Positions 1 through 64,000 of a DNA stretch of 64,000 bases are shown here, one piece after another. Made by a program: the position numbers and the translations under genes. Source of the DNA: Bdellovibrionota bacterium (lineage in GTDB: Bacteria > Bdellovibrionota_C > UBA2361 > OMII01); the NCBI GenBank assembly GCA_044360195.1, contig JBIKKT010000011.1:7567-71566 (forward strand), given 5' to 3'. How positions within the stretch are numbered: position 1 is the stretch's first letter; every line of letters starts with the position of its first letter. Below the pieces are notes generated by a model, which was given only the letters and a program-made list of their open reading frames with translations, made no database searches and had not been told where the DNA came from.

Positions 1-1473
1 GGGCGCAAGGGCGATATCGACCAAGCCTTTGCTTGGTTCTCTCGTATAAACAATCAGCAGGGTGGGCACGGAGTAGACTCTGAGGTTGCGCGCAAGGGCA
101 TAACACTTTTGGTGCGTTCTCTGTTATCGGAAAAGTTCGAGACTGTAGCGGTTAATTGGCAGAGAGACGAATTTATAAACCAGCAGATCGGGCGCGAACG
201 GTTGCGTCGGGCATCGCAGCCAGGGGTCGAGGTTGTTGCGGCTTCAGGTCCATTCTGGAGTGCATACGATGATGTTAATCTCGCGTCAGGGCCACTAACT
301 CCGGGTCCATCCCCTGCGGGAGGTGACCCAGTAGTAGGGTTGCTCGTTAGTCTCTCTGATAAATTTTCGTCGCTCGGTAAAGAGACGAAGCAAGGTTTCG
401 AACTGGCGCTTGAGGCGGCTCGCGAAGAGCCCAAGGTTAAGTTTGTTGTACGTGATGTGGGGAGCGATGCTGTGCTTATCTCATCTGCGGTGCGTGAGCT
501 AGCAGGTGGTGAGAAGGCATCAGTTATCGTTGGGCCCCTTCTGACAGACGCCGCCCTTGTGGCCGCGCGAACGGCGCGCGAGCTTAATACTCCACTTATC
601 TCATTTTCGAAGAGCGATGCGTTCAGGACTGGCGATGGGATATTTCGTCTGGGAGCAACAACGACGAGTCAGATCGATGCCCTTATGGATGCGGCGTACA
701 AGGATCGCCGAATGACTCGTTTCGCTGTTGCGTATCCGCAAAGCGCAGTTGGCACTGAGTACCTCCAAGTTTTTAAGCGCAAGGTTGAGTCGCTTGGGCT
801 CTCTCTTATGCTTGAGGTGAGCTATTCTTCTACTGATGACGCGTCGATGGCTAGGGCGGCAGCAGAGATTGAGCAATCTGGTGCTGAAGCATTCCTGCTT
901 CCTGATACTATAGAGGCTAGCGCACGACTGCTATCTAATATTTCTCCCGCAGTGCGGCGTAAGATTCGTCCGATGGGGACCGCGGTCTGGGATAATCCCG
1001 TCAAGATTGCGAACTCGCAGGCGCTCTTTGAATACGCCTTTTATGTGTCGCCGTTCTTCCCGCAGAGTAATCGAGCAGTTGTAAAGCAATTTGTAGAATC
1101 GTACCGAGGGCGTTACAACTCAGCTCCGAATTTTCTTGCTGCACAGGGCTTTGACACTGGCACTCTGGTGCTTGCCGCACTTCGTAAGAGCAGGAGCGAA
1201 TCGGTGCCGTTTGCTCGGGCATTAGCTTCTTTGCCGCCCTACGATGGGGTGACAGGTTATATAACCTCGCAGCAGCCAGAGGGTGTTTCAAGGGTTTTTT
1301 ATGTCGTTGAAGTGACCAAAGACACATTCCTTGAGTCGATGCCGGGAGCAACTCAGCAGAGTCCCTCACTGTCGGGAAATTCCGAGTTCTCATTTCGTGG
1401 AGATCAGCGGATTGATCCCGCAACCGGCGCTCCGATTCTTGAGACTAACGAGAGGGTAGAGAGTGGGTACTGA
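1..1473 (+). CDS. Periplasmic substrate-binding protein, type I PBP (Leu/Ile/Val-binding LivK-like fold). The reading frame is open from window position 1, so the gene is probably 5'-truncated by the window; the first ATG in frame is at 109.
   Basis: ORF 109..1473 (454 aa) with no stop between 1 and 108 in the same frame. Alternating beta-alpha PBP1-like segments ('SVIVGPLLTDAALVAA', 'AVAYPQSAVGTEYLQVFKRKVESLGL') resemble branched-chain amino-acid/amide binding proteins. No signal peptide follows M109, which supports an upstream start. Confidence 0.55.
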   Translation, partial: GRKGDIDQAFAWFSRINNQQGGHGVDSEVARKGITLLVRSLLSEKFETVAVNWQRDEFINQQIGRERLRRASQPGVEVVAASGPFWSAYDDVNLASGPLTPGPSPAGGDPVVGLLVSLSDKFSSLGKETKQGFELALEAAREEPKVKFVVRDVGSDAVLISSAVRELAGGEKASVIVGPLLTDAALVAARTARELNTPLISFSKSDAFRTGDGIFRLGATTTSQIDALMDAAYKDRRMTRFAVAYPQSAVGTEYLQVFKRKVESLGLSLMLEVSYSSTDDASMARAAAEIEQSGAEAFLLPDTIEASARLLSNISPAVRRKIRPMGTAVWDNPVKIANSQALFEYAFYVSPFFPQSNRAVVKQFVESYRGRYNSAPNFLAAQGFDTGTLVLAALRKSRSESVPFARALASLPPYDGVTGYITSQQPEGVSRVFYVVEVTKDTFLESMPGATQQSPSLSGNSEFSFRGDQRIDPATGAPILETNERVESGY

Positions 1474-1526
1474 CCTGGTGGTACTCGCAGTAAGTTCTCA
1501 CGTACAACTGTGACGTTGTGGTGGTT

Positions 1527-2750
1527 TCAAAAACGTTTCTGCGTCGACACTGATCTGGTATCCCCGTCATAAGTCGGTGGCATGAAGGCATGACGGTATC
1601 GTTTGAAGAGTCTTGAGCGGGCTTGATCTCTGTCGTCATGCAGTGCCATGAGAGACGGCTTTAGGCACCGTCCACTGAGTCGTTGCTCATAACCCCCTTC
1701 AAGAACGCCGCAGTGTCGAGCATTGGGGAAAGCAAGTCGCATACCCTTGATGAGGGTGTAGTACGCGCTCGGGAGTAGTCCTAGTCCCCCCAACGGATCT
1801 CCCTTTGCAGCATCGAGCCCGACGGACCATAGGATGATCTGTGGATTGACTGTACGCGCAAACGGCAGGGCGCGAGCGATGAAGGCGTCGAGAATTGTTG
1901 TTACGTTTTGCAACCCTTCAAATTCAAGAGAGAAAACGTTAGGCGCCTGGCATACGGGATGTTGTGAGATTCCAAGCGAAGTGTCTGTGTGAGTGTAGGG
2001 ATATTCACGAGCATCATCGAGATATCTTTCATTGACGTGGTCGTAGGGAGATATATACGTTACGTCGATCAGCGAAAGTCCATCAGCACAGGCGATAGCT
2101 TTCGCTGTGCCGTTTCCGCGATGGTGGTCTATATCGATGATGAGCACTCGATTGTATGAGCCCGGGCTGAGTTTGATAGCGTGGTCGCGAGCATAGAGAG
2201 CTGCTAAGGCGGCGGTAGAAAGGTAGCAAAATCCCATTGCTTGACTCGGCTCGGCGTGGTGTCCAGGTGGCCATACGAGGGCAAAGGCTGTGGTGTCCTC
2301 GCTCTGGAGCGCGATGTCGATTGCGTCAAAAGCAGTACCGACTGAGTGTCGGGCGGCATCATAGGTGCCAGGTGTTACATCTGCTTCGATACCAAATTGA
2401 ATAAACGGATCTTCGCCTTTCTCAACGAGCTCCCGGGATTGAGCCGCAACGGCTTTGAGGGAGTCTAAATACTTCTGTGGGTGCACAGAGACCAGTTCTT
2501 GCTCATTAGCAAAGCGAGTAGAGCCGACGATTGTAATTGGCTTAAGAAACGGTTCGGCGCGCGGGCCTTGAGCTAATTCAGTGACGTGCTGCTGTAATTC
2601 GAAAGCAGTCTTAAGCAGCCCTGAGGCTTTTCCGGGGAAGTCGAAGCGATTGGTAGGATCGTCTCGATCGCGGGTTCCCAGGTGTGCTAATGGCGAATGA
2701 GCGTGCGCCTTGTCAAAAGTTGAGCCGTTATTAAAGATCACTAGTGGCAT
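1527..2750 (-). CDS. Histone-deacetylase-superfamily Zn hydrolase (acetoin utilization AcuC / acetylpolyamine amidohydrolase-like)
   Basis: Canonical HDAC motifs are present: 'IIDIDHHRGNG' (DxDxHHG-G) and 'VLEGGYE' (EGGY). 407 aa. Divergent from the speG-like gene. Confidence 0.75.
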   Translation of the reverse strand: MPLVIFNNGSTFDKAHAHSPLAHLGTRDRDDPTNRFDFPGKASGLLKTAFELQQHVTELAQGPRAEPFLKPITIVGSTRFANEQELVSVHPQKYLDSLKAVAAQSRELVEKGEDPFIQFGIEADVTPGTYDAARHSVGTAFDAIDIALQSEDTTAFALVWPPGHHAEPSQAMGFCYLSTAALAALYARDHAIKLSPGSYNRVLIIDIDHHRGNGTAKAIACADGLSLIDVTYISPYDHVNERYLDDAREYPYTHTDTSLGISQHPVCQAPNVFSLEFEGLQNVTTILDAFIARALPFARTVNPQIILWSVGLDAAKGDPLGGLGLLPSAYYTLIKGMRLAFPNARHCGVLEGGYEQRLSGRCLKPSLMALHDDRDQARSRLFKRYRHAFMPPTYDGDTRSVSTQKRF

Positions 2751-3029
2751 AATCTCTTGAGCTCATAGGAGAGCAGTTGTTCGCACTACAGAATTGGACC
2801 GCAGAGGTCCTAATCTAGGGAAAATGGGACCTGCTATCCGCGGAGTCAATAGACAGAGTGGGATATAGTCGAAAATAAAATAATTACGCAATTAAATCAG
2901 GTATTTGAGTGCCTATATGAAGGTAGTTGTGCTCTCGTGGCTTATTTCTGGGCTATAGTCCTCGGTGCGCTCGCAGACTGTTTTTCCGTCACCGCGACGA
3001 TAGGTTTATGTATCCTGGAGAGAATAGAT

Positions 3030-3746
3030 ATGATCAAAGGTCATACCCTACAATTACGTGCACTAGAGAAGGCGGATTTGACATTCTTGCATCGTCTGCA
3101 TAACAGCTACAAGACGATGAACTACTTCTTTGAGGAGCCCTTCGAAACACTTCGAGAGCTAGAGGATTTGTACGAGAAGTATGTACACAACACCACTGAG
3201 CGGCGTTTTGTTATCGAAGAGATATCGACTGGTTCAAGCGTGGGCGTTCTCAGTCTCATCGAGATAGACGAGATTAACCGAAAGTGTGAGATTGATATTA
3301 TCATCGATGAAAAGTTCCAGGGGCGCAGTCTTGGTAAGCAAGGGTTCGTCCTGGGAGTGAAGTATGCTTTTGATATTTTAAATCTCTATAAGATCTACCT
3401 CCTTCTTTTACCAAACAACACACCTGGGTTAAGCATCTATACATTCTCAGGTTTCAAGAAAGAGTGTCGACTTCGCAGGGAGTTCTACAGAAATGGCGAG
3501 TACGTCGATGTGGAGCGAATGTGTCTGTTTGAAAATCAATGGCGTCGAAACAAGGCTCGTTTGAACGAGTACGTTGGATTTGAGTCGGTCGAAATGAAGC
3601 TTCGAACGAAAAAGGCTCCTTTAACTGCCGCAATCACTACAACGGCATCAGTTGTTTCCTCTGAGAAGGAAAAACGAGCGGAGTTGAATGATAAGCTGCA
3701 AGTGCCTGCGATAGATAGCCTCACCGTTGTGCCTCGCACGGTATAG
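3030..3746 (+). CDS. speG: Spermidine/spermine N-acetyltransferase (GNAT), a SpeG homolog with a ~90-aa C-terminal extension. The ORF track starts at 2937, but ATG 3030 has a GGAG 8 nt upstream.
   Basis: Strong collinear similarity to E. coli SpeG: 'LQLRALEKADLTFLHRLHN' vs 'VKLRPLEREDLRYVHQLDN', 'YFFEEPFETLRELEDLYEKYVHNTTERRFVIE' vs '[32 protein letters not shown]', and 'LNLYKIYLLL' vs 'LNLYKLYLIV'. The region looks AT-richer than its surroundings. Confidence 0.75.
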   Translation: MIKGHTLQLRALEKADLTFLHRLHNSYKTMNYFFEEPFETLRELEDLYEKYVHNTTERRFVIEEISTGSSVGVLSLIEIDEINRKCEIDIIIDEKFQGRSLGKQGFVLGVKYAFDILNLYKIYLLLLPNNTPGLSIYTFSGFKKECRLRREFYRNGEYVDVERMCLFENQWRRNKARLNEYVGFESVEMKLRTKKAPLTAAITTTASVVSSEKEKRAELNDKLQVPAIDSLTVVPRTV

Positions 3747-3761
3747 ATTCGATGGCATCTG

Positions 3762-5618
3762 TCAGCTGACGGTTAGCTTCTGCGTCGGGCTGTATTTCGT
3801 GTTTGTTTTTTTTCCTGAAGAGCTTGTCTTTGTAGCGCGGTAGCGAGCTGTGTACGAGCCTGGATTGAGGCGCGATATCGTTATCCTGTTCCGGTTAGTT
3901 GTCTTGGTAGTTGTTCGCTTAGTTTTCGTGTTTGTAAGCTTTAGCGTGTAGGTGACTTTAGCAGTTGCTGCGGCAGAGAATTCGGCGTTTGTTCTCACCG
4001 TGCTGGCTGAGGTGGCGGAAAACTCTTGAAGTGTAAACCTAACAGTGCGTTTTTTTACCTCTACATCCGGAGGCGCTTCTATTGGTAGGTTTTTCTTTAT
4101 CGGAGGTGGTGGAACATCAAGCAGCGTTGAATAAACGTGTCCCTGCGTTGGAAAACCTGAAGTAATTAAATTTGAGGCGGTTGATACAAATGAGATGCGG
4201 CCGTCAATCTTGGTGAACCCGTCTGCCCCAAGAGCAGGCAAGGTGCTTGCGCCGCCTGTAGCTTCAACCTGTCCAGTAGCAACATTCACTCGAATCGTTC
4301 TGCTCGTGGTTAAGTCTTTGGCAAATATATCAATCTGCCCGTTTGTATCATCAGGCACGAGATTCGAAGAGGAGTCACTCCATACCGCTAGTAGTCCGTT
4401 GGGGCTTATTGCTCCTTGTGTGGCGGTGCCGTTACCTGATTCTCCTTGCGATGACGAGTTGATTGTTCGAAACGTTTTGTCCCGCTTAGATATCCGTACG
4501 AACGCTCCTCCCGAACCATCGAATCCGAGGTTTGTTGCAGAGGTTATGAAAGCTACGGTATCACCCTGAAATGTGATTGATGGATAAAAACTGTCATCGT
4601 TACCCAGTTGAGCGACTTGGGTTGGATCGGCGCGATTCTCTGTAACAATGCCGCCACGACGACTGTCCAGTTCGATGGCCCATATCTGCCTCTTCCCGTT
4701 TCCAAGCCGATAGCCCGGTGGGTAATCAACGAGGCTATCAAAAATGTTGTCCGCACTTGAGCTAAACGTCAAGATGGTACCGTCTCCGCTCAGTGCAGGG
4801 TCAAAAGCGTGGGCGTTAAGTTTAAATTTTGACGTATATGGCAGACCGGGAGCAACAGAGCCATCGCTGCGAATTACTGCTTCTGAGCCGAAAGGTTGGC
4901 GTTGGCGCGGACCCGTATACGGATCATTTGGTTCAGCAGTAACAAGGTTCTCTGAATCCGTGAGGTAAGCTATTACGAAACGGTTCGGTGACGGTCGAAT
5001 GGCGATCGTTGGCGATATGCTGTCTCTGTCGCCAGCGATGCATTGTCCGGTAGAGGTCTGCCGCAGGGCGCTAATCATTACGGTCTTATCCAGACTCGGA
5101 ACTCTAAGGTATACCTGCTTAAGTCCATTTGGATTCGGGCAGGCTGGGTCCAGGTTGGTTGCTTGTGATACGAAGGCGATGCCATAGGTCTTGTCGGGGA
5201 ACACTGCACTCACAGCTGGGGTAGAGGAATCGCCATTTGGCTGTGGATTGGAGCCATTTGGCAGGGCCGTTGGAGGCTTTGCACCCACACTAACCCGTTG
5301 GATGGGGCCTGAGCCTACAACAACAAAGACGTCTCTAAATCCATTGGTATCATCAGCTACGAGATTGCTCGCTAGCGAATCAAAAGCTGTAATGTTTGCG
5401 TTTGGAGAACGCGACGGGTTGCTGCTCCCAGCAGAGGGTGCTGTGTTGTTTGCTCCTATCGATACCTGTTGAGCGGGTGATGCTGCCAGAGTCTGCGCCG
5501 TGGCGCAGAGTGGCGTGAGTAACAAGAGGCTACAGATACCACAAAGAGTTGTAACGCCACGCGTGGTAGTCTGTCTTGAGGCGGCCATAGCCAGAACTTT
5601 CGCAGAGTGAGCTTTCAA
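3762..5618 (-). CDS. Secreted beta-propeller protein (TolB/PD40-type WD40-like repeats) with a Lys/Thr-rich basic C-terminal tail
   Basis: N-terminal signal peptide ('LLLLTPLCATAQT'). Repeated 'PDDTNGxxDIF' / 'DDTNGFRDVFVV' PD40-like repeat signatures. The C-terminal ~100 aa are K/T-rich. Confidence 0.5.
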   Translation of the reverse strand: MKAHSAKVLAMAASRQTTTRGVTTLCGICSLLLLTPLCATAQTLAASPAQQVSIGANNTAPSAGSSNPSRSPNANITAFDSLASNLVADDTNGFRDVFVVVGSGPIQRVSVGAKPPTALPNGSNPQPNGDSSTPAVSAVFPDKTYGIAFVSQATNLDPACPNPNGLKQVYLRVPSLDKTVMISALRQTSTGQCIAGDRDSISPTIAIRPSPNRFVIAYLTDSENLVTAEPNDPYTGPRQRQPFGSEAVIRSDGSVAPGLPYTSKFKLNAHAFDPALSGDGTILTFSSSADNIFDSLVDYPPGYRLGNGKRQIWAIELDSRRGGIVTENRADPTQVAQLGNDDSFYPSITFQGDTVAFITSATNLGFDGSGGAFVRISKRDKTFRTINSSSQGESGNGTATQGAISPNGLLAVWSDSSSNLVPDDTNGQIDIFAKDLTTSRTIRVNVATGQVEATGGASTLPALGADGFTKIDGRISFVSTASNLITSGFPTQGHVYSTLLDVPPPPIKKNLPIEAPPDVEVKKRTVRFTLQEFSATSASTVRTNAEFSAAATAKVTYTLKLTNTKTKRTTTKTTNRNRITISRLNPGSYTARYRATKTSSSGKKTNTKYSPTQKLTVS

Positions 5619-5955
5619 AGGTTACCCAAGATTTTTTCGCAAAAAATGGGTATTCCGGCTACCCTTTGCTCTTGTTGTCGACCAAAAGTCGGTTCGCCTA
5701 AAGGCTCAAAGGTCTGTCCGTAGTAGGTTCCCACATTTCCTCCCTAACTGGCCGTGAATGATGAGTATTTTACCGACCCGACCCTGTTGAGCATGTTACT
5801 TTCGTCGCTTCAGCTTATTTTTACCGTTTTGTCCTATAGCTGCCAGGTCTATAGTTTAAGGAAGGGCACTTTCTCTTCGGACACACCACTTCGTACTGAG
5901 TTGTGCGGGGGCCGAGTTGTAAGCTCGTAAGAAGTACACAGACAGTAAGGATTGC

Positions 5956-8421
5956 ATGGCCACAAAGGTTTCTAAGAAAGGTTTAAAAAAGAAGTCTACG
6001 AAGAGTGAGGTGCAAGCACTACCCGAGCCGGTTCTCGTTCCGTCCTCTCTTCCAGTGCTCGCTGCGAAAGACATGGTGGCTTTTCCGGGTGTGATGATGT
6101 CTCTCTACTTGAGTAGACCGGCTAGTATCAAAGCCATGGAAGCCGCGATGGCTGCTGAGCAGTTAGCGCTCGTGGTAACGCAGCAGAATACAGAGGTGGA
6201 TGACCCAGTTGGTAAGGATCTGTACAAAGTTGGCGTTGTTGCCCACATAGTTCGAACTCTTCAGGTGCCAGATGGTCGATATAAGGTGCTTCTGCAAGGA
6301 ATCGTTCGAGCGCGCGTAAAGAAGTACGAGAGTAAGAATAGATATTTCTCTGCCAAGATAGAGCCGCTTTCTGCAGCGCCAGCACGCAAGTTGTCTGCTG
6401 AAAGTCAGGCGATGATGAATCGAATCCGTGAGAATCTGCAAGTGCTTGTTGAGTATGAGCACCTTCCCGAGGAGATGTTAATCGTTACCGAGGAGATAAA
6501 CGATCCGGCTATTCTCACCGATGTCATCTTGGCGCACTACAAGCTTGAACTCGCATATGCGCAGGCCGCTCTTGAAGAGCTTGATCCACTCAAGCGTCTT
6601 CGCATGACCGATACCGTAATATCTGATGACTTAAATAAATTCATTTTAAGTGAGAAGATTAAAGATAAAGCGCGCGATGAGATGAGCAAAGGTCAGCGCG
6701 AGTATTATCTCCGCGAGCAGATTAAACAGATTCAGCGTGAGCTCGGAGAGGGCGATGTAGGCTCGGATGATTTGCAGGCGCTTAGAGCGCGACTGGCCGC
6801 CATAAAGCTCCCACCGGTAGTGCAGGAAGAGGCGTTTAAGCAGCTCAAGCGTATCGAAAGGATGAGTCCTGAGTCGAGTGAATTTGCACTCCTTCGAACG
6901 TACCTTGAGTGGGTAACTGACCTTCCGTGGGGTAGTCGCACTAAAGATCAACTTGATCTCAAAAAGGCGAAAGAGATCCTCGACGAAGATCACTTTGGGC
7001 TCGATAAGGTAAAGGATCGCATCCTGGAATACCTAAGCGTCAGAGCGCTTAATCCCGACTCAAAGGGGCCAATTCTATGTTTCATCGGGCCGCCGGGAGT
7101 TGGAAAAACCTCGCTAGGAAAATCGATTGCGCGAGCTTTGGGGCGAAAATTCAATCGTATGTCCCTAGGTGGTATGCGAGATGAAGCCGAGATTCGAGGA
7201 CACCGTCGAACGTATGTCGGTGCGCTCCCGGGACGGATCGTTCAGGGCTTAAAGCAATGTGAAAGTATGAATCCAGTCTTTGTCCTCGATGAGCTCGATA
7301 AGATAGGAGCCGATTTCAGGGGTGATCCAGCTTCGGCTCTTCTTGAAGTGCTTGATCCTCATCAAAACGCTGATTTCCGCGATCACTACCTGAATGTGCC
7401 GATTAACCTCTCTGAAGTGCTCTTCCTTGCTACCGCAAATACGATGGATACAATTCCAGAGCCGCTCATTGACCGACTTGAGGTATTGTATATTCCAGGT
7501 TACACGGCAGCCGAGAAGCAGAAAATAGCAACCACCTACATTATTCCGCGGCAGCTAGAAGAGGCGGGGCTAAAGCGTCATAAGGTATCTTTTACCGATG
7601 AAGCGATAGCGTTAGTCATCGAGCGATATACGCGTGAAGCAGGAGTGCGAAATCTTGAACGGGAATTCGGGGCGCTCTGTCGTAAGTTGGCAAGAGAGGT
7701 GGCTGAGAAGAGAAAGATCACTCGTACGGTTGATAGTACTTTGGTCTCTAAGTTGCTTGGTGCAACAAAGTACGATCCCGAGGTGACCGAGCAGCGTGAG
7801 GCGATCGGGCTAGCTCGTGGTTTGGCATGGACGATACACGGCGGAGAAGTAATGCCGGTAGAGGTATCGCTCGCAAAGGGTGCTGGTGCACTGACGCTCA
7901 CGGGACAGCTCGGTAGCGTGATGCAGGAGTCAGCTCAGGCGGCGCTCTTTTACGCGCGCGCCAATGCGGCTGTGCTTGGGCTTGAGGCAGATTTTCACTC
8001 AAAGTACGACATTCACATTCACGTACCGGGTGGAGCTACTCCAAAGGACGGACCATCCGCAGGAATTACGATAGCTACGGCTCTCGTGTCAGCGCTTTCC
8101 GATAGGAAGGTCTCTAAAGACGTAGCCATGACCGGTGAGATGACGCTTCGAGGAAATATCCTCGCAGTGGGAGGTTTACGTGAAAAGGCACTAGCTGCTC
8201 TGCAATACGGTATAACAAAAGTCATAATCCCTTTTGAGAATTTAAAAGATCTTGAGGAGATACCGGAAGAGCAGCGAAAGCAGATCCAGTTTGTTCCTGT
8301 TAAACACGTAAGCGAAGTGCTCGAGATTGCTATTCTGGGGCGTCGCAAGAAGGTTTCACCTCGAAAACGAGTGCAGGGAAAGGCTAAGCGCAAAGAAAGC
8401 GGAGCTCGTGTCGGTGGATAG
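5956..8421 (+). CDS. lon: ATP-dependent Lon protease (La)
   Basis: LON N-domain, AAA+ Walker A 'GPPGVGKTSLGKSIA', Walker B 'VFVLDELDK', and a C-terminal S16 protease domain ('PKDGPSAGIT', Ser-Lys dyad). 821 aa. Confidence 0.92.
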   Translation: MATKVSKKGLKKKSTKSEVQALPEPVLVPSSLPVLAAKDMVAFPGVMMSLYLSRPASIKAMEAAMAAEQLALVVTQQNTEVDDPVGKDLYKVGVVAHIVRTLQVPDGRYKVLLQGIVRARVKKYESKNRYFSAKIEPLSAAPARKLSAESQAMMNRIRENLQVLVEYEHLPEEMLIVTEEINDPAILTDVILAHYKLELAYAQAALEELDPLKRLRMTDTVISDDLNKFILSEKIKDKARDEMSKGQREYYLREQIKQIQRELGEGDVGSDDLQALRARLAAIKLPPVVQEEAFKQLKRIERMSPESSEFALLRTYLEWVTDLPWGSRTKDQLDLKKAKEILDEDHFGLDKVKDRILEYLSVRALNPDSKGPILCFIGPPGVGKTSLGKSIARALGRKFNRMSLGGMRDEAEIRGHRRTYVGALPGRIVQGLKQCESMNPVFVLDELDKIGADFRGDPASALLEVLDPHQNADFRDHYLNVPINLSEVLFLATANTMDTIPEPLIDRLEVLYIPGYTAAEKQKIATTYIIPRQLEEAGLKRHKVSFTDEAIALVIERYTREAGVRNLEREFGALCRKLAREVAEKRKITRTVDSTLVSKLLGATKYDPEVTEQREAIGLARGLAWTIHGGEVMPVEVSLAKGAGALTLTGQLGSVMQESAQAALFYARANAAVLGLEADFHSKYDIHIHVPGGATPKDGPSAGITIATALVSALSDRKVSKDVAMTGEMTLRGNILAVGGLREKALAALQYGITKVIIPFENLKDLEEIPEEQRKQIQFVPVKHVSEVLEIAILGRRKKVSPRKRVQGKAKRKESGARVGG

Positions 8422-8448
8422 CTTGTTGCTATTTGAGGAATAAAAGCT

Positions 8449-9417
8449 ATGAGAGTTGGCTACCTTGTGTTTCTGCTCTTGCTAGTAGCGAGTAGCCGTT
8501 ACGCGGCTGCGGATCTTCCGTGTGCGTACCTTGATGATTCCGGAACAGTGCAGCGGGTAGAGTCCCCAGCAAGAGTTATCCCTCGGCTGCGCTCGCGAGT
8601 TGTCTGTGTTGATAATCAGCCGACCAAGTTTGTAGCTCCCGAAGACGTTAAGCTTGAAGGCCCAACGCGCGAGTCCTCATTTGTTACTGACCTTGGTCCG
8701 ATGCAGGTGCGGTGGCCACGCAGTGTTGAGCAGTGTTTGCGAAAGAATCCGCAGCGGGCTGTTGCTGATGCTGCGTCTGCTGTTAATCGTGCCATCAAAA
8801 CGGCACGCTTTGCCTCTGAGGTTAAGACTGCTCGCAGCGAATGGTCTATGGTCTTCACTGATAAGAAGAGCGCGATGACGCAATTTCCGATGGTGCTCAG
8901 CTTGGGTGGGCATCCAGGATTTATGGTTCCACCGAGTAATATCTATATTATCGCTGACTACATCTCTCCTAACTGCGCAGGTGGTGAAGTGAGTGATGCA
9001 CTACTTACGCAGGTACTTCTGCATGAGATGGGGCATGTTGTGGAGTATCTGTTGCTTGGGTCACAGCAGATGGGCAGTGACCGTCAGCGTGCTGAGGGAT
9101 TCGCTGCTTGGTTTGAGATCTACTCTTCAGATTTTTCGTCAGCGATTCCGCGTGGGCAGGTGAGGGAGTATTATCGCGGGTTGGCAAAGAATGCGCTTGC
9201 TTCCGGCTCACGCAGCTTTGGCGGATCGGCCCAAGATTATGGTAGATCCGCATTTGATTTTGTCACTATCGTAGACCGTAGGGGTCTCTCTGGTTTGATG
9301 GAAGTTTATGCCCTGATGCGAAACGACGGACTCTCGTTTCAGGACGCACTCAATAGAAAGTTTCGCTGGACTCCAACGGTGCTCGAGAGGGAAGCCAAGG
9401 CAGTTATTGGAGAGTAG
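8449..9417 (+). CDS. Secreted putative zinc metallopeptidase with an HEXXH motif, family unassigned
   Basis: Signal peptide 'MRVGYLVFLLLLVASSRYAAA'. Single 'LLHEMGHVVEY' HEXXH motif, with 'AEGFAAWFE' about 25 aa downstream as a possible third ligand (gluzincin-like). Confidence 0.45.
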   Translation: MRVGYLVFLLLLVASSRYAAADLPCAYLDDSGTVQRVESPARVIPRLRSRVVCVDNQPTKFVAPEDVKLEGPTRESSFVTDLGPMQVRWPRSVEQCLRKNPQRAVADAASAVNRAIKTARFASEVKTARSEWSMVFTDKKSAMTQFPMVLSLGGHPGFMVPPSNIYIIADYISPNCAGGEVSDALLTQVLLHEMGHVVEYLLLGSQQMGSDRQRAEGFAAWFEIYSSDFSSAIPRGQVREYYRGLAKNALASGSRSFGGSAQDYGRSAFDFVTIVDRRGLSGLMEVYALMRNDGLSFQDALNRKFRWTPTVLEREAKAVIGE

Positions 9418-9511
9418 TTGGCTCTCAACAGCTACTAGGCAGAGCCTATCGCCTCTGAATTATGCCCTCCAAAGCGCCAAAATCAGAGCGTGTTATCTTC
9501 TCAAGACCGCC

Positions 9512-9539
9512 GGGAAACCCCCGTCCATGGGGGTTTCCC
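9512..9539 (+). terminator. Perfect 11-bp stem / 6-nt loop hairpin downstream of the HEXXH gene (putative intrinsic terminator, no U-tract)
   Basis: 'gggaaaccccc gtccat gggggtttccc' is a perfect inverted repeat located 95 bp after the stop at 9417. Confidence 0.4.
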
Positions 9540-9636
9540 AGCAACCCAAGTCGTAGATTCCACCCAAAATAGTCCAATACGAACTCTAGCCGCCATCTCG
9601 TGGGGTTAGATTTTATCCTGTGGTATTCTGGGTGTT

Positions 9637-12339
9637 ATGTCACAGGCTCAGCCGTCAGCTGTCATTGCATCGCTCATTCGCGCAATCGGTGAAGAGATAA
9701 AAGCTGTCGAGCGCTCGCGTCGGGAGTATAGGGTAACGCACGGCAAGCGGGTATCTGGAAGTGGAGCGCGCCAGCTCTATACGTTTAAAACTAAAGCTAA
9801 CCTGCGTGCCAAAGATGACACTCAGTGCTCTCTAACTTTTTCTGGGGTTAGCTATGCAGGAAACATTGCTTCCTCCAGCGATGGTTCTATTACCGTAGCA
9901 CTTACACAGGACGTGGGTGCTGTCATTCCCTCAGCGGATTTGTCTGTTGATGAGACGCAGCTTTTGAAAGAGTTGCGAGCTGCGCTCTATGCTCTTGGTC
10001 AGGACAAAGAGGATGCGGAGCAGGAGAAACAGAAAGCTCCCTGGAATGAGGGATTGGCTCTTCGTACCCTCGGTCAGCAGCAGCCTCGAAGGGTTGAGCG
10101 ATTATCGCTTCCTGCGTTACCCAACGATCTAACGGATGATCAGCGGCGTGCTATCGAAACTGTTTTTTCCCATGAGACGACTTTCCTCTGGGGCCCCCCG
10201 GGCACGGGGAAAACGCACACTCTTGGCGCCATGGCGCATGCCCTGTACAGCGCAGGTCAACGTATTCTTATCGTTTCGCACACAAATCGCGCGGTTGACG
10301 GGTTGGTGGAGGCGCTATGCAATCGGCTGACGGATAAGGGGGCTGAGCCGATGCCCGTTGATGCCGTAGTGCGCTTGGGACCGATAGCGCGCGAGTCGTT
10401 GCGGGAGCGATACGGGGCCGCTGTAGCGTTCGACGATATCATCCGTCGTATCGATGAAGAAGCGGAGAGTGTTGCGTCCTCGCTGTATCAAGAGCAGATG
10501 GTGTGTAAGCAAGAAATTGAGAGTCTCTCAAAGCTGCCGCCGATGTGGGAGGACCGCACGAGAGTATTAGATAAAATCCGAGAGCTGCAGCAACGCTTCT
10601 GTCGGCATACGACGGGTGTGAGGGGGTTTGTTCGTCGCGTTTTTGGCGAGTCAACGAGTCTTGCTCAACTGCTGCATGACATTCGTGTTGAAGTCACTGA
10701 GCAGGAGGCGCTCGTTACAGAACTCAATACGCAACTTGAGGGTATAGAAGAAGGTGTATGGGAGTCGCGCGCCGCAGAGCTCAATGAGCGTATTCGTGCT
10801 CTGCAGAGTGAGATAGATAAGGCTTTCGAACGTGCTCTCCATGCCAAAGAGTCGCTCATCGATGATGCTCAAGTGGTTGCGATGAGTACGACGCAGGCCT
10901 TCTTGCGGGCATCCACTCTACTTGATTTCGATGCTATCCTGATTGATGAGGCATCAATGGTTCCGCTGCCTGTGGCCTACTACTTGAGTGGTATGGTCTC
11001 AAGCAGGGTAGTTATCGGGGGCGACTTTCGACAACTTCCTCCCATTGCACACTCTAAGGATGAACTCGTGAGGGAGTGGTACGCAAAGGATATCTTCTTT
11101 GCGGCCGGCGTAGTTGATGATGTAAATGCAGGTAGAGCGCGCCCTAACCTCGCCAAGCTCACGAGCCAATTTAGGAGTCATTCAGACCTGTGTGAGTTGA
11201 TAAACGGTCGATTTTACGGGGGCGACCTCACCTCAAGCTTTACAGATTGCACCGGGCTCTCTTTTTCTCCTGAGTTGGAGTACCTGCGAGATAACCGGAT
11301 TATTCTAATCGACACCTCAGAGTATGCAGGTTCTGGACAGTTTGTAAGTAAGTCAAAATCAAACCTTATACATGCCATGATTATTCGCAGTCTGTGCGGT
11401 CAATTGCGTCCGCTATGGCAAGCAGATAATCCGCTGTCTCTTGGGGTAATCTCTCCGTACCGACCGCAGGCCGAGCTTATTAAAGACCTCTTGGTTGAGG
11501 GGGGTAGCGCTGATGTAGCCGTAGGCACGGTTCACCGTTTTCAGGGAGATGAGCGAGCCATCATGATCCTTGATCTTACCGAGAGCGAGCCACATTCCTT
11601 AGGCGGATTCTTTACTGCAAGCTCGTTGTCAGAGGAGGGGGCAAGGCTGTGGAATGTGGCGTTCAGTCGTGCGCAGCGCAATCTGATCGTGGTGGCAAAC
11701 CTTTCCTACTTTAAGAGCAAGTTAGCTCCTAAGCACGTGATGCGTGGAATTGTGCAAGACCTTGAGTCGCGCGCTTTAATTATGAAAGCGGATAAGTTTA
11801 TGACGCCCGCGCCGCATGTACCTGAGGTTGGCTTAGGTAACGTGATCTCGTTTGTAAGTCCGCCCCCGCAGTATTTTAGTGAGGTAGAGTTTTCAGCTGC
11901 ATTTGCCGCCGACATTAAGGAGGCGCGCTATGAGATTTTTATTGTGTCGGCGTTCATATCGGTGACGCGAGTGCGAGCGGTTAGGGATCTGCTTATTCAG
12001 CAGGCGAGGTTAGGGGTTGCTATAACTGTTGTAATCCCGCCGCTTGCCGAAAACGGCTCTATTGATGCTAAAAGCTACGAAAAAGCGGTGGGGATGCTTA
12101 AGGATATCGGCGCTACTGTCATAATCAAGCGATCGCTTCATGCGAAGCTCGTCTGCATCGACAGGGAGGTCGTGTGGACAGGGTCGCTTAACCCGCTTTC
12201 TTTTAGCGGCAGAAATACCGAAACTATGGTGCGTCACGTAAGCTCTGCAGCGTATGCTTCTGTGATGCAGCAATTTGCTTCTGAGGGTGCGTCAAGAAAG
12301 AGTTCAGCGTTTCTGCTTGTTAATAGCGCTCTTAAATAG
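9637..12339 (+). CDS. Superfamily-1 (Upf1/DNA2-like) helicase fused to a C-terminal phospholipase-D (HKD) nuclease domain; candidate single-protein defense/nucleic-acid surveillance factor
   Basis: Walker A 'WGPPGTGKTHTL', a long coiled insertion, Walker B 'IDEASMVP', motif III 'GGDFRQLPPI', 'TVHRFQGDERAIMILD', motif VI 'WNVAFSRAQRNLIVV'. The C-terminus carries 'SLHAKLVCIDREVVWTGSLNP' (HxK..D...GSxN HKD motif). The N-terminal ~170 aa have no recognizable motif. 900 aa. Confidence 0.75.
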   Translation: MSQAQPSAVIASLIRAIGEEIKAVERSRREYRVTHGKRVSGSGARQLYTFKTKANLRAKDDTQCSLTFSGVSYAGNIASSSDGSITVALTQDVGAVIPSADLSVDETQLLKELRAALYALGQDKEDAEQEKQKAPWNEGLALRTLGQQQPRRVERLSLPALPNDLTDDQRRAIETVFSHETTFLWGPPGTGKTHTLGAMAHALYSAGQRILIVSHTNRAVDGLVEALCNRLTDKGAEPMPVDAVVRLGPIARESLRERYGAAVAFDDIIRRIDEEAESVASSLYQEQMVCKQEIESLSKLPPMWEDRTRVLDKIRELQQRFCRHTTGVRGFVRRVFGESTSLAQLLHDIRVEVTEQEALVTELNTQLEGIEEGVWESRAAELNERIRALQSEIDKAFERALHAKESLIDDAQVVAMSTTQAFLRASTLLDFDAILIDEASMVPLPVAYYLSGMVSSRVVIGGDFRQLPPIAHSKDELVREWYAKDIFFAAGVVDDVNAGRARPNLAKLTSQFRSHSDLCELINGRFYGGDLTSSFTDCTGLSFSPELEYLRDNRIILIDTSEYAGSGQFVSKSKSNLIHAMIIRSLCGQLRPLWQADNPLSLGVISPYRPQAELIKDLLVEGGSADVAVGTVHRFQGDERAIMILDLTESEPHSLGGFFTASSLSEEGARLWNVAFSRAQRNLIVVANLSYFKSKLAPKHVMRGIVQDLESRALIMKADKFMTPAPHVPEVGLGNVISFVSPPPQYFSEVEFSAAFAADIKEARYEIFIVSAFISVTRVRAVRDLLIQQARLGVAITVVIPPLAENGSIDAKSYEKAVGMLKDIGATVIIKRSLHAKLVCIDREVVWTGSLNPLSFSGRNTETMVRHVSSAAYASVMQQFASEGASRKSSAFLLVNSALK

Positions 12340-12921
12340 GGCACCAAACGAATTTGGCTTTTCTTCCTCTGCTGCACCGGCCTGCCAGCTACGCTTTGAG
12401 CAGTCCCTATTGCACACACGACACCGCTCGTGTTCATCGCGTTCGGGGTGCCAAAAGGGGGAGAGAGAGAGTATTAGAGCCTCTTGCAGGGGCTCCTCTA
12501 GGTATACGTGTTCACCTTCGTATACTATGACTCCAGGGTCCTCTATCTCATCATTAGGAGCCGCCCGGTCACTCACTGTCTGGAGGACCCAGTCTATATA
12601 AGCTGACACCTCGTGGCTTACTGGGTCTGCGCAGGTTGAGCACTCCTGTTTACACATCCCACTGATGAGACCCTTTACCAGGATGCCACCGTGGGTGCGA
12701 GTGAGGGTAAGGTCTGCTATCGGAGCGGCTTCAAAGGCCATAGTTGAGCCGCTTTCGCCCGCTTTTAGTCGATTGTTGAGCTCATTCAGATCGATGGGGG
12801 CATCGATCTTCATGCCTGAAAATGGGATGGTTGTAACAGTTATTCTCATAGCGGCTTGGTGGTCTAAAAAGGCCCCAGTATTGTAGCTGATCGGCGTGAA
12901 ATAGGGTACTTTACAGACCAA
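12304..12921 (-). CDS. YceD/DUF177 family protein (large ribosomal subunit accumulation protein-like)
   Basis: C-terminal Cys cluster 'CxxC...CRVCNRDC' and the 'LQEALILSLSP' signature typical of DUF177. The start may be the internal 'MRITVTT'. It overlaps the helicase 3' end convergently by ~36 bp. Confidence 0.5.
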   Translation of the reverse strand: MVCKVPYFTPISYNTGAFLDHQAAMRITVTTIPFSGMKIDAPIDLNELNNRLKAGESGSTMAFEAAPIADLTLTRTHGGILVKGLISGMCKQECSTCADPVSHEVSAYIDWVLQTVSDRAAPNDEIEDPGVIVYEGEHVYLEEPLQEALILSLSPFWHPERDEHERCRVCNRDCSKRSWQAGAAEEEKPNSFGALFKSAINKQKR

Positions 12922-13023
12922 AGAAATCGCCCAAACAACCCTTTGAGCTCAAGAAAAAGTGGGTTATAACGCAACTGGGGGCGCAAGTTTCCGAATTAGA
13001 TGTCAATGTTTTAGGAGGCTTCT

Positions 13024-13521
13024 ATGGCTATTAACAAAGTTATCTTACTTGGAAATTTGGGCAAGGACCCAGAGCTACGTTACACCCCGCAACAGATGGC
13101 TATCTGTTCTTTCTCTCTGGCAACAGGAGAGAGGAAGAAAGACGCTAGCGGTCAGTGGGTTGACCACACTGAGTGGCACAACATCGTAACCTTCGGACGG
13201 ACGGCTGAGAACTGCTCTAAGTTCCTCAAGAAGGGGCGTCAGGCGTTTATCGAAGGAAAGATCCGAACACGTAAGTGGCAGGATAAAGAAGGGAAGGATC
13301 GTTGGACAACCGAAGTCCTAGCGGACCAGGTGCAGTTCGTGGGTGGTCGCGGTGAAGGCGCTGAGAGCGGCGGTGGTGACTACGGTCATGAGTCTGCTGG
13401 TGAAAGCGTTTTGGCTGGGATTCCAACAGCGGATTCCCTCCCAAAGGTTGCTAACGGTGGTTCCAGAGGATCAGTTTCAAGTGAACCCGTAACATTCGAC
13501 GATGATGACATCCCTTTCTAG
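13024..13521 (+). CDS. ssb: Single-stranded DNA-binding protein
   Basis: 'MAINKVILLGNLGKDPELRYTPQ' OB-fold N-terminus, a Gly-rich linker, and the acidic C-terminal tip 'DDDIPF'. Confidence 0.92.
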   Translation: MAINKVILLGNLGKDPELRYTPQQMAICSFSLATGERKKDASGQWVDHTEWHNIVTFGRTAENCSKFLKKGRQAFIEGKIRTRKWQDKEGKDRWTTEVLADQVQFVGGRGEGAESGGGDYGHESAGESVLAGIPTADSLPKVANGGSRGSVSSEPVTFDDDDIPF

Positions 13522-14122
13522 CATCTCGGATTTCGTAATCATCCCGGTAGTATCAGCATTGATCGGCTATGTAACCAATTACATAGCCGTTCTGATGCTC
13601 TTTAGGCCGCATTCTCCGCGTCGAATTCTGGGCCTCTCTCTGCACGGGCTTGTGCCGCGTCGACAGAAGGAGATAGCTGCAAGTCTAGGAGCGATGATTG
13701 AGAACAACCTCTTCTCTCAAGAGGATGTCAGAAAGGCGCTCAGTGGCAAGGATACTGCTGATGAGGCAGCGTCATTTTTAAACGAGCAGGTTGATCTCTT
13801 CGTTCAGAAATTATCGGGACAGAATCCTATGATCGGCGCCTTTCTTCAGGGGCCGCTTTTGGGTCAGGTGAAAGGGATGCTTGGTGCGCAGATCGCTGAA
13901 CGCTTTCCCGCGTTTATTGAGCGAGTCGTACAGAAAGCTGAAGGTGAGCTTAACGTCAAAGCGATTGTTCAGGCGAAGATCGAAGCTTTTGAGATGAAGA
14001 AGTTAGAAGCTCTTATTTATGAGATCTCAGCGCGGGAGCTACGAACTATCGAGGTGCTCGGAGGAGTGCTCGGTTTTATCGTTGGCTTGTTCCAGCTCGT
14101 AATTATAAAAGTGGTTAGCTAA
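13502..14122 (+). CDS. DUF445-like membrane protein
   Basis: N-terminal TM helix and the conserved 'HGLVPRRQKEIAASLG' (GLIPRRQ) motif, plus a C-terminal TM helix. Overlaps ssb by 20 bp. Confidence 0.4.
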   Translation: MMTSLSSISDFVIIPVVSALIGYVTNYIAVLMLFRPHSPRRILGLSLHGLVPRRQKEIAASLGAMIENNLFSQEDVRKALSGKDTADEAASFLNEQVDLFVQKLSGQNPMIGAFLQGPLLGQVKGMLGAQIAERFPAFIERVVQKAEGELNVKAIVQAKIEAFEMKKLEALIYEISARELRTIEVLGGVLGFIVGLFQLVIIKVVS

Positions 14123-14142
14123 GCGCGTCTGCGGATGTAGGT

Positions 14143-14946
14143 ATGCCGATCTCACTTTCTCAGTACGGATCAGTTGCTCTTGTAACCGGTGCAAGTTCAG
14201 GTATCGGTGAGGCGTTCTGTAGAACACTTGCAGCGCTTGGCTTTTCTCTCATTGTGGTTGCGCGGCGCGAAGACCGTTTGCAGGCGTTGAAGCGTGAGCT
14301 TGAAGAGCGCCACGGTGTGCGAGTAGTTCCCGTGGTTCTTGATATCACATCGGCTGATGCCGCCAAGCGTGTTGCAGCTGTTGTAGAAGCTGAAGGAATG
14401 AACGTTGACGTGTTGGTAAACAACGCGGGTTTTGGGCTCCTTGGAAAAGTTGAATCGCCAGAGCACGAGCGAGCAGTCGGAATGGTGGATCTAAACTGTA
14501 GGGCAGTTGTCGATTTCACCTATCATTTCTTGCCAGCGATGAAGACAAGGCGGCGCGGGGCGGTGATTATAGTATCCAGTGTAGTTGGAAGTATCCCGGT
14601 TCCCTGGTTTGCAATCTACGGTGCGACAAAGGCTTTTGACCTCTATTTTGGTGAAGCGCTGTACGGAGAGTGTCACGGTACCGGCGTAGACGTTTTAACT
14701 GTTCTTCCAGGCTTAACAAAAACCGAGTTCCAAGGTGGGGCGGGGCTGAGAGAGTATCACTCCCCGTACCGTACAGCTCAGCAGGTGGTTGATACGGCAC
14801 TCAGAGCGCTTGGTCGTAAGCCTATCGTGGTAGATGGGGTCTTTAATAAGATGCTCGTTCACGGAACCCGCTTTGTGCCGCGTGGCATTCTGACATTGGT
14901 TAGCCGCCTGGTGATGAAGAAAGAGTTGGGCGGGACGGTAAGGTAA
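14143..14946 (+). CDS. Short-chain dehydrogenase/reductase (SDR)
   Basis: 'ALVTGASSGIGEAF' Rossmann motif and 'NNAG'. YxxxK is at 'YGATKAF'. Confidence 0.82.
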   Translation: MPISLSQYGSVALVTGASSGIGEAFCRTLAALGFSLIVVARREDRLQALKRELEERHGVRVVPVVLDITSADAAKRVAAVVEAEGMNVDVLVNNAGFGLLGKVESPEHERAVGMVDLNCRAVVDFTYHFLPAMKTRRRGAVIIVSSVVGSIPVPWFAIYGATKAFDLYFGEALYGECHGTGVDVLTVLPGLTKTEFQGGAGLREYHSPYRTAQQVVDTALRALGRKPIVVDGVFNKMLVHGTRFVPRGILTLVSRLVMKKELGGTVR

Positions 14947-15056
14947 GTCAGACTTCGCTCACCATGAGAGGCGTGGTGTTGTAGTAGGCGCGCATCGGAC
15001 ACGGAGCTTCTAGCTCCGCCTAAACTTCGCTGTCTCATCTGCTCAGAAAGCCCACG

Positions 15057-15905
15057 CTATAGCATCTTCTCATCCGAGCGGGCTTTTTGAATAAGGTCAT
15101 AGGCCACCTGTAATTCGCGAAAGCGGGTTTCACAGAATGCCATTACTTCCGCCGGCATATCGGAGTGGGCGTGGCTATCAGGGTGGTATCTTTTTGCTAA
15201 TTGGCGGTAGTGCGACTTTATCTCGGATAGTGAGGAAGAAGGTTCGCATTCAAGGGTCTGATAAGCTAATTCAAGCTCAGTAAGCTCTTTTTTTGGGGTT
15301 CTTTTAAGGGTTTCTCGTTGCTGGTCTGAGTCGCTGTAGGTATCTTGATGCAACCGCTCTTCCTCTACCTTGTGTGTAAAGTGGCGTTGTTTGATTTTGT
15401 CGTAGGTCTGCTCTGAAATTCCAAAGATCTTAACTGCTACCTGCACCAGGCGAGCTTCATTGCGGGAGAAGCTGTCGTCAGCAACGGCCACGGTAAGCAG
15501 TAGGTCAACCATCGCCTCGCGAACTGCCGCACCTGGGCCACACATGCTATGGAATTGCCTCGCGTAATCTTCAAAGGAGAGAGTTGAGCTCCTTCCCTTC
15601 CTAAAGGCGCTCATCGCGTACATTTTCTTCCGAGGCTTGAATTGCAGCTCAGCACTGATAAAAGCACTAACCACGTCGAGCGTTGCTCCGTTTGTGTCGC
15701 CGTCGGCGTGGCACAGTTTAGCCAGCATAGCGAAGAGCGCGTCATAAAACATGGGCTCAAATCTGCGACTCAGGCGAGCCTTAAGCCATAGGAGCGGTCT
15801 TTTAATCGTTAAGAAAAGCTTGCGGTCGAACATGTCGTGCAGATAAATATAGAAGACACTGGTAAGGGCGTGCAACACCTCTAAGGACGGCGACCAGTGT
15901 ATCAA
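15057..15905 (-). CDS. DjlA-like co-chaperone: TerB-like domain plus a C-terminal J-domain
   Basis: C-terminal 'IKSHYRQLAKRYHPDSH' J-domain HPD motif. Central 'CHADGDT' TerB-like region. Confidence 0.55.
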   Translation of the reverse strand: MIHWSPSLEVLHALTSVFYIYLHDMFDRKLFLTIKRPLLWLKARLSRRFEPMFYDALFAMLAKLCHADGDTNGATLDVVSAFISAELQFKPRKKMYAMSAFRKGRSSTLSFEDYARQFHSMCGPGAAVREAMVDLLLTVAVADDSFSRNEARLVQVAVKIFGISEQTYDKIKQRHFTHKVEEERLHQDTYSDSDQQRETLKRTPKKELTELELAYQTLECEPSSSLSEIKSHYRQLAKRYHPDSHAHSDMPAEVMAFCETRFRELQVAYDLIQKARSDEKML

Positions 15906-16318
15906 TTACGATCGCCTCTTGACGTATCTCTTCTTTGAAATAAGTGGCTACGTGCGCTTCTAGCATCTCGGTCGCCATATGTAATTTACTGACGATTCTT
16001 TGAAGGAGCCCAATGGTAGAGCTTCTACCTGAGCGCAACATTGCGCTTGGCTGGTGAGGATTGAGATGAGCTCCTCATCGAGGAGCAGATTCACCCAGCG
16101 CTTGGCGTTAAGCGATATTCGATGCCAGGTTGTTTTCCCGGTAGCGCAGGGGGGGGTGAGGAGGAAAAAGTGAATCGGTCTCGCTGTCGTTAAGCTCACT
16201 GGCCGCTTGAGCGAATCTTTGGTAGTTACTATCTTGTGTTCTTTGAGCTCATGCTTGCTTATACAGGTGCATAAGCAGCACAACATCTCATGCCTTATCG
16301 ACCACCTTCATTATCACT

Positions 16319-16978
16319 ATGAAAGACCTCGCGTACCACTTTCACATTACTCAACCGGAAAATCTTATTTTTGAACTACCCTCGTATGCCCATTTTGGGG
16401 ATAAGATAGCTTTTCTTAATTTACTAAGGAGCCTTAACCCTCCGGAATATCGTGTCAACCCGGGAGCCTCTGGGGAAAGTGTAGAGACGGTTCGTCTTTT
16501 TTTTGACGACCATAGACTCACACATGAAGCTGTTACCTGCATATTTCGCGGTACTCCCGAATACCTCGATGAAGTCTACAAAAATAAATACCATCTTATA
16601 AAAAGCCAGCATAATAATCATCCGACTAATCGGAAGCTTATCACCTACAGTTTTGAAGCACGATATGCCCGTGAAGCCAAGATTCCTCCATATATATCGG
16701 AGCTACTATCTGAATTCAAAAAGCTAGCGGACGTTGTTGAAGTGGGAGAATCTCTGGGTGTATTGAAAACTACAGCGCTTATTCAGGAGTCCCAGCTCTT
16801 CGTGGGTGTAGACAACGGAGTTTCTCATCTGTGCCGATGCACAAATACACCGCACCTTATACTGGAGCATCTTTTCGATGTTTCACGCGGCTTCCCTCGG
16901 GATTTCTACGACTATTGGAAAGCTAACTCACTTCAATCCGCTGTTGATATCGCAAGAAGTATTTTAGTCGATCGGTAG
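16319..16978 (+). CDS. Glycosyltransferase family 9 (heptosyltransferase)-like C-terminal domain protein, short (AT-richer gene)
   Basis: 'QLFVGVDNGVSHLCRCTNTPHLIL' matches the GT9 'LFIGNDSGPMHLAAALGTP' signature. Only 219 aa, so the N-terminal acceptor domain is missing. Confidence 0.35.
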   Translation: MKDLAYHFHITQPENLIFELPSYAHFGDKIAFLNLLRSLNPPEYRVNPGASGESVETVRLFFDDHRLTHEAVTCIFRGTPEYLDEVYKNKYHLIKSQHNNHPTNRKLITYSFEARYAREAKIPPYISELLSEFKKLADVVEVGESLGVLKTTALIQESQLFVGVDNGVSHLCRCTNTPHLILEHLFDVSRGFPRDFYDYWKANSLQSAVDIARSILVDR

Positions 16979-17046
16979 CTCACGAGAATGGGCTAACAGG
17001 TAGCCGGCTCGCATGGCCGACCAACACGGCAGGACTTTCCTGCTAA

Positions 17047-17226
17047 GGACACCACTTTCATGGACTTATTGGTCACGGATATTGGGAAGACGAGGCCTTC
17101 TCCAGGTTCTCAGAGGTGGACCTCAAAGCTATTGAGGACACGTTCGCAGAGCGGGTGCTCGCACGATTCCATAAGCGAGAAATCCTGATCGATGATGACG
17201 TGGCGCAGATCCTCTTGCTGGAATAG
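17047..17226 (+). pseudogene. Orphan C-terminal gene fragment (~59 codons, no start codon) in a degenerate 0.9-kb spacer
   Basis: Frame reads '...WEDEAFSRFSEVDLKAIEDTFAERVLARFHKREILIDDDVAQILLLE*', which is protein-like but truncated by a stop at 17044. A second fragment, 17298..17492, is similar. None of the three forward frames yields a credible upstream extension. Confidence 0.2.
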
Positions 17227-17857
17227 ATGGGCTGATGGCGTGTTTTTTCGCTGGAGTCTTGGCGTAGGCGGGCCGACTCCTCCACCGTGAACGCGCCGTG
17301 TATCACTCTTTTGATGCTGCCTGCGACTCGTGTTCCGTCGCGGGGATTATGGTTGCATTTCCCTGGGAACCAGCTGGCGCATTCGAAGATGTTCGGCACG
17401 AGAAGTACGATGGGATTGCTACGATAAACATCAATCATAAGCAGGTGCGAAGGCTCTTGCAGGCGCACGAGAGGATGACACTATCGTTGTAGTGCTCATA
17501 ATCGCTATTACCAAGAAAACTACTCACTTTTTCTAAGTGCCTAGTACCTGGTGATGGTGTGGTCATGAAGCCGGGAGGGCTATTGGGACTGTTGAATAAA
17601 TAGCCCCTAAGCGGGGGCTACCTAGCCTCCAAGGGAGTTTTGCCACCTTCGGAGAGCTGAAGAAGCTGCTTGCGGAGTGACACGAGGTCCAATTGAGTCT
17701 CTGCTAATCTGAGACGCGTTCCCAATCAGATTCAACGGTGCTACAATTGCCACAGTTCATTTAATAGTAATGCTATCAACTTGTTCAGCGGTACTCATCA
17801 AGCATCTGTAGTGACTGTAGGAGAAGGTGTCGAGGCGTTCTAGCAGGTGAGATTCTA

Positions 17858-18436
17858 ATGACTAACGAACAAAGTAAGGCAGCGAAACGCAGATTCAACT
17901 TTGGTAAATTCCATAGTAACTACTTCGTAGGTAGCGGGATTGATATCGGCGCTGGACCTGACTCGCTCGGTAATTACCGACATGTTTTCCGTGGTATGGT
18001 TGCGGTCAGGGCTTGGGACACGCCTGATGGTGATGCTCAGTACCTTGAGGGTGTCGAAGACAATACTTACGACTTTGCTGTATCCAGTCACAGCCTTGAA
18101 CATATGGTGGATGTGGATAAGTCTCTTCGCAATTGGATTCGGGTCGTAAAACCGGGCGGCTATATAATCATCGCTGTTCCGGACGAGGAGATGTACGAGC
18201 GGAATCGCTGGCCGTCGATCGGCAATGCTGACCATAAGTGGAGTTTTACGGTAAAGACTGACTCGACCATGCCTAAGTCGATCAACGTGCTGGATCTAGT
18301 CAAGTCCGTGGGTGATGTAGCGACTCTTGAAAAGATCGAACTCATAGATGAATTTTTTGTTCCGGGTTGGGATGTCGATCAGACAAAGACAACTGTCACT
18401 GAATGTGCGATTGAAATTGTTTTGAGAAAAAAGTAG
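17858..18436 (+). CDS. Class I SAM-dependent methyltransferase (Methyltransf_11/23-like)
   Basis: 'GIDIGAGPDSLG' motif I, 'NTYDFAVSSHSLEHM', 'VKPGGYIIIAVP'. AT-richer than the flanks. Confidence 0.55.
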   Translation: MTNEQSKAAKRRFNFGKFHSNYFVGSGIDIGAGPDSLGNYRHVFRGMVAVRAWDTPDGDAQYLEGVEDNTYDFAVSSHSLEHMVDVDKSLRNWIRVVKPGGYIIIAVPDEEMYERNRWPSIGNADHKWSFTVKTDSTMPKSINVLDLVKSVGDVATLEKIELIDEFFVPGWDVDQTKTTVTECAIEIVLRKK

Positions 18437-18534
18437 CGATTGTCTTAAAAATAGTGGCTCGAGGTATCCGTCAAAATACGCGATAAATCTCAGTTTTTGA
18501 TGGGATTTAAAGGAATCGATGCACGTGAGCAAAT

Positions 18535-18568
18535 GACCTAATTCGTTTTAAGCAAAACGAATTAGGTC
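18535..18568. terminator. Perfect 15-bp stem / 4-nt loop hairpin between convergent genes (bidirectional terminator candidate)
   Basis: 'gacctaattcgtttt aagc aaaacgaattaggtc', enclosed by an outer imperfect 'gatgcacgtgagc...gctcgcatgcac' inverted repeat. Confidence 0.5.
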
Positions 18569-18621
18569 GAAAGAAGCTCGCATGCACACAGAGAAACTAT
18601 GTCGCGGGTTAATCGGCGGGG

Positions 18622-18963
18622 TTATATCACCGCCGAGCGAATATGGCGCCGCTCTATCACTGTATCCTCGGACTCGAGCAGATCTTTAGTGAGCCACTCG
18701 CGTTCCTCTTCTAAGGGGCCAGAGACGGGGCGTCTACCGGCTATTCTGTACCAGTAGCGGGCATTCCATAGGTCACCTTCTTTGCGGTGCAGGTATGCAT
18801 GCACTCGAGCGCTACACCTGTCTTCGTCCTCTTGCACGGCCTCGTGAGCAGCGCTCCAGTCTCCGTTGAATTCGTACCACAGGGCTTTTAGCGGCGTTGA
18901 GAGCTCGTGGGGAGGGGTCTCGGAGGTAAGGGACTCTATAAAATCATTGAAATTCATAATCAT
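18622..18963 (-). CDS. Hypothetical protein
   Basis: 113-aa ORF, Trp/acidic-rich ('WYEFNGDWSAAHEAVQEDEDR'), no recognizable motif. Confidence 0.3.
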   Translation of the reverse strand: MIMNFNDFIESLTSETPPHELSTPLKALWYEFNGDWSAAHEAVQEDEDRCSARVHAYLHRKEGDLWNARYWYRIAGRRPVSGPLEEEREWLTKDLLESEDTVIERRHIRSAVI

Positions 18964-19030
18964 CTCTCTATCAAGCGCAGTTATTATCCCACACCGACGA
19001 AGAAAGTTTGATTAAATTCTGGTAAATTGT

Positions 19031-19471
19031 TTAGCGGGATAAAAAAAGTGCTCGAAAGGAGGCGTGCAGCACAAATTCTAGGTCAACGGGTAGGACCGGA
19101 TAGTGATGGATTTCATTTGGGGATACCCATACCGTGCTTTCGACATCGTCACCGTTCCCGCCGAGGGATACCTCACCAGCAAGGCGGGAAACTTTGTAAT
19201 AGATATGTATTAGTTGTTCGTGAGGATACTCAGGGTTCTGCTGGAATGCCTGGGTACAGAAGAGTAGGTGGTCGAGGGTAACTGAGATAGCCGTCTCTTC
19301 CCGAAATTCGCGAACAACGGCGTCGCCCGGGGCCTCTCCAAGTTCAAGTCCTCCGCCGGGAAAATTGGTTATTATCCCCGAAGGGACTCTGGTGTTGGTC
19401 ATGAGTACGTGACCGTTCTCTACAAGAACACCGTAAATAGCAACCCTGAATTTGGTGACATTTAAAGACAT
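19031..19471 (-). CDS. NUDIX hydrolase
   Basis: Nudix box 'GGGLELGEAPGDAVVREFREETAI' (Gx5Ex7REUxEExGU). Confidence 0.8.
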   Translation of the reverse strand: MSLNVTKFRVAIYGVLVENGHVLMTNTRVPSGIITNFPGGGLELGEAPGDAVVREFREETAISVTLDHLLFCTQAFQQNPEYPHEQLIHIYYKVSRLAGEVSLGGNGDDVESTVWVSPNEIHHYPVLPVDLEFVLHASFRALFLSR

Positions 19472-19578
19472 TTTTACCCCTTAGCTCCTATGTCTTTTGC
19501 TCCTATGAGAGGGCTTAATGACGGAATCTGAAGTCCCTGCTACGATACCGTTAGTTATATCATAGAGGCTAGTCAGAT

Positions 19579-20598
19579 ATGGGTCTTCGCACAGTCGTTC
19601 GCTCAGTTGCTCACTTCGTTCCGGAACGCCGGGTCAGTAATGATGAATTATCTAGGCTTATGGACACAAGTGATGCGTGGATTACAGAGCGCACCGGTAT
19701 CAAGGAGCGACGTTTTATTGAGCAGGAGGGCGTTAGTACGTCTCAGTTAGGGGAGCGTGCGGCGATAGAGGCTTTGGCAAGAGCTGGCTGGGCGGCTACT
19801 GATGTAGACCTGATAGTAGTTGCGACCCTTTCGCCAGATTACTACTTCCCGGGTGTTGGTGTGATGCTGCAGCAACGTCTTGGGTGCAGAACGGTACCGG
19901 CCCTTGATATTCGGGCGCAGTGTAGCGGTTTGGTGTACGGCTTGTCGTGTATCGATGGGTATATAAAGAGTAAGCAAGCGCGACGCGTGCTGTTGGTGTG
20001 TGCTGAGGTGCAGTCTCCCGTTCTCGATATGAGTTCGCGCGGTCGCGACATGGCAGTGCTGTTTGGTGATGGTGCAGGAGCGCTCACGCTCGAAGCGCAG
20101 GAGTGTGCGGGAGATGGAAACGAACAGGATCGTGGTATTATTGACTCGTTTCTCGGTAGCGACGGTGGAGGGGCGGATGTGTTGTGTCTAAAGGTACCGG
20201 GAACAGCTAATCCCGGTTTTGTTCGGACTTCAGACATCGAAGAAGCACGGGTCCATCCATACATGGACGGAAAGGTTGTGTTTAAGAACGCGGTTACCCG
20301 ATTGCTAGAAACGGCGCACACTCTGCTTACGCGTAATCAGGTTTCTTCCCAGGCTATCGATCTTATCATCCCGCACCAGGCGAATCTTCGGATTAACGAG
20401 ATGGTTCGAGAGCAGCTTGGGCTTCCTCCTGAGAAGGTTTTTAACAACATTCAGCTTTACGGAAACACCACTGCCGCAACGATTCCTATCTGTATGTCAG
20501 AGGCAGAGGCGCAAGGCGTGTTAAAGGAAGGGATGTTGGTATTGACCCTGGCATTTGGTGCCGGTTTTACGTGGGGCGGGAACTTGATTCGGTGGTAG
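19579..20598 (+). CDS. fabH: 3-oxoacyl-ACP synthase III
   Basis: 'HFVPERRVSNDELSRLMDTSDAWITERTGIKERR', an active-site Cys in the 'AQCSGLVYGL' context, and the C-terminal 'GAGFTWGG'. Confidence 0.9.
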   Translation: MGLRTVVRSVAHFVPERRVSNDELSRLMDTSDAWITERTGIKERRFIEQEGVSTSQLGERAAIEALARAGWAATDVDLIVVATLSPDYYFPGVGVMLQQRLGCRTVPALDIRAQCSGLVYGLSCIDGYIKSKQARRVLLVCAEVQSPVLDMSSRGRDMAVLFGDGAGALTLEAQECAGDGNEQDRGIIDSFLGSDGGGADVLCLKVPGTANPGFVRTSDIEEARVHPYMDGKVVFKNAVTRLLETAHTLLTRNQVSSQAIDLIIPHQANLRINEMVREQLGLPPEKVFNNIQLYGNTTAATIPICMSEAEAQGVLKEGMLVLTLAFGAGFTWGGNLIRW

Positions 20599-20751
20599 AT
20601 TTTGGTTGTTTGCTTAGGGAGTTAGTTGGGGGCAGATAAATTGAGTGATTTTTCGGTATAACCAACATCCTTGTTTAGCCTCCCGGAGTCTTGGTAAAGG
20701 GAAAGGCCTAACCCTTAAAAGTACAACTAGAAATCTGGGCTTGCCACCGTA

Positions 20752-22398
20752 CTAGTGGGCCGATTTAGGTTGTCTTTGAGCGCCATCGGAGTTCATACCG
20801 ATACGATGTAGCACGATATTTTCGCAGCTTTCCTCAGCGCATGACACCTTAATATCGATAACGGGGGAAGAGTGATCCTTTCGTGGAGCTAGTGCAATAC
20901 TCTCCTCAAATTTTCCAGCTGGTAGCGATATCTTTGCAGTTTGTTGGTCGGTGATTTGACATGTGATGAGCTGCGCTCGCTGCGCGGCATTGATTCCTCG
21001 AAGTGTTAGTCCAGAGGCAGATGCGGAGCTTTTAAGAATCAAAGAAAGGGGCGCTCCCGATTTGATTGGAAAAGACCGTGGTGGATAGAGACCCCCCACA
21101 AGTTGATGAATGTTCTTAAAGTGCTCAAAATCAATTTCAGGGAAAATAAACGAATTAACAAAATCCTTCCGCCAGTCATCATATGCCTCCCAGTATTTCT
21201 CGCGGCTTCGGTAAGAGAGAGTGTCTTCGCTCGCTGAGGGAGTGATAAGTTGGTGGCGAACAAGTGCAGAATACATCGCTCGCGCCAGGAGTGCATTTCC
21301 AGCCGATGTAAAGTGAGGATCCCAGCGCAAGTTGTAGCGTCGCCTGAAGGTATCAAAGTCCATACCAAGGTATGAAATGATGTCATCAACTATTGCTGTC
21401 TGAGAGCCATTTAAGAGGCTCTGTTTGAGTGGGACATCCATTCCTAGAATTAAGAGGGGTGTATCACGTTCGGTCGTTGTAGATGCTGCTCTTTGGATAC
21501 TTTGTTCGAAGCGCGTAGAAAAAAAGGGCGACACGTGTATGGCTTCTAACTCAGGAAGGATAGGCCAATCGGCAAGGCCAGTACCTTTGCGATACGGGTA
21601 ACAGGCACTTGTTTCGACAGTGGTGCTCGGAGGCGCTTTTTGAAAAAAGCTTGAGAGCAGAGCATGCAGGTAAGAATGCTTAGCTAGGAACCCTTTTGAA
21701 GGTTTTTCAGGGACGGGTTGACCGAGAGCCCATGCTTGCTGCACAGCGGCCATATCGTTAAATACGTTTTCGTAGTGGACGCAGTTGCTGCTTATCCCCC
21801 AGGTCATCTTCAGCCACTGGGCCGTAGCGGCATAATTGCCCTGGTTAGTTGTCATCGTGCCATTGTCGGTGACAGCGAGGGGATCGTCCCAGTCGTTCGG
21901 TATGACGAGCCATACAATGATGTCCGGCGCATACCTGTCAAGGAAGTAGTCGATTAAAGCAGCTTCATTAACGACAGAGAAACCCTCGATGCCAGCATTG
22001 ATAACCTCGATCTGCTTACTCCCTTCGGCAGCGCTGACACTCGATAGAAGTTTTTGAAGGTGAGCTGTGATGGTGTGCTGTTGGCCTACACCGTAGCCAA
22101 ACACGAGAGAGTCGCCAACCACGAGAATTCGGCGAGAGTTCGGATGGTCCCTTGTGTAGTCAGAGCAGTTGCGAAGCCCATCATTGTTCGAGCAGATCTC
22201 TCCACCTGCCCACTGAGTTCTAAGGTTCGGCTTTAGAAGGTAGGGGATGTCTGGGAGTGCTTGACTGGTGAAATAATTTCTTTCTTGAAAATTAACGATC
22301 ACCCAGAGTCCCAAAACTCGCACTGCCGCTTCGCAGATTAGGAGCGCGAAGATTATCGAAACTGCGGAGAGAAAGAGAGGTGTCTTTAGTTTGTTCAT
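20752..22398 (-). CDS. Membrane-anchored SGNH/GDSL hydrolase family protein (AlgX/AlgJ-like, possible glycan O-acetyl esterase/transferase)
   Basis: N-terminal TM helix. GDSL block I 'ILVVGDSLVFGYG', block III 'NAGIEGFS', and a C-terminal second SGNH-like half. 548 aa. Overlaps the lptA start by 4 bp. Confidence 0.6.
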   Translation of the reverse strand: MNKLKTPLFLSAVSIIFALLICEAAVRVLGLWVIVNFQERNYFTSQALPDIPYLLKPNLRTQWAGGEICSNNDGLRNCSDYTRDHPNSRRILVVGDSLVFGYGVGQQHTITAHLQKLLSSVSAAEGSKQIEVINAGIEGFSVVNEAALIDYFLDRYAPDIIVWLVIPNDWDDPLAVTDNGTMTTNQGNYAATAQWLKMTWGISSNCVHYENVFNDMAAVQQAWALGQPVPEKPSKGFLAKHSYLHALLSSFFQKAPPSTTVETSACYPYRKGTGLADWPILPELEAIHVSPFFSTRFEQSIQRAASTTTERDTPLLILGMDVPLKQSLLNGSQTAIVDDIISYLGMDFDTFRRRYNLRWDPHFTSAGNALLARAMYSALVRHQLITPSASEDTLSYRSREKYWEAYDDWRKDFVNSFIFPEIDFEHFKNIHQLVGGLYPPRSFPIKSGAPLSLILKSSASASGLTLRGINAAQRAQLITCQITDQQTAKISLPAGKFEESIALAPRKDHSSPVIDIKVSCAEESCENIVLHRIGMNSDGAQRQPKSAH

Positions 22399-23060
22399 TT
22401 TGCGGCGCGAACAGAGCCAGCTTTTTGCTGTGCTTTGGTACCGTCAGCGGGTTTAGGCTCCGGTGTGGCTTGTTTTGAGCCTGTAATCTGTGAGAGCGGT
22501 AGCGTAGAGCCACCCTTCTGCTGAACAAGCGTTACGCGTACGGCCCCTTCTGCTTGACTGCGGTTCTCGTTCAAAAATACTTTAATTTTATCTGCCGTCA
22601 GCATGCTCTCGCCCTGCAGTAGCTGCGGATTGTCGGTGAGCGTTATCGTTGCCTCTGCAGCATCGTAAAGTGCGACCTGGCTTGTAGCCTGGATGTCTTG
22701 CTTTGTGATTTCAACATCCCCTTTAGCCAGGAGCTTTTTAATTTGGTTCTTGTCGCTGTAAGTGCCCTCAAGGGTCTTTGAGGTCAGCTTCAAGTCGCCT
22801 TGTAGAACGGTGACGTTGCCCTGGTACACAAAGATGCGGGTTTTGGCATTAAGGGTGAGCGTGTCGGCTGTGATGTTAGTCGGTAGCTTGCTGAAACTCG
22901 TATCAAAGGCTGCCTCATCGAGCATTGCGGTTGAGCTCTTCTCTGGTACTTGCTCAGCTGATAGTGCTAATGGGTACGTGATACCAATCCATGAGCATGC
23001 GGCCATAAAGACTGCTCGAGGGTAAGTTGCGCGATGTATGTATCGAAGATCCCTTTTCAT
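22395..23060 (-). CDS. lptA: LPS transport periplasmic protein LptA (OstA-like N-terminal domain) with a Lys/Ala-rich C-terminal tail
   Basis: Signal peptide plus the OstA_N beta-jellyroll pattern 'VTVLQGDLKLTSKTLEG...SMLTADKIKVFLNE'. Positioned right after lptC. Confidence 0.7.
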   Translation of the reverse strand: MKRDLRYIHRATYPRAVFMAACSWIGITYPLALSAEQVPEKSSTAMLDEAAFDTSFSKLPTNITADTLTLNAKTRIFVYQGNVTVLQGDLKLTSKTLEGTYSDKNQIKKLLAKGDVEITKQDIQATSQVALYDAAEATITLTDNPQLLQGESMLTADKIKVFLNENRSQAEGAVRVTLVQQKGGSTLPLSQITGSKQATPEPKPADGTKAQQKAGSVRAAK

Positions 23061-23064
23061 ATCA

Positions 23065-23712
23065 CTACTTCCTTCCAGCTTTAGGCTTTAACGTGGTGTG
23101 AACTCCTCCAGTGACCCGTATCTCTTGCTCTTCCACTTTTGCGCGTAGCGACGCTCCAAGGAGCCTAAACGCAGGGTGGTCGAGCTCAAAAGGGGCCGGT
23201 AGCTCTACAACGTTAGGACCTCGATCGTATATCGCGCGGTTTGTTTTGAGAGTAGTCCCATCTTTTGCGGTAATTACTACCTTTTCTGATAGTACAGCTT
23301 TGGAGATGTCGGTAAGGGTAATGGTTAACTCGGCATACTTTGAAGCGACTCGAATATCTCCCTTCTGCGGGTCGCGATACGTGAGCACGGGCTCCTCAAT
23401 CGTGGCGATGCTTGAGCCAGGAGCGTATTGGCCTCGCTTCCCGAAAACCTCCCAGACCAGTTTGCCGTCTTTGACAAGGTTACGGTGAAATTCATTTAAG
23501 ACGAAACCAGCACTTGTGCCAGGAGTGCCATTAGGTTGAGGCGCTTCAGGGGCAGGGGTGATAATTCCCTCGACAGTAGCCCTGTTTAGGGGAGAGGTGA
23601 GAACGCGCGCCTTGTTACGCGAGTAAACGATCCCGCCACTAATAAGAAAAAATGTTCCAAGAAGGCCAAGCCCAAGAATAAAGCTCTGCCGACGAGTTAT
23701 GTATAAGGCCAC
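23065..23712 (-). CDS. lptC: LPS export protein LptC (membrane-anchored)
   Basis: N-terminal TM anchor 'FILGLGLLGTFFLISGGIVY', beta-rich periplasmic domain, and synteny kdsA-lptC-lptA. Confidence 0.5.
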   Translation of the reverse strand: MALYITRRQSFILGLGLLGTFFLISGGIVYSRNKARVLTSPLNRATVEGIITPAPEAPQPNGTPGTSAGFVLNEFHRNLVKDGKLVWEVFGKRGQYAPGSSIATIEEPVLTYRDPQKGDIRVASKYAELTITLTDISKAVLSEKVVITAKDGTTLKTNRAIYDRGPNVVELPAPFELDHPAFRLLGASLRAKVEEQEIRVTGGVHTTLKPKAGRK

Positions 23713-23721
23713 TAGGATCCT

Positions 23722-24537
23722 TTACGAGAGAGCCTCTCGAAGCCTGCATAGCTGCGAGATAAGCGGCACTACCTGATCGAGTTTCAACATGCAAGGACCA
23801 TCAGACGGTGCATTGTCTGGGTCATTGTGACACTCAACGAATACACCATCAACGCCTGTAGCAACAGCCGCCCGGGCAAGGGCCTGAACAAAGTGCCTTG
23901 CGCCACCAGAGGATCCTGCATTTCCACCAAGTTGTTGCACACTGTGAGTTGCGTCAAACACTACGGGATAGCCCGTTGAGCGCATAATGATAAAGTTTCT
24001 TGGATCAACAACGAGGTCTCGGTAGCCAAAACATGAACCTCGCTCGCAGAGTAGCACTTTTGAGTTTCCGGTGCTGGCGATCTTCTCGGCAACGAACTGC
24101 ATATCTGCGGGGTGTAGGAACTGTCCCTTCTTTACATGGACTGTTCTGCCGGTTTTCCCTGCAGCAATAAGAAGATCCGTTTGTCGACAGAGGAAAGCAG
24201 GTATTTGTAGCACATCGGCTACTGAAGCTACCGTATCGCACTGATCCTCGGTGTGGATATCGGTCAACACCGGAACGTTAAACGTCTTCTTGATCTCCTC
24301 AAGGATTTTTAGTCCAGCATCCATGCCTATACCGCGCTGGCCCTTGACGCTTGTACGGTTTGCTTTGTCAAAAGAGGACTTGAAGACCAGCGACACAGGA
24401 AGCCCCTTAAGGCTCGTGACGAGAAATTCGGCTATCATGCACGCATGGTCACGAGATTCGATCTGGCATGGGCCTGCTATGACGAGGAGCTTCTCTCCGT
24501 CGCCTACTGATACAGAAGGGGAGATATTAACTTTCAA
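23722..24537 (-). CDS. kdsA: 3-deoxy-8-phosphooctulonate (KDO8P) synthase
   Basis: 'LLVIAGPCQIESRDHA', 'VFKSSFDKANRTS', 'DATHSVQ'. 271 aa. Confidence 0.9.
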   Translation of the reverse strand: MKVNISPSVSVGDGEKLLVIAGPCQIESRDHACMIAEFLVTSLKGLPVSLVFKSSFDKANRTSVKGQRGIGMDAGLKILEEIKKTFNVPVLTDIHTEDQCDTVASVADVLQIPAFLCRQTDLLIAAGKTGRTVHVKKGQFLHPADMQFVAEKIASTGNSKVLLCERGSCFGYRDLVVDPRNFIIMRSTGYPVVFDATHSVQQLGGNAGSSGGARHFVQALARAAVATGVDGVFVECHNDPDNAPSDGPCMLKLDQVVPLISQLCRLREALS

Positions 24538-24551
24538 TGGACCTCTCCTGG

Positions 24552-26411
<1,860 letters not shown>

Positions 26412-26568
26412 TTAAGCTGGGATGTGGAACAAACTATTCAGCGTGTGGAACACTAAAGGCACTTGACTTTCATGGTAAAAGTTCGTGCGCATGGCTGTGC
26501 GCCGTTATGGCGCGTCGCTGAGTGCATATCGTAATGTGGTTGTCGTGTGCTTTTTAGCGGGGTGAGCA

Positions 26569-27132
26569 ATGAAGTGGTCAACTTTCAACGGGGCGTTTGG
26601 GGTCGTGGCTGTAGTGGTCTGTTTGGTTTGTTCGGCGCATGCTGATCCTGGGGGAGAGCGTTCGTCGGCTGAGCTGGGAGCTGCTGCCGAAGCTCGCACT
26701 ATAGACGAGGCGCTGCATAGGCAGGTGCGCGATGGGTGGTACAAGCTATCTATACTTCCCGCTGCAGATGAGGTTGTACTTGAGGGTCAGGTCGATAATG
26801 ACCATACGCGCGAGGAGGTGCTCTCAGTGGCGCGCTCGGTTTCGCGGAAGCCCGTCCGCGATCAGATGCGACTGAAGCCTGCTCGAGCGGATACAGAGAT
26901 TCAAAGTGCTATAAAACGTGCTCTTGAGGCTGAGTACCCAACGTTAGCAAAATCGCTTGATGTATCGGTAGCTGGCGGGGTGGCGCGTCTTACGGGGAGT
27001 CTTCGTAACCACCGCGAGATCGACGAGGTGTTGTCAACCACGATGATGCAGGAAGGTGTTCGTGGGGTCGAAAGTGATATCACTATAAATGGTCGGCCGT
27101 ACGCTACACCTCGACGAGGTGCGAAGAGGTAG
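26569..27132 (+). CDS. Secreted BON-domain protein (OsmY-like)
   Basis: Signal peptide 'VVAVVVCLVCSAHA'. Two BON repeats ('VVLEGQVDNDHTREEVLSVARSV', 'ARLTGSLRNHREIDEVLSTT'). Confidence 0.6.
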   Translation: MKWSTFNGAFGVVAVVVCLVCSAHADPGGERSSAELGAAAEARTIDEALHRQVRDGWYKLSILPAADEVVLEGQVDNDHTREEVLSVARSVSRKPVRDQMRLKPARADTEIQSAIKRALEAEYPTLAKSLDVSVAGGVARLTGSLRNHREIDEVLSTTMMQEGVRGVESDITINGRPYATPRRGAKR

Positions 27133-27134
27133 CG

Positions 27135-27695
27135 TCAAGTCGACTGGTGTGCTGCGTGGGGCGCAGGCAGTTTAATCGCGAGCTGCTCTGCAACCTTTTT
27201 TGCCAGGTCTATGGGTACTAAGCCATCTTTAGTTGCTTCGAGGATGGCGGATCCGAGAGATCGACGAATCTCTGCTGTGACTGGGTAGTTGAGGGCGCAG
27301 AGGAGGGCGATGGTTTTATCCTTTTCTGCGCGATCTTTTTCTAGGAGTACGCTCGTCACCACATTGACAGGTGGAAGAAGCTGCGGGTTTTCCTCGATGC
27401 AACCGGTCAGTGGATTGAGCGCTCGAAAGGCAATTAGTGAAGCTAGGATTGCCGGGATGACCTGTTGGTGGGTGAGAGCGCTCCAGGCGGCAGTCCCGCT
27501 GTGTGGCGAGAAGAGAGGGTTGTCGATCAATTGGGTGTTCATTGAAAAAGCAAGCGCGCTGCGCAGGTCAGCCGGGTCGATCGCTATTGCTACGGGTGTC
27601 TCACTCGGCTGCTGCTCAATCGGGGATATGATTGGCTGCTCTCGCCTAGACATAGGTGCCCCCAAACTTGATAGTGACACCGCAATGTGCCGCAA
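27135..27695 (-). CDS. Hypothetical protein
   Basis: 186-aa ORF with protein-like composition and no recognizable motif. Confidence 0.3.
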   Translation of the reverse strand: MRHIAVSLSSLGAPMSRREQPIISPIEQQPSETPVAIAIDPADLRSALAFSMNTQLIDNPLFSPHSGTAAWSALTHQQVIPAILASLIAFRALNPLTGCIEENPQLLPPVNVVTSVLLEKDRAEKDKTIALLCALNYPVTAEIRRSLGSAILEATKDGLVPIDLAKKVAEQLAIKLPAPHAAHQST

Positions 27696-27963
27696 GGTCT
27701 GTTAATCTCTTTGCTGCCACCGTCTCTGGTCCCGGTTGTATAGAGGGGGAAGTTGCTAGATGGTCGGTAGCCGTATTGGCAGCCGTCAACTTCGTAGAGT
27801 TAGAAGGGGGAACCTGTGGTGCCGTTGCTGGCATACGCTTAAACCTTAAAATCCGTTGGCATTACTCGGGTAGCTACGCTAGGATCCCAGAGTTACAAAA
27901 GAGTTATGCCCGCGTTGAGTGCAGGTGTGACTTATAAGCGAGCAATTTCTAGCGGATTTTTCG

Positions 27964-29163
27964 ATGAACGATAAGGCCCTCCGTCCCCGCGTAGTCTTAC
28001 GACAGGGGCGTGATTTTTCTGTAAGACGCAGACATCCTTGGATTTTTTCAGGGGCTATTGCAGAGCGAGAGGGTACCCTTCAGCGCGGATGCTTGGTTGA
28101 TGTTTTATCCAAGGACGGAGCTCTACTTGGGGCCGGTCACTGGGGAACCCGTAGTATCGCTGTACGGATGTTGGCGTTTGAGCCCGTTGTTGATGAAGCA
28201 ATCCTTCTGCAGGAGCGGTTGGCCTCGGCTGTCCGGTTGCGCAGTGCCTTGGGCCTAATTGGAAATGAGCAGACAAATGGATTTCGACTGGTGCACGCTG
28301 AAGGAGATAGCCTCCCTGGTCTCGTCATTGACCTCTACGGTGAGACAGCGGTTGTTCAGTGTCACTCAGCAGGGATGTGGCGTTTGCGGGAGGAGCTTGC
28401 GACGATCCTGCGCGCCGAGCCGAACCTTAGTATCAAAGATGTTATCTTTAAGCGGGTAGAAGATCAGATTGAAGACGAGGAGAGTGCCAAGAGTGGGAAT
28501 GTGAATCCGGTTCCCGAGCCTGCCAAGCTGGTGTCATTCGCTGAAGGCGGGCTGCGTTTTCTGGCTGATGTGAGTGGTGGTCAAAAGACTGGATTTTTTC
28601 TTGATCAGCGCGTCAATAGAGCAAAGGTTGGGCACTATGCTCGAGATCGCCACGTGCTCAATGCGTTCTGTTACACCGGAGCTTTCTCTGTATATGCTTT
28701 TGCTGGCGGAGCAAAATCGGTGGTTTCAGTCGATGCATCAAAACCAGCGATCGATCTCTGTCGACAAAATGTTGTGGCGAACTTTGCCAGTGCGCAGCAC
28801 CATCCCGAAGTGGCGGATTGTTTTAGTTACCTTCAACAGATTCCAGATACGTTCGATCTGATTGTACTCGATCCCCCAGCCTTCGCTAAGCATCAGCGTG
28901 CAGTGCAGCGAGGTTTGCGGGGTTATGAAACCATCAATACGTTGGCCCTCAAGAAAATAAAGCCAGGCGGAATTCTTGCCACTTTTTCTTGCTCGCAACT
29001 TGTTTCGAAGGAGTTGTTTCGAGATTCGGTCATGAGAGCCGCAGTGAGTGCCGGGCGTTTCGTAAGGATTATCGATTCACTTCATCAGGCTCCATGCCAC
29101 CCGACGAGTATCTTCCATCCGGAGGGTGATTACTTGAAGGGTCTCGTGTTAGCGGTCGAGTAG
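27964..29163 (+). CDS. rlmI: 23S rRNA m5C methyltransferase, RlmI-like (PUA + class I MTase)
   Basis: 'FRLVHAEGDSLPGLVIDLYGETAVVQ', 'LNAFCYTGAFS', 'VLDPPAFAK' (DPPxF). Confidence 0.75.
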   Translation: MNDKALRPRVVLRQGRDFSVRRRHPWIFSGAIAEREGTLQRGCLVDVLSKDGALLGAGHWGTRSIAVRMLAFEPVVDEAILLQERLASAVRLRSALGLIGNEQTNGFRLVHAEGDSLPGLVIDLYGETAVVQCHSAGMWRLREELATILRAEPNLSIKDVIFKRVEDQIEDEESAKSGNVNPVPEPAKLVSFAEGGLRFLADVSGGQKTGFFLDQRVNRAKVGHYARDRHVLNAFCYTGAFSVYAFAGGAKSVVSVDASKPAIDLCRQNVVANFASAQHHPEVADCFSYLQQIPDTFDLIVLDPPAFAKHQRAVQRGLRGYETINTLALKKIKPGGILATFSCSQLVSKELFRDSVMRAAVSAGRFVRIIDSLHQAPCHPTSIFHPEGDYLKGLVLAVE

Positions 29164-29506
29164 ATAGTAGCGGTCGAGTGGAAGACTGCGTGCGGAAGCA
29201 CTTTGGTAGTTGCGTAAATTCTCATTCGACTACACAGTATAGAAAGCAGTTCGCGGTTGTTTCTCTCCCTGAGAAACAATGCATTTGTTCGGTCGCCTAG
29301 TAGTGGGTAACCTACCTCTCCTATAGGGGTGGGGCCCTCGTTGAAAAGGGAGGTGATCCATGTCGGCTATAGGAAATAATTCTGTCGCACTGGTGAAGAG
29401 GTGCCTCACTGCGTGAGGAGTATCTACTCTTTTTGCTTCGACAGGGTTTTGTAACGGTTGTTGGCCTGCCGTAGGCAGGTCAGGGGAAAGGGTTCCGTCC
29501 ATCGTA

Positions 29507-29536
29507 GCGGGGCTCTCTCGCAAGCGAGAGCCCCGC
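29507..29536. terminator. GC-rich near-perfect hairpin just 3' of ridA (minus strand) in a convergent spacer
   Basis: 'gcggggctctctcgc aa gcgagagccccgc'. Further hairpins lie at 29262..29283 ('tgtttctc tccct gagaaaca') and 29401..29418. Confidence 0.4.
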
Positions 29537-29550
29537 AAACGATTTGCAGC

Positions 29551-29961
29551 TTATCCTGCAATCGCGATCATCTCTATTTCAACAATCGCGCCGAGCGGCA
29601 ACGCCGAGATCTGTATCGTGGATCGTGCCGGCTTGTGTCCCTCAAGAGCCTCAGCATAAATCCTGTTCACCGTCTGAAAGTTTCCAAGGTCAGTTAGAAA
29701 AATTGTAGTCTTTGCTACATTTTTAAAACTAAGGCCCATTTCTGCGAGGACGGTCTTCAGGTTCTTGAGTAGTTGCACTGTCTGCTCTTCGATGCCGGGC
29801 CCGACAAGCTGCCCCGTTTCTGGGTTAATTCCTAGCTGTCCAGAGAGGAATGCGAGGTTTCCCGCTCGTGTGGCAGGAGAATATGGTCCAACAGCCTTAG
29901 GAGCACCTGGCACAGTTTCAAAGCATTGAATTTTTTCACTCATACACGTTCCTTTTTTCAT
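29551..29961 (-). CDS. ridA: RidA/YjgF family reactive-intermediate deaminase
   Basis: 'APKAVGPYSPATRAGNLAFLSGQLG', 'VKTTIFLTDL', 'PARSTIQISALPLGAIVEIE'. Confidence 0.85.
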   Translation of the reverse strand: MKKGTCMSEKIQCFETVPGAPKAVGPYSPATRAGNLAFLSGQLGINPETGQLVGPGIEEQTVQLLKNLKTVLAEMGLSFKNVAKTTIFLTDLGNFQTVNRIYAEALEGHKPARSTIQISALPLGAIVEIEMIAIAG

Positions 29962-30121
29962 TTCCAGCGTAGACGAAGAGAAAAATTCTAGTCCGTTGCT
30001 GCTGCAGAGAGAAGGTATTTTTTGTAACTAGCTGAAAATATGAAGCAAATAGTCTGTTAGTTTTTCGTAAGTAGCCAGTAAGGGGCTTACTAACTCGCTG
30101 AAACAAGCTAGGTTAGCCAGC

Positions 30122-30805
30122 ATGTTAGGCAAAGTTCTCGTAATTGAAGACGAAGAAGATATCTGCGAGTTGATTCGCTACAACCTCACTAAAGAAGGTT
30201 ACGAAGTTACGTGCGCAACATCTGGCGAAGAGGGCGTGCAGGTAGTTCGTACGCTAGTCCCAGATGTGATCATTCTTGACCTTATGCTTCCCGGTATCGA
30301 TGGTCTTGAGGTTTGCAAGCAGATCAAGGGAGATGCAGCGGTCAAAAATACGCCAATTGTTATCGTGAGCGCTCGCGGCGAAGAGGGGGATGTCGTTACT
30401 GGACTTGAACTTGGTGCCGATGATTATGTCGCCAAGCCGTTCAGCCCCAAGGTTCTTTCAGCGCGTGTTAAGAGCGTGCTTCGCAGAGGCAAGGTGGCTC
30501 CCGTTGGTTCTGACGCGGTAGTTGAGCTTGAGGGCATTACTGTAAATCCCGAGCGTCGAGAGGTGAGTGTTGAAGGGCAACTCATTGAGCTTACGAATAC
30601 TGAATTTAAGCTCCTTCATTTTTTGATGCGCAGGCCCGGGGTGGTTTTCACTCGCGATCAGATCGTTGAGGGTGTCCACGGAGATGACTACCCAGTAACT
30701 GATCGATCGGTCGATGTGCAGGTCGTTGGCTTACGCAAAAAGCTCGGTTCTGCCGAAGCAGCGATTGAGACCGTACGCGGAGTAGGGTACCGTTTTAAGG
30801 GATAG
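30122..30805 (+). CDS. OmpR/PhoB-family response regulator
   Basis: REC 'KVLVIEDEEDICELI...LDLMLPGIDG' and a winged-helix C-terminus 'LTNTEFKLLHFLMRRPGVVFTRDQI'. Confidence 0.85.
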   Translation: MLGKVLVIEDEEDICELIRYNLTKEGYEVTCATSGEEGVQVVRTLVPDVIILDLMLPGIDGLEVCKQIKGDAAVKNTPIVIVSARGEEGDVVTGLELGADDYVAKPFSPKVLSARVKSVLRRGKVAPVGSDAVVELEGITVNPERREVSVEGQLIELTNTEFKLLHFLMRRPGVVFTRDQIVEGVHGDDYPVTDRSVDVQVVGLRKKLGSAEAAIETVRGVGYRFKG

Positions 30806-30836
30806 GGGAGGTTTCCCCCTCTACTGTGTCTCGTAT

Positions 30837-32213
30837 ATGATGGATATTCGTTCCCCGCTCGATAGCCTCACCGTGCGTCTTTTGGCTCTGGTGTTTCTGT
30901 GTTCAGTGCCCCTTGCGGTTGTTGCTCTGATTTACGCCGATGCATCGCAAGGTGGTTTCGTTGCGGTGTTGGTGTGTATCGCTGTTGCCGTTGCGGGAAG
31001 CTTGCTGGTTGCGCGTGGTCTGGCGAGCTCACTTGATCGTTTTGCCCGTTTTTGCGAGCGCTTGGCAGCGGGGCATCTTGGAGCGCGAGTTTATCCATCA
31101 CGTATTCTGCAGCTCGGCCGTTTGGCACATGCTCTCAACGCGATGGCGCGCAGCTTGGCTGAGCGTATGGATGCACTTGCTGAGATATCAAGTGAGCAAG
31201 ATGCGATTCTCCGAAGCATGGTCGAGGGAGTTATTACCATCAACCGTGATGGGAAAATTCAACGGGTAAATAAAGCGGCATGCTCGCTGCTCTCAATAGA
31301 CGAAGAGTCATCTAAAGGAAGGCTCGTCAGCGATGTTATCCATCACATAGAACTGCAACGTTTTATAGAGACCGCGCTCTCATCGCAAGAAACACGCTCC
31401 GATGTTGTTACCGTAGTTGGCGATGACGAACGCGTGTTTGGAGCAAACTCATCGGCGTTGTTGACCGAGCAGGGAGTTTTCGTCGGAACGCTCGTGGTGT
31501 TGCATGACATCACTCGTATTCAGAAGCTAGAGAAGATCCGCAAAGATTTCGTTGCTAATGTGTCGCATGAGTTGCGTACGCCGATCACTTCCATCAAGGG
31601 ATTTGTTGAAACTCTGCTTGATGGAGCGATGCATGATCCTGAGAGCCTGCAGAAGTTCTTGGGTATCATCGGGCGTCATTCAGAGCGTCTTAATGCGATC
31701 TTGAGCGACCTGCTAATGTTGGCCCGGCTTGAGGTAAGTGGAGAGAATCAAATTGAGGTTGCATCCTTAAAATTACGCGATATAGCTCAGGACGCTTTTG
31801 AAACGTGTTCCAGTAAGGCTGATTCGAAGGGCATCTCTGTTAGTGTTGATGTGTCTGAGAACGAGCGCATCATGGGTAATGCTAGTCTGGTTGAGCAGGC
31901 GCTCGTTAATTTAATTGATAATGCGATCAAATACTCTGATAGTGGCGACCGTGTGCTGGTGCGTTGTGAGACTGCAGATGAGATGTGTCGCGTGATGGTC
32001 ACAGATAGCGGACCAGGTATCGATAAATCGCACCTCTCGCGACTCTTTGAACGGTTCTATCGAATTGACCAGGGCCGCAGTCGCCAGATGGGAGGAACGG
32101 GGCTAGGCTTAGCTATAGTAAAGCACATCGTTCAGCTTCATGGTGGACGGATAGAGGTTGAGAGTACGCTGGGGGAGGGCTCGACCTTCTCGATGTATTT
32201 TAAGAGGGGTTAG
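30837..32213 (+). CDS. Sensor histidine kinase (PhoR-like: 2 TM, PAS, HisKA, HATPase)
   Basis: H-box 'VSHELRTPITSIKGF', N-box 'NLIDNAIKYS', G-boxes 'DSGPGI' and 'GGTGLGLAIVK'. Confidence 0.85.
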   Translation: MMDIRSPLDSLTVRLLALVFLCSVPLAVVALIYADASQGGFVAVLVCIAVAVAGSLLVARGLASSLDRFARFCERLAAGHLGARVYPSRILQLGRLAHALNAMARSLAERMDALAEISSEQDAILRSMVEGVITINRDGKIQRVNKAACSLLSIDEESSKGRLVSDVIHHIELQRFIETALSSQETRSDVVTVVGDDERVFGANSSALLTEQGVFVGTLVVLHDITRIQKLEKIRKDFVANVSHELRTPITSIKGFVETLLDGAMHDPESLQKFLGIIGRHSERLNAILSDLLMLARLEVSGENQIEVASLKLRDIAQDAFETCSSKADSKGISVSVDVSENERIMGNASLVEQALVNLIDNAIKYSDSGDRVLVRCETADEMCRVMVTDSGPGIDKSHLSRLFERFYRIDQGRSRQMGGTGLGLAIVKHIVQLHGGRIEVESTLGEGSTFSMYFKRG

Positions 32214-32230
32214 GTGCGTTATAGTACTTT

Positions 32231-32340
32231 TTAGCCGTTTAGCCGTTACTACACCCCCCCCGCCGTTGCTCCAAGGCAACATTGCCTTTAGCCGTTACTA
32301 CACCCCCCCCGCCGTTGCTCCAAGGCAACATTGCCTTACT
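32231..32340. repeat. Tandem ~49-50 bp repeat (2 copies plus a partial) carrying a C8 run and a 'gttgctccaaggcaac' mini-hairpin. Left REP-like cluster of the RAYT module.
   Basis: 'tagccgttactacaccccccccgccgttgctccaaggcaacattgccttt' x2 (32240..32289, 32290..32338), followed by a 7-bp-stem hairpin 'actttaa accgg ttaaagt'. Confidence 0.7.
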
Positions 32341-32422
32341 TTAAACCGGTTAAAGTAATGGCGGCTAACGGACTGATATTTGGAAGAGGATTAATTCTCC
32401 CGTTTCACGTATACTGCCCCTT

Positions 32423-33496
32423 ATGGAGATGTTGGGGATAAATAGACCGTTCTTAGTTAGGAGTGCTAGTTCGGTTGATGCAATCAAGCTGGGCTCTGAC
32501 AGTGGAGCTGATTGGCCAGCGGTAGGGCGCAATCTAATGCCGTGTTTCAACAGCGCACCTATCAGACTTTTCCCCGAAACTCATTCACCAACTGTCGAAG
32601 AGCTTCAGCGCCAGTTTCCAGACGCCCGCCGTATCTTCGCAGCAGATTTCTATCTGAGAGGAATTGAGAAGGCGGGGAAGTTGCTTCCGTGTGGGGCGGG
32701 ATATGAGCTTAGTGGGGGGGTGTTTAACATCGACCACCACGCGCCAGGAGAGCTCTGGGAGCGGCACGTATCCACAGGTGTTCTGGCTTGTCAGTGGGTT
32801 AGAAAAGAGGGAGTCATTGCAGCAAAAAATGGCGATATCGTAGTCATAAATCATACCGACTGCGACAGTGTTCTCTCGGCGCTGATTCTGACCGGGGTTT
32901 TACCGGTACATGAGCGATTTGAGCAGGCTGTTCTTGATGCTGATCATCGCGGTACACCAAATGAAATCGCAGATATGCTGCAGGCCTGTAAATCTTTGCG
33001 AAATCTTCCGCTCATGGCGGAAGCGCTTTCCTGCTACTTGCAAGGCGAGGCTCTTCCCGAGGTGGTTCGAAATCAGGTCGAGCAATTGCACGAGAGTCGT
33101 TTGGTAGTGAAGCAATTAGTTGACAGGGGCAAATACCAAGAGCGAAATGGAGTGGTATTGATTAAATGCGATCGCTACTTTGAGAGCGATCTGTTTCTTA
33201 ATCATTTTCCAGATGCGCGTGTGTTAGTGGTGGAGTGTCCCTCTGAGAAGTCTCCCAGCGTAATGATAACAAGGTTGCGGCTCGGGGCGTGTATAGAGAG
33301 TGGTTTAAGTCTGCATAGGCTTGGACTTACCGACATAGATCCCCATTTTGGCGGAAGATTTAATGCAGGTTCGAATAAGCGGGGGCTTGAGGCGGCTATT
33401 GTCATGGGACAGGCCCCAAGAGTTGTTTCCTCGCAGCAGTACTTTGAGAACCTCGCTAACAAGCTCGTCCAAGCCCCCGCTGTTGCTCCAAGGTAA
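32423..33496 (+). CDS. Hypothetical protein with DHH-phosphoesterase-like motifs. Its 3' end is formed by a REP-like repeat copy.
   Basis: 'VINHTDCDSVLSALIL' resembles DHH motif I (HxxxDxDxxxSAxxL), and 'FNIDHHAPGE' contains DHH. The last codons '...APAVAPR*' are encoded by 'cccccgctgttgctccaaggtaa'. Confidence 0.35.
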   Translation: MEMLGINRPFLVRSASSVDAIKLGSDSGADWPAVGRNLMPCFNSAPIRLFPETHSPTVEELQRQFPDARRIFAADFYLRGIEKAGKLLPCGAGYELSGGVFNIDHHAPGELWERHVSTGVLACQWVRKEGVIAAKNGDIVVINHTDCDSVLSALILTGVLPVHERFEQAVLDADHRGTPNEIADMLQACKSLRNLPLMAEALSCYLQGEALPEVVRNQVEQLHESRLVVKQLVDRGKYQERNGVVLIKCDRYFESDLFLNHFPDARVLVVECPSEKSPSVMITRLRLGACIESGLSLHRLGLTDIDPHFGGRFNAGSNKRGLEAAIVMGQAPRVVSSQQYFENLANKLVQAPAVAPR

Positions 33497-33683
33497 CATG
33501 AGCTTACTTTAAATGTGTTAAAGTAAGCTAAGCTAACAAATTGATATTGCAGAATCGGCGAACTACCGCACCTTAGCTGCTTCGGGGGGTGGGTGTTTAA
33601 ATGTGTTAAAGTAAGCTAAGCTAACAAATTGATATTGCAGAATCGGCGAACTACCGCACCTTAGCTGCTTCGGGGGGTGGGTG
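33474..33683. repeat. Middle REP-like copy (33474..33507, direct orientation) followed by a perfect 2 x 88 bp tandem duplication (33508..33595, 33596..33683)
   Basis: 'cccccgctgttgctccaaggtaacatgagcttacttt' is homologous to 32255..32345. The unit 'tttaaatgtgttaaagtaagctaagctaacaaattgatattgcagaatcggcgaactaccgcaccttagctgcttcggggggtgggtg' is repeated identically. Confidence 0.75.
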
Positions 33684-33888
33684 TTTCGGACAGCTTTTTC
33701 TACCCGTTGTTCCTTTGTAATCGTCACCTCAAACAACTTTCCCTTCCTAAGTTCGATTAAATCAGTATGGCTCTCCAGGTCTTCATATCATCTCGTTCCT
33801 CTCTTAAGAGGCTTAAGGCCTCTTGATAGGTTGTTCAGGGATAGCAGTGGGTACTTGGAGGGACCGCCAGCACCAATTTTAATTTTTA

Positions 33889-34908
33889 TTGAGCTTCGAG
33901 ATTATGGGCTATACAGCACGATACTATGAGTCACGCAAACTCTACGCGATGACGTTCCGTACACTAGAGGGGCTGCCTTTTGTAGCCACTCGATATATGA
34001 AGCTTCTCATTTATGGTATCATCGCACGCGCTCAACGAGATTCAAAGATTACCCTGTGCCACTTCCTATGGATGGGGAATCATGCGCACATGATAGCAAT
34101 TTTTCAAGACGCCAATCAGGCTGTAAACTTCTACGCCGAAGTTCAAAAAAAGATTACGGAATCTCTAAAAGCGCTCCTTGGATTGCCACACCTGCGACTC
34201 TGGGGGGGGAGGCCAGTCGTTGCGCATATCGCGGATTTGCCCGCCGCCATTGAACAGATAGCATACTTGTATGCGAATCCGGCGAGAGCCAATCTTGTTG
34301 ATTCGATCTCTCACTATCCTGGATGTTCCTCGTGGGACCTCTTCCAGGAGACGCTAGCATCAGACCCTGATCAAGTTAGTGCTAAAGTTGAGTACCCAGC
34401 TTTGTGGATTCCGTACTCAAAGATTCCTCTATTGCCGACACAGGTCCTCAAGAAGCATGCTGATATCGACTTCGCTGATCGTTTGTCCCAGAAGGGAGTG
34501 CCTCATACACTTGAGCTTCATCCTAACGCTTGGATGAAATGTTTTGGTATTACATCCCCTGAGGACGTCGCTGATATTAACCAGAAGGTGCTGGCCTCCT
34601 TAGCCAAAAGGGAGCAAGAGGCAAGGGGGAAGCGAGTGGCAGAGGACAAAGGTGTTCTTGGTGAAAGACTCCTGAAGTTGCAACCGGTCACGCGCGCGCA
34701 TGTACCTAAAGACCGGGCGCGCCGCCGACGAGTGTTTGTCATTTGTTCGGATAGAGAAGAACGAATCCGTATTATCAGAAATGTAAAGGAACTTTGCCGT
34801 CTAGCACGCGAGTACTACTACGATGCTCTTAGGGGTATACTCCGCAACTGGCCGCCCGGAATGTTTAGGCCCCCGCTTAGGCCCCATGCGTCAGCCTTGG
34901 GGCGGTGA
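33889..34908 (+). CDS. IS200/IS605-family HuH tyrosine (Y1) transposase of the REP-associated (RAYT) type, with a ~190-aa C-terminal extension
   Basis: N-terminus 'ARYYESRKLYAMTFRT' vs E. coli RAYT 'RRYYIKGGTWFFTVNL'. HuH 'WMGNHAHMIAIF' vs 'LPEHMHCIWTL'. Catalytic Tyr motif 'IAYLYANPARANLVDSISHYPGCSSW' vs 'DYIYINPVKHGWVVRVKDWPFSTF'. Confidence 0.65.
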   Translation: MSFEIMGYTARYYESRKLYAMTFRTLEGLPFVATRYMKLLIYGIIARAQRDSKITLCHFLWMGNHAHMIAIFQDANQAVNFYAEVQKKITESLKALLGLPHLRLWGGRPVVAHIADLPAAIEQIAYLYANPARANLVDSISHYPGCSSWDLFQETLASDPDQVSAKVEYPALWIPYSKIPLLPTQVLKKHADIDFADRLSQKGVPHTLELHPNAWMKCFGITSPEDVADINQKVLASLAKREQEARGKRVAEDKGVLGERLLKLQPVTRAHVPKDRARRRRVFVICSDREERIRIIRNVKELCRLAREYYYDALRGILRNWPPGMFRPPLRPHASALGR

Positions 34909-35300
34909 TCTCCTGAGTGGCTATGCGGAAAGTGAGCGCATAAACGCGCTGCAATTGTAAGGAAATCGTAGGGACCATAAAGAAGCAGAGCTACTTCTGG
35001 GTATCACCACGCGGTAGCTTCCGAAAGTAGCTCATAAAATCAATTGATTAAGATAGTTGTAGACTATTTTTGTTGTTGTTGCGTTATCGCGAATGACTGG
35101 AGAATCCCGCCGGGATGGTGATGTAGGGCCCGAGCAGCGGCAGGCAAGCAGCAGACAAGGTTCGGCCTGAGCCTGTTGGGTTGGAGCAGCTCCATTCCCG
35201 GAGCCTGACAACGCCGCAATGTATCTAACTCGCAGGTCTGCTACGGCCACAAGAAGTGAAATAGGTTTAGGGTTAGCGTTGAAGCTAGTCCTAAAAGGCA

Positions 35301-35364
35301 TCTCCCCCTCTACAGCTCTGCAGCAGGGGGAGATTGCGGACTCTTTCCTTTAGGGAAAGAGTCC
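35301..35364 (-). terminator. Two consecutive perfect hairpins immediately 3' of the RRM gene (minus strand)
   Basis: 'ggactctttcc tttag ggaaagagtcc' (35338..35364, 11-bp stem) and 'tctccccct ...15 nt... agggggaga' (35301..35333). Confidence 0.45.
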
Positions 35365-35371
35365 TGGAACA

Positions 35372-35812
35372 TTAGTAACGACCGCCGCCGCCACCGCTGC
35401 CACCACGTCGGCCGCCACCGCTGCCGCCGCGACCGCCGCGATCTCCGCCACGACCACCGCCGTAGCCTCCGCCGCCGCCACTGTATCCGCCGCCGCCGCC
35501 TCCGCCGCCGCCAAAGCCGCGACCGCCGCCGCCGCTGCGTCGATCACCGCCACCGGGACGGTCTTCTTTTGGTCGGGCCTCATTTACTGTCAAGGCGCGT
35601 CCACCGACCTCACTGCCATTGAGGGCCGATATAGCTGCTTGAGCCTCTTCATCGGTGCCCATCTCTACAAAGCCAAATCCCTTGGATCGCCCCGTATCTC
35701 GGTCCATGACGACCTTCGCAGATGATACGGTGCCGTACTGTGCGAAAAGTTGTTGAAGATCGCGATCCTGAATTTCGTAGGAAAGGTTTCCTACATATAA
35801 TTTATTTCCCAT
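35372..35812 (-). CDS. RRM-type RNA-binding protein with a Gly/Arg-rich C-terminal tail
   Basis: RNP2 'KLYVGNL', RNP1 'KGFGFVEM'. The tail is '(GGGGR/GY)n', encoded by GGC/GCC-rich low-complexity DNA at 35380..35590. Confidence 0.85.
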   Translation of the reverse strand: MGNKLYVGNLSYEIQDRDLQQLFAQYGTVSSAKVVMDRDTGRSKGFGFVEMGTDEEAQAAISALNGSEVGGRALTVNEARPKEDRPGGGDRRSGGGGRGFGGGGGGGGGYSGGGGGYGGGRGGDRGGRGGSGGGRRGGSGGGGGRY

Positions 35813-35958
35813 ATGTTTCCTTAAAGGACCGCTCCAGCTTCCATTAGCTTAGTAAAGGGCCCACCCCCCTAACTTCCCACGAGAGGAGGTTTTCGTCGAG
35901 TTCAAAGGTAAGTTTTATGTGAGATAGCGCATAGGACAGCTATCTTTTTTGCAAAAGG

Positions 35959-36004
35959 TTGCCTTGGAGCAAGGTGGGGGGTTGCCTTGGAGCAAGGTGG
36001 GGGG
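35959..36004. repeat. Right REP-like cluster, 2 x 23 bp, in inverted orientation relative to 32231..32340
   Basis: 'ttgccttggagcaaggtgggggg' x2. Its reverse complement 'ccccccaccttgctccaaggcaa' matches the left repeat core. Confidence 0.65.
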
Positions 36005-36034
36005 TGGCTCTGGAGGTACGCAAGTGGTTGATAT

Positions 36035-36652
36035 GTGGTGCCTCTGTCACCATTTGGCGCCCTGAAAGTAAACCGGTACCGAACAGGGCTTTTAGGTGAT
36101 ATCGTCCCGCGCATGAGATTTTTAATCGCAAACGCCCTTCCTCTTATCGCCCCACGACGCATGCTCGCTGGCGTGCTCTTTGCCCTGGTGGCTAGTTTCG
36201 CGCAGCCTGCGCTGGCAGAAAAAACCAAGCCGCCACTTCAGCTCGGTACCTCAACGGGACATGTTTTAACCGCCTGGGGTGAGCCGGTTGAGAGGATTGA
36301 GCGCGCGCTCAAGCAGGAGGTGGTATGGAGCTATCCGCAAGGGGCCTTTGTAACCTTTAAAAAAGGGCAGGTGATCTCCTACCAGATAGCCGGCAGCCAA
36401 GTAGTCGACGCAAAATCGCAAGCAAGGCAGGTTGCTGCTCAGCAGACCGTAGCGGCAGCTCCGACCGAGGCTATCGCAGGGGCTACTCGCGACCTAGTGC
36501 GCGACATTGCTAAAGAGCTGCCATCAAGTCCAGATGCACCATACACGGAGCCTCCCTCACAGCCAGGGCGCGCGGCTGCACGTAATCAGCCGCCGCAGCC
36601 GCCAGCGATGATACCTGGTGATGCTGAGGCTGATGTAGAGGAAGACGGCTAG
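36035..36652 (+). CDS. Secreted protein with a BamE (SmpA/OmlA)-like domain and a Pro/Ala-rich acidic tail. The likely start is 'MRFLIAN' at 36113.
   Basis: Signal peptide 'LAGVLFALVASFAQPALA'. 'LQLGTSTGHVLTAWGEPVERIE...VVWSYPQGAFVTFKKGQVISYQ' follows the BamE pattern (L.G.T...V....G.P......W.Y......V.F..G.V). Confidence 0.35.
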   Translation: MVPLSPFGALKVNRYRTGLLGDIVPRMRFLIANALPLIAPRRMLAGVLFALVASFAQPALAEKTKPPLQLGTSTGHVLTAWGEPVERIERALKQEVVWSYPQGAFVTFKKGQVISYQIAGSQVVDAKSQARQVAAQQTVAAAPTEAIAGATRDLVRDIAKELPSSPDAPYTEPPSQPGRAAARNQPPQPPAMIPGDAEADVEEDG

Positions 36653-36722
36653 GGAGCTCCGCTACGGGGATGTTTTCCGCGCTCTGCTAGGTAAACTCTT
36701 TGTTAGACAGCAGGTGCTCCGG

Positions 36723-38003
36723 CTAACGTTGTCCCTGATAGCCAGCGGATTTAAGTATCTGGGCCCAATTTTTGGTTGCAGTTTCGTTAGTAGTGCACCA
36801 ATCAAAGGATGCTTCGACCCTCGTTGCTACGCCTTCTGAGTTAAAGGTTGTTGGCCTAAGGGATATGCTAAAAGCGATATCGTCTCGCCTGCTACTGTAT
36901 TCGATCTGAATATAGGCGCTACAAGCGTAGTCGCCGTCGAGAACGTGGCACGTTCTCGTGTGCACAGATAATCTCTCCTTGATATCCCTCGGAAGGCGGG
37001 ACATAAAATTCGTACCCAATGTTGCGGTCCCCCGCGCCTGATCGAGGATTTCTTTGCAGTGTTCAAGTGGTAGGGTACATCCGCTTAAGGTAGCGATTCT
37101 AGAAATTGTTTCAGCGGAGGTGTCGGAAATTGCTAGCGGCTCACCGGGCGCGGGCATTTTCTTCTCTTGGTGCCTCTGCGCGGAGTCGCTTCCCTGTTGT
37201 GGCGATTCCAAGAGCCCGTCGTTTTTATCATCATCACCATCATCAGAAACCCCAGCCTCATCAGGGTCATAGTAAGTGTTTGAGACTTGCGATGGAACAG
37301 GATGGGCAGCGATATCGACCTGGCCACAGATGAATACTGGCTCTTGGGGATTGAAGTCATCGGCGCGCACATTCTCGCCCAGGTCGTACAAAGGAGGGGG
37401 GGAACCCTGCTTGAAAATCAGCTCTTCGAATATCTCCCAACGCCTGTTCACATCATTGAGTGAAGTGCTTAGGTCTTCGTTCTTAAATGTTAGTACGGCG
37501 TCCAATCGACCGACCTTAGGGGAGATCAGTTCCAGCACGAGAGGTTCCCGACTTGGCGCGCTGCTTTCTTCTGCTACGGCGATATCGCCCTCGGGTTTTT
37601 CATTAACATCTGATGAATCCTTAGCCGGGCGAGAGATAACTATGTCTCGGTCCTCGGCGACTTCCGAATCGTTGCACGATAGCCAGCGCCGCTCCTCGAT
37701 TAAGACATTGCTCGTGTCGGAAGCTTCAGTCAGGCTCCCTACATCAATGGGTGTTTGGTTCCGCGCGCAGTCCATAAGGTGCACGACTAGATCACGCGAA
37801 ATAAGCACAGCAAGAGAGGTAGTTAGCCAGACTTCAAGTTCCTCTACAGTAGGTTGACTGAGTCTTAACTCAAAGGGGTCGTAGTCAAACTTGAAGACCA
37901 GAGGGGTCTCATCGCGTGGGGGCTTATTCTGTGGGTTGAATTCAGGATTCATTGCTACTGCTTCCGGCTGGCGAGTGTACCCGGATTTCTCAGCCATTGC
38001 CAC
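36723..38003 (-). CDS. Large acidic hypothetical protein with no recognizable domain
   Basis: 426-aa ORF rich in D/E/S, no TM helix or signal peptide. Convergent with the BamE-like gene. Confidence 0.35.
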   Translation of the reverse strand: MAMAEKSGYTRQPEAVAMNPEFNPQNKPPRDETPLVFKFDYDPFELRLSQPTVEELEVWLTTSLAVLISRDLVVHLMDCARNQTPIDVGSLTEASDTSNVLIEERRWLSCNDSEVAEDRDIVISRPAKDSSDVNEKPEGDIAVAEESSAPSREPLVLELISPKVGRLDAVLTFKNEDLSTSLNDVNRRWEIFEELIFKQGSPPPLYDLGENVRADDFNPQEPVFICGQVDIAAHPVPSQVSNTYYDPDEAGVSDDGDDDKNDGLLESPQQGSDSAQRHQEKKMPAPGEPLAISDTSAETISRIATLSGCTLPLEHCKEILDQARGTATLGTNFMSRLPRDIKERLSVHTRTCHVLDGDYACSAYIQIEYSSRRDDIAFSISLRPTTFNSEGVATRVEASFDWCTTNETATKNWAQILKSAGYQGQR

Positions 38004-38150
38004 ATTTTCAACGCACCGCCAGGGGTCGGAAGTAGAAAGAATTGTGGTAGTGCTTCGCCGTCGATTTTCTTGCCATGATAGCAGAGCCCGATTACACTGC
38101 GACTGAGATTGTTCTAATAAGTTCCTAAGAGCTGATTTGAGGTTGTTTCT

Positions 38151-40052
38151 ATGCTTACGTCGCGCGAAGTTCGGGAGAGATACTTAAAGTTTTGGACCGA
38201 GGCTCCTCGCTCATGCGGAGTCGTGCCGAACATGTCGCTTGTCCCTAATGTGGACTCAACGCTCCTTTTTGTGAACTCAGGAATGTTTCCGCTGGTGCCC
38301 TACCTAGGTGGCCAGCCGCATCCGCTCGGTAAACGTCTCTGTAACATTCAGCGCTGCTTACGCACCAACTATGATGACATGCTTGAGGTCGGAGATAACC
38401 GACACACGTTGATGTTCGAGATGATCGGCGACTGGTCGCTTGGAGATTTCACTAAAGAGCAACAGATCCCCTGGATCATGGAGCTATGGGTCAAAGTGCT
38501 CGGGATGGATCCATCGCGACTCTACGTTTCGGTTTTTGCTGGAGATGGAACCGCACCACGAGATGACCTAGCGATTGAAACCTGGAAGAAAGTCTTTCGC
38601 TCGTACGGTGTAGAGGCCGAGTTCTCACCCGATGTACACGCTGTGCCTTCAACCCTTGAGGAAGGTAAGACGTGGAAGTATCGCATCTTCCCGTATGGAA
38701 AGGGGAAGAACTGGTGGCAACGCGCAGAGGCACCAGGAGAGTTGGGTGGTCCAACCTCTGAGATGTTCTACGACATGGGGGTAGTTGAGCGACCCCAAGA
38801 TAAGTACCACATTAACGACGACTCGGGTCGATTTATCGAGATCGGTAACAATGTATTTATGGAGTACCGACTCTCAAACGAGCTTACATGGCAGCCGCTT
38901 GAGCAGAAGAATATCGATTTCGGTGGCGGATTTGAGCGTGTGTGCATGATCGTGCAGAACAAGCTCGATATCTTCGAGAGTGATATTTATTCGCCGATTA
39001 TTGATCGTGTTGCTGCAATCTCGGGTCGTCAGTACAAGAGCGATGGAGCCGAAAATAGCGACACGGCAGCTTTCCGAGTGATTGCAGACCACGGGCGCGC
39101 TGCCACGTTTATCCTTGCTGATGGCGTTTCTCCGTCGAATAAGGATCAAGGGTATATCCTGCGTCGTTTCATTCGTCGTCTTGCGCGCTTCGGTCGTAAA
39201 CTTGGGATAGAGAAAGAGTTCACTAAAGAGGTCGCTGAAGCGGTCATTCAAACCCTAGCGCATGCCTACCCGCATCTTGAAGAGAATAGAGATGTAATCC
39301 TTCAGAAGATTCACGACGAAGAGGTTGCGTTCAATCAAACCCTTTCAAAGGGTCTGCGTGAGCTTTCAAAGATTCAGGCGCAGCTTGAGCCTGGTGCTAC
39401 CATCTCGGGTGAGCAGGCTTTCTTTATTTACGAGACATACGGATTTCCGCTTGAGTTGACTCTTGATGAGTTAAAGATCACCGATGATCGAGCGAAAATT
39501 ATCTCGACGCAGTTCGCCGAGGCCGAGAAGAAACACCGTGAGTTGTCACGCGCTGGCGCTGAGTCAAAATTTAAGGGTGGCTTAGCGGATCAATCGCGGG
39601 AGACTACTAAGCTGCACACGGCGCATCACCTTCTTCTGGCAGCGATGCAGAAGTTGGTTGATCCAAATATCAAGCAGAAGGGAAGTAACATAACCGCCGA
39701 GCGTTTGCGTATGGATTTTAATCTAGACCGCAAGATGACTCCGGAAGAGATCGCCAAGGTTGAAGAGCTCGTTAATCAGCAGATGAGCGAGAACCTGCCC
39801 GTGCTGCGAGTCGAGATGCCGCTACAGGAGGCTGAAGCCCTTGGAGCGCAGATGGAGTTCGGCGCAAAGTATCCTGATTTAGTAAGCGTTTATTTTATTG
39901 GCGATCAAAAGAACTGGTTCTCTGCTGAGTTCTGTGGCGGGCCACACGTTGCTGCAACATCTGAGATCGCCGAAGGTTCAAAGCGCTTTAAGATTCAGAA
40001 GCAAGAGAACGTGGCAGCGGGCATTAAGCGCGTGAAGGCTGCCTTGGTGTAG
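38151..40052 (+). CDS. alaS: Alanine--tRNA ligase, short form: catalytic, tRNA-recognition and editing domains present, C-Ala domain apparently absent
   Basis: 'SLVPNVDSTLLFVNSGM' and 'FEMIGDWSLGDF' class II motifs. Editing-domain Zn ligands 'HTAHHLL' and 'CGGPHV'. The ORF ends right after the editing domain at 633 aa. Confidence 0.85.
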   Translation: MLTSREVRERYLKFWTEAPRSCGVVPNMSLVPNVDSTLLFVNSGMFPLVPYLGGQPHPLGKRLCNIQRCLRTNYDDMLEVGDNRHTLMFEMIGDWSLGDFTKEQQIPWIMELWVKVLGMDPSRLYVSVFAGDGTAPRDDLAIETWKKVFRSYGVEAEFSPDVHAVPSTLEEGKTWKYRIFPYGKGKNWWQRAEAPGELGGPTSEMFYDMGVVERPQDKYHINDDSGRFIEIGNNVFMEYRLSNELTWQPLEQKNIDFGGGFERVCMIVQNKLDIFESDIYSPIIDRVAAISGRQYKSDGAENSDTAAFRVIADHGRAATFILADGVSPSNKDQGYILRRFIRRLARFGRKLGIEKEFTKEVAEAVIQTLAHAYPHLEENRDVILQKIHDEEVAFNQTLSKGLRELSKIQAQLEPGATISGEQAFFIYETYGFPLELTLDELKITDDRAKIISTQFAEAEKKHRELSRAGAESKFKGGLADQSRETTKLHTAHHLLLAAMQKLVDPNIKQKGSNITAERLRMDFNLDRKMTPEEIAKVEELVNQQMSENLPVLRVEMPLQEAEALGAQMEFGAKYPDLVSVYFIGDQKNWFSAEFCGGPHVAATSEIAEGSKRFKIQKQENVAAGIKRVKAALV

Positions 40053-40096
40053 TCTGCTAGTCTACTCGCCCGAGTGCGCGGATGTCGTGTTCCTAG

Positions 40097-41413
40097 CTAA
40101 AGGTTTTTGTCAACAGCCCTAGGCAGCAGATACACAATCCGTGCTCGCTCCTGCACGACGCCTGCATGGCGTTTTCCCTCATCGCCTCGACCCCAGAAGA
40201 GGTCAATACGAGCAGTGCCGGTGATCGCTCCACCTGAATCCTGATCGAGAACTATGCGGGAAACATCCTGCTTGTAGGACGGATCGGCGCGGTGCTCATC
40301 TCCTGGTGCAAAGATGGGTTTCGGAAAGCTAAGCAGCGCAAGGGCGCCTTTGGGAGCAAACTTTGGATCGGCAGCTATCGTTCTTCCCGGTGTGGCAGGC
40401 ACCCCAAGTGAAGTGACAGCACGCTCTGAGTTCTTTCTGAAGAAGACGTAGCTCGGGTTGCGAAAGAGGATGCGGTTTCTCTCGGTCTCGTTCATTGACC
40501 GCAGCGTGCTCTCTACGCGCTGCATGGTAATATGGAGGGGCGCTAATTTCTCTCGTAAAAATTTTCCAACGGCTTCATATTTGAGCCCATTTTTTTCGGC
40601 ATAGTTAAGGTAGATCTCTGAACCATCTGCTAATCGAACTGTTCCTGACCCTTGGATGTGCAGAAAGAATGCATCAACCGGGTCAACATAGCACAGCTCA
40701 AGGGAACGTCCGGCAAGAACGTTTTTGCCGTCGATATCCTCGCGCGAAAAGTAGGGGAATACGCGGTCGTTAAATACCCGCCCCTTCAAGAGCCCCTCTT
40801 GCTTGAACCTCTCAGCGAATTGGCTCAATTCTATCGAGACTAGGTCTGCTGGTTTGGCGTACAGTGGTTGGGAGTATACGGCGGTCTTTTTAATACTACC
40901 TGGAATCACTGGTTCAAAGTAACTGGTCAGCAGAATATCGCCCCATTTCTTGCCGCCGTAGATCTCAAAGAAGCGAAAATTATCCCTAATGTATGCAAGC
41001 TTTGCTTCAGGGGCTGCTTGGCTTCGAAGCGTAACGAGTAGCCGATCTAACGCTTCAACGTAAGCTCCCCGTGTGATCGTCTCGGGGCCAAACTGCATTA
41101 CCTTGGATGAAGTTCGAAGGAGGGTTCCGCGCTGCGCCTCGATTGCCTCAATAAGCCCTGCGAGTTCGAGGTCATCGTTGAGCGCTGGAGCGGAGATCTC
41201 CCGGAAAGCGGCCTCTGGAGACGGTAAGAGGGTACGAGCGCAACCGGTTAGCCAGACAAGTGCTGAAAGCGTTGCAAGTGCTCGAAGTATGGTGCTTCTG
41301 ATACCCGTCCAATAGCCCCAGCCGGCACGAAAAAACATGGTCCTGAAGGTGTCGATTTCCCCAGTCATTGTGATGTGTTCTGTAAGTGTCACTAAAGACT
41401 TGTAAGCCCCCAC
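40097..41413 (-). CDS. mltA: Membrane-bound lytic murein transglycosylase A (MltA-like, 3D domain)
   Basis: 'FFLHIQGSGTVRLADGSE' MltA domain and the C-terminal 3D motif 'DQDSGGAITGTARIDLFWGRGDEG'. Confidence 0.8.
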   Translation of the reverse strand: MGAYKSLVTLTEHITMTGEIDTFRTMFFRAGWGYWTGIRSTILRALATLSALVWLTGCARTLLPSPEAAFREISAPALNDDLELAGLIEAIEAQRGTLLRTSSKVMQFGPETITRGAYVEALDRLLVTLRSQAAPEAKLAYIRDNFRFFEIYGGKKWGDILLTSYFEPVIPGSIKKTAVYSQPLYAKPADLVSIELSQFAERFKQEGLLKGRVFNDRVFPYFSREDIDGKNVLAGRSLELCYVDPVDAFFLHIQGSGTVRLADGSEIYLNYAEKNGLKYEAVGKFLREKLAPLHITMQRVESTLRSMNETERNRILFRNPSYVFFRKNSERAVTSLGVPATPGRTIAADPKFAPKGALALLSFPKPIFAPGDEHRADPSYKQDVSRIVLDQDSGGAITGTARIDLFWGRGDEGKRHAGVVQERARIVYLLPRAVDKNL

Positions 41414-41527
41414 ACGGAGTGTGGCAAGGGGGATTTCAGAATACTGAGAGTCATTACGTATCGCCTGGCATCAAAACTAGTAGAGGGTTGTTCGTATGAA
41501 CTGCTCAAAGGTTTTAGCGGGGGATGT

Positions 41528-43129
41528 ATGGTAGGTGCAGTCGGTTGTTCCCGATTCCTTGTTGTACTCGTAGGTGTGTTCATCCTCTTTGGTTTCATAA
41601 GTAATTCGCGCGCAGAGGAGCTACCGTCTCCTTATCGCTCGCAGCTAGAGCTTAAAGGGTTTTATGAGCTACGCTCGGTGTCAGCTGGAGCTGGGGAGCG
41701 CGAGATAATTCCTACGGTGCGAATAACTGGCCGACTACGCACAGAGGGGCGTATCGATGCCCGATTCAACATTCGAAAAAATAAGACCTGGAAGTCCTCA
41801 ATACGTAAGCGCGGCGCTGAGTCTGTTGATCCCGTCGTACCGATTCTGCTTCAGGGGAAGCTCGCAGTTGGTGGAGGCTATCGGCCGCGTGGTAAGCGGG
41901 TCTTGCCGAGTGCTGCTTCTATTATCGGACGAGAGTTAAAGGTTACTTTTCCCGGGCGTGTTCGAGGTGCGCGTAAATCGCGACAGAGAATCTACACCAT
42001 TCGGTTGAGGCTCGATGGATCAGTTAAAGTTACAGCCCGCGTGGCAAGTATTCCCGTTAACGCCTTTCAGCGTGGTGCCTGCGCCGCTCCCATTGGAGCG
42101 GCAACGGAAGATCTTCAGGAGCCCGCTCGCACCGTAGCCGCTCTTGAGACCGCAGAAGCAGCCACGGTGACACGGAAAGTATTGACCATTAGCACCGATG
42201 CAGATCAGGAGTGGTATGCTCAGAACGGAGAGAACAGCAACGCCGAAATTGCCAGCATCATAAATGCTGCCGAGGTGATCTATGAGCGGCAGCTAGAGGT
42301 AAAGTTTAAGATCGTCAAACAACACGTCTATACCGATACCTCTCCCTATTCCACCACGGCCGCAGGTGAACTCTTGACGGCGTTTTTGCAAAATCCTGAG
42401 AACCCCCAGAATCTCGGTGAGGGTGCAGCAGATTTCGATGAGAGTGTCGATCTCAAGCACCTCTTTACTGGAAAGAATCTAGATGGCAGCGTCATTGGAA
42501 TCGCTTATGTCGGCGTTGTGTGTGCAGCGTCTCCATACTCCTACGGTGTTACTCAATCGTATGTGCCTGCAGCAAATATGGGGATATTCGCTCATGAAGT
42601 CGGGCACAATCTCGGAGCAATGCACGACACAACGGACATGCAAGGGCTTATGTATCCTAGTATCAAGGTTCCATCAGCGGATCGCTTTTCAAGCGTAAGT
42701 CTAGCAGAGATATCTGACCACCTGCAGAGGTTTGGGTCTTGTATATCGCTTGAGAGCCTTGAGGTTTCTCCAACCCCGACGCCTGAAGCAACTCCTCAAC
42801 CCACCCCCGTTCCACCAGGGCCAACCGACCTCGTTGGGGGAGCGATCTCAATCCGAGTACGGTCGGCTATGGTAAATAGCATACCGGTGATTCGTATATA
42901 CGGGACGGTGCGGACAGCCGATGGGTTGCCAGGAACCGGGCGAGTGGTTCATCTTATGCTGAAAGGAAATCCTGTTGCAGCTCTTGCAACTGACGCAGAT
43001 GGTAGGTATCAGTTCCTTGTCAGGGTCGCTATCCCGCGCAGAAGGTATCTCGGATTGTTTGTCCAAAGTGAGGGAGGCGAGGTGCGGACTCGAACCGTGC
43101 GGGTTTCCCAGACAGTGCGCAGGAGATAG
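41528..43129 (+). CDS. Secreted metzincin zinc metalloprotease (reprolysin/M12B-like catalytic domain + Pro/Thr linker + C-terminal beta domain)
   Basis: Signal peptide. 'FAHEVGHNLGAMHD' (HExxHxxGxxH) with Met-turn candidate 'LMYPS'. Linker 'PTPTPEATPQPTPVPPGP'. Confidence 0.72.
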   Translation: MVGAVGCSRFLVVLVGVFILFGFISNSRAEELPSPYRSQLELKGFYELRSVSAGAGEREIIPTVRITGRLRTEGRIDARFNIRKNKTWKSSIRKRGAESVDPVVPILLQGKLAVGGGYRPRGKRVLPSAASIIGRELKVTFPGRVRGARKSRQRIYTIRLRLDGSVKVTARVASIPVNAFQRGACAAPIGAATEDLQEPARTVAALETAEAATVTRKVLTISTDADQEWYAQNGENSNAEIASIINAAEVIYERQLEVKFKIVKQHVYTDTSPYSTTAAGELLTAFLQNPENPQNLGEGAADFDESVDLKHLFTGKNLDGSVIGIAYVGVVCAASPYSYGVTQSYVPAANMGIFAHEVGHNLGAMHDTTDMQGLMYPSIKVPSADRFSSVSLAEISDHLQRFGSCISLESLEVSPTPTPEATPQPTPVPPGPTDLVGGAISIRVRSAMVNSIPVIRIYGTVRTADGLPGTGRVVHLMLKGNPVAALATDADGRYQFLVRVAIPRRRYLGLFVQSEGGEVRTRTVRVSQTVRRR

Positions 43130-43521
43130 TGGATAGGTATTGTATGAATGCAAAAGTTGGTAAGTGCGAGGAAGGGTTGTTGCAGGCTATGAAAGCTATC
43201 GATAACCAGATCGCGCGTGCGTTGCAGCGAACGCCAGCAGAGCGCGAGCTTCAGGGGGTTCAGAAGTGGGAGCCGTACGAGAGTCGTATAGAGCACGTGA
43301 CCGCTTTTTTGCTCAATCAGCTAGGCGATAGTGAGATAGCGTTCGATTCGCTGATCGTTTTTGCACAGGCGTTCACCAAGGCGCTTCGGTTCGCAGCAGA
43401 GGATTTAGGTACCGAGGGGCTGGGGGCGATGCGGACGGAATATTGCCGCGATGCTATGCAGAAGATCGAACGTGATGCAGGTAAGGCATTGTCTGAGATG
43501 TATGGTGATGCGCTTACGTGA
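43129..43521 (+). CDS. Hypothetical cytoplasmic protein. Its start overlaps the metzincin stop.
   Basis: 130-aa ORF with helical-looking composition and no motif. Confidence 0.3.
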   Translation: MDRYCMNAKVGKCEEGLLQAMKAIDNQIARALQRTPAERELQGVQKWEPYESRIEHVTAFLLNQLGDSEIAFDSLIVFAQAFTKALRFAAEDLGTEGLGAMRTEYCRDAMQKIERDAGKALSEMYGDALT

Positions 43522-43715
43522 ACATGCATCCGCTCATGCTGGTAAGACGTAAACGTTGAACGTACCGCGTTAACGAGCACAAGAGTGTCTCACAAGACAT
43601 ACTCCCTTAAACCCACGAAATCTCGCCAATCCCCAGCCTATTGCGATCTCCATCATACAGTTTGATAAGCGTTCCAGTGTATCAACGGGAAGATTTTGTT
43701 ATTCCCTACTGTTCG

Positions 43716-44879
43716 ATGCATATCCTTCACTGTATCACGTGTCTTTCTGGCGACGGCGCGCAACACATGTTGTTGCGGCTCATAAACAGTTTGCAGCGCC
43801 TTGGATGTTACTCCACGGTGGTAACGCTCAAGGGGAGACATGAATTAAGTCGCGCATGTAGCGATATCGGTGTACCCGTTGTCCCACTATCAATGACGAA
43901 TGTGCGAGGAGCGCTATCTGGAGTAGCGGCGCTGCGACGACTGATTGAAACTATCAAGCCGGATGTGGTTCAAGGATGGATGTATCACGCAAATGTGGTG
44001 CTGTCCTTAGCGTGTCGATCTGCGGGGGGCAGCCCGGCTTTAGTGTGGAATGTGCGTCGAGGATTGGACGACCTCCATTCTCTAAAGCTCTCGACTCACC
44101 TTTTTGTGAGAGCTTCGGCTCGCCTCTCTGCGCGCCCACACCGAATTATCTATTGCACTGAACGCAGTCGCACGCAGCACGAAGCTATCGGTTACAACTC
44201 GACAACAGGGGTTGTTATAGACAATGGGTTTGATAGTCAACGATTTGAACCTAATCCTGATGCGCGTGCTTCATTGCGAAGAACTCTGTGTATCGCTGAC
44301 GATACATTTGTGGTCGGGTGTGTCGGTCGGTACGATCACGCCAAGGGGCGTGACTTTTTGTTTGGCGCTTTCAAGCAGGTCTTGGCACAGAATCCATCTG
44401 CCTGTCTTGCCCTTGCTGGTCGAGGCTCAGAGTGGAGCAATAAGGAGCTGATAGAGACGCTGCGGAGTGTGGGCATAGCATCTCGTGTTATTTTACTCGG
44501 GCAGAGCGCGCACATTGAGGAGGTGTATCCAATGTTCGATGTATTGTGTTCGTCGTCTGTGGCGGAGGGATTTCCTAACGTTGTGGCTGAGGCGATGTTG
44601 TGTGAGGTGCCGTGCGTGGTAACCGATACGGGCGCCTCTCGAAAGTTGGTTGAAGGGGTAGGGCTGGTCGTGCCACCAAAGTCCTCTGAAGATCTGGCGC
44701 ACGCGCTGTTAGCTATCTCGCACCTATCACCGCTTGAGCGCAAAGCGTTGGGCAGGAGGGGGCGTAAGCGAATCGCTGCCGGCTATTCGTTAGACAGGAT
44801 TACCGCTACCTATCGCACTCTGTATGAGCAGATGGCCGCACAACCGTCTGGTTCAGCGCTTGGGAATTTCGTAATATAG
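43716..44879 (+). CDS. Glycosyltransferase family 4 (GT-B, glycosyl transferase group 1). The ORF track starts at 43641; 'MHILHCIT' at 43716 is the more typical N-terminus.
   Basis: 'SSVAEGFPNVVAEAMLCEVPCVVTDTGA' is the EX7E-region signature of GT4. Confidence 0.75.
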   Translation: MHILHCITCLSGDGAQHMLLRLINSLQRLGCYSTVVTLKGRHELSRACSDIGVPVVPLSMTNVRGALSGVAALRRLIETIKPDVVQGWMYHANVVLSLACRSAGGSPALVWNVRRGLDDLHSLKLSTHLFVRASARLSARPHRIIYCTERSRTQHEAIGYNSTTGVVIDNGFDSQRFEPNPDARASLRRTLCIADDTFVVGCVGRYDHAKGRDFLFGAFKQVLAQNPSACLALAGRGSEWSNKELIETLRSVGIASRVILLGQSAHIEEVYPMFDVLCSSSVAEGFPNVVAEAMLCEVPCVVTDTGASRKLVEGVGLVVPPKSSEDLAHALLAISHLSPLERKALGRRGRKRIAAGYSLDRITATYRTLYEQMAAQPSGSALGNFVI

Positions 44880-45111
44880 TGGTCTTATCAGGTGTTTATA
44901 GGTTAACGTCGGCTTTTTGAGCGGGGTCTCTGGTCGTCGTTGACCCAGTAAACCCGGAAAGGGTATCCTAGGCGCTGTATCTGGTTACCGCTCCGGGACC
45001 CTTACCGGTCGATGTTCATTGTCTCTTCTGGCAATGTCTTTCGCAGCAGTGTGCGTTTCGGCACTGAGCTCCTGCGGCCTATCAGAATTGTTAATGCCGT
45101 GGAGGAATGAA

Positions 45112-45462
45112 ATGTCGAATAATAAGTTGTACGTAGGGAACCTTCCGTTTTCCCTAGAGGATGCTGAGCTTTCTCAGGTGTTTGCTCAGGCAGGCACAGT
45201 CACATCATCGCGAGTTGTTCTTGATCCAGCAACTGGTCGCAAGAGAGGCTTCGGATTTGTCGAGATGTCGACCCCAGAAGAAGCACAAGCCGCTGTTGAT
45301 ATGTTGAACGGCACTGAAGTTGGTGGCCGAGCTATGGTGGTAGATATCGCGCGTGAGCGACCACCCCGAGAAGGTGGATTTAACCGTGGTGGTGGCGGAG
45401 GAGATCGTCCTCGTCGTCACGGCGGTGGTAGCGACGGTGGACACGGCGGCGGACGTTTTTAA
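45112..45462 (+). CDS. RRM-type RNA-binding protein with a Gly/Arg-rich tail (paralog of 35372..35812). The ORF track starts at 45019, but 'ggagga-N5-ATG' is at 45112.
   Basis: 'KLYVGNLPF' RNP2, 'RGFGFVEM' RNP1. Tail 'GGFNRGGGGGDRPRRHGGG'. Confidence 0.85.
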   Translation: MSNNKLYVGNLPFSLEDAELSQVFAQAGTVTSSRVVLDPATGRKRGFGFVEMSTPEEAQAAVDMLNGTEVGGRAMVVDIARERPPREGGFNRGGGGGDRPRRHGGGSDGGHGGGRF

Positions 45463-45523
45463 TTAAGGAAGAGCGATCCTGTGGGGTCGTGTCACCTAAT
45501 CGCGAGTTTTCGCAAAAAATCAA

Positions 45524-45570
45524 AAGCCTCGCACCGCTTTCTGGAGAGAGCGGGCGAGGCTTAGTTTTTT
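45524..45570 (+). terminator. Rho-independent terminator after the RRM gene
   Basis: 'aagcctcgcaccgcttt ctggag agagcgggcgaggctt' followed by 'agtttttt'. Confidence 0.7.
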
Positions 45571-45720
45571 ATGTCAAACCTAACCCTCTAACTCCTCCCG
45601 CTCATCATCCCGGACCTTCACCGGCTTCCATAGCCTGCTACGCGTGTAAGGGGTCTCGACCCTTTGGAGCCCGCGAAAATTAGTAAACCGAGCAGGGCCG
45701 TCTTTTCAGCCCCCCTCCCT

Positions 45721-46650
45721 CTACCCAGCCGCAATAGCGGTAATTGCGGGTGGTGAGTCGATGTTGACGCGCGTAATGGCAGAGTTGATGCGCTTTACAA
45801 GGCCAGTCAGCACGTTGCCTGCGCCGAATTCCCAGACTGCTGCCGGAGTAGTTTCGCGCACCGCATTCTCTACACACTCAACCCAACGAACCCGTCCGCA
45901 TACCTGTCGAGCCAAGTTCTCTCGGATCGTCTCAGGGTCGGTTACAGCGATAGCCGAAAAGTTCTGGTAGACCGGGAACGCAGGAGTTTTAATTGAAACA
46001 GTGCGAAGGTCCTCTCGGAGACGCTGCTCGGCAGGCTTCATCAAGCTGCAATGGAAGGGCGCGCTTACTGGCAGTTCGATGACTTTTGCTGCGCCGAGTT
46101 TTTCAACGAAGGCATTAACTCCCAACACTGAGCCTGCAACAACGATCTGGCCAGGTGCGTTGATATTAGCGATCTCAGCAACTTTATCGTCCTCGTTTAC
46201 GAGAGCAGCTTCGATCTCGCTCACTTCTTTTCCTAGGACGGCAACCATCCTTCCGGTTCCCACGGGAACTGCTTCTTGCATGTAGCGTCCGCGCTTGTTC
46301 ACCAGCACAACAGCATCTTCAAACGCGAGTGCGCCAGCAGCCACAAGAGCCGAATATTCACCAAGCGAGTGGCCCGCAGCCGCAGCGACTGATGGGAACG
46401 CGCTACCGGATTCAGTCTTCGCGATTTCAAAACATATCGTACTGACCGTTAAGATTGCGGGCTGAGTTATTTCGGTAAGGGTCAGCTTATCCGCGGGTCC
46501 CTCAAAGCAGATCGTTGAAAGGGAGAATCCCAACGCCTCGTCAGCGATACGAAAAACACGCTTGGCAGCCTCATAGTGCTCATGGAGCTCCTTGCCCATA
46601 CCAACTTTTTGAGAGCCCTGACCGGGGAAAAGCGCAAACATATCAGCCAT
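45721..46650 (-). CDS. fabD: Malonyl-CoA:ACP transacylase
   Basis: 'ALFPGQGSQKVGMG', active-site 'GHSLGEYSALVAAGAL'. 309 aa. Confidence 0.92.
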   Translation of the reverse strand: MADMFALFPGQGSQKVGMGKELHEHYEAAKRVFRIADEALGFSLSTICFEGPADKLTLTEITQPAILTVSTICFEIAKTESGSAFPSVAAAAGHSLGEYSALVAAGALAFEDAVVLVNKRGRYMQEAVPVGTGRMVAVLGKEVSEIEAALVNEDDKVAEIANINAPGQIVVAGSVLGVNAFVEKLGAAKVIELPVSAPFHCSLMKPAEQRLREDLRTVSIKTPAFPVYQNFSAIAVTDPETIRENLARQVCGRVRWVECVENAVRETTPAAVWEFGAGNVLTGLVKRINSAITRVNIDSPPAITAIAAG

Positions 46651-46729
46651 ATATATCCTTCTGTCGATATCGTTTTTTAGTCTTCAAGGGTCCTAGCTGG
46701 ACGCCCGATAATTCTAGGGCAGAGGGCGG

Positions 46730-47902
46730 ATGTCAAGAGACGAGACTACTTCAACAGAATCACCACACAAGCTCCCGGGCGAGGAAGCGGCAACCATACT
46801 GGTGGTTGACGATAATCCGTTGATGCGCAACGTGTTGCGGGGGCTCTTGGTGGCGAACGGCTACACCGTTGTCGAAGCAACGCACGGTGAGGAGGCTGCC
46901 GCGCTCGTTAAGAAGCAGCCGTTTGACCTTATTATCTGCGATATCATCATGCCCAAGATGGGGGGCTTTGAATTGCATCAACTGGTGCGTAGCGACCCAG
47001 AGGCAAACCATATCCCGTTTGTGTTCCTCTCGGCCCTTGATCATCAAGATGAGATTCGGCACGGAAAAGAGTTGGGGGCTGATGATTACCTCTGTAAACC
47101 CTTTGAGCCGCGCGATCTATTGGCTGTGATTCGCGGGAAAGTTGCGCGTTGGAGGTTGCTGAATAGTCAGGTGAATACCCGCTTTGAAGGGTATCAGCGC
47201 AGGGTTATTCAGACCTTATCGCATGAGTTTCGCACTCCTCTGGTGGCGATCAATACCGGGATGGAGCTTTTGCTTAATCACAGAGAATCGCTTGGCACCG
47301 ATAGAGCAAAGCGGTTACTTGAAGCGGTGCAACGCGGTGGTGTGCGCCTTGAGAAGCTGGTAGGCGATTTTATGGTTCTGCAACAGCTCGGTGCGGGCGT
47401 TATGAAGAGTACCTTTGATTCGTGTGCTGAGCCGTTGTCAGTCGAACACCTCCTTCAGAGGCACGGAGATATTCGTGACGAAGATCTTGCCGGAGAAGGT
47501 TTTGTAGTCGTTCGTACCGACCACAGTGGTCGGGCGAAGATTCTCGGAGTTGAGGCGTATGTAATTGACTGTTTAGATAGACTTGTGTCCAACGCTGCTA
47601 AATTCTCGCCAGGACGCAAAGAGATTGAGATACACGTGCGCTTGGTAGAAGGAGAGGTGTGGTTTGATGTGAAGGATCGTGGTAGTGGTATTGATCTGTC
47701 TCGTATTAGAGAAGCAATCCAGCCCTTCGGTCAGATCAATCGTGGTAAATTAGAGCAGCAGGGGGGTGGATTGGGGCTCTCAATAGCTCACCATTATGCT
47801 CTGATTCATGGTGCTCGCCTTGAGTTTGCAGTCCGAGAGGATGGAGGTTCGATAGTGAGCCTGGTGGTACCACAGAGTTCAATAGACGAAAAAACGTGTT
47901 GA
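46730..47902 (+). CDS. Cytoplasmic hybrid signalling protein: N-terminal receiver (REC) + HisKA + HATPase
   Basis: REC 'ILVVDDNPLMRNVL...DLIICDIIMP'. H-box 'LSHEFRTPLVAIN'. G-box 'DRGSGI' / 'GGGLGLSIA'. Confidence 0.7.
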   Translation: MSRDETTSTESPHKLPGEEAATILVVDDNPLMRNVLRGLLVANGYTVVEATHGEEAAALVKKQPFDLIICDIIMPKMGGFELHQLVRSDPEANHIPFVFLSALDHQDEIRHGKELGADDYLCKPFEPRDLLAVIRGKVARWRLLNSQVNTRFEGYQRRVIQTLSHEFRTPLVAINTGMELLLNHRESLGTDRAKRLLEAVQRGGVRLEKLVGDFMVLQQLGAGVMKSTFDSCAEPLSVEHLLQRHGDIRDEDLAGEGFVVVRTDHSGRAKILGVEAYVIDCLDRLVSNAAKFSPGRKEIEIHVRLVEGEVWFDVKDRGSGIDLSRIREAIQPFGQINRGKLEQQGGGLGLSIAHHYALIHGARLEFAVREDGGSIVSLVVPQSSIDEKTC

Positions 47903-47935
47903 AAGCCCACTAACCCAAATCTATATTACCTTTGT

Positions 47936-49450
47936 ATGAGAAAAGCCTTGAGAGTAGTAGTGCGCGTGTTTTTTGGGGCGCTTGTCGCTGCAACCAGTCT
48001 CACCTTAAGCGGTGCGCTGCTTAACAGCTCACCTGCTTTTGCCGATGATTCTGCAAGCGCGCTCGCAGACATGGTCTCAAAGGTTCGCTTCTATACACTT
48101 AAGAACGGACTAAAGGTAATTCTCTACAACCGTGGTAGTGCCCCAGTTTTCGCCGGTGCGGTGGTGGTTCGAGTAGGGGGAAGTGATGAGACAGTTGGCG
48201 ACACGGGTATTTCGCACCTCTTTGAACACATGGCCTTTAAAGGCACGCGCACTATCGGTACAACAAACTTCGCGCGTGAAAAAGTTCTCCTTGAGAAACT
48301 AGAAGCTATTGCCGCTGCTTCTCGCTCTGCGCAAGAGATGTCGGCGGATCAGAAAAAGGATTGGGAAGCGGTTCATAAAGAGCTGCGCTCGATCTGGGTA
48401 TCGGACGATTTTACCCGTCGCTACGAGAAGCAGGGTGGGGTTGGTCTTAACGCAACAACGGATAAGGAATTTACGAAGTATTTTATTAACCTGCCGCGCT
48501 CTGCGTTTGAGCTGTGGTGTCAGATGGAATCAGATAGACTCATCAATCCTGTTATGCGTCAGTTCTACCAGGAGCGCGATGTGGTGCTCGAAGAGCGGCG
48601 CATGCGCTTTGAGGATTCTCCAGGCGGAAAGTTGTATGAACTTCTTTTGGGTATAGCCTATCAACGTCACCCGTATCGCGATCCAGTCATCGGATACGAG
48701 CATGATATTCGTCAGCTTACGGCAACAAAGCTTGAGGGTTTCCGTCGGCGTTTTTACAACCCACGCAACATGGTTGTAAGTGTCGTGGGAAGAGTAAATC
48801 CTGATGAGGATATAAAGCTGATAGAAGAGTATTTCGGCGCTATTCCAGATGCGGGGCCTGTAACCCGCGATGTTCCGGCAGAGGTACCGCAACAGGGAGA
48901 GCGTCGTGTATCGCTTAAACTCAAGGCATCACCTGAGCTGATAGTGGCGTATCAGAAACCCAACTATCCTCACCCCGATGATGCTCCGATAAGTGTAGCA
49001 GCGGAGATTCTCGCGGGCGGTCGCATTTCGCCCCTTTACGTTGAACTCGTGAAGAGACGACAACTTGCCGCTGCGGTCGATAGTGAAGAGGGGCCAGGGG
49101 TTGCGTATCCAAACCTGCTCATGTTTGCCGCCACCCCAAAAGCTCCGCATACCCCAGAGGATGTGCTCGCCGCCTTTGACAGCGTTATTGCTCGTTTCAC
49201 TAAGAGTGGTCCGACTGAGGAGCAGCTACTGGTTGCGCAACGTTCGATAGGGATGGATTACCTCGCCCATCTACAGTCTAATCAGTCTCTAGCGCTCGAT
49301 CTTGCGTCAGCAGAGCTTGTTTTTGGAACGTGGAAGGCATCTGTTGAGTGGTATGACAAGATGAAGGCGGTCACGTTGGCTGATGTAAAACGGGTGTCAG
49401 AGCAATATCTTTCCCCTGAGCGAAGGACTGTAGCAACGATTGAACGATAA
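47936..49450 (+). CDS. M16 family zinc peptidase (pitrilysin-like), active subunit
   Basis: Signal peptide plus the inverted zinc motif 'GISHLFEHMAFKGT' (HxxEH). Confidence 0.8.
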   Translation: MRKALRVVVRVFFGALVAATSLTLSGALLNSSPAFADDSASALADMVSKVRFYTLKNGLKVILYNRGSAPVFAGAVVVRVGGSDETVGDTGISHLFEHMAFKGTRTIGTTNFAREKVLLEKLEAIAAASRSAQEMSADQKKDWEAVHKELRSIWVSDDFTRRYEKQGGVGLNATTDKEFTKYFINLPRSAFELWCQMESDRLINPVMRQFYQERDVVLEERRMRFEDSPGGKLYELLLGIAYQRHPYRDPVIGYEHDIRQLTATKLEGFRRRFYNPRNMVVSVVGRVNPDEDIKLIEEYFGAIPDAGPVTRDVPAEVPQQGERRVSLKLKASPELIVAYQKPNYPHPDDAPISVAAEILAGGRISPLYVELVKRRQLAAAVDSEEGPGVAYPNLLMFAATPKAPHTPEDVLAAFDSVIARFTKSGPTEEQLLVAQRSIGMDYLAHLQSNQSLALDLASAELVFGTWKASVEWYDKMKAVTLADVKRVSEQYLSPERRTVATIER

Positions 49451-50954
49451 TAGATCGAGGGAACTGTTTGTGGGTAAACGGGTATCAGTGAGGCGCTGGC
49501 TGGGTTCTCTGGTGGGGGCGTCGTTTCTTTTGACTGTGGCAGGCTGTGTGCCTCCGATGGGTGTTGTTGCACCTCCCGCTGCGACGCGTGCCGACGAAGT
49601 TGCTTCATTTAAGCCAGAAGCTCCGGAGAGGTGGCAGTTGGCAAATGGGCTGACGGTCCTTTTTTCGCGTGATCGTGAGTTGCCAATAGTGCGCGGTAAA
49701 CTTTTTATGCGAGGTGGTGCGTTGTGGACCCCTGAGCAGATGCCGGTCGGAGCGGTCGGTGCGATGGGAGACCAGATGCGCAGCGGTGGAGCCGGAGAAC
49801 TTTCGGCTGATGCTCTAGACCGCGAGCTTGAGAAGCTTGCGGCGAATGTGTCGTCGTCGTTCGGTGCAGAGTTTGGTGGTGTAGGTTTTGGCGGATTAAG
49901 CTCTGATTTTGAGCGGCTGTTCGAGATATTCTCTGATGTTGTTCTTCGCCCGCGCTTTGAACACGAGCGGCTCTCCCTTTATAAGGGTCAGGCGCTTGAG
50001 GGTATTCGGCGCCGCGTGGACGATCCTGGAACGGTCACACGAATAGCTTTTTCGCAGCTCCTGTATGGAGACAGCGTATATGGGCGGGTCGCCAAGGAGC
50101 GAGATGTTCGAGCGCTCAATCGCGAACATCTCACAGCGTTGCATTCGCGCTTTGTTGCTCCTGATGGTGCCATCCTTGTTATAACTGGTGATGTTGAAAA
50201 GGATCGGGTTGCTGCCATTGTTGAGAAGGCGTTCGGTGCATGGAAGCCGCGCGGGTCTTTGCTTCCGCCACCTCCAGCGGTTACTCACCAACCGAAGTCA
50301 GGGATTTACTTTGTTGAGCTTCCATTTTCGCAAGCTACGGTTGAATTCGGGCAACTTGGAGTTAAGCGACTATCCCCCGACTGGCCCGCAATCGATGTCT
50401 TTAATGAGGTGTTCGGGTCTTCAGGGTTCGGTTCACGCTTAATGAATAAAGTTCGCACAGAGCTTGGGCTTTCGTACGGCGTTGGCGGTGGAATCTCGGC
50501 AGGTCCCGTGCGCGGGGCTAATTATGTTTTTCTCCAGACTAAAGCAGAGTCCGTTGCTCCTGCTATCGAAGAATCAATCAAGGTTCTCGTTTCGATGCAG
50601 CGTGAGGTTCCAACCGAAGAGGAGATGCAGGAAAAAAAAGCAGCGATCAGGAATTCGTACGTTTTTAATTTTGATTCGCTCGATGACATAGCTTTGCGCG
50701 CAGCGCAGCTCGAGTTGCTTCAGTATCCGGCTGACTACGATCAGACCTTCCTTGCAAAGATAGGTGCTGTGACACCCGAGCAGGTGCGAGAAGTAGCCTC
50801 TACCCGTTGGTCGCCTGAGTCGTTTATCATCGTGGTTGTCGGCAATGAAGCGGCTTACAGCGCTCTACAGAGGGCTGCTCAGGAGCCCGGTTCGCCTCTT
50901 AAGACGTTTGGCCTAGAGAAACTGGGTTTTGATAGTGCTATTGTGGTGCAATAA
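49440..50954 (+). CDS. M16 family peptidase, second (likely non-catalytic) subunit
   Basis: M16 fold similarity, no HxxEH. It overlaps the upstream M16 gene by 11 bp (operon pair). Confidence 0.7.
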   Translation: MNDNRSRELFVGKRVSVRRWLGSLVGASFLLTVAGCVPPMGVVAPPAATRADEVASFKPEAPERWQLANGLTVLFSRDRELPIVRGKLFMRGGALWTPEQMPVGAVGAMGDQMRSGGAGELSADALDRELEKLAANVSSSFGAEFGGVGFGGLSSDFERLFEIFSDVVLRPRFEHERLSLYKGQALEGIRRRVDDPGTVTRIAFSQLLYGDSVYGRVAKERDVRALNREHLTALHSRFVAPDGAILVITGDVEKDRVAAIVEKAFGAWKPRGSLLPPPPAVTHQPKSGIYFVELPFSQATVEFGQLGVKRLSPDWPAIDVFNEVFGSSGFGSRLMNKVRTELGLSYGVGGGISAGPVRGANYVFLQTKAESVAPAIEESIKVLVSMQREVPTEEEMQEKKAAIRNSYVFNFDSLDDIALRAAQLELLQYPADYDQTFLAKIGAVTPEQVREVASTRWSPESFIIVVVGNEAAYSALQRAAQEPGSPLKTFGLEKLGFDSAIVVQ

Positions 50955-51740
50955 GTGACTACGCGTCATCATACAGAGACGATGAATATTCGAACGTTTG
51001 CAAAACGCGATGAAAATGGTTCTTCTGCCTGTCTAAGAAGCGTTGGATTCGCAGGTATTGCGTGGGCATTTCTGGTAACGGTATCGGGTTGCGCAAGCAA
51101 TCGGCCCGTTGAGGGGCCAGACAAGATGTTAGTGGGCGAAGCTGTAGGGGCACTTCAAGGGGCCGGTGCAGGTGCAGTCACTGGCGCTCAGTTAACTGCT
51201 GGTGCGGGTCCCGGGGCCGCTGTTGGAGCTGGTTTGGGCGCAGTGGTTGGAGCTATTCACGGGGCAGTAGTAGACGCTAATGAAGATGTTGCTATGCGCA
51301 CCGAACAGCAGATCAAGGATCAGCAGGCGCGAGCGGCTGCCCAGGAGATATTAGCTGAGCATTACAAGCGTCGTATTGCGTTACACCCAAGTCGGGATAT
51401 ATTCCCAGCCGATCTCTTCTTTGACGGCGATGATGTGAGTGTGTGCCAGTCAGGTCTAGCTGTCATTAAAGAGCTAGCGCTCATGAATGAGCAGCGGCTG
51501 CCGTACTCGAGCTTGGTGGTGGCAGTATATTCAAAGGGCGCTTCTCCAGAATCCCCTTATCCCCGGCACTTAACCGAGGAGCGAGCAAAGGAGTTCGCTA
51601 ATCAGTTAATTCATGCTGGAATGGAGCCTCGAAGGGTTCAGACAAGGGCGGTGGTTGTGGATGCCCCAGTGGTAATAGACCCCCTTGATAATCCTACTCG
51701 ATACAATCAAGCTATAGAGATAATTGCGATAGATCGGTGA
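50955..51740 (+). CDS. Lipoprotein with a glycine-zipper segment and an OmpA-like C-terminal domain
   Basis: Lipobox 'LVTVSGC'. 'GAGAGAVTGAQLTAGAGPGAAVGAGLGAVVGAIHGAV'. C-terminus 'TEERAKEFANQLIHAGMEPRRVQTRA...NQAIEII' follows the OmpA_C pattern. Confidence 0.45.
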   Translation: MTTRHHTETMNIRTFAKRDENGSSACLRSVGFAGIAWAFLVTVSGCASNRPVEGPDKMLVGEAVGALQGAGAGAVTGAQLTAGAGPGAAVGAGLGAVVGAIHGAVVDANEDVAMRTEQQIKDQQARAAAQEILAEHYKRRIALHPSRDIFPADLFFDGDDVSVCQSGLAVIKELALMNEQRLPYSSLVVAVYSKGASPESPYPRHLTEERAKEFANQLIHAGMEPRRVQTRAVVVDAPVVIDPLDNPTRYNQAIEIIAIDR

Positions 51741-51744
51741 TGAT

Positions 51745-52053
51745 ATGAAAAAGAAAGAAGCAAAAAGCAAAGAAACAGAAGAGACTATGAAGGATGGAAG
51801 CGAGCTTGCGCAGATAACCAATAAGGGCGAACTCAAAGCGTTCATCACGGATGTGCGTGATCGCCTCTTGAAGGATCAGGCAGCGCCTATCTTCGCGATG
51901 GCAGCGATGCAGCAGGTGATGAACCTCGATACGATCTACGATCTCCTTGATGGTCAAAACAAAGAGATCCTGCAGGAGATCTGGGTCAAGCTATCGCAGT
52001 CGGGCTTTAATCTACGTAAGCCACCGCTTCTCTTCGGAGATGCTGAGGCGTAG
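51745..52053 (+). CDS. Small hypothetical protein
   Basis: 102-aa ORF starting 5 bp after the upstream stop, with Lys/Glu-rich N-terminus. Confidence 0.3.
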   Translation: MKKKEAKSKETEETMKDGSELAQITNKGELKAFITDVRDRLLKDQAAPIFAMAAMQQVMNLDTIYDLLDGQNKEILQEIWVKLSQSGFNLRKPPLLFGDAEA

Positions 52054-52063
52054 TAGTCTCGGT

Positions 52064-52999
52064 ATGCTGCACATTAATTCCCCCTTATTGCGCTCAAGCC
52101 GCTTGAGCGCTCTTGCGGAGCGATGCATCTGGCTTAAGTTCGAAGCATTGCAGCCTGCGGGGTCGTTTAAAATACGTGGGATTGGTCATGCCTGCGAGCA
52201 GTACAAGCGCCAAGGGTGCAACCGCTTCGTATCGTCATCCGGTGGTAATGCTGGACTGGCTGTAGCGTATGCCGGCCGCGTGCTCTCGGTTCCGGTGACA
52301 GTCGTTGTACCAGAAAGCACTTCAGCCCGAGCGCAAGAGCTTATCAGTCAAGAAGGCGCAGAAGTGCGTGTTCACGGAGCCTCGTGGCAGGAGGCCAATG
52401 AATATGCGCTATCAATGGTTAGTCCGACGGATGCCTTTATCCATCCCTTCGACCATCCGCTCTTGTGGGAGGGCCATGCAACGCTTATCGATGAGGTTGT
52501 TCAGGCGGGATGTCAGCCTGATGCAGTTGTGCTGTCAGTAGGTGGCGGTGGATTGCTAGCGGGAGTAGTTGCTGGGCTTCAGCGAAATGGTTTGAGCTCG
52601 GTCCCCGTGATAGCGGTAGAGACGAAGGGTGCTGAATCTTTTCAAGCTGCCGTGCAAGCTGGAGAGGTAGTCGAGCTCAAAGCTATTACCAGCATAGCGA
52701 CTACCCTGGGAGCAAAACGGGTTTCTCAACACGCTTTTGATTTAGTTTCAACTCACCCGATTACGAATGTGGTGGTCTCAGATCGGTCCGCAGTCTCTGC
52801 ATGTGAACAGTTTCTTGATGATCACCGTATGTTGGTTGAGCCTTCCTGTGGCGCGTCACTTTCTGTTGCCTATGAGGCGATGCCGGAGCTTATCCCGTTT
52901 AGAAATGTGCTTGTAGTCGTTTGCGGCGGAAGTGGCGTTACTCGCAAGCAGCTTGAGGAGTGGGGGAGGACTTCTCTCCGTTGCTGTGCTACTTTATGA
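52064..52999 (+). CDS. PLP-dependent serine/threonine dehydratase family enzyme. The ORF track starts at 51947; the conserved N-terminus begins at 'MLHINSPLL'.
   Basis: 'LKFEALQPAGSFKIRG' PLP-Lys motif and 'GGGGL' glycine loop. Confidence 0.72.
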   Translation: MLHINSPLLRSSRLSALAERCIWLKFEALQPAGSFKIRGIGHACEQYKRQGCNRFVSSSGGNAGLAVAYAGRVLSVPVTVVVPESTSARAQELISQEGAEVRVHGASWQEANEYALSMVSPTDAFIHPFDHPLLWEGHATLIDEVVQAGCQPDAVVLSVGGGGLLAGVVAGLQRNGLSSVPVIAVETKGAESFQAAVQAGEVVELKAITSIATTLGAKRVSQHAFDLVSTHPITNVVVSDRSAVSACEQFLDDHRMLVEPSCGASLSVAYEAMPELIPFRNVLVVVCGGSGVTRKQLEEWGRTSLRCCATL

Positions 53000-53058
53000 C
53001 CCAACACAAGCGTCGATGGTACTTACGCCCGTCACGCTGACGTTGTCTTCCTCATCAC

Positions 53059-53862
53059 TTGTTGGTTGATAGCGTGGCTTTTACAGGTATTTCTGGCGAG
53101 AATAGTGTGAACTCAGTAGTCGTCCGCAATGTAGTCAAAAGGTTTGGTGATGCCACCGCGGTTAAGGGGATCTCATTCTCAGCGGACCGCGGCGAGATCA
53201 TGGGGCTTCTCGGTCCAAACGGGGCAGGTAAAACCACCACCATTCACATGATGCTCGGACTTACCTCGCATGATGAAGGGTCGATATCAATTCTTGGATT
53301 CGATATGCCCAAGGATCGATACGAGATTCTTCAGCGGGTCAATTTTGCCTCGGCTTATGTGTCTTTACCGGGCAATCTCACTATTGAGGAGGCGCTGTAC
53401 GTATACGGGAAGCTCTATAACGTAAAGAACCCCAATCAGCGCGCAAAGGAAGTGCTTGCAGAGTTAGAGGTGGACCTCGATCCAAAGAGCTTGATCGGTA
53501 TGCTCTCTGCCGGACAGAAGACGCGGCTTAATCTCTGTAAAGCGTTGCTGAATAGGCCTGAAGTGCTATTTCTCGACGAGCCCACAGCGAGCCTAGATCC
53601 CGATATCGCCATAAAGGTGCGGGCGCTTTTAAAGAAGCTCAGGCAAAACTACGAGACCACCGTAATCTATACTTCACATTACATGCACGAAGTTGAGGAG
53701 CTGTGCGATCGAGTCATCTTTCTTGCTCGCGGTTCAATCGTTGCGACAGGCACACCTCAAGAAATTCGGGAGCGTTCGCAACTACGGAATCTTGAAGAAG
53801 TGTTCGTATCGATTGCTCGTGATGGTGAGCTGCGTGATAGCCAAGAGGTGCCCAAGGAATGA
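53059..53862 (+). CDS. ABC transporter ATP-binding protein (ABC-2 exporter type). An alternative GTG start lies at 53106.
   Basis: Walker A 'GLLGPNGAGKTTT', signature 'LSAGQKTRL', Walker B 'LFLDEPTASLD'. Confidence 0.85.
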   Translation: MLVDSVAFTGISGENSVNSVVVRNVVKRFGDATAVKGISFSADRGEIMGLLGPNGAGKTTTIHMMLGLTSHDEGSISILGFDMPKDRYEILQRVNFASAYVSLPGNLTIEEALYVYGKLYNVKNPNQRAKEVLAELEVDLDPKSLIGMLSAGQKTRLNLCKALLNRPEVLFLDEPTASLDPDIAIKVRALLKKLRQNYETTVIYTSHYMHEVEELCDRVIFLARGSIVATGTPQEIRERSQLRNLEEVFVSIARDGELRDSQEVPKE

Positions 53863-54644
53863 TTTCACGAGTTGTTGGAATGGTGCTTCGGTACCTGTTT
53901 ATTTATAAGCGCTCTAGAATTAGAGTGGCAGAGCTCATTTTTTTCCCCCTGATGGATCTCCTCGTATGGGGATTTGTCACTATGTATCTAGAGCAGGTAA
54001 CCCAATCAAAGGTTGTGCTCTTCATGCTGGGTGGCATAGTGCTCTGGGATGTGTTCTTCCGCGCTCAGCAGGGTGTTGGAATGTCGGTACTGCAGGAGAT
54101 GTGGGTTGGGAATACGCTTAATCTCTTCGTCTCGCCGTTGCGACCAGCGGAGTTGGTGGCGTCCACAGCACTTGTCGGTTTTATCAGAGCTCTTATTACG
54201 AGCACCGGTTTGAGTATAGTTGCCTACATCCTGTACTCCTTTAATGTGTTGCACTTAGGTATCGGCCTTATTCCGCTGTTTGGTTCGCTCCTCTTTTTTG
54301 GTTGGAGCATTGGGCTCTTTACGTCAGCACTTATTCTACGGTACGGCGAGGCGGCTGAATCATTAGCGTGGATAGTACCGTTTGTTGTGCAGCCATTCGT
54401 AGCGGTGTTTTATCCGGTGTCATCGCTACCGTCAGTTTTGCAATCGTTCGCTGCGATCTTTCCATGTACTTACATATTTGAGGGGATGAGAACAGTGCTT
54501 AGTAGCGGTGAGATTCCTTGGTCGCAGATCGGTGTTTCGCTACTTCTGACTTGCGTGTGGCTTGGTGTTACCGGGAGCTACTTTGCATACACGCTTTCTT
54601 ACGTTCGTAGGAAGGGATACTTGACGACCGCTTCGCGGGGTTAA
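53859..54644 (+). CDS. ABC-2 family transporter permease
   Basis: Six predicted TM helices. Its start overlaps the ATPase stop by 4 bp. Confidence 0.7.
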   Translation: MISRVVGMVLRYLFIYKRSRIRVAELIFFPLMDLLVWGFVTMYLEQVTQSKVVLFMLGGIVLWDVFFRAQQGVGMSVLQEMWVGNTLNLFVSPLRPAELVASTALVGFIRALITSTGLSIVAYILYSFNVLHLGIGLIPLFGSLLFFGWSIGLFTSALILRYGEAAESLAWIVPFVVQPFVAVFYPVSSLPSVLQSFAAIFPCTYIFEGMRTVLSSGEIPWSQIGVSLLLTCVWLGVTGSYFAYTLSYVRRKGYLTTASRG

Positions 54645-54657
54645 GTGGTGCCCCCCT

Positions 54658-55518
54658 CTATTGCAGTAATTGCAAGACGAGAGACTGGTTTTGATTAGCT
54701 TGCGCCAAAAGTGAAGTTTGCGCCTGCTGAAGTATCTGCAGTCTGAGAATCTCTGCTGCATCTTGAGCAACGTCAGTGTTGCGTGTGTTAGCCTCGGCGC
54801 TCATGAGATTTTCACGAGTAACCGTTATGTAGTTTAGGGCGCTCTGTAAGCGGCTCAAGTTTCCGGTAACCGTTCCTCGCTTAACGGTGATTGAATCAAT
54901 AGCGCTGTTGATTGCAGTATACGCAGCGCGAGAAGCAGTAATTGAGGTGTAGAGGGTGTCGGTTGAAGAGTTGTAAATACTAAAAGTCAACGAAGGGCCG
55001 GTTCCGAGTGATAGAGCCGAAAGGTTCGCCGTGACTCCGCCAATTGAGATTCGTGAGTTTGCAGTGTTGTCATACCCCACCTGGATTGATGGAGAGTTAC
55101 CAGTTAGAATCGCTTGTGAATTGAATGAGAGGGTATTAACGATTCGGTCGACCTCAGATCCTAGGTAGCTAAGCTCTGATTGGAACGCGGAGCGTTGGCT
55201 GGTTGTGTAGGTGGAATTTGCTCCTTGGGTTGCAAGTTCGGCCATGCGGCCCAAAATATTAGTGATCTCCTGCAGGCCGGAATCTGCCAACGAAGCAAAG
55301 CTGATTCCATCGTTAGTATTTCTGCTGGCGACCCCCAACATTGCGCTCTGACTTTTAAGCGTGTCTGCGAGGGCTAGACCGGCTGAATCATCTGATCCTT
55401 TATTGATTCGGAGACCGGAGGATGCGCGCTCATAAGCCTTGGCGAGATCGCTGGTGGACCGCTGCAAAGCAGTCTGAGCGCGAAGTGATAACAAATTTGA
55501 TGCCAGCGTCAGTGACAT
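54658..55518 (-). CDS. fliC: Flagellin (short, 286 aa), solitary in this window
   Basis: N-terminal 'LRAQTALQRSTSDLAKAYERASSGLRINKGSDDSAGLALAD' and C-terminal 'LRLQILQQAQTSLLAQANQNQSLVLQLLQ' flagellin D0/D1 signatures. Confidence 0.82.
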   Translation of the reverse strand: MSLTLASNLLSLRAQTALQRSTSDLAKAYERASSGLRINKGSDDSAGLALADTLKSQSAMLGVASRNTNDGISFASLADSGLQEITNILGRMAELATQGANSTYTTSQRSAFQSELSYLGSEVDRIVNTLSFNSQAILTGNSPSIQVGYDNTANSRISIGGVTANLSALSLGTGPSLTFSIYNSSTDTLYTSITASRAAYTAINSAIDSITVKRGTVTGNLSRLQSALNYITVTRENLMSAEANTRNTDVAQDAAEILRLQILQQAQTSLLAQANQNQSLVLQLLQ

Positions 55519-55565
55519 GGCGACTACTACCTTCCTGGTAAGCTCAGTATTTGAGCTCGGTCTTC

Positions 55566-55600
55566 CTTATCGAGGAGTAACGGCTGATTTCGGTTAATCG
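55566..55600 (-). promoter_or_regulatory. Candidate sigma-28 (FliA) promoter upstream of the flagellin gene
   Basis: The minus strand reads 'gaaat-N14-cgataa' (~TAAA-N15-GCCGATAA) about 50-80 nt upstream of the flagellin ATG. Confidence 0.35.
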
Positions 55601-55941
55601 TTACGGTTTGGCGCGTTTTTTTTCTGGAGAGGTGGCATCGAGGGGCTCCAACCCGTTGTATCTCTTTGCGGAGCTGGGTAGGAAAGAGAGGAAGCGGTAG
55701 TGTTAACTAATTGGTTTTATTGGTTAAGGGGTGTTTTTGGTTGGGCCCTATATAGGCTTTGCTAGTAATTCGTGGTTCGCGGAGCGGCTCTTTAGATAAA
55801 CTCCGCGACTTCCGCGCGCTCTGCGTTACTTACCCAAGCCAGCCGAACAGGCAGAACTACCTGGATTGAATTAGTCGAGGCAAAAATAGAGGGGCGAGCC
55901 GAACAAAACCAATTAAAAAACAATTCGGTGCCCCTTTGAAA

Positions 55942-56229
55942 CTAGCTGCGACTGCTTACGTGCACAACAGCTGACAAGGTCAACACGGTTCCTAGGAGGA
56001 TCTTTGTGCTGATAGGCAGAGAGCTTGTCACTAGCAGGACCACCATAGCAGTAGGACCTAACCAGCGCAGTATCGACAGAAACAGGAAACCCCATTTTTG
56101 CCATTTGTTGGATGGTTGCCACGTCCGGACAAAGCTCACTAATGCTAAGTAAGCGTAGGTTATAGCTGCGGTGGATAGTACAACCGACTGATTGGATTCA
56201 AACATAGTAAAAAACCTTTTTTCAGGCAT
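55942..56229 (-). CDS. Small hypothetical membrane protein (3 TM)
   Basis: 95-aa ORF with three hydrophobic helices and Trp/Lys-rich loops. Confidence 0.3.
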   Translation of the reverse strand: MPEKRFFTMFESNQSVVLSTAAITYAYLALVSFVRTWQPSNKWQKWGFLFLSILRWLGPTAMVVLLVTSSLPISTKILLGTVLTLSAVVHVSSRS

Positions 56230-56436
56230 CGCCTACGAAAGCCACTCGTATGGTTTGCTGATCTTCGCAGATGAGCCTGTGTAACAACGACTACCCTTAT
56301 TCAGATAGTGATAATAGTAGCTGGATTGAGCGTTATAATTCAAACGCTGGGGCTGAGTAATCTCCGTAAAATGCCTCGTTCGCTATGGAATCGACTATGG
56401 CCGACAGGTGGGAGGTGTGTAGCCTCATAGGATCTT

Positions 56437-58014
56437 TTGTTTTACCGTAAGCATAACAAAAGTATGCCGCGCTATTTTTCAATTATTACTGTAGTCCTTA
56501 CGCTTGCGTTCGTGTCCGTATTTTTTGGTCAGATTGACGGCATGGCAAGCGATCCCGGTTTGGGATGGCACCTTAAAACAGGTGCTCTAATCGCCAGTAA
56601 CTTAGAGATTCCGCGGGTTGATCCCTTTCTCGCACCAGCTCTTGAAGCGAATCCATTCAGTGCTCCCACATCTGGGCGTGAGTGGGTGTGTGATCAGTGG
56701 CTTGGGGACCTTATTCTGCACCAACTCTTTGTCTTTGGCGGATGGCCACTCCTGTATTCGTCTGTTGTGGGTGTTTTTCTGCTCGCATTTTGGGGAGTGA
56801 CGTCTGATGGACTCTTGCGTAGCGGAGTGACAACTCTCTCTGTGATGATCGCGGGCATTATGGCGTGGAAGGCAGGTCAGGTGCACATGATTATCCGGCC
56901 GGTTGTCTTTTCGGTGTTGTTTTTTGCGATTGTCTTGCGAGTGGTTTGCTCGCTTGAGGGCATGCGCGAGTGGTCAACGGGTGGAAGGTGGCGACCGGTG
57001 CTCGCTTTGAGCTGCCTATTTATAGTTTGGGCAAATATTCATCCTGCGTTCGTTCTTGGTCTTGGTGTTCTGGGGGTATATTTTGTTGCTGAGTGTTTTC
57101 GTTCTCCACGCAATTTTCCCGCCATCAAAACGTCAGCGCTGATTGTAGTGATGAGCGCTCTTGGTACTGTCGTAAATCCTCAAGGTTTGATGCTGCATCG
57201 GAGCATCTTTGCCCTTGGGGTAAGTGATTACTTTATGTCGCTTAATCAGGAGTGGCATCCGCTAAAACTCTCAAGCTTTGAGGGGATACTTCTGATTGGG
57301 CTAGTAGTATTCGCACTTATTGGATTCGTGCGAGCGATGTGGATGCGCTCAGCTAGCAACGGTTTTGGTTTTTTGGTCTCTGGCCTTCTCTTTTTGCTTA
57401 CGGTGCGCTCTGTCAGGTACGCACCGTTTGCAGCTCTAGCGCTGCTACCAGTTGCTGCGACGGGATTACACACTTTACGGGATCTTTCGCTGCCGCGGTG
57501 CCTATCACTTACCGCCCGGGTGATTAAGGTCGTGCAGCGCTGGGAAGTGTTGCGCTCCCCGACAGCTCTGGGAGTGAGTGGTCTCCTTGTAGCGAGTAGT
57601 GCTTTGATTTCAGTTGTTGCTCCTCACATGCTCTTTGCCAGAGCACTCGGTCCAGCTAATGCCTCGTCTCTAGTCCCAGTGATGCAGGTGCTTGAGAGCG
57701 TTCGGGGTCGAGGGGGGCAAGGTGAAGGTGTGGTGCTTACATCCCCTAATCTGGGTGGGGCGATAACCTATCGATTGTGGCCCCGTTATCGGGCTGTCAT
57801 TGATGACCGTAATACGTTAATCGGAGAGGCGCTGTATAAGGGCTACTTTGCTAGCCTAGAGGACATCGCTGCGTTTGACCTTATAGTAGAGGTTTTTGGG
57901 GTCACTGATGCCATCATGCCACCGCATGCGGGTGTCTTGAACCAGTTGCTCCTTCGCCCGCAGTGGACGATACTCTACCGCGATGAACAAAGTGTAGTTG
58001 TACACAGGGAATAG
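56437..58014 (+). CDS. Polytopic integral membrane protein, possibly a GT-C-fold glycosyltransferase (ArnT/PMT/DUF2079-like)
   Basis: About 12 hydrophobic segments over 400 aa plus a soluble C-terminal region. No catalytic motif was confidently identified. Confidence 0.35.
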   Translation: MFYRKHNKSMPRYFSIITVVLTLAFVSVFFGQIDGMASDPGLGWHLKTGALIASNLEIPRVDPFLAPALEANPFSAPTSGREWVCDQWLGDLILHQLFVFGGWPLLYSSVVGVFLLAFWGVTSDGLLRSGVTTLSVMIAGIMAWKAGQVHMIIRPVVFSVLFFAIVLRVVCSLEGMREWSTGGRWRPVLALSCLFIVWANIHPAFVLGLGVLGVYFVAECFRSPRNFPAIKTSALIVVMSALGTVVNPQGLMLHRSIFALGVSDYFMSLNQEWHPLKLSSFEGILLIGLVVFALIGFVRAMWMRSASNGFGFLVSGLLFLLTVRSVRYAPFAALALLPVAATGLHTLRDLSLPRCLSLTARVIKVVQRWEVLRSPTALGVSGLLVASSALISVVAPHMLFARALGPANASSLVPVMQVLESVRGRGGQGEGVVLTSPNLGGAITYRLWPRYRAVIDDRNTLIGEALYKGYFASLEDIAAFDLIVEVFGVTDAIMPPHAGVLNQLLLRPQWTILYRDEQSVVVHRE

Positions 58015-58016
58015 AC

Positions 58017-59336
58017 GTGTTGACGGTTGAAAAGAGTGCTCGGCAACTAAAAGTCATAATCTTACTTGCACTAGCTTTATCTCTGGGAGGATTCGCTCTC
58101 TCAGTTGTTGCATTGCAGCAACACGTCCTCCTTACCAACAATTTAAGCACAGGGCCCAGTTTTTGTACCCTTTCTGACACCATTAACTGCGATGCTGTAA
58201 ATGCGAGTGAGTGGTCGTCTATTTTAGGTATCCCGATAGCCTCGTACGGGATGTTCTTTTACCTGGTACTTATCGGGGGAGCGCTTTCGGCGCTCATTAT
58301 GCGTGTGTTTCCACCGCAGGCGTTTGCAGCGCTTGCTCTGCTACTCAGCGTCGCGGCTAATCTCGGGACGCTTTATCTCTTTCCTCTGTCGTGGTTTGTG
58401 ATCGGCGCACTGTGCCTGATATGTATAGGGCTTTACGTCATAAACTTCATCCTTCTCATTCTTTTGTGGCGCGGTGTTTTTCCGGGTCGAATGAAGGCTG
58501 CTCTTACCGAAGCGGTACACCTCATCGGAACATTTACTAGAGTTGTTGTTCGAGGTGGGATGTCCGGCTCAAGTTGGGCGGCTCGCATTATCGCCGTTGG
58601 TCTCGTGCTGCTGGCGTATTGGAATGTGGTCGCACCTGAAGTGTTGTTGGCTTACTACAAAGAGAAGCGCGCTCACCAGAATATTGTAACTCATGCGGCT
58701 GCGCTTCAGGCGTGGGAAGCAGCACCGGTGGTAGCAACCGGTGTGCGACTGGATGATGGAGTGTTCGGTGACTACTGGCAGGGACGACACGATGCTCCCA
58801 TACGAATCGTTGAATTCGCGGATTACGGTTGTGGGGCATGCCGAATAATGTCTGGTGTTCTGCACGAGCTTCTTGCTCGATACGAGGGTAAGTACCTCTA
58901 CGTTTTCCGAGATTATCCACTCGATAGCGCCTGCAATCCCTCTATCTCTCAACCGTTTCACCAATTCTCGTGTCTAGCAACGTATACAGCACGGTGCGCG
59001 GGAGAGCAGGGGAAGTTTTGGGAGGTTAATAACTTTCTCTTCTCGGCTGAGGAGCTAGAAAGCGAGGAGTCGATTGAGAAAGTCCAGCCGGCTTTGCTTG
59101 AGCGTGCTGCGCGCCAGATTGGCCTTGATCCAGAGGCCTTAAAGGAGTGTGTGGCCTCAAAGAGGTATCTCTCGGCGGTTCACCGTGATGTGCAAGATGG
59201 TAATGCGCTTGAGTTGCAGGGGACTCCATCATTCTGGATCAACGATAAGAAATTATCCTCTTTTGCTCCTGAGGTGCTAGAGGCGGTGTTTGAGCGGATC
59301 CTAAAAGAGAGTGATAGTAACGCTAGCGCCCGCTGA
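58017..59336 (+). CDS. Bacterial vitamin-K epoxide reductase (VKOR) homolog fused to a DsbA-like thioredoxin domain
   Basis: VKOR loop cysteines 'FCTLSDTINCDAV', TM CxxC 'GALCLICIG'. C-terminal thioredoxin 'EFADYGCGACRIM'. Confidence 0.7.
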   Translation: MLTVEKSARQLKVIILLALALSLGGFALSVVALQQHVLLTNNLSTGPSFCTLSDTINCDAVNASEWSSILGIPIASYGMFFYLVLIGGALSALIMRVFPPQAFAALALLLSVAANLGTLYLFPLSWFVIGALCLICIGLYVINFILLILLWRGVFPGRMKAALTEAVHLIGTFTRVVVRGGMSGSSWAARIIAVGLVLLAYWNVVAPEVLLAYYKEKRAHQNIVTHAAALQAWEAAPVVATGVRLDDGVFGDYWQGRHDAPIRIVEFADYGCGACRIMSGVLHELLARYEGKYLYVFRDYPLDSACNPSISQPFHQFSCLATYTARCAGEQGKFWEVNNFLFSAEELESEESIEKVQPALLERAARQIGLDPEALKECVASKRYLSAVHRDVQDGNALELQGTPSFWINDKKLSSFAPEVLEAVFERILKESDSNASAR

Positions 59337-60142
59337 TGCCGACAGAGAATATCACCGTAGTTGGCATTTTGAATTGTACCCCCGACAGTTTTTCTGACGG
59401 AGATCCTAAAGCCACGACAACGACCCGCCTCGATCGTGCGCGGCAACTGATCGATGATGGTGCTCAAATGCTCGACCTTGGTGGTGATTCAACCCGACCT
59501 GGCTCCGAGTGCTGTGGGCCTGAAGAGGAGTGGCGTCGAGTGGCTCCTGTTCTCAAGGGTGTGGCGCATAGGATAGCGTGTTCAGTTGACACGCATCACG
59601 TAGAGGTTGCACGACGTGCGTTACTTGAGGGCGCACAGTGCATCAACGACATCTCCGGCGAAACGCTCCCTGAGATGCTCTCGCTAGTTGCTGATTCGAA
59701 GGCGCTCTATGTGGCGATGTTCAATCCACACGGCGGTGCACATCTATTTGGAGATGGAGTATCGCATGACAAGCTCATTCAGAGGTTTAGACTTTGGGTT
59801 GAGAGAGTTGAGGCAGAGTTTCATCGAGCTGGAGGGGGGCCTTCAAAGTTAGTTTTTGACACCGGTATGGGGGCGTTTTTAAGTAAGCAGGCTGATGTCT
59901 CGTGGTATCTCATACGTCACTATGCTGAGATACACTGGCCACGTGGAGGGGCGATGTTTGGGTGCTCTCGCAAAGGTTTTCTTAAAAGAAAAGATGAGCA
60001 GTCCCCTATTGAAAGGGATCGGATAACAGCGATGTGCGGGGTGCTAGTAGCCTCTAAGCTCTCTAGTGACGTGCCGTTATATCTTCGAGTTCATAATCCA
60101 GCACAGCAGCGTGAGGCGCTTGAGCAGTGGCGCACTGAGTAG
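59336..60142 (+). CDS. folP: Dihydropteroate synthase
   Basis: 'VVGILNCTPDSFSDGD', 'LDLGGDSTRPG', 'INDISG'. Confidence 0.88.
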   Translation: MPTENITVVGILNCTPDSFSDGDPKATTTTRLDRARQLIDDGAQMLDLGGDSTRPGSECCGPEEEWRRVAPVLKGVAHRIACSVDTHHVEVARRALLEGAQCINDISGETLPEMLSLVADSKALYVAMFNPHGGAHLFGDGVSHDKLIQRFRLWVERVEAEFHRAGGGPSKLVFDTGMGAFLSKQADVSWYLIRHYAEIHWPRGGAMFGCSRKGFLKRKDEQSPIERDRITAMCGVLVASKLSSDVPLYLRVHNPAQQREALEQWRTE

Positions 60143-60144
60143 GC

Positions 60145-60684
60145 TCAAGCCTCGGCTAAAACACACCGCTCGAATCCGCGTTGCTGCAGCGTGCTTTCTA
60201 GGGTCTCTATTGATTCAAGGAGTACGGGGTGAATAAACGACGGGGCTATCTCTCGAAGCGGCACGAGTACGAAGTCACGTTTATGGAGCTCAGGGTGGGG
60301 GAGTGTTAGGTCGTTGTCCTGGTGAACGCTGCCCCCTAAAAAGAGCAGGTCTAAGTCAATTGCACGTGGTGTCCAACGGGCCTCGTTGTCGCGAGTACGA
60401 CCGAGGGAGCGCTCTACCTCAAGGAGAACTTGAAGCGCTTGTAGGGGCGAGAGCGTAGTTTTAAAGGCGAAGACGGCGTTCACGTAATTTGGCTGGACTG
60501 AGCCGTCAAGGGTCAGGGCTTTAGTCTGGTAGAGGGATGAGCAGGACAGTAGCTCTCCCAGGCCACGCTCTTTAAGCAGGGGGAGAGCCTGTTCAAGGGT
60601 ACTGAGCGGGTCGCCTAGGTTGGCTCCAAAGGCTACGTAGGCTATTTGGTGGTCGTTCGACATAAGGGCTGCACTATATACCAC
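60145..60684 (-). CDS. folK: 6-hydroxymethyl-7,8-dihydropterin pyrophosphokinase
   Basis: 'AYVAFGANLGDP', 'RWTPRAIDLDLLF'. It is convergent with folP with a 2-bp gap. Confidence 0.88.
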   Translation of the reverse strand: MVYSAALMSNDHQIAYVAFGANLGDPLSTLEQALPLLKERGLGELLSCSSLYQTKALTLDGSVQPNYVNAVFAFKTTLSPLQALQVLLEVERSLGRTRDNEARWTPRAIDLDLLFLGGSVHQDNDLTLPHPELHKRDFVLVPLREIAPSFIHPVLLESIETLESTLQQRGFERCVLAEA

Positions 60685-60724
60685 CTTTTTAGCCTTTTAC
60701 AGCGCTCCCAGAGCAGGATACCCT

Positions 60725-61393
60725 TTGGTTATGAAAGAGATCGTTGGAAGAGAGATAGCTGGTCGAGTTACTGACGGTGATGTTATCGGGGTCGGTACTG
60801 GTACAACCGTTGATGCTGCGCTTACTGAGATCGGACGTAGGGTGAAGAATGAGGGCTTGCAGGTCTCGGTGGTCCCAAGCTCCTACCAGAGCGCGTGGCG
60901 TTGTCAGGAGCTTGGACTATCAGTTCTCTACCCAGGGTACCGTGGTGAGCTTTCATGGGGCTTTGATGGAGCAGATCAGGTCACCAAAGAACGCTGGGCA
61001 ATTAAAGGAAAGGGTGGAGCGCTGCTGCAAGAGAAGATACTCGCTGCGCGCTGTAAGAAGTTCACTATTATCGTTGATGAGTCGAAAGTTGTGCCTGTGC
61101 TGGGTGTGGGATGTCCTATCCCGGTGGAGGTTATCCCTGAGGCTCTAGCGGTAGTAGAGCAGAGGTTGTTTAGCTTGGGGGCTACATCGATTGCTATTCG
61201 TAGTGGCTCAGGGAAGCACGGACCAACGATTACCGAACGTGGTAATCTAATACTCGATGCGCAGTTTTCCAGTATAGGAGCCACTCTTGAGCAGGATATC
61301 AAGAGCATCGTTGGAGTAGTTGAGAGTGGGCTCTTTATAGGCTACGCCGCTGAGGTGCTTGTGGCTGGAGCTTCGGGCGTTGAGCGCTTTTAG
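60725..61393 (+). CDS. rpiA: Ribose-5-phosphate isomerase A
   Basis: 'IGVGTGTTV', 'GFDGADQV', 'KGKGGALLQEKI'. Confidence 0.88.
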   Translation: MVMKEIVGREIAGRVTDGDVIGVGTGTTVDAALTEIGRRVKNEGLQVSVVPSSYQSAWRCQELGLSVLYPGYRGELSWGFDGADQVTKERWAIKGKGGALLQEKILAARCKKFTIIVDESKVVPVLGVGCPIPVEVIPEALAVVEQRLFSLGATSIAIRSGSGKHGPTITERGNLILDAQFSSIGATLEQDIKSIVGVVESGLFIGYAAEVLVAGASGVERF

Positions 61394-61406
61394 CGAGAGG
61401 TCTTTT

Positions 61407-62333
61407 TTATGTGGAGCGCCTACCCTCCAGCACCACCATCCATGCCGAGGTGAGGATCACGATACAGGCACCTAAGGTTTGAATGCTTGTGAGTGGTTTG
61501 TCGAAGAACAGCCAAGCAATTGGAGCTGCCAATACAGGACCGAAACTTCGAAGAGCTGACGCGAGCCACGCGGGAACGTGGCGTATCGAGGAAAACCACA
61601 GTCCGGTGCTGATTACGTGGAATACCAGCACTGTCAGTAACACGTAGAACCAACCAAGCGCGTGTTCTTCGCTGACAGTGAATGAGTTAGTGCTGTAGAT
61701 AAATACCAAGGGGAGCAGAATCGCACCCCCAAAGAGTTGAGAGAAGCCGGCTGCATACGACGGCCCTAAATGCTTAGCGTATCGTTGTGTTGGAGCGTAC
61801 AGGGCAGCGCTCGCTGTAACAGCCATAAGTACTAGGAGGTCTCCTAGGGTGTCTAACGACAGAGAAAAGTTGCCGCTGGTCGATAGAAGTACGGCCCCCG
61901 CAATATGGATAGCTAGGAGAGTAAGATGCTGCCACGTCGTGCGGTGGTTCTGCCAGATAATGTGGATAAGAAGCACTATGTACGGTTCGATCTTTGTGAG
62001 GAACATCACCTTTGTGCTGCTTGTCAGCGTTAGGCAGTAACAAAAAATAGTTGAGAGCAACGCTGAACGAATAAGCGAGAATGTAAGGAATTCGGGCGAA
62101 GTAACGGTTGCGCTAGCACCAAGAGGCATGGCGCCGCGAAGTCGTGCTACGCACAGTAAAATCACTCCGCCAAGAAGGAGTGCGATGCTCGACACAGCAA
62201 GAGGCTCTAGCCGCGCTATAGCCTCTCCTTCAAATATCCATCCGATACTTGAGAGTGCAGACGCGCACAAGAGAGTAGTAATGCTTCCGACGCGAGACGG
62301 GGTCCGGTTCATGGTGGTGAACGTATACACCAA
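61407..62333 (-). CDS. EamA/DMT-family transporter
   Basis: Ten hydrophobic segments arranged as a duplicated EamA 4-5 TM repeat. 308 aa. Confidence 0.7.
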   Translation of the reverse strand: MVYTFTTMNRTPSRVGSITTLLCASALSSIGWIFEGEAIARLEPLAVSSIALLLGGVILLCVARLRGAMPLGASATVTSPEFLTFSLIRSALLSTIFCYCLTLTSSTKVMFLTKIEPYIVLLIHIIWQNHRTTWQHLTLLAIHIAGAVLLSTSGNFSLSLDTLGDLLVLMAVTASAALYAPTQRYAKHLGPSYAAGFSQLFGGAILLPLVFIYSTNSFTVSEEHALGWFYVLLTVLVFHVISTGLWFSSIRHVPAWLASALRSFGPVLAAPIAWLFFDKPLTSIQTLGACIVILTSAWMVVLEGRRST

Positions 62334-62890
62334 ACATTACTGTGGCACTACAGACCTATTCAGAGCTGACTAAATATTGGCTCTTCGTGGAATCGAGTGA
62401 GTGGCACCGAGGATAGAGATAGCGTAAGCCCTTGTCTTGACCCATAAATCGCGGCTGCTCACGGAAGCGTGCTTAAGGAAAGAAGCTCTATCACATGGGA
62501 ATCAGAGGTTCGGTTTCTCGCAGTACTCTTGTTCATGCCAATGCCAATCGAGACTGGTGGATTTTCGCCGACTACGCGCGAGTGCTGATCGCATGTGCCT
62601 AAGAGCCACACAAGGCGGAGAAACCAGCTCTCCTTGAGTAAGTATCCAGTGCCGTTTACGCGCTCGATGCAACAATCATCCAAGTCTGCTGATGCGCTCT
62701 TTCCGTGGGCATAGAATAACCACTAGCAGCCAAATTACTCGGCCAGCTTAGCGCGCCGACCGGAGAATAGCTTGTCAGTATCTCGGCAGCCGCTTATCTC
62801 GCTCGCCCGATACTGCGGGGACACTTAAAAATCCCGCTCCGTATCGGCGATCGAAATAAGCGGTAGTGGCAGCATTCGCTTACTAAGAAT

Positions 62891-63889
62891 TCATTGATTT
62901 CGATCAACGCGTCTCTCCTTATTCCGCTGGTGGAAGTAAATCTTCTCTCGCCCGAAAGCTCTCTCGGCCTCGTAAAGATTGTGCGCAGAACACAAAGTTC
63001 TAAGATTTGATAGCTCTGTTAATCCCCCTTTAGCAAACGGAGCGATATGATCGATCTGTAAACCTGCTTTACTCGTACAACGCACACCATTCTCAGATAC
63101 GAAGCAGCACTGTCCTTGATCCCGCTCGATTACACTTTGACGGACATGTTTAGGAATATATCGGCCCCCTAAGTTAAATGAACGCACCTTCCCGGTCTTG
63201 GGGACCCTTTCTTTTAGATATGACCGCATTGCCGTCTTTAAGATCTCAACTAGGGTCTTGCGACCCGTGTGAACAACAACTTGATTTACAAGATCGTCGA
63301 ACTCTTGGTCACCAAGGAACGAATAGCTGGTCACTACCACTGGTGGAAGTTCACGCTCTCGAGCCTTTGGAAGCTCTGAGTCGATGCGGCTCTGTGGCTG
63401 ATCAAACAAGGAAGCCGTCATGCCATCTGTCTTCACTGGTGGAAGTGATGGGGTTACAGCAACTTTTCGTATAGTCTCACGCTTTACCTTCGCTGGTGGA
63501 AGTTGTTTAACAACCAACGCTTCAGTCTTACGCTTTGAGAGTCCTTGAGTTTGCTCTAAGAGGCTAGCAGCGTTCTCTTGATTGATTATCTTGGATATCT
63601 CAGCAATTGAGCATAACGTTAAGTTGCCCGTCTCTAACATCTCTAAGCTCTCTGGCTTGAGTTTTACGACACGGGCTGCTGCGATCCGGCGATATGCTGA
63701 GGCTTCAGAGTAACGACACCGCTCTGTTAGAAAAGCAAATAGCGAGGAGTAACCCTCCTGCACATAAAGCTTCTCATCCATAATTGGTATAAGGCTCTTT
63801 ACGACCTCTGCGATCGCTCGGCGCTCTTTTGAATTGGCATTGATAAATACTTCGATAGCTGCGTTCATAGCCTTCACTCCACTAAGCAA
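62891..63889 (-). CDS. HNH endonuclease-domain protein with an N-terminal helical domain and 'LPPx' repeats
   Basis: C-terminus 'CCFVSENGVRCTSKAGLQIDHIAPFAKGGLTELSNLRTLCSAHN' (HNH: DH...N..LC..HN). Confidence 0.65.
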   Translation of the reverse strand: MLSGVKAMNAAIEVFINANSKERRAIAEVVKSLIPIMDEKLYVQEGYSSLFAFLTERCRYSEASAYRRIAAARVVKLKPESLEMLETGNLTLCSIAEISKIINQENAASLLEQTQGLSKRKTEALVVKQLPPAKVKRETIRKVAVTPSLPPVKTDGMTASLFDQPQSRIDSELPKARERELPPVVVTSYSFLGDQEFDDLVNQVVVHTGRKTLVEILKTAMRSYLKERVPKTGKVRSFNLGGRYIPKHVRQSVIERDQGQCCFVSENGVRCTSKAGLQIDHIAPFAKGGLTELSNLRTLCSAHNLYEAERAFGREKIYFHQRNKERRVDRNQ

Positions 63890-64000
63890 TTTTTGACAGC
63901 ACTACGAGAGTATAACCTACGTTTTTTGGACCTCGTATAAGGCTCACAGATGACTGTTTCGCGCACTTTTTGATTCGCGAGGTGTTTTGACCGATTAGCG

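Follow-up and report, generated by a model that had tools for sequence, protein, structure and literature searches.

A single-chain Upf1-like helicase–PLD nuclease of a Bdellovibrionota bacterium resembles type II Mokosh in layout

We analysed a gene for a 900-aa protein in which a helicase of the Upf1-like SF1B type is followed by a PLD-family nuclease domain with a single HKD motif. It lies in a stretch of DNA of 64,000 nucleotides from a Bdellovibrionota bacterium, referred to here as the window. Judged by its sequence, the protein is a member of a compact helicase–PLD lineage that stands apart from MkoC proper. Its catalytic motifs are intact and under purifying selection, and the genomic behaviour of the gene is accessory-like. 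We propose a stand-alone, single-chain helicase–nuclease that would survey and degrade foreign or aberrant nucleic acid, with the layout of type II Mokosh and in a lineage separate from MkoC, and we give this reading about an even chance of being right.

Domain organisation of the protein

The initial annotation had described a 900-aa open reading frame with helicase and HKD motifs, and all the motifs that it quoted were present in the translation (Table 1). A Pfam search, which it had proposed as a check, gave matches above the cut-offs for AAA_11 (aa 165-474, 99.5 bits) and AAA_12 (aa 506-688, 85.4 bits), both above the gathering score, and for PLDc_2 (aa 758-881, 47.6 bits, cut-off 27). The AF2 model of the whole protein had a mean pLDDT of 85.4.

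Table 1. Features of the helicase–PLD gene and its surroundings, in positions of the window.
Feature	Position (nt)	Strand	Residues	Remarks
Hairpin, perfect, GC-rich	9513..9540	+		GGAAACCCCC-GTCCAT-GGGGGTTTCC; read from sequence; in 219-nt upstream spacer
CDS, complete	9637..12339	+	900 aa + stop	ATG start; Upf1-like SF1B helicase fused to single-HKD PLD nuclease
Stalk helix, six-stranded 1B beta-barrel, second stalk helix	9637..10131	+	1-165	barrel at aa 29-104
RecA1, first part	10132..10392	+	166-252	with Walker A and motif Ia
Insertion at Upf1 domain 1C position	10393..10866	+	253-410	long, helical, coiled-coil-like; AF2
Remainder of RecA1 and RecA2	10867..11796	+	411-720	
Flexible linker, helicase to PLD domain	11797..11868	+	721-744	pLDDT <50 at aa 726-739
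PLD-family nuclease domain	11869..12282	+	745-882	with HxKx4D and GSxN
Walker A	10192-10215	+	186-193	GPPGTGKT
Walker B	10945-10956	+	437-440	DEAS
Motif III	11020-11043	+	462-469	GDFRQLPP
Motif V	11527-11553	+	631-639	TVHRFQGDE
Motif VI	11653-11691	+	673-685	NVAFSRAQRNLIV
HxKx4D motif	12139-12162	+	835-842	HAKLVCID
GSxN motif	12181-12192	+	849-852	GSLN
yceD-family gene, convergent	12304..12921	-		Pfam YceD; gene callers give 181 aa

The best Foldseek match of the model was IGHMBP2 (E 2e-31, TMt 0.71), followed by Dna2, SETX and UPF1. Of the features that define Upf1-like SF1B helicases, the structural ones were found: two RecA domains with motifs I-VI, stalk helices that carry a 1B beta-barrel, and an insertion in RecA1 at the 1C position. 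The N-terminal domain did not match any Pfam family, and it had been described at the outset as unassignable and as an extra domain. This description was not correct: the region is the stalk and 1B beta-barrel module of Upf1-like helicases, and the corresponding region in relatives is covered by the MkoA profile. The long helical insertion noticed between Walker A and Walker B was borne out by the model, with helices at aa 265-298, 300-331, 340-367 and 374-410. Around Walker A, the stretch from W185 to T193 was invariant in 38 family members. We also considered a secreted predatory nuclease and rejected it, since the N-terminus appears to be a hydrophilic stalk helix and not a signal peptide.

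The PLD domain had a Nuc/NucT/Zucchini-like fold by structure, and Zucchini was among the best PDB matches of the PLD profile. With a PLD fold and both the HxKx4D and GSxN motifs in place, the C-terminal single-HKD nuclease motif of the earlier description was confirmed; the PLDc_2 match also supplies the HMM match to a PLD fold on which that description had been made to depend.

Genomic neighbourhood

The neighbours of the gene had been named as lon, a secreted peptidase, yceD and ssb. The genes lon (TIGR00763, 922 bits), yceD (Pfam) and ssb (TIGR00621) were identified by their families, and the 'secreted peptidase' is a 322-aa protein without a matching Pfam family, whose nature is suggested by its hydrophobic N-terminal end and by an HEMGH motif. 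The 3' ends of yceD and of the helicase gene overlap by 36 nt. The hairpin in the upstream spacer may close the transcription unit that lies upstream; it has no T-tract behind it and was not called by the terminator scan. Scans for promoters and terminators found nothing above chance, and no RNA, and hence no rRNA as a taxonomic marker, was found by an Rfam search of the window. PyrG matches of about 70% identity carried the names of Bdellovibrionales or Deltaproteobacteria MAGs.

The site is variable. At locus L089 of a related genome (Lon 77% identical), lon, the 322-aa gene, yceD, ssb, DUF445 and SDR followed one another in unchanged order and a GINT1_N-like gene occupied the position of the helicase, and at locus L004 (Lon 96% identical) there were two additional genes at the helicase site. 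Relatives with about 50% identity were each found in a different genomic context. The yceD gene is the boundary of the variable site and lies outside the system. An operon of the helicase with its neighbours was rejected, since in L089 these neighbours are still present although the helicase is not.

The initial annotation had also remarked on the lack of a defence island, and here it was right, as PADLOC gave no match among 18 neighbours in the window (ORFs between window positions 109 and 23060). Likewise, no match was obtained among 10 neighbours of other HKD-intact members. In the Pfam contexts of 12 loci, defence-type content was limited to one AbiEii pair and one RHS pair, and a full-length relative was absent from 72,556 plasmids and 50,697 phage records.

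A small family with a widespread sister group

Relatives with 33-89% identity over 95-100% of the length had 879-954 aa and no Zn ribbon. In a neighbour-joining tree, this ~890-aa family formed one group against the larger relatives, and it accounted for about 11 clusters (50% identity) in a set of 1.84 billion representatives. Clusters of the family scored 900-1316 bits and longer relatives at most 715 bits, with two family fragments in between. A first scan of GTDB with a single-protein query found nothing, and a second scan with an alignment query gave, among the matches listed, only relatives of at most 31% identity over substantial alignments. All known members come from metagenomes, and their hosts are probably uncultured Bdellovibrionota-like bacteria.

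The ~890-aa family is sister to the widespread helicase–PLD–Zn-ribbon proteins. These proteins, with Zn_ribbon_Top1, are the nearest outgroup; they have 930-1380 aa and occur in many phyla, and one example is P0070, an 'AAA domain-containing protein' of Thioalkalivibrio. They share 28-33% identity with the window family over nearly the full length, including the N-terminal barrel, the helical insertion, the helicase and an HKD-intact PLD domain, but in addition they have a topoisomerase-type zinc ribbon at the C-terminus and, in many cases, an N-terminal extension of ~150 aa, and the window family is without both.

Most family members occupy a conserved FabH/RadC neighbourhood. For six of them (P0008, P0009, P0017, P0036, P0047 and P0029) the adjacent genes were a FabH-like gene, RadC and a SAM methyltransferase, and RmuC, UvrD, MetH or MlaEFD were frequently near the members at this FabH/RadC site. 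Helicase relationships paralleled those of the flanking FabH, and the resident copies diverged 3-5 times faster than their flanks (37-58% against 68-91% identity). A FabH-like gene lies 7 kb downstream in the window; it was tried as a marker of the 'resident' neighbourhood and rejected, being only 23-27% identical to the FabH genes of the resident loci. It had been stated beforehand that orthologs in core synteny would speak against an unreported defence variant. Such synteny was found for the sister branches at FabH/RadC but not for the window branch, of which L089 has no copy at the syntenic site.

The catalytic H and K were absent in about 40 of about 49 family members (among the best 120 matches), with all helicase motifs kept. 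The HK-less members retained D842, W847, P853 and R866 of the PLD fold, and one of them, P0017, still scored 26.9 bits on PLDc_2. Because most members of the sister branches no longer possess the catalytic His, Lys and Asn, the nuclease is dispensable at the level of the family.

Selection along the protein

When compared with the relative of 89% identity, the whole gene had a dN/dS of 0.11. Constraint was strongest in the PLD domain among all segments (0.066), and the ratio for the linker (0.24) was the highest of the segments except the C-terminal tail. In the HKD-intact clade the mean identity was 61% for the PLD domain and 68% for the helicase core; among the HK-less members the PLD domain reached only 37%. 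The insertion at the 1C position was poorly conserved (38-42% mean identity within clades), and only the 24-aa linker was lower. We also noticed that synonymous divergence was low in codons 271-450; an RNA structure behind it was not supported by the fold z-score of +1.37.

Relation to Mokosh

[quoted passage not shown] The window gene has this order according to the Pfam matches and folds, and both sites are predicted to be intact. The helicase-then-PLD order had been listed as a difference from Mokosh; it is in fact identical to that of type II. The Mokosh-like composition that had been claimed was supported by PADLOC, where the best matches were MkoA (5e-59) and MkoC (1.5e-42), and by a colinear alignment of residues 592-873 with YjhR of E. 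coli, which is a remnant of a type II Mokosh, through motif V/VI, the linker and the HKD motif (E 2e-11). Of the two profiles, MkoA scored higher, and its match was confined to the helicase part (profile positions 613-1098 of 1112). The composition of type I (MkoA + MkoB) was not found: there is no kinase domain, and the PLD domain is fused rather than encoded by a separate gene.

At the profile level the protein falls outside the MkoC family. It scored 143.8 bits with the best stretch at profile positions 823-1118 of 1136, so that stretch leaves at least the first half of the MkoC profile without a match (the N-terminal half of MkoC was compared through the PADLOC profile only), whereas a 338-aa YjhR fragment, a true MkoC, scored 463.7 bits, a three-fold difference. 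Residues 561-900 compared with 95 YjhR-like proteins gave medians of 58.5 bits and 25% identity; the same 95 proteins compared with YjhR itself gave 305 bits and 47%. The size and N-terminal region also differ, with 900 aa against ~1150 aa, the E. coli Mokosh II being a protein of ~132 kDa (10.1101/2025.07.10.664194). All the E. coli yjhR loci examined were truncated, the cluster representatives from a YjhR homolog search all had at most 588 aa, and no DNA match to the gene was found in E. coli genomes. Enrichment beside defence systems, a feature of Mokosh, was not seen at the loci examined. As for the 'unreported variant' suggested by the initial annotation, the layout was confirmed as that of type II Mokosh, and it is the sequence that lies outside the MkoC family by profile and identity scores.

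Proposed role and alternative explanations

By analogy with Upf1, IGHMBP2, SETX and Dna2, the motor would engage single-stranded RNA or DNA and translocate on it 5'->3' with ATP, and the flexible linker would tether it to a Nuc/NucT/Zucchini-type PLD domain with one HKD motif. The active site of single-HKD PLD domains forms only when two copies pair. Two molecules would therefore have to come together on one substrate for cleavage, which would be metal-independent and proceed via a phospho-histidine intermediate. In the uncultured Bdellovibrionota-like host, the role would most likely be surveillance and degradation, the putative substrates being RNA of phages or mobile elements, ssDNA or RNA/DNA intermediates. 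The E. coli Mokosh II was a monomer in solution and, in one panel, defended only against an ssDNA phage (10.1101/2025.07.10.664194). A defence role of the window gene is plausible, with housekeeping as its chief rival. The points against our preferred explanation are that there is no defence-island context, that no full-length relative occurred on the plasmids or in the phage records searched, that the MkoC profile is matched only weakly and in its C-terminal part, and that the sister branches are vertically inherited at FabH/RadC, where the gene behaves as a resident chromosomal gene and has mostly lost the catalytic residues of the nuclease.

Housekeeping nucleic-acid processing, whether in RNA decay or quality control, in the removal of R-loops or in Dna2-like processing of ends or flaps, vertically inherited and unrelated to phage defence, is consistent with the six members at the FabH/SAM methyltransferase/RadC site and the tree that mirrors the flanking FabH, with the lack of defence neighbours and of plasmid or phage copies, with the strong purifying selection, and with cellular RNA/DNA-processing helicases as the nearest solved structures. 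We regard it as rather unlikely, as the window branch lies outside that neighbourhood, the related genome lacks it at the syntenic site, the family is tiny and not broadly conserved, the resident copies have diverged faster than their flanks, and most members have lost the catalytic residues. It is also conceivable, though doubtful, that the ~890-aa family is a domesticated Mokosh-like helicase–nuclease, fixed in one bacterial lineage at a conserved chromosomal site beside FabH, RadC, RmuC and UvrD, in which the HKD motif decayed at least twice (in P0008/P0010 and in the large HK-less clade), the window gene being a relocated nuclease-competent branch. If so, helicase motifs that stayed invariant while the HKD motif decayed would imply a function of the helicase alone, independent of the nuclease, perhaps as a sensor or in the surveillance of RNA.

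A canonical MkoC, which standard tools would annotate as type II Mokosh, would account for the single gene with the helicase before the PLD domain, the PADLOC match and the YjhR alignment; it is quite improbable given the low MkoC score of the whole protein beside that of a short YjhR fragment, the higher MkoA score, the low identity to YjhR-like proteins and the smaller size. Even less probable is a helicase without cleavage, acting as a sensor, remodeller or scaffold, in which the PLD domain would serve for binding or dimerisation only. The HK-less relatives, including P0017, keep their helicase motifs and PLD-fold residues in just this way, but H835, K837, D842 and GSxN are intact in the window protein and its clade, and its PLD domain is both the most constrained segment and far better conserved than in those relatives. 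Finally, adjacency and the convergent overlap with yceD might indicate a multi-gene system with the 322-aa HEMGH protein, yceD or ssb. This is extremely unlikely: the block of neighbours is intact in L089, where the helicase is missing, none of them accompanies it in any other locus, and the spacer with the hairpin separates it from the upstream gene.

Mokosh systems are common, and to our knowledge their mechanism is still unknown. A minimal 900-aa helicase–PLD enzyme from a separate lineage could ease biochemical and structural study. In addition, relatives with intact and dead HKD motifs in otherwise colinear proteins are a natural contrast for the contribution of the PLD domain in Mokosh-type systems, which could show whether Upf1-like helicase–PLD fusions always cleave and how such genes shift between defence-like and resident chromosomal roles. 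Should the defence role fail, the family would be a bacterial counterpart, specific to this lineage, of RNA surveillance helicases of the Upf1/Sen1 type.

Comparison with known systems

The protein shares 17-24% identity with Upf1-like SF1B helicases (Upf1, IGHMBP2, SETX/Sen1, Dna2 and ZNFX1), and its insertion at the 1C position is larger, with ~160 aa of long helices. Dna2 is also fused to a nuclease, although to an N-terminal PD-(D/E)xK domain and not to a C-terminal PLD domain. Nuc, NucT, Zucchini/PLD6 and BfiI are small stand-alone or otherwise fused dimers, whereas here the PLD domain is tethered to a helicase. In SauUSI, an ATP-dependent type IV restriction enzyme (PDB 7clg), the nuclease is N-terminal, the motor belongs to SF2 and there is a modification-reading domain. 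Animal MOV10L1 and Zucchini/PLD6, which act in piRNA biogenesis, likewise pair a Upf1-like helicase with a Zucchini-type PLD nuclease, but they are two separate eukaryotic proteins and the likeness is in composition only; we found no evidence of direct descent linking them with the 900-aa protein. A link between Mokosh and this pair has been proposed (10.1101/2022.12.12.520048).

Type I Mokosh consists of a helicase protein with a Ser/Thr kinase domain and a separate PLD gene. Type II Mokosh differs from the window lineage, which had no defence-island, plasmid or phage occurrence in the data examined; the two are alike in being one polypeptide with a Upf1-like helicase followed by a C-terminal single-HKD PLD domain, and with Walker and HKD motifs intact.

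The helicase–PLD protein

According to the ORF list and its translation, the helicase–PLD gene is one ORF starting with ATG, and all motifs quoted in the initial annotation were found in the protein in the order stated there. The predicted composition of AAA_11/AAA_12 and PLDc_2 was borne out by Pfam matches.

Features of the helicase–PLD protein (aa) and its locus (nt of the window)
Feature	Position	Source or remark
Helicase–PLD ORF	9637-12339 (+)	900 aa
Walker A GPPGTGKT	aa 186-193	
DEAS	aa 437-440	
GDFRQLPP	aa 462-469	
TVHRFQGDE	aa 631-639	
NVAFSRAQRNLIV	aa 673-685	
HAKLVCID	aa 835-842	
GSLN	aa 849-852	
AAA_11	aa 165-474	Pfam
AAA_12	aa 506-688	Pfam
PLDc_2	aa 758-881	Pfam, 47.6 bits (cut-off 27)
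Helix	aa 6-25	AlphaFold2 model
Six-stranded barrel	aa 29-104	AlphaFold2 model
Second helix	aa 107-126	AlphaFold2 model
RecA1, broken by four long helices	helices aa 253-410	AlphaFold2 model
RecA2	after RecA1, before linker	AlphaFold2 model
Disordered linker	about aa 722-744	AlphaFold2 model
Alpha/beta domain	aa 745-882	AlphaFold2 model
Low-dS segment, codons ~271-450	10447-10986	comparison with L004
Identical 90-nt stretch	10807-10896	window and L004
322-aa protein gene	8449-9417	HEMGH at residue 192
Hairpin GGAAACCCCC GTCCAT GGGGGTTTCC	9513-9540	perfect, 10 bp, GC-rich
Overlap of helicase and yceD 3' ends	12304-12339	36 nt
Alanyl-tRNA synthetase ORF	38151-40052	633 aa

An alignment of 38 family members served as input for an AlphaFold2 model, which was confident (mean pLDDT 85.4). 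The top Foldseek match of the model in the PDB was IGHMBP2 (E 2e-31, TMt 0.71); Dna2, SETX, UPF1, Aquarius and ZNFX1 came next. A sequence profile built on HKD-intact PLD domains matched Zucchini (1.1e-7), NucT and Nuc. The protein is therefore a Upf1-type motor tethered to a single-HKD nuclease of the Nuc/Zucchini type. By analogy with these families, the helicase would translocate 5'->3' on single-stranded RNA or DNA, and two PLD domains would have to pair before a metal-independent cleavage via phospho-histidine.

Compared with the 89% identical relative on contig L004, the gene had a dN/dS of 0.11, and the PLD domain was the most constrained segment (0.066). The helicase–PLD gene of the window stands alone and is under constraint, and its Upf1-like helicase is joined to a Nuc/Zucchini-like domain whose HKD is intact. 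This copy is clearly functional as a gene, and its nuclease looks functional too. In the same comparison, dS of codons ~271-450 was 0.13 as against 0.48-0.80 in the rest of the gene, 5-8 times below the rest of the gene and the flanks (lon, 1.03; 322-aa gene, 0.70). No alternative ORF or unusual RNA folding was found in this segment (fold z +1.37); it has the appearance of a tract that recombined recently within the helicase gene.

Genomic setting

The neighbours claimed earlier are present: lon, a 322-aa HEMGH protein, convergent yceD and ssb. The window also carries pyrG, alaS, M16 peptidases and mltA, its GC content is even, and it is ordinary chromosome; the best named PyrG relatives (~70% identical) belong to Bdellovibrionales or 'Deltaproteobacteria' MAGs. 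On these matches the source is tentatively placed as a probable Bdellovibrionota-like bacterium from an uncultured group. The 322-aa protein has a hydrophobic N-terminus, adjoins lon in all related contigs and gave no family match in Pfam, NCBIfam or PADLOC; it may represent an undescribed family of secreted metallopeptidases. The 219-nt spacer preceding the helicase gene has a hairpin about halfway along; this has no T-tract after it and was not called by the terminator scan. The alanyl-tRNA synthetase ORF contains tRNA-synt_2c and tRNA_SAD, is followed by convergent mltA, and appears to be missing the C-terminal region that bacterial AlaRS normally has.

We compared window positions 9418-12303 with L004:7200-10000, L089:13430-14445 and L086:13210-14932, on contigs whose Lon homologues are 96%, 77% and 81% identical, respectively. 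Between the 322-aa gene and yceD, the window holds the helicase–PLD gene alone, and L004 additionally holds a methyltransferase and a 504-568 aa gene of unassigned function. In L089, found in the scan for close Lon homologues, lon, the 322-aa gene, yceD, ssb, DUF445 and SDR are kept, with a GINT1_N-like gene in place of the helicase; L086 has neither a helicase nor any long ORF over the 1.7 kb that follow its homologue of the 322-aa gene. The gene thus shows presence/absence variation at a variable site, where it behaves as accessory-like.

Relatives of the window clade (~50% identity) sit among glycosyltransferases, DUF2298/PMT genes or RHS proteins, or near an AbiEii pair. By Pfam, two of the HKD-intact relatives thus have neighbours of the conflict type: the AbiEii pair lies 2.5 kb downstream of P0007 (L170:6081-7090), and two RHS/YD-repeat proteins lie directly downstream of P0004 (L166:4907-12015); neither set had a PADLOC match at 1e-5.

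Family and loss of the nuclease site

A search of 5.8 billion proteins gave a tight set of 879-954 aa (95-100% query coverage, 33-89% identity), metagenome-derived throughout and without names. Below it came many proteins of 930-1250 aa (27-32% identity) with the order helicase, PLDc_2 and C-terminal Zn_ribbon_Top1. Among 50%-identity representatives, the ~890-aa family comprises only about 11 full-length clusters (900-1316 bits); beyond them scores were at most 715 bits, two family fragments excepted, and the remainder of the best 150 were nearly all larger helicase–PLD proteins. No full-length relative was found in the plasmid and phage record collections.

Every helicase motif is invariant across the 38 aligned members. 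Three catalytic residues, H and K of the HKD motif together with N of GSxN, are kept in no members other than the window protein, P0001-P0007 and P0009. They are gone from all others, while D842, W847, P853 and R866 are invariant throughout. In a neighbour-joining tree without support values, the ~890-aa family grouped together against the larger HKD-intact relatives, and HK loss mapped to at least two branches. Mean identity of the PLD-like domain is 37% after HK loss versus 61% in HKD-intact members, while that of the helicase core stays at 59-68%; on this pattern the domain is relaxed after HK loss. HK-less P0017 still scored 26.9 bits on PLDc_2.

A FabH-like gene and a SAM methyltransferase adjoin P0008 (L007), P0036 (L083), P0017 (L084), P0029 (L168), P0009 (L169) and P0047. 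RadC is also nearby, except for P0047, whose contig ends at MetH; RmuC, UvrD, MetH or MlaEFD are often near these resident copies. Between the genomes, FabH is 68-91%, RadC 68-84% and the helicase only 37-58% identical, and the nearest genome pairs agree for all three, which indicates that the helicase is passed on vertically here and evolves much faster than the genes that flank it. At this site P0009 is HKD-intact while its sister P0008 has decayed. That the nuclease site was lost repeatedly, at a conserved locus and in relatives that are otherwise intact, is the most interesting by-product of the analysis.

Possible role and relation to Mokosh

Surveillance in the manner of Mokosh, directed at nucleic acid that is foreign or aberrant, seems to us the likeliest role, with about an even chance of being correct. 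A lineage-specific housekeeping function in RNA or DNA processing ranks second and is rather unlikely. It stays viable because there is no defence-island signal (no PADLOC match among 18 window neighbours or among 10 neighbours of other HKD-intact members) and because the sister branches are resident and nuclease-dead, but patchy presence, a tiny family and fast evolution do not suit a classical housekeeping gene.

For Mokosh-like surveillance, the comparison is with type II Mokosh. The best PADLOC matches were MkoA of type I (5e-59, helicase part only) and MkoC, the single-gene type II protein (1.5e-42; best stretch aa 569-875 on profile positions 823-1118 of 1136). What is left of a fused Mokosh of this kind in E. 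coli K-12 is yjhR, encoding 338 aa (10.1101/2022.12.12.520048), and YjhR is colinear with window aa 592-873 (24% identity, E 2e-11). On the MkoC profile this fragment reached 463.7 bits, and the window protein over its full length 143.8 bits. Window aa 561-900 gave a median of 58.5 bits (25% identity) against 95 YjhR-like proteins and 154.5 bits (33%) against Zn-ribbon relatives, compared with 305 bits (47%) for YjhR against its own family. The mass of E. coli Mokosh II is ~132 kDa (10.1101/2025.07.10.664194), whereas the window protein has 900 aa. The initial interpretation is thus supported in part. The reading of a single-gene helicase–PLD protein resembling Mokosh II was upheld; the helicase-then-PLD order, initially taken as a departure, is the canonical one, and membership in MkoC proper is not supported. 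The lineage is distinct from MkoC, and in view of the low MkoC and YjhR scores and the smaller size we treat the window protein as type II Mokosh-like in layout, outside MkoC proper.

Follow-up and report, generated by a model that had tools for sequence, protein, structure and literature searches.

The window, by which we mean the whole 64-kb stretch of DNA that was analysed, carries a RAYT-like gene in the layout HK-LE'-DHH-LE-RAYT-RE-RRM, where HK is a histidine kinase gene, DHH and RRM are the DHH-like and RRM genes, and the remaining elements are copies of a short motif. A further array, RE'', lies upstream of the RRM gene. The features are as follows:

32238–32335, + strand: LE' satellite array, made up of two perfect tandem units of 49 nt, in the kinase/DHH-like intergenic region
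32333–32362, + strand: hairpin after LE', GCCTTACTTTAA-ACCGG-TTAAAGTAA.GGC
32423–33496, + strand: DHH-like ORF, 357 aa, a neighbouring gene outside the RAYT-like unit
33474–33497, + strand: LE, left boundary module of the RAYT-like unit, a C5 run plus motif TTGCTCCAAGGTAAC (33483–33497)
33498–35255, no strand: variable segment of ~1.76 kb, present in the window and in L050/L051, absent from L047/L052/L053
33501–33529, + strand: LE hairpin, AGCTTACTTTAA-ATGTG-TTAAAGTAAGCT, with a 12-bp stem
33508–33683, + strand: perfect tandem duplication, 88 nt × 2, beginning at the foot of the LE hairpin core
33735–33760, + strand: promoter-like element, AACTTT-N12-TCGATTAA
33904–34908, + strand: RAYT/TIRYT-like class-2 Y1 HUH gene, 334 aa
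35174–35189, − strand: RE, inverted motif copy, 266 nt past the RAYT-like stop codon
35957–36002, − strand: RE'' satellite array upstream of the RRM gene, made up of two perfect units of 23 nt, GGTTGCCTTGGAGCAAGGTGGGG

The ORF that the preliminary description placed at 33889–34908 exists, but homologues set its start at the ATG at 33904, giving 334 rather than 339 aa. Its assignment as a RAYT-like Y1 HUH protein is borne out by NCBIfam, profile and AlphaFold/Foldseek matches. REP_Tyr_transpos is matched at E 8e-9 over model positions 3–144 of 146, although under the model cutoff, and the profile of the family (A1) matches E. coli TnpA-REP (4er8) at E 2.7e-6, with NHAH aligned to the HuH motif and YLYANP to YIYINP. 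The best Foldseek PDB match for the AlphaFold2 model (pLDDT 91) is 4er8_A (E 1.6e-5, TM 0.74), with the TnpA proteins of ISDra2, IS608 and IS200 next. The HuH and tyrosine residues claimed for the ORF are present, and 40 homologues show no variation at H60 and H62 (NHAH) or at Y121, N125 and P126 (YLYANP). Judged from the model and these alignments, the ORF is a predicted class-2 HUH/Y1 enzyme with a RAYT fold. Its N-terminal catalytic core of ~145 aa is followed by a family-specific C-terminal region of ~190 aa; a Pfam search of the protein detected no C-terminal HTH domain (Bac_DnaA_C, HTH_23 or HTH_28), structure comparison yielded no PDB match for the ~190-aa region, and this region is new.

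The five motif copies originally reported are real and are the only occurrences of TTGCTCCAAGG(C/T)AAC in the 64 kb. Allowing up to 2 mismatches to TTGCTCCAAGGCAA, the 64 kb contain 6 matches against 0.5 expected, a number reached in 0 of 100 shuffles. Five are the reported copies, at 32266 and 32315 (+), at 33483 (+, one mismatch) and at 35959 and 35982 (−); the other match, which has 2 mismatches and lies at 58108, seems due to chance. The C-runs beside the motif copies are likewise real, with lengths of 5–8 bases. Within each LE' unit lie a C8 run and one copy of the 15-nt motif, TTGCTCCAAGGCAAC (32266–32280 and 32315–32329). In RE'', the LE' motif appears as its exact complement, with a G-run after each unit, and the array continues as a degenerate third unit to ~36020. 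The proximal right-hand partner of LE, RE at 35174–35189, had been overlooked; it reads TGTTGGGTTGGAGCAG on the + strand and CTGCTCCAACCCAACA on the − strand (13/15 matching) and is the sole 3' block that BLAST found conserved.

A REP/BIME family, as initially proposed, is not supported by these copies: the motif carries no GTAG tag, its internal palindrome is not conserved, and the remaining ~60 kb of the window contain no copy. The 4–5 bp palindrome within the motif is not kept in relatives, whose motifs (e.g., CTGGTACAACCCAAC) are non-palindromic. RAYTs are typically single-copy, whereas the RAYT-like family has 2–4 diverged copies per MAG.

Both of the tandem motif arrays first described are perfect repeats. 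The 88 nt × 2 duplication is an additional one, absent from the preliminary description; with it subtracted, the distance from LE to the ATG is ~332 nt, in agreement with the 334–350 nt of orthologues. Assembly errors can yield perfect tandem repeats and several contigs break at these repeats, which would suit a biologically meaningless local duplication or assembly artefact. However, all three tandem duplications are also found, 100% identical to the window, in JGI contigs assembled from other samples and are therefore unlikely to be single-assembly artefacts, and many unrelated MAGs have the motif at loci homologous to this one. The artefact reading, to which we give almost no credence, is effectively refuted.

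For comparison we used about 30 homologous loci from Bdellovibrionota MAGs, in which the gene is ~330 aa long. Across these loci, a C-run and 15-nt motif usually lie 100–375 bp upstream of the gene and an inverted motif copy ~180–440 bp past the stop. The flanking inverted copies noted in the window are a geometry shared by nearly all family members examined. In the closest homologous loci, RE is found at +245 to +440, frequently as 2–6 repeats; distant loci each have their own inverted motif pair, with RE at about +180 to +300, and their motif sequences differ between loci but match between the two ends of the same locus. The skeleton common to the family motifs is YTGSTNC...YAAC. Upstream, motif hexamers number 41 forward vs 6 reverse, and downstream 37 reverse vs 12 forward, against a background density of 0.93 per kb. 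The ends frequently form tandem arrays (L016 has 11 LE units, L010 and L011 have 2–6 RE units), and L018 has satellite copies at −2.3 and −2.4 kb, past an ABC transporter gene. In L011, the LE (CTGCTCCAACGCACC) and the RE (GGTGCGTTGGAGCAA) differ from the others in a matching way; therefore, both ends changed together.

Such co-variation could also arise if LE and RE paired within one long RNA into a 5'-3' panhandle governing the stability or translation of the mRNA, as LE and RE are complementary at 13–14 of 15 bases, co-vary between loci and, in L011, show an A-U to C-G double change. However, co-variation is equally expected if one protein recognises inverted repeats, and the region from the stop codon to RE folds no more than expected on either strand (z −0.6 and −0.1). 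A hairpin followed by a T-rich run, seen by eye at ~35052–35085 although not listed by a consensus terminator scan, precedes RE, and the tandem arrays and solo copies would be left unexplained. We consider transcript pairing very improbable.

The left end, as read from the sequence, is a C-run and 15-nt motif followed 10 nt on by an AT-rich hairpin. The hairpins reported after the direct copies are both real, with DNA dG −8.0 kcal/mol (z −4.4) after LE' and −10.2 kcal/mol (z −7.8) at LE, but their stems are 9–12 bp, longer than the 7 bp first given, and the loop changes between them were misnamed compensatory, because loop bases are unpaired. The conserved hairpin core, TTTAA-N5-TTAAA, begins 10 nt past the motif, a spacing that is fixed in 8 LE modules (2 in the window and 6 in related loci). 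Outside this invariant AT core, support is mixed: the sixth pair is C-G in both window hairpins, L047 and L011, G-C in L009 and L014, and a G-G mismatch in L010 and L012. Several related loci have only a weak LE hairpin (dG −1 to −4.7), and a conserved hairpin was looked for at RE and not found; these observations count against the interpretation that we favour below. Between LE and the gene, AACTTT-N12-TCGATTAA is a candidate promoter resembling alternative-sigma promoters; AACTTT is present at 17 of 27 family genes, and most of these 17 loci have AACTTT-N(12-14)-CGA(T/C) upstream.

The locus comparison in relatives that the preliminary description had suggested revealed presence/absence differences and three layouts. 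Besides the window arrangement, L047/L052/L053 have HK-LE'-DHH-RRM, and L050/L051 have HK-LE-RAYT-RE-RRM, in which the DHH-like gene is missing and the RAYT-like gene comes immediately after the kinase gene. Related genomes thus differ by an indel of the RAYT-like unit and by presence or absence of the DHH-like gene. In L047/L052/L053, one breakpoint was mapped, the left edge of the missing segment falling at ~33498–33500, immediately past the LE motif, and a degenerate LE is left at the RAYT-less site. The right edge, ~35255, is known to about ±15 nt and lies ~65 nt past RE rather than at it. LE' and RE'' persist at orthologous sites in relatives without a RAYT-like gene at the locus: a single LE' copy in L047, L052 and L053, and one RE'' copy (GTTGCCTTGGGGCAA plus G-run) in L052/L053.

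The idea that the DHH-like and RRM genes are cargo finds no support in relatives, in some of which the two adjoin with no RAYT-like gene between them; because of the three layouts, we regard both as ordinary chromosomal neighbours, not demonstrated cargo. The DHH-like protein family spans phyla and extends into archaea. A weaker form of the cargo idea survives: the DHH-like gene, which has an LE module in direct orientation on either side (75 nt, 79% identity), is itself present or absent, being missing in the relative whose RAYT-like gene adjoins the kinase gene. The LE motif supplies the final codons and the stop codon of the DHH-like ORF.

Solo motif copies lie upstream of genes and always in the same orientation, an arrangement that a regulatory role would fit as well. 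The motif might then be a cis-regulatory element (such as an operator or a promoter-proximal site, or a site for the C-terminal region of the RAYT-like protein acting as a regulator) of the DHH-like, RAYT-like and RRM genes, with no part in rearrangement: a C-run and motif occur 110–420 nt upstream of all three window genes in the same relative orientation, relatives without a local RAYT-like gene keep the solo motifs that precede the DHH-like and RRM genes, and the promoter-like element between LE and the gene is conserved. A promoter model, however, leaves unexplained the family-wide inverted downstream copy (about +180 to +440), and the motif is missing at DHH-like orthologues in other contexts. 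The invariant catalytic HUH and Tyr residues argue for a DNA-cleaving enzyme, the mapped indel breakpoint lies beside the motif, and the variable DHH-like gene is bounded by two LE modules. Purely regulatory motifs are, on balance, improbable.

The presence or absence of the unit between syntenic genomes is also what an autonomous insertion sequence of a new type would produce, a 1.4–1.8 kb LE-gene-RE element that transposes, with the 15-nt motifs as terminal inverted repeats and the solo copies as remnants or targets. The closest homologues are in unrelated contexts, some of the 2–4 copies per MAG cluster within a genome (81–88% in 6_bin.32, 87% in CAZKXU), paralogues cease to be similar ~145 bp before and 195 bp after the gene, near LE and RE, and the contigs of many MAGs break within the gene or next to it. 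However, within-genome copies are 34–88% identical, compared with ~99% for active IS200 elements (PMC6006769, Table 1), and variable tandem arrays are unusual as IS terminal repeats. Parsimony over three genomes prefers loss of the unit in one lineage to gain, the empty site retains a degenerate LE, and no target-site signature is definable. We regard this alternative as unlikely, if less so than regulation alone.

The locus is probably a RAYT/TIRYT-type unit with its own cognate ends, akin to a slowly moving REPtron/TIRtron rather than an active IS, whose gene encodes a predicted class-2 HUH/Y1 single-strand DNA endonuclease-ligase. The enzyme would recognise two features, the motif arrays (perhaps by way of its C-terminal region) and, on single-stranded DNA, the LE hairpin; Tyr121 would cleave, and the enzyme would rejoin the ends. 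At low frequency, the outcome would be excision or deletion and local duplication of end modules, and the whole unit may occasionally be copied to new sites. Such cleave-and-rejoin activity would account for the 2–4 diverged paralogues per genome and the perfect tandem duplications. Against this interpretation count, besides the hairpin observations and the uniform orientation of the solo copies described above, the right edge of the indel beyond RE and the lack of dispersed motif copies in the ~60 kb flanking the locus in the window; no near-identical copies in different contexts, which would prove recent transposition, were found, and both indels could be ordinary deletions ending near repeats by chance.

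Bdellovibrio-like bacteria were formerly classified in the delta-proteobacteria. Quentin et al. 2018 (PMC6006769) equated TIRYT/TIRtron with TnpAY1 subclass 2.1, which is prevalent in delta-proteobacteria, among other groups. TIRtrons have RAYT-like genes and inverted repeats at fixed distances, the repeats sometimes forming dimers or clusters (Di Nocera et al. 2013, PMC3733652). The present locus shares with them a RAYT-like Y1 gene between inverted repeats without a GTAG tag, similar repeat-to-coding-sequence distances across loci, occasional dimers or clusters in only small repeat families, and multiple diverged copies per genome. In contrast, a family-specific ~190-aa region replaces the Pfam HTH C-terminal domain, the protein has 333 aa vs a median of 238 and carries NHAH as its HuH motif instead of NHVH or NH[YF]H, the ends (C/G-run plus YTGSTNC...YAAC) show no recognisable GGGGWSAS repeat motif, and LE has an additional hairpin.

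E. coli TnpA-REP and its REPtron (4er8; PMC3479197, PMC8266576) provide the best structural and profile match, the class-2 signature (NHxH, WE, Y---NP and an 'SS' tail, YPGxSSW here vs WPFSS) and inverted repeats flanking the gene; in some REPtrons, e.g., in Marinomonas, REPs are likewise concentrated beside tnpA (PMC8266576). The present unit differs in lacking both a GTAG tag and a conserved palindromic motif, its protein has twice the length and is multi-copy, and no high-copy dispersed repeat family is seen (0 copies in ~60 kb). The IS200/IS605 enzymes (IS608 and ISDra2 TnpA) share the HUH/Y1 fold and a hairpin just within the left end, and by analogy the site at which those enzymes cleave would correspond to the left edge of the missing segment, which falls a few nt 5' of the foot of the hairpin. 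They differ in the Tyr motif (Y---Q, not Y---NP), length (~150 vs 333 aa), lack of inverted end motifs and copy identity (~99% vs 34–88%), and the locus has no tnpB. TnpAY1 subclass 2.3 of Chromatiales/Alteromonadales is similar in length (~325 aa), in its long subclass-specific C-terminal tail and in having ~4 copies per genome of moderate identity (~75%; PMC6006769). Its 172-aa core, however, has two insertions, whereas the core here is colinear with the 146-position RAYT model; its HuH and Y motifs are NHYH and YVDLNP, its taxon is different, and no flanking repeats are reported for it (PMC6006769).

The locus resembles the published TIRYT/TIRtron and REPtron layouts and is set apart from them by the missing GTAG tag and Pfam HTH, the several diverged copies per genome and the new C-terminal region; its RAYT-like genes constitute a small, previously undescribed family of the Bdellovibrionota.

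The locus is best explained as a RAYT/TIRYT-type unit, that is, a Y1 enzyme with cognate inverted end motifs and nearby satellite copies. The analysis documents the fold and catalytic residues of the protein, the conserved geometry of the ends and their co-variation, and the arrays, satellites and indels. The preliminary description had given the RAYT-like gene a 339-residue product; the reading frame stands, but its start does not, since the homologues begin at the ATG at 33904 (MGYTARYY...), which leaves 334 residues (33904..34908, plus strand). The HuH and Tyr residues are present after alignment, with His60 and His62 (NHAH), Tyr121, Asn125 and Pro126 invariant in 40 homologues and the YPGxSSW stretch after the tyrosine motif well conserved. 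Residues 10-144 match positions 3-144 of 146 in the NCBIfam model REP_Tyr_transpos (E 8e-9; 35.5 bits, the family cutoff being 80), and a profile of the 40 homologues matches E. coli TnpA-REP (PDB 4er8; E 2.7e-6) in an alignment that pairs NHAH with the HuH motif and YLYANP with YIYINP. Pfam gave no match to the ORF, its Y1_Tnp family is reached by only five of the 40 members (best E 2.5e-4), and a phmmer search of the single sequence against PDB sequences returned nothing meaningful. The AlphaFold (AF2) model of the protein (mean pLDDT 91.3, pTM 0.88) has 4er8_A as its best Foldseek match in the PDB (E 1.6e-5, target TM 0.74), followed by ISDra2, IS608 and IS200 TnpA with probability ~1. On this predicted model the protein has the IS200-like alpha/beta fold and belongs to the HUH/Y1 (TnpAY1) superfamily; the earlier assignment as a relative of RAYT-like Y1 transposases is thus borne out by the REP_Tyr_transpos match, the profile and fold matches to 4er8 and the invariant HuH/Tyr residues.

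Judged by its sequence signatures (Y---NP, NHxH, WE [W100-E] and 'SS'), the protein is a class 2, TnpA-REP-like TnpAY1, a class defined by Y---NP, NHxH or DHxH, and W[EQ] (Quentin 2018, PMC6006769, Table 1), although the Ala that this family uses as the HuH hydrophobic residue (NHAH) is not listed in that table. The C-terminal ~190 residues have no confident fold match in the PDB (Foldseek with the full model, which gave no confident non-Y1 match), and no Pfam match to a helix-turn-helix (HTH; Bac_DnaA_C, HTH_23, HTH_28) was found there in the query at E <=10 or in the 40 members at E <=0.01; a divergent HTH may be present in this region. Owing to its length, its NHAH motif and the missing Pfam HTH tail, the protein does not fit cleanly into any described TnpAY1 subclass, and the supplementary files of PMC6006769 make no mention of Bdellovibrio-like taxa. 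In a search of 1.84 billion representatives, 379 clusters at 50% identity (E <=1e-30) make up the family. Most members are unannotated, a few being called 'REP element-mobilizing transposase RayT' by JGI; the host MAGs carry, for the most part, the labels Bdellovibrionota or Oligoflexia, and lake metagenomes are the source of the closest relatives. The best family match in the genome collection, which does not hold the window's own genome, is 80% identical.

Upstream of the gene, a promoter-like element, AACTTT-N(12-14)-CGA(T/C), lies at 33735-33760 and recurs at related loci (L009-L015, L023-L026, L034 and L050). Among 27 family genes examined, 17 have the upstream AACTTT, and most of these 17 loci show the pairing with CGA(T/C). 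Its likeness to sigma-28 or ECF-type promoters is a hint that an alternative sigma factor may drive expression of the enzyme.

A scan of the 64-kb window with TTGCTCCAAGGCAA (<=2 mismatches) returned six matches against 0.5 expected, a number reached in 0 of 100 shuffles. Five of them are the copies reported previously, each preceded by a C-run of 5-8 nt; the sixth (58108, two mismatches) probably arose by chance, and the ~60 kb of the window outside the locus contains no motif copies. We refer to the C-run, 15-nt motif and following hairpin at the left of the RAYT-like unit as LE and to the inverted motif at its right as RE; LE' is the array between the kinase gene and the DHH-like gene, and RE'' the array upstream of the RRM gene.

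Motif copies and repeats at the locus
32266 and 32315, plus strand: motif copies
33483, plus strand: motif copy with one mismatch
35174-35189, inverted: proximal RE, 266 nt past the stop codon, absent from the preliminary description
35959 and 35982, minus strand: motif copies
32238-32335: perfect tandem duplication, 49 nt x2
33508-33683: perfect tandem duplication, 88 nt x2, absent from the preliminary description
35957-36002: perfect tandem duplication, 23 nt x2
32306-32380 and 33474-33548: 75-nt direct repeat, 79% identical, comprising motif, hairpin and the next bases on both sides of the DHH-like ORF

A repeat search of the whole window found no further notable repeats. An apparent direct-repeat 'family' at 35375-35551 proved to be GGN/CGN codon repetition in the Gly/Arg-rich tail of the RRM protein and not a DNA element, and an 8-nt tandem, TTTAGCCG x2, lies at 32231-32246, just before the 49-nt duplication. 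All three duplications (49, 88 and 23 nt) have 2-3 nt of microhomology at their junctions, so that replication slippage is as possible an origin for them as enzyme action. An assembly artefact is excluded by JGI contigs of other samples that are 100% identical to the window across the region, duplications included, by the motif at homologous loci and by the layouts of related genomes.

The right end of the unit is the copy at 35174-35189, which together with the LE motif at 33483-33497 brackets the RAYT-like gene in inverted orientation, LE' and RE'' forming an outer pair. That inverted copies flank the gene had already been proposed, and the arrangement extends to the whole family. Homologous loci at 67-80% protein identity sit in unrelated gene neighbourhoods, and BLAST between close loci detects conservation in the gene and in a single short 3' block only. 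Nevertheless, all close homologous loci have TTGCTCCAAGGCAAC or a near variant upstream (-248 to -374), TTTAA-N5-TTAAA exactly 10 nt after it, and 1-6 copies of the inverted motif TGTTGGGTTGGAGCA downstream (+245 to +440). The distance from LE to the ATG in the window (~332 nt) matches the orthologue spacing once the 88-nt duplication is subtracted. At the related locus L011, the left motif is CTGCTCCAACGCACC and the right motif GGTGCGTTGGAGCAA, a joint change at both ends. Distant members (~40% identity) carry differing motifs, for example CTGGTACAACCCAAC, CTGGTGCGTCCCAAC and CTGGTGGGTGCCAAC, on the same plan, the C-run and motif standing roughly between -100 and -300 and the inverted copy, in many cases with a G-run after it, roughly between +180 and +300. 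Across the family, LE is found between -96 and -421 and RE for the most part between about +180 and +300, array copies reaching +440. Core hexamers at 23 loci follow the same polarity, with 41 forward versus 6 reverse upstream and 37 reverse versus 12 forward downstream (background in the enrichment test, 0.93 per kb).

The ends are often arrays, of up to 11 units at L016. This largest LE array seen (L016:2720-2930) consists of tandem ~17-nt units (CCCCACGAACTGGTGCC, some extended by AGGCAAGT) directly 5' of the family gene. At two other family loci, parts of the gene itself are duplicated beside LE copies: the first ~30 nt of the gene plus LE are repeated upstream at L022:2838-2900, and at L030:2675-2824 the gene is preceded by a second copy of 150 nt from its 3' end. 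Both are signs of local rearrangement at the ends.

The preliminary description had likened the locus to REP/BIME systems and noted an internal palindrome of 4-5 bp in the motif. The comparison does not support a REP/BIME family, because the palindrome is not conserved in relatives and no GTAG stands beside the motif or hairpin in the window or related loci; the motif is best read as a linear recognition sequence with the skeleton YTGSTNC...YAAC. A metagenome scan for CCCCNNNNTTGCTCCAAGGYAAC, in a collection that excludes this organism, gave seven single matches with neither a RAYT-like gene nor the hairpin nearby, which look like chance.

The hairpin after both direct copies turned out to be stronger than first described, with stems of 9-12 bp (DNA dG -8.0 and -10.2 kcal/mol; z -4.4 and -7.8), and it was seen at LE only. 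In the close subfamily the AT core does not vary. The pair beside this core is C-G in the two window hairpins, at L011 and in the related genome L047, while two loci have G-C there and two others mismatched G-G; given this variation and the modest predicted stability in orthologues, support for the LE hairpin is moderate. An RNA panhandle of LE and RE is disfavoured by the lack of excess folding, the 3' region folding no better than shuffles on either strand. A hairpin and T-rich run seen by eye before RE likewise speak against it, although the consensus terminator scan did not list this hairpin. Rfam gave no matches over the whole window at gathering thresholds or over 32100-36200 at E <=1, and a tRNA scan found none.

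Comparison of three related genome types, whose shared genes are 79-82% identical in DNA, revealed natural variants of the locus.

Layouts in the three genome types
Window: response regulator, kinase, LE'LE', DHH-like gene, LE, RAYT-like gene, RE, RRM gene (opposite strand), RE''RE'', next gene
L047, L052 and L053: kinase, LE', DHH-like gene, ~125 bp, RRM gene, RE'', next gene, without the RAYT-like gene
L050 and L051: kinase, LE, RAYT-like gene (80% identical), two RE copies, RRM gene, without the DHH-like gene

The segment absent in the L047/L052/L053 type runs from just past the LE motif (~33498) to ~35255, some 65 nt beyond RE, and a degenerate C-run and motif are left there at the 3' end of the DHH-like ORF. 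Since the window is slightly closer to this type than to L050/L051, parsimony favours loss of the RAYT-like unit in L047/L052/L053 over two gains. All three layouts would follow from a window-like ancestor through two deletions, one from LE' to LE and the other starting from LE, a polarity inferred from three taxa. Genomes without a local RAYT-like gene retain solo LE' and RE'', each as a single copy at the corresponding position. Copies distant from the gene were seen only in the window (1.0-1.6 kb) and in the complete genome behind L018 (CP129486.1), in which an ABC transporter gene separates the family gene from two extra copies in the same orientation, 2.3-2.4 kb away. Solo copies upstream of genes would be expected if the motif were a regulatory element, a reading that leaves both the inverted downstream copy and the conserved catalytic site unexplained.

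The DHH-like and RRM genes had been proposed as cargo, which the comparison does not bear out: they are neighbours that stay adjacent in the RAYT-free L047/L052/L053 type. The DHH-like ORF (32423-33496) has NIDHH and INHTDCDS motifs and no significant Pfam match, and its conserved, unannotated family spans many phyla, among them Gemmatimonadota, Elusimicrobia, CPR bacteria and DPANN archaea. In the more distant Bdellovibrionota-like contigs L048 and L049, it occurs with neither the motif nor a RAYT-like neighbour. This spread and these motif-free orthologues led us to reject the DHH-like gene as a partner of the RAYT-like gene; both it and the RRM gene are best regarded as ordinary genes of the chromosome rather than as demonstrated cargo. 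Flanked by two direct LE modules in the window, the DHH-like gene is nonetheless one of two variable pieces, being present in one set of relatives and missing from this site in another set, in which the RAYT-like gene directly follows the kinase; the RAYT-like unit is the second candidate for a present-or-absent cassette, and the conserved outer pair LE'/RE'' brackets the whole variable region. It is conceivable, but we think it improbable, that the LE modules are Y1 recombination sites which excise or capture adjacent host genes as cassettes, a HUH-based shuffling of ordinary chromosomal genes.

Three further observations concern the RRM gene, which encodes a glycine-rich protein. The ~100 nt 5' of its start (35813-35908, minus strand) are identical by eye to L052/L053 amid surroundings of ~82-85% identity, and this sequence pattern, which has no Rfam match, points to strong constraint on the 5' leader. 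Between 33710 and a point shortly after the RRM start codon, contig L003 of another sample shows 99.9% identity to the window; beyond that point (L003:2115-2936, versus window 35824 onward) it carries unrelated sequence that the window lacks altogether, so that either the strains differ by a rearrangement at the 5' end of the RRM gene or the contig is chimeric. After the RRM stop lie two adjacent G+C-rich hairpins (window 35296-35365; L047:5800-5885; L050:6410-6490) that resemble bidirectional terminators between convergent genes; all three genomes retain them, with stems that differ in sequence, so that the changes are compensatory.

Five MAGs each hold 2-4 family copies at 34-88% within-genome identity, the clustered copies being 81-88% identical in 6_bin.32 and 87% in CAZKXU. 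In 6_bin.32, paralogue similarity reaches ~145 bp upstream of the gene and ~195 bp downstream of it, ending close to LE and RE, which points to occasional duplication of the whole unit and not to a recent burst. The multiple copies and the presence/absence pattern would fit a true insertion sequence, whereas the divergence between copies and the array-like ends fit one poorly. IS200/IS605 elements encode a short TnpA with Y---Q, carry subterminal hairpins at both ends without inverted repeats and occur as near-identical copies; here, the protein has 334 residues and Y---NP, a hairpin was seen at LE only, the motifs are inverted and copies are 34-88% identical. Classical RAYTs (REPtrons) likewise have inverted cognate repeats on both sides of the gene, but these are imperfect palindromes with a conserved GTAG tag, whereas neither the tag nor a conserved palindrome was found here. 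REP/REPIN repeats are dispersed over their genomes in high numbers, and the RAYT is typically vertically inherited as one copy per genome (per REP family), compared with 2-4 copies here.

The nearest published account is that of TIRtrons, or TIRYTs, RAYT-like genes flanked by non-GTAG inverted repeats at similar distances from the gene, with the repeats sometimes in dimers or clusters and forming modest families only (Di Nocera et al., PMC3733652). Our locus shares the non-GTAG inverted repeats and their similar spacing from the CDS across loci, but has a different HuH residue, a different end motif, an extra LE hairpin and, instead of a detectable HTH tail, a new 190-aa C-terminal region. Quentin et al. 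equate TIRYTs with subclass 2.1 (PMC6006769), whose C-terminal HTH is not detected by Pfam here. The GGGGWSAS consensus of most, not all, described TIRYTs was not found as such; C-runs (LE) and G-runs (RE) stand by the motif. We regard the RAYT-like family as a well-defined and probably undescribed subfamily of the domesticated Y1 enzymes, in which natural structural variants occur.

As a plausible mechanism, the Y1 enzyme would act rarely on motif-bounded DNA, binding the motif arrays and the LE hairpin on single-stranded DNA, cleaving via Tyr121 and then rejoining, and this chemistry could have given rise to the duplications and deletions. On its left side, the indel begins a few nucleotides 5' of the hairpin foot, the position at which IS200/IS605 enzymes cut, an analogy that is suggestive at most.

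Domesticated Y1 enzymes (RAYTs and TIRYTs) are widespread, and how they move or shape DNA is poorly understood; to our knowledge, TIRYTs have never been studied biochemically. The comparative evidence for the observation is stronger than the preliminary description could know, and it defines a clean comparative system: a small, lineage-restricted group with a new C-terminal region, ends that co-vary with the protein and variable arrays. One structural variant has a breakpoint mapped beside an end motif, and the subfamily lends itself to direct tests of enzyme action. Were this only an old, decaying element, it would be a useful addition to TnpAY1 classification and nothing more. The perfect tandem duplications hint at possible continuing activity in a lake population for which samples span many years, in which case its activity could be tracked in existing metagenomic time series.
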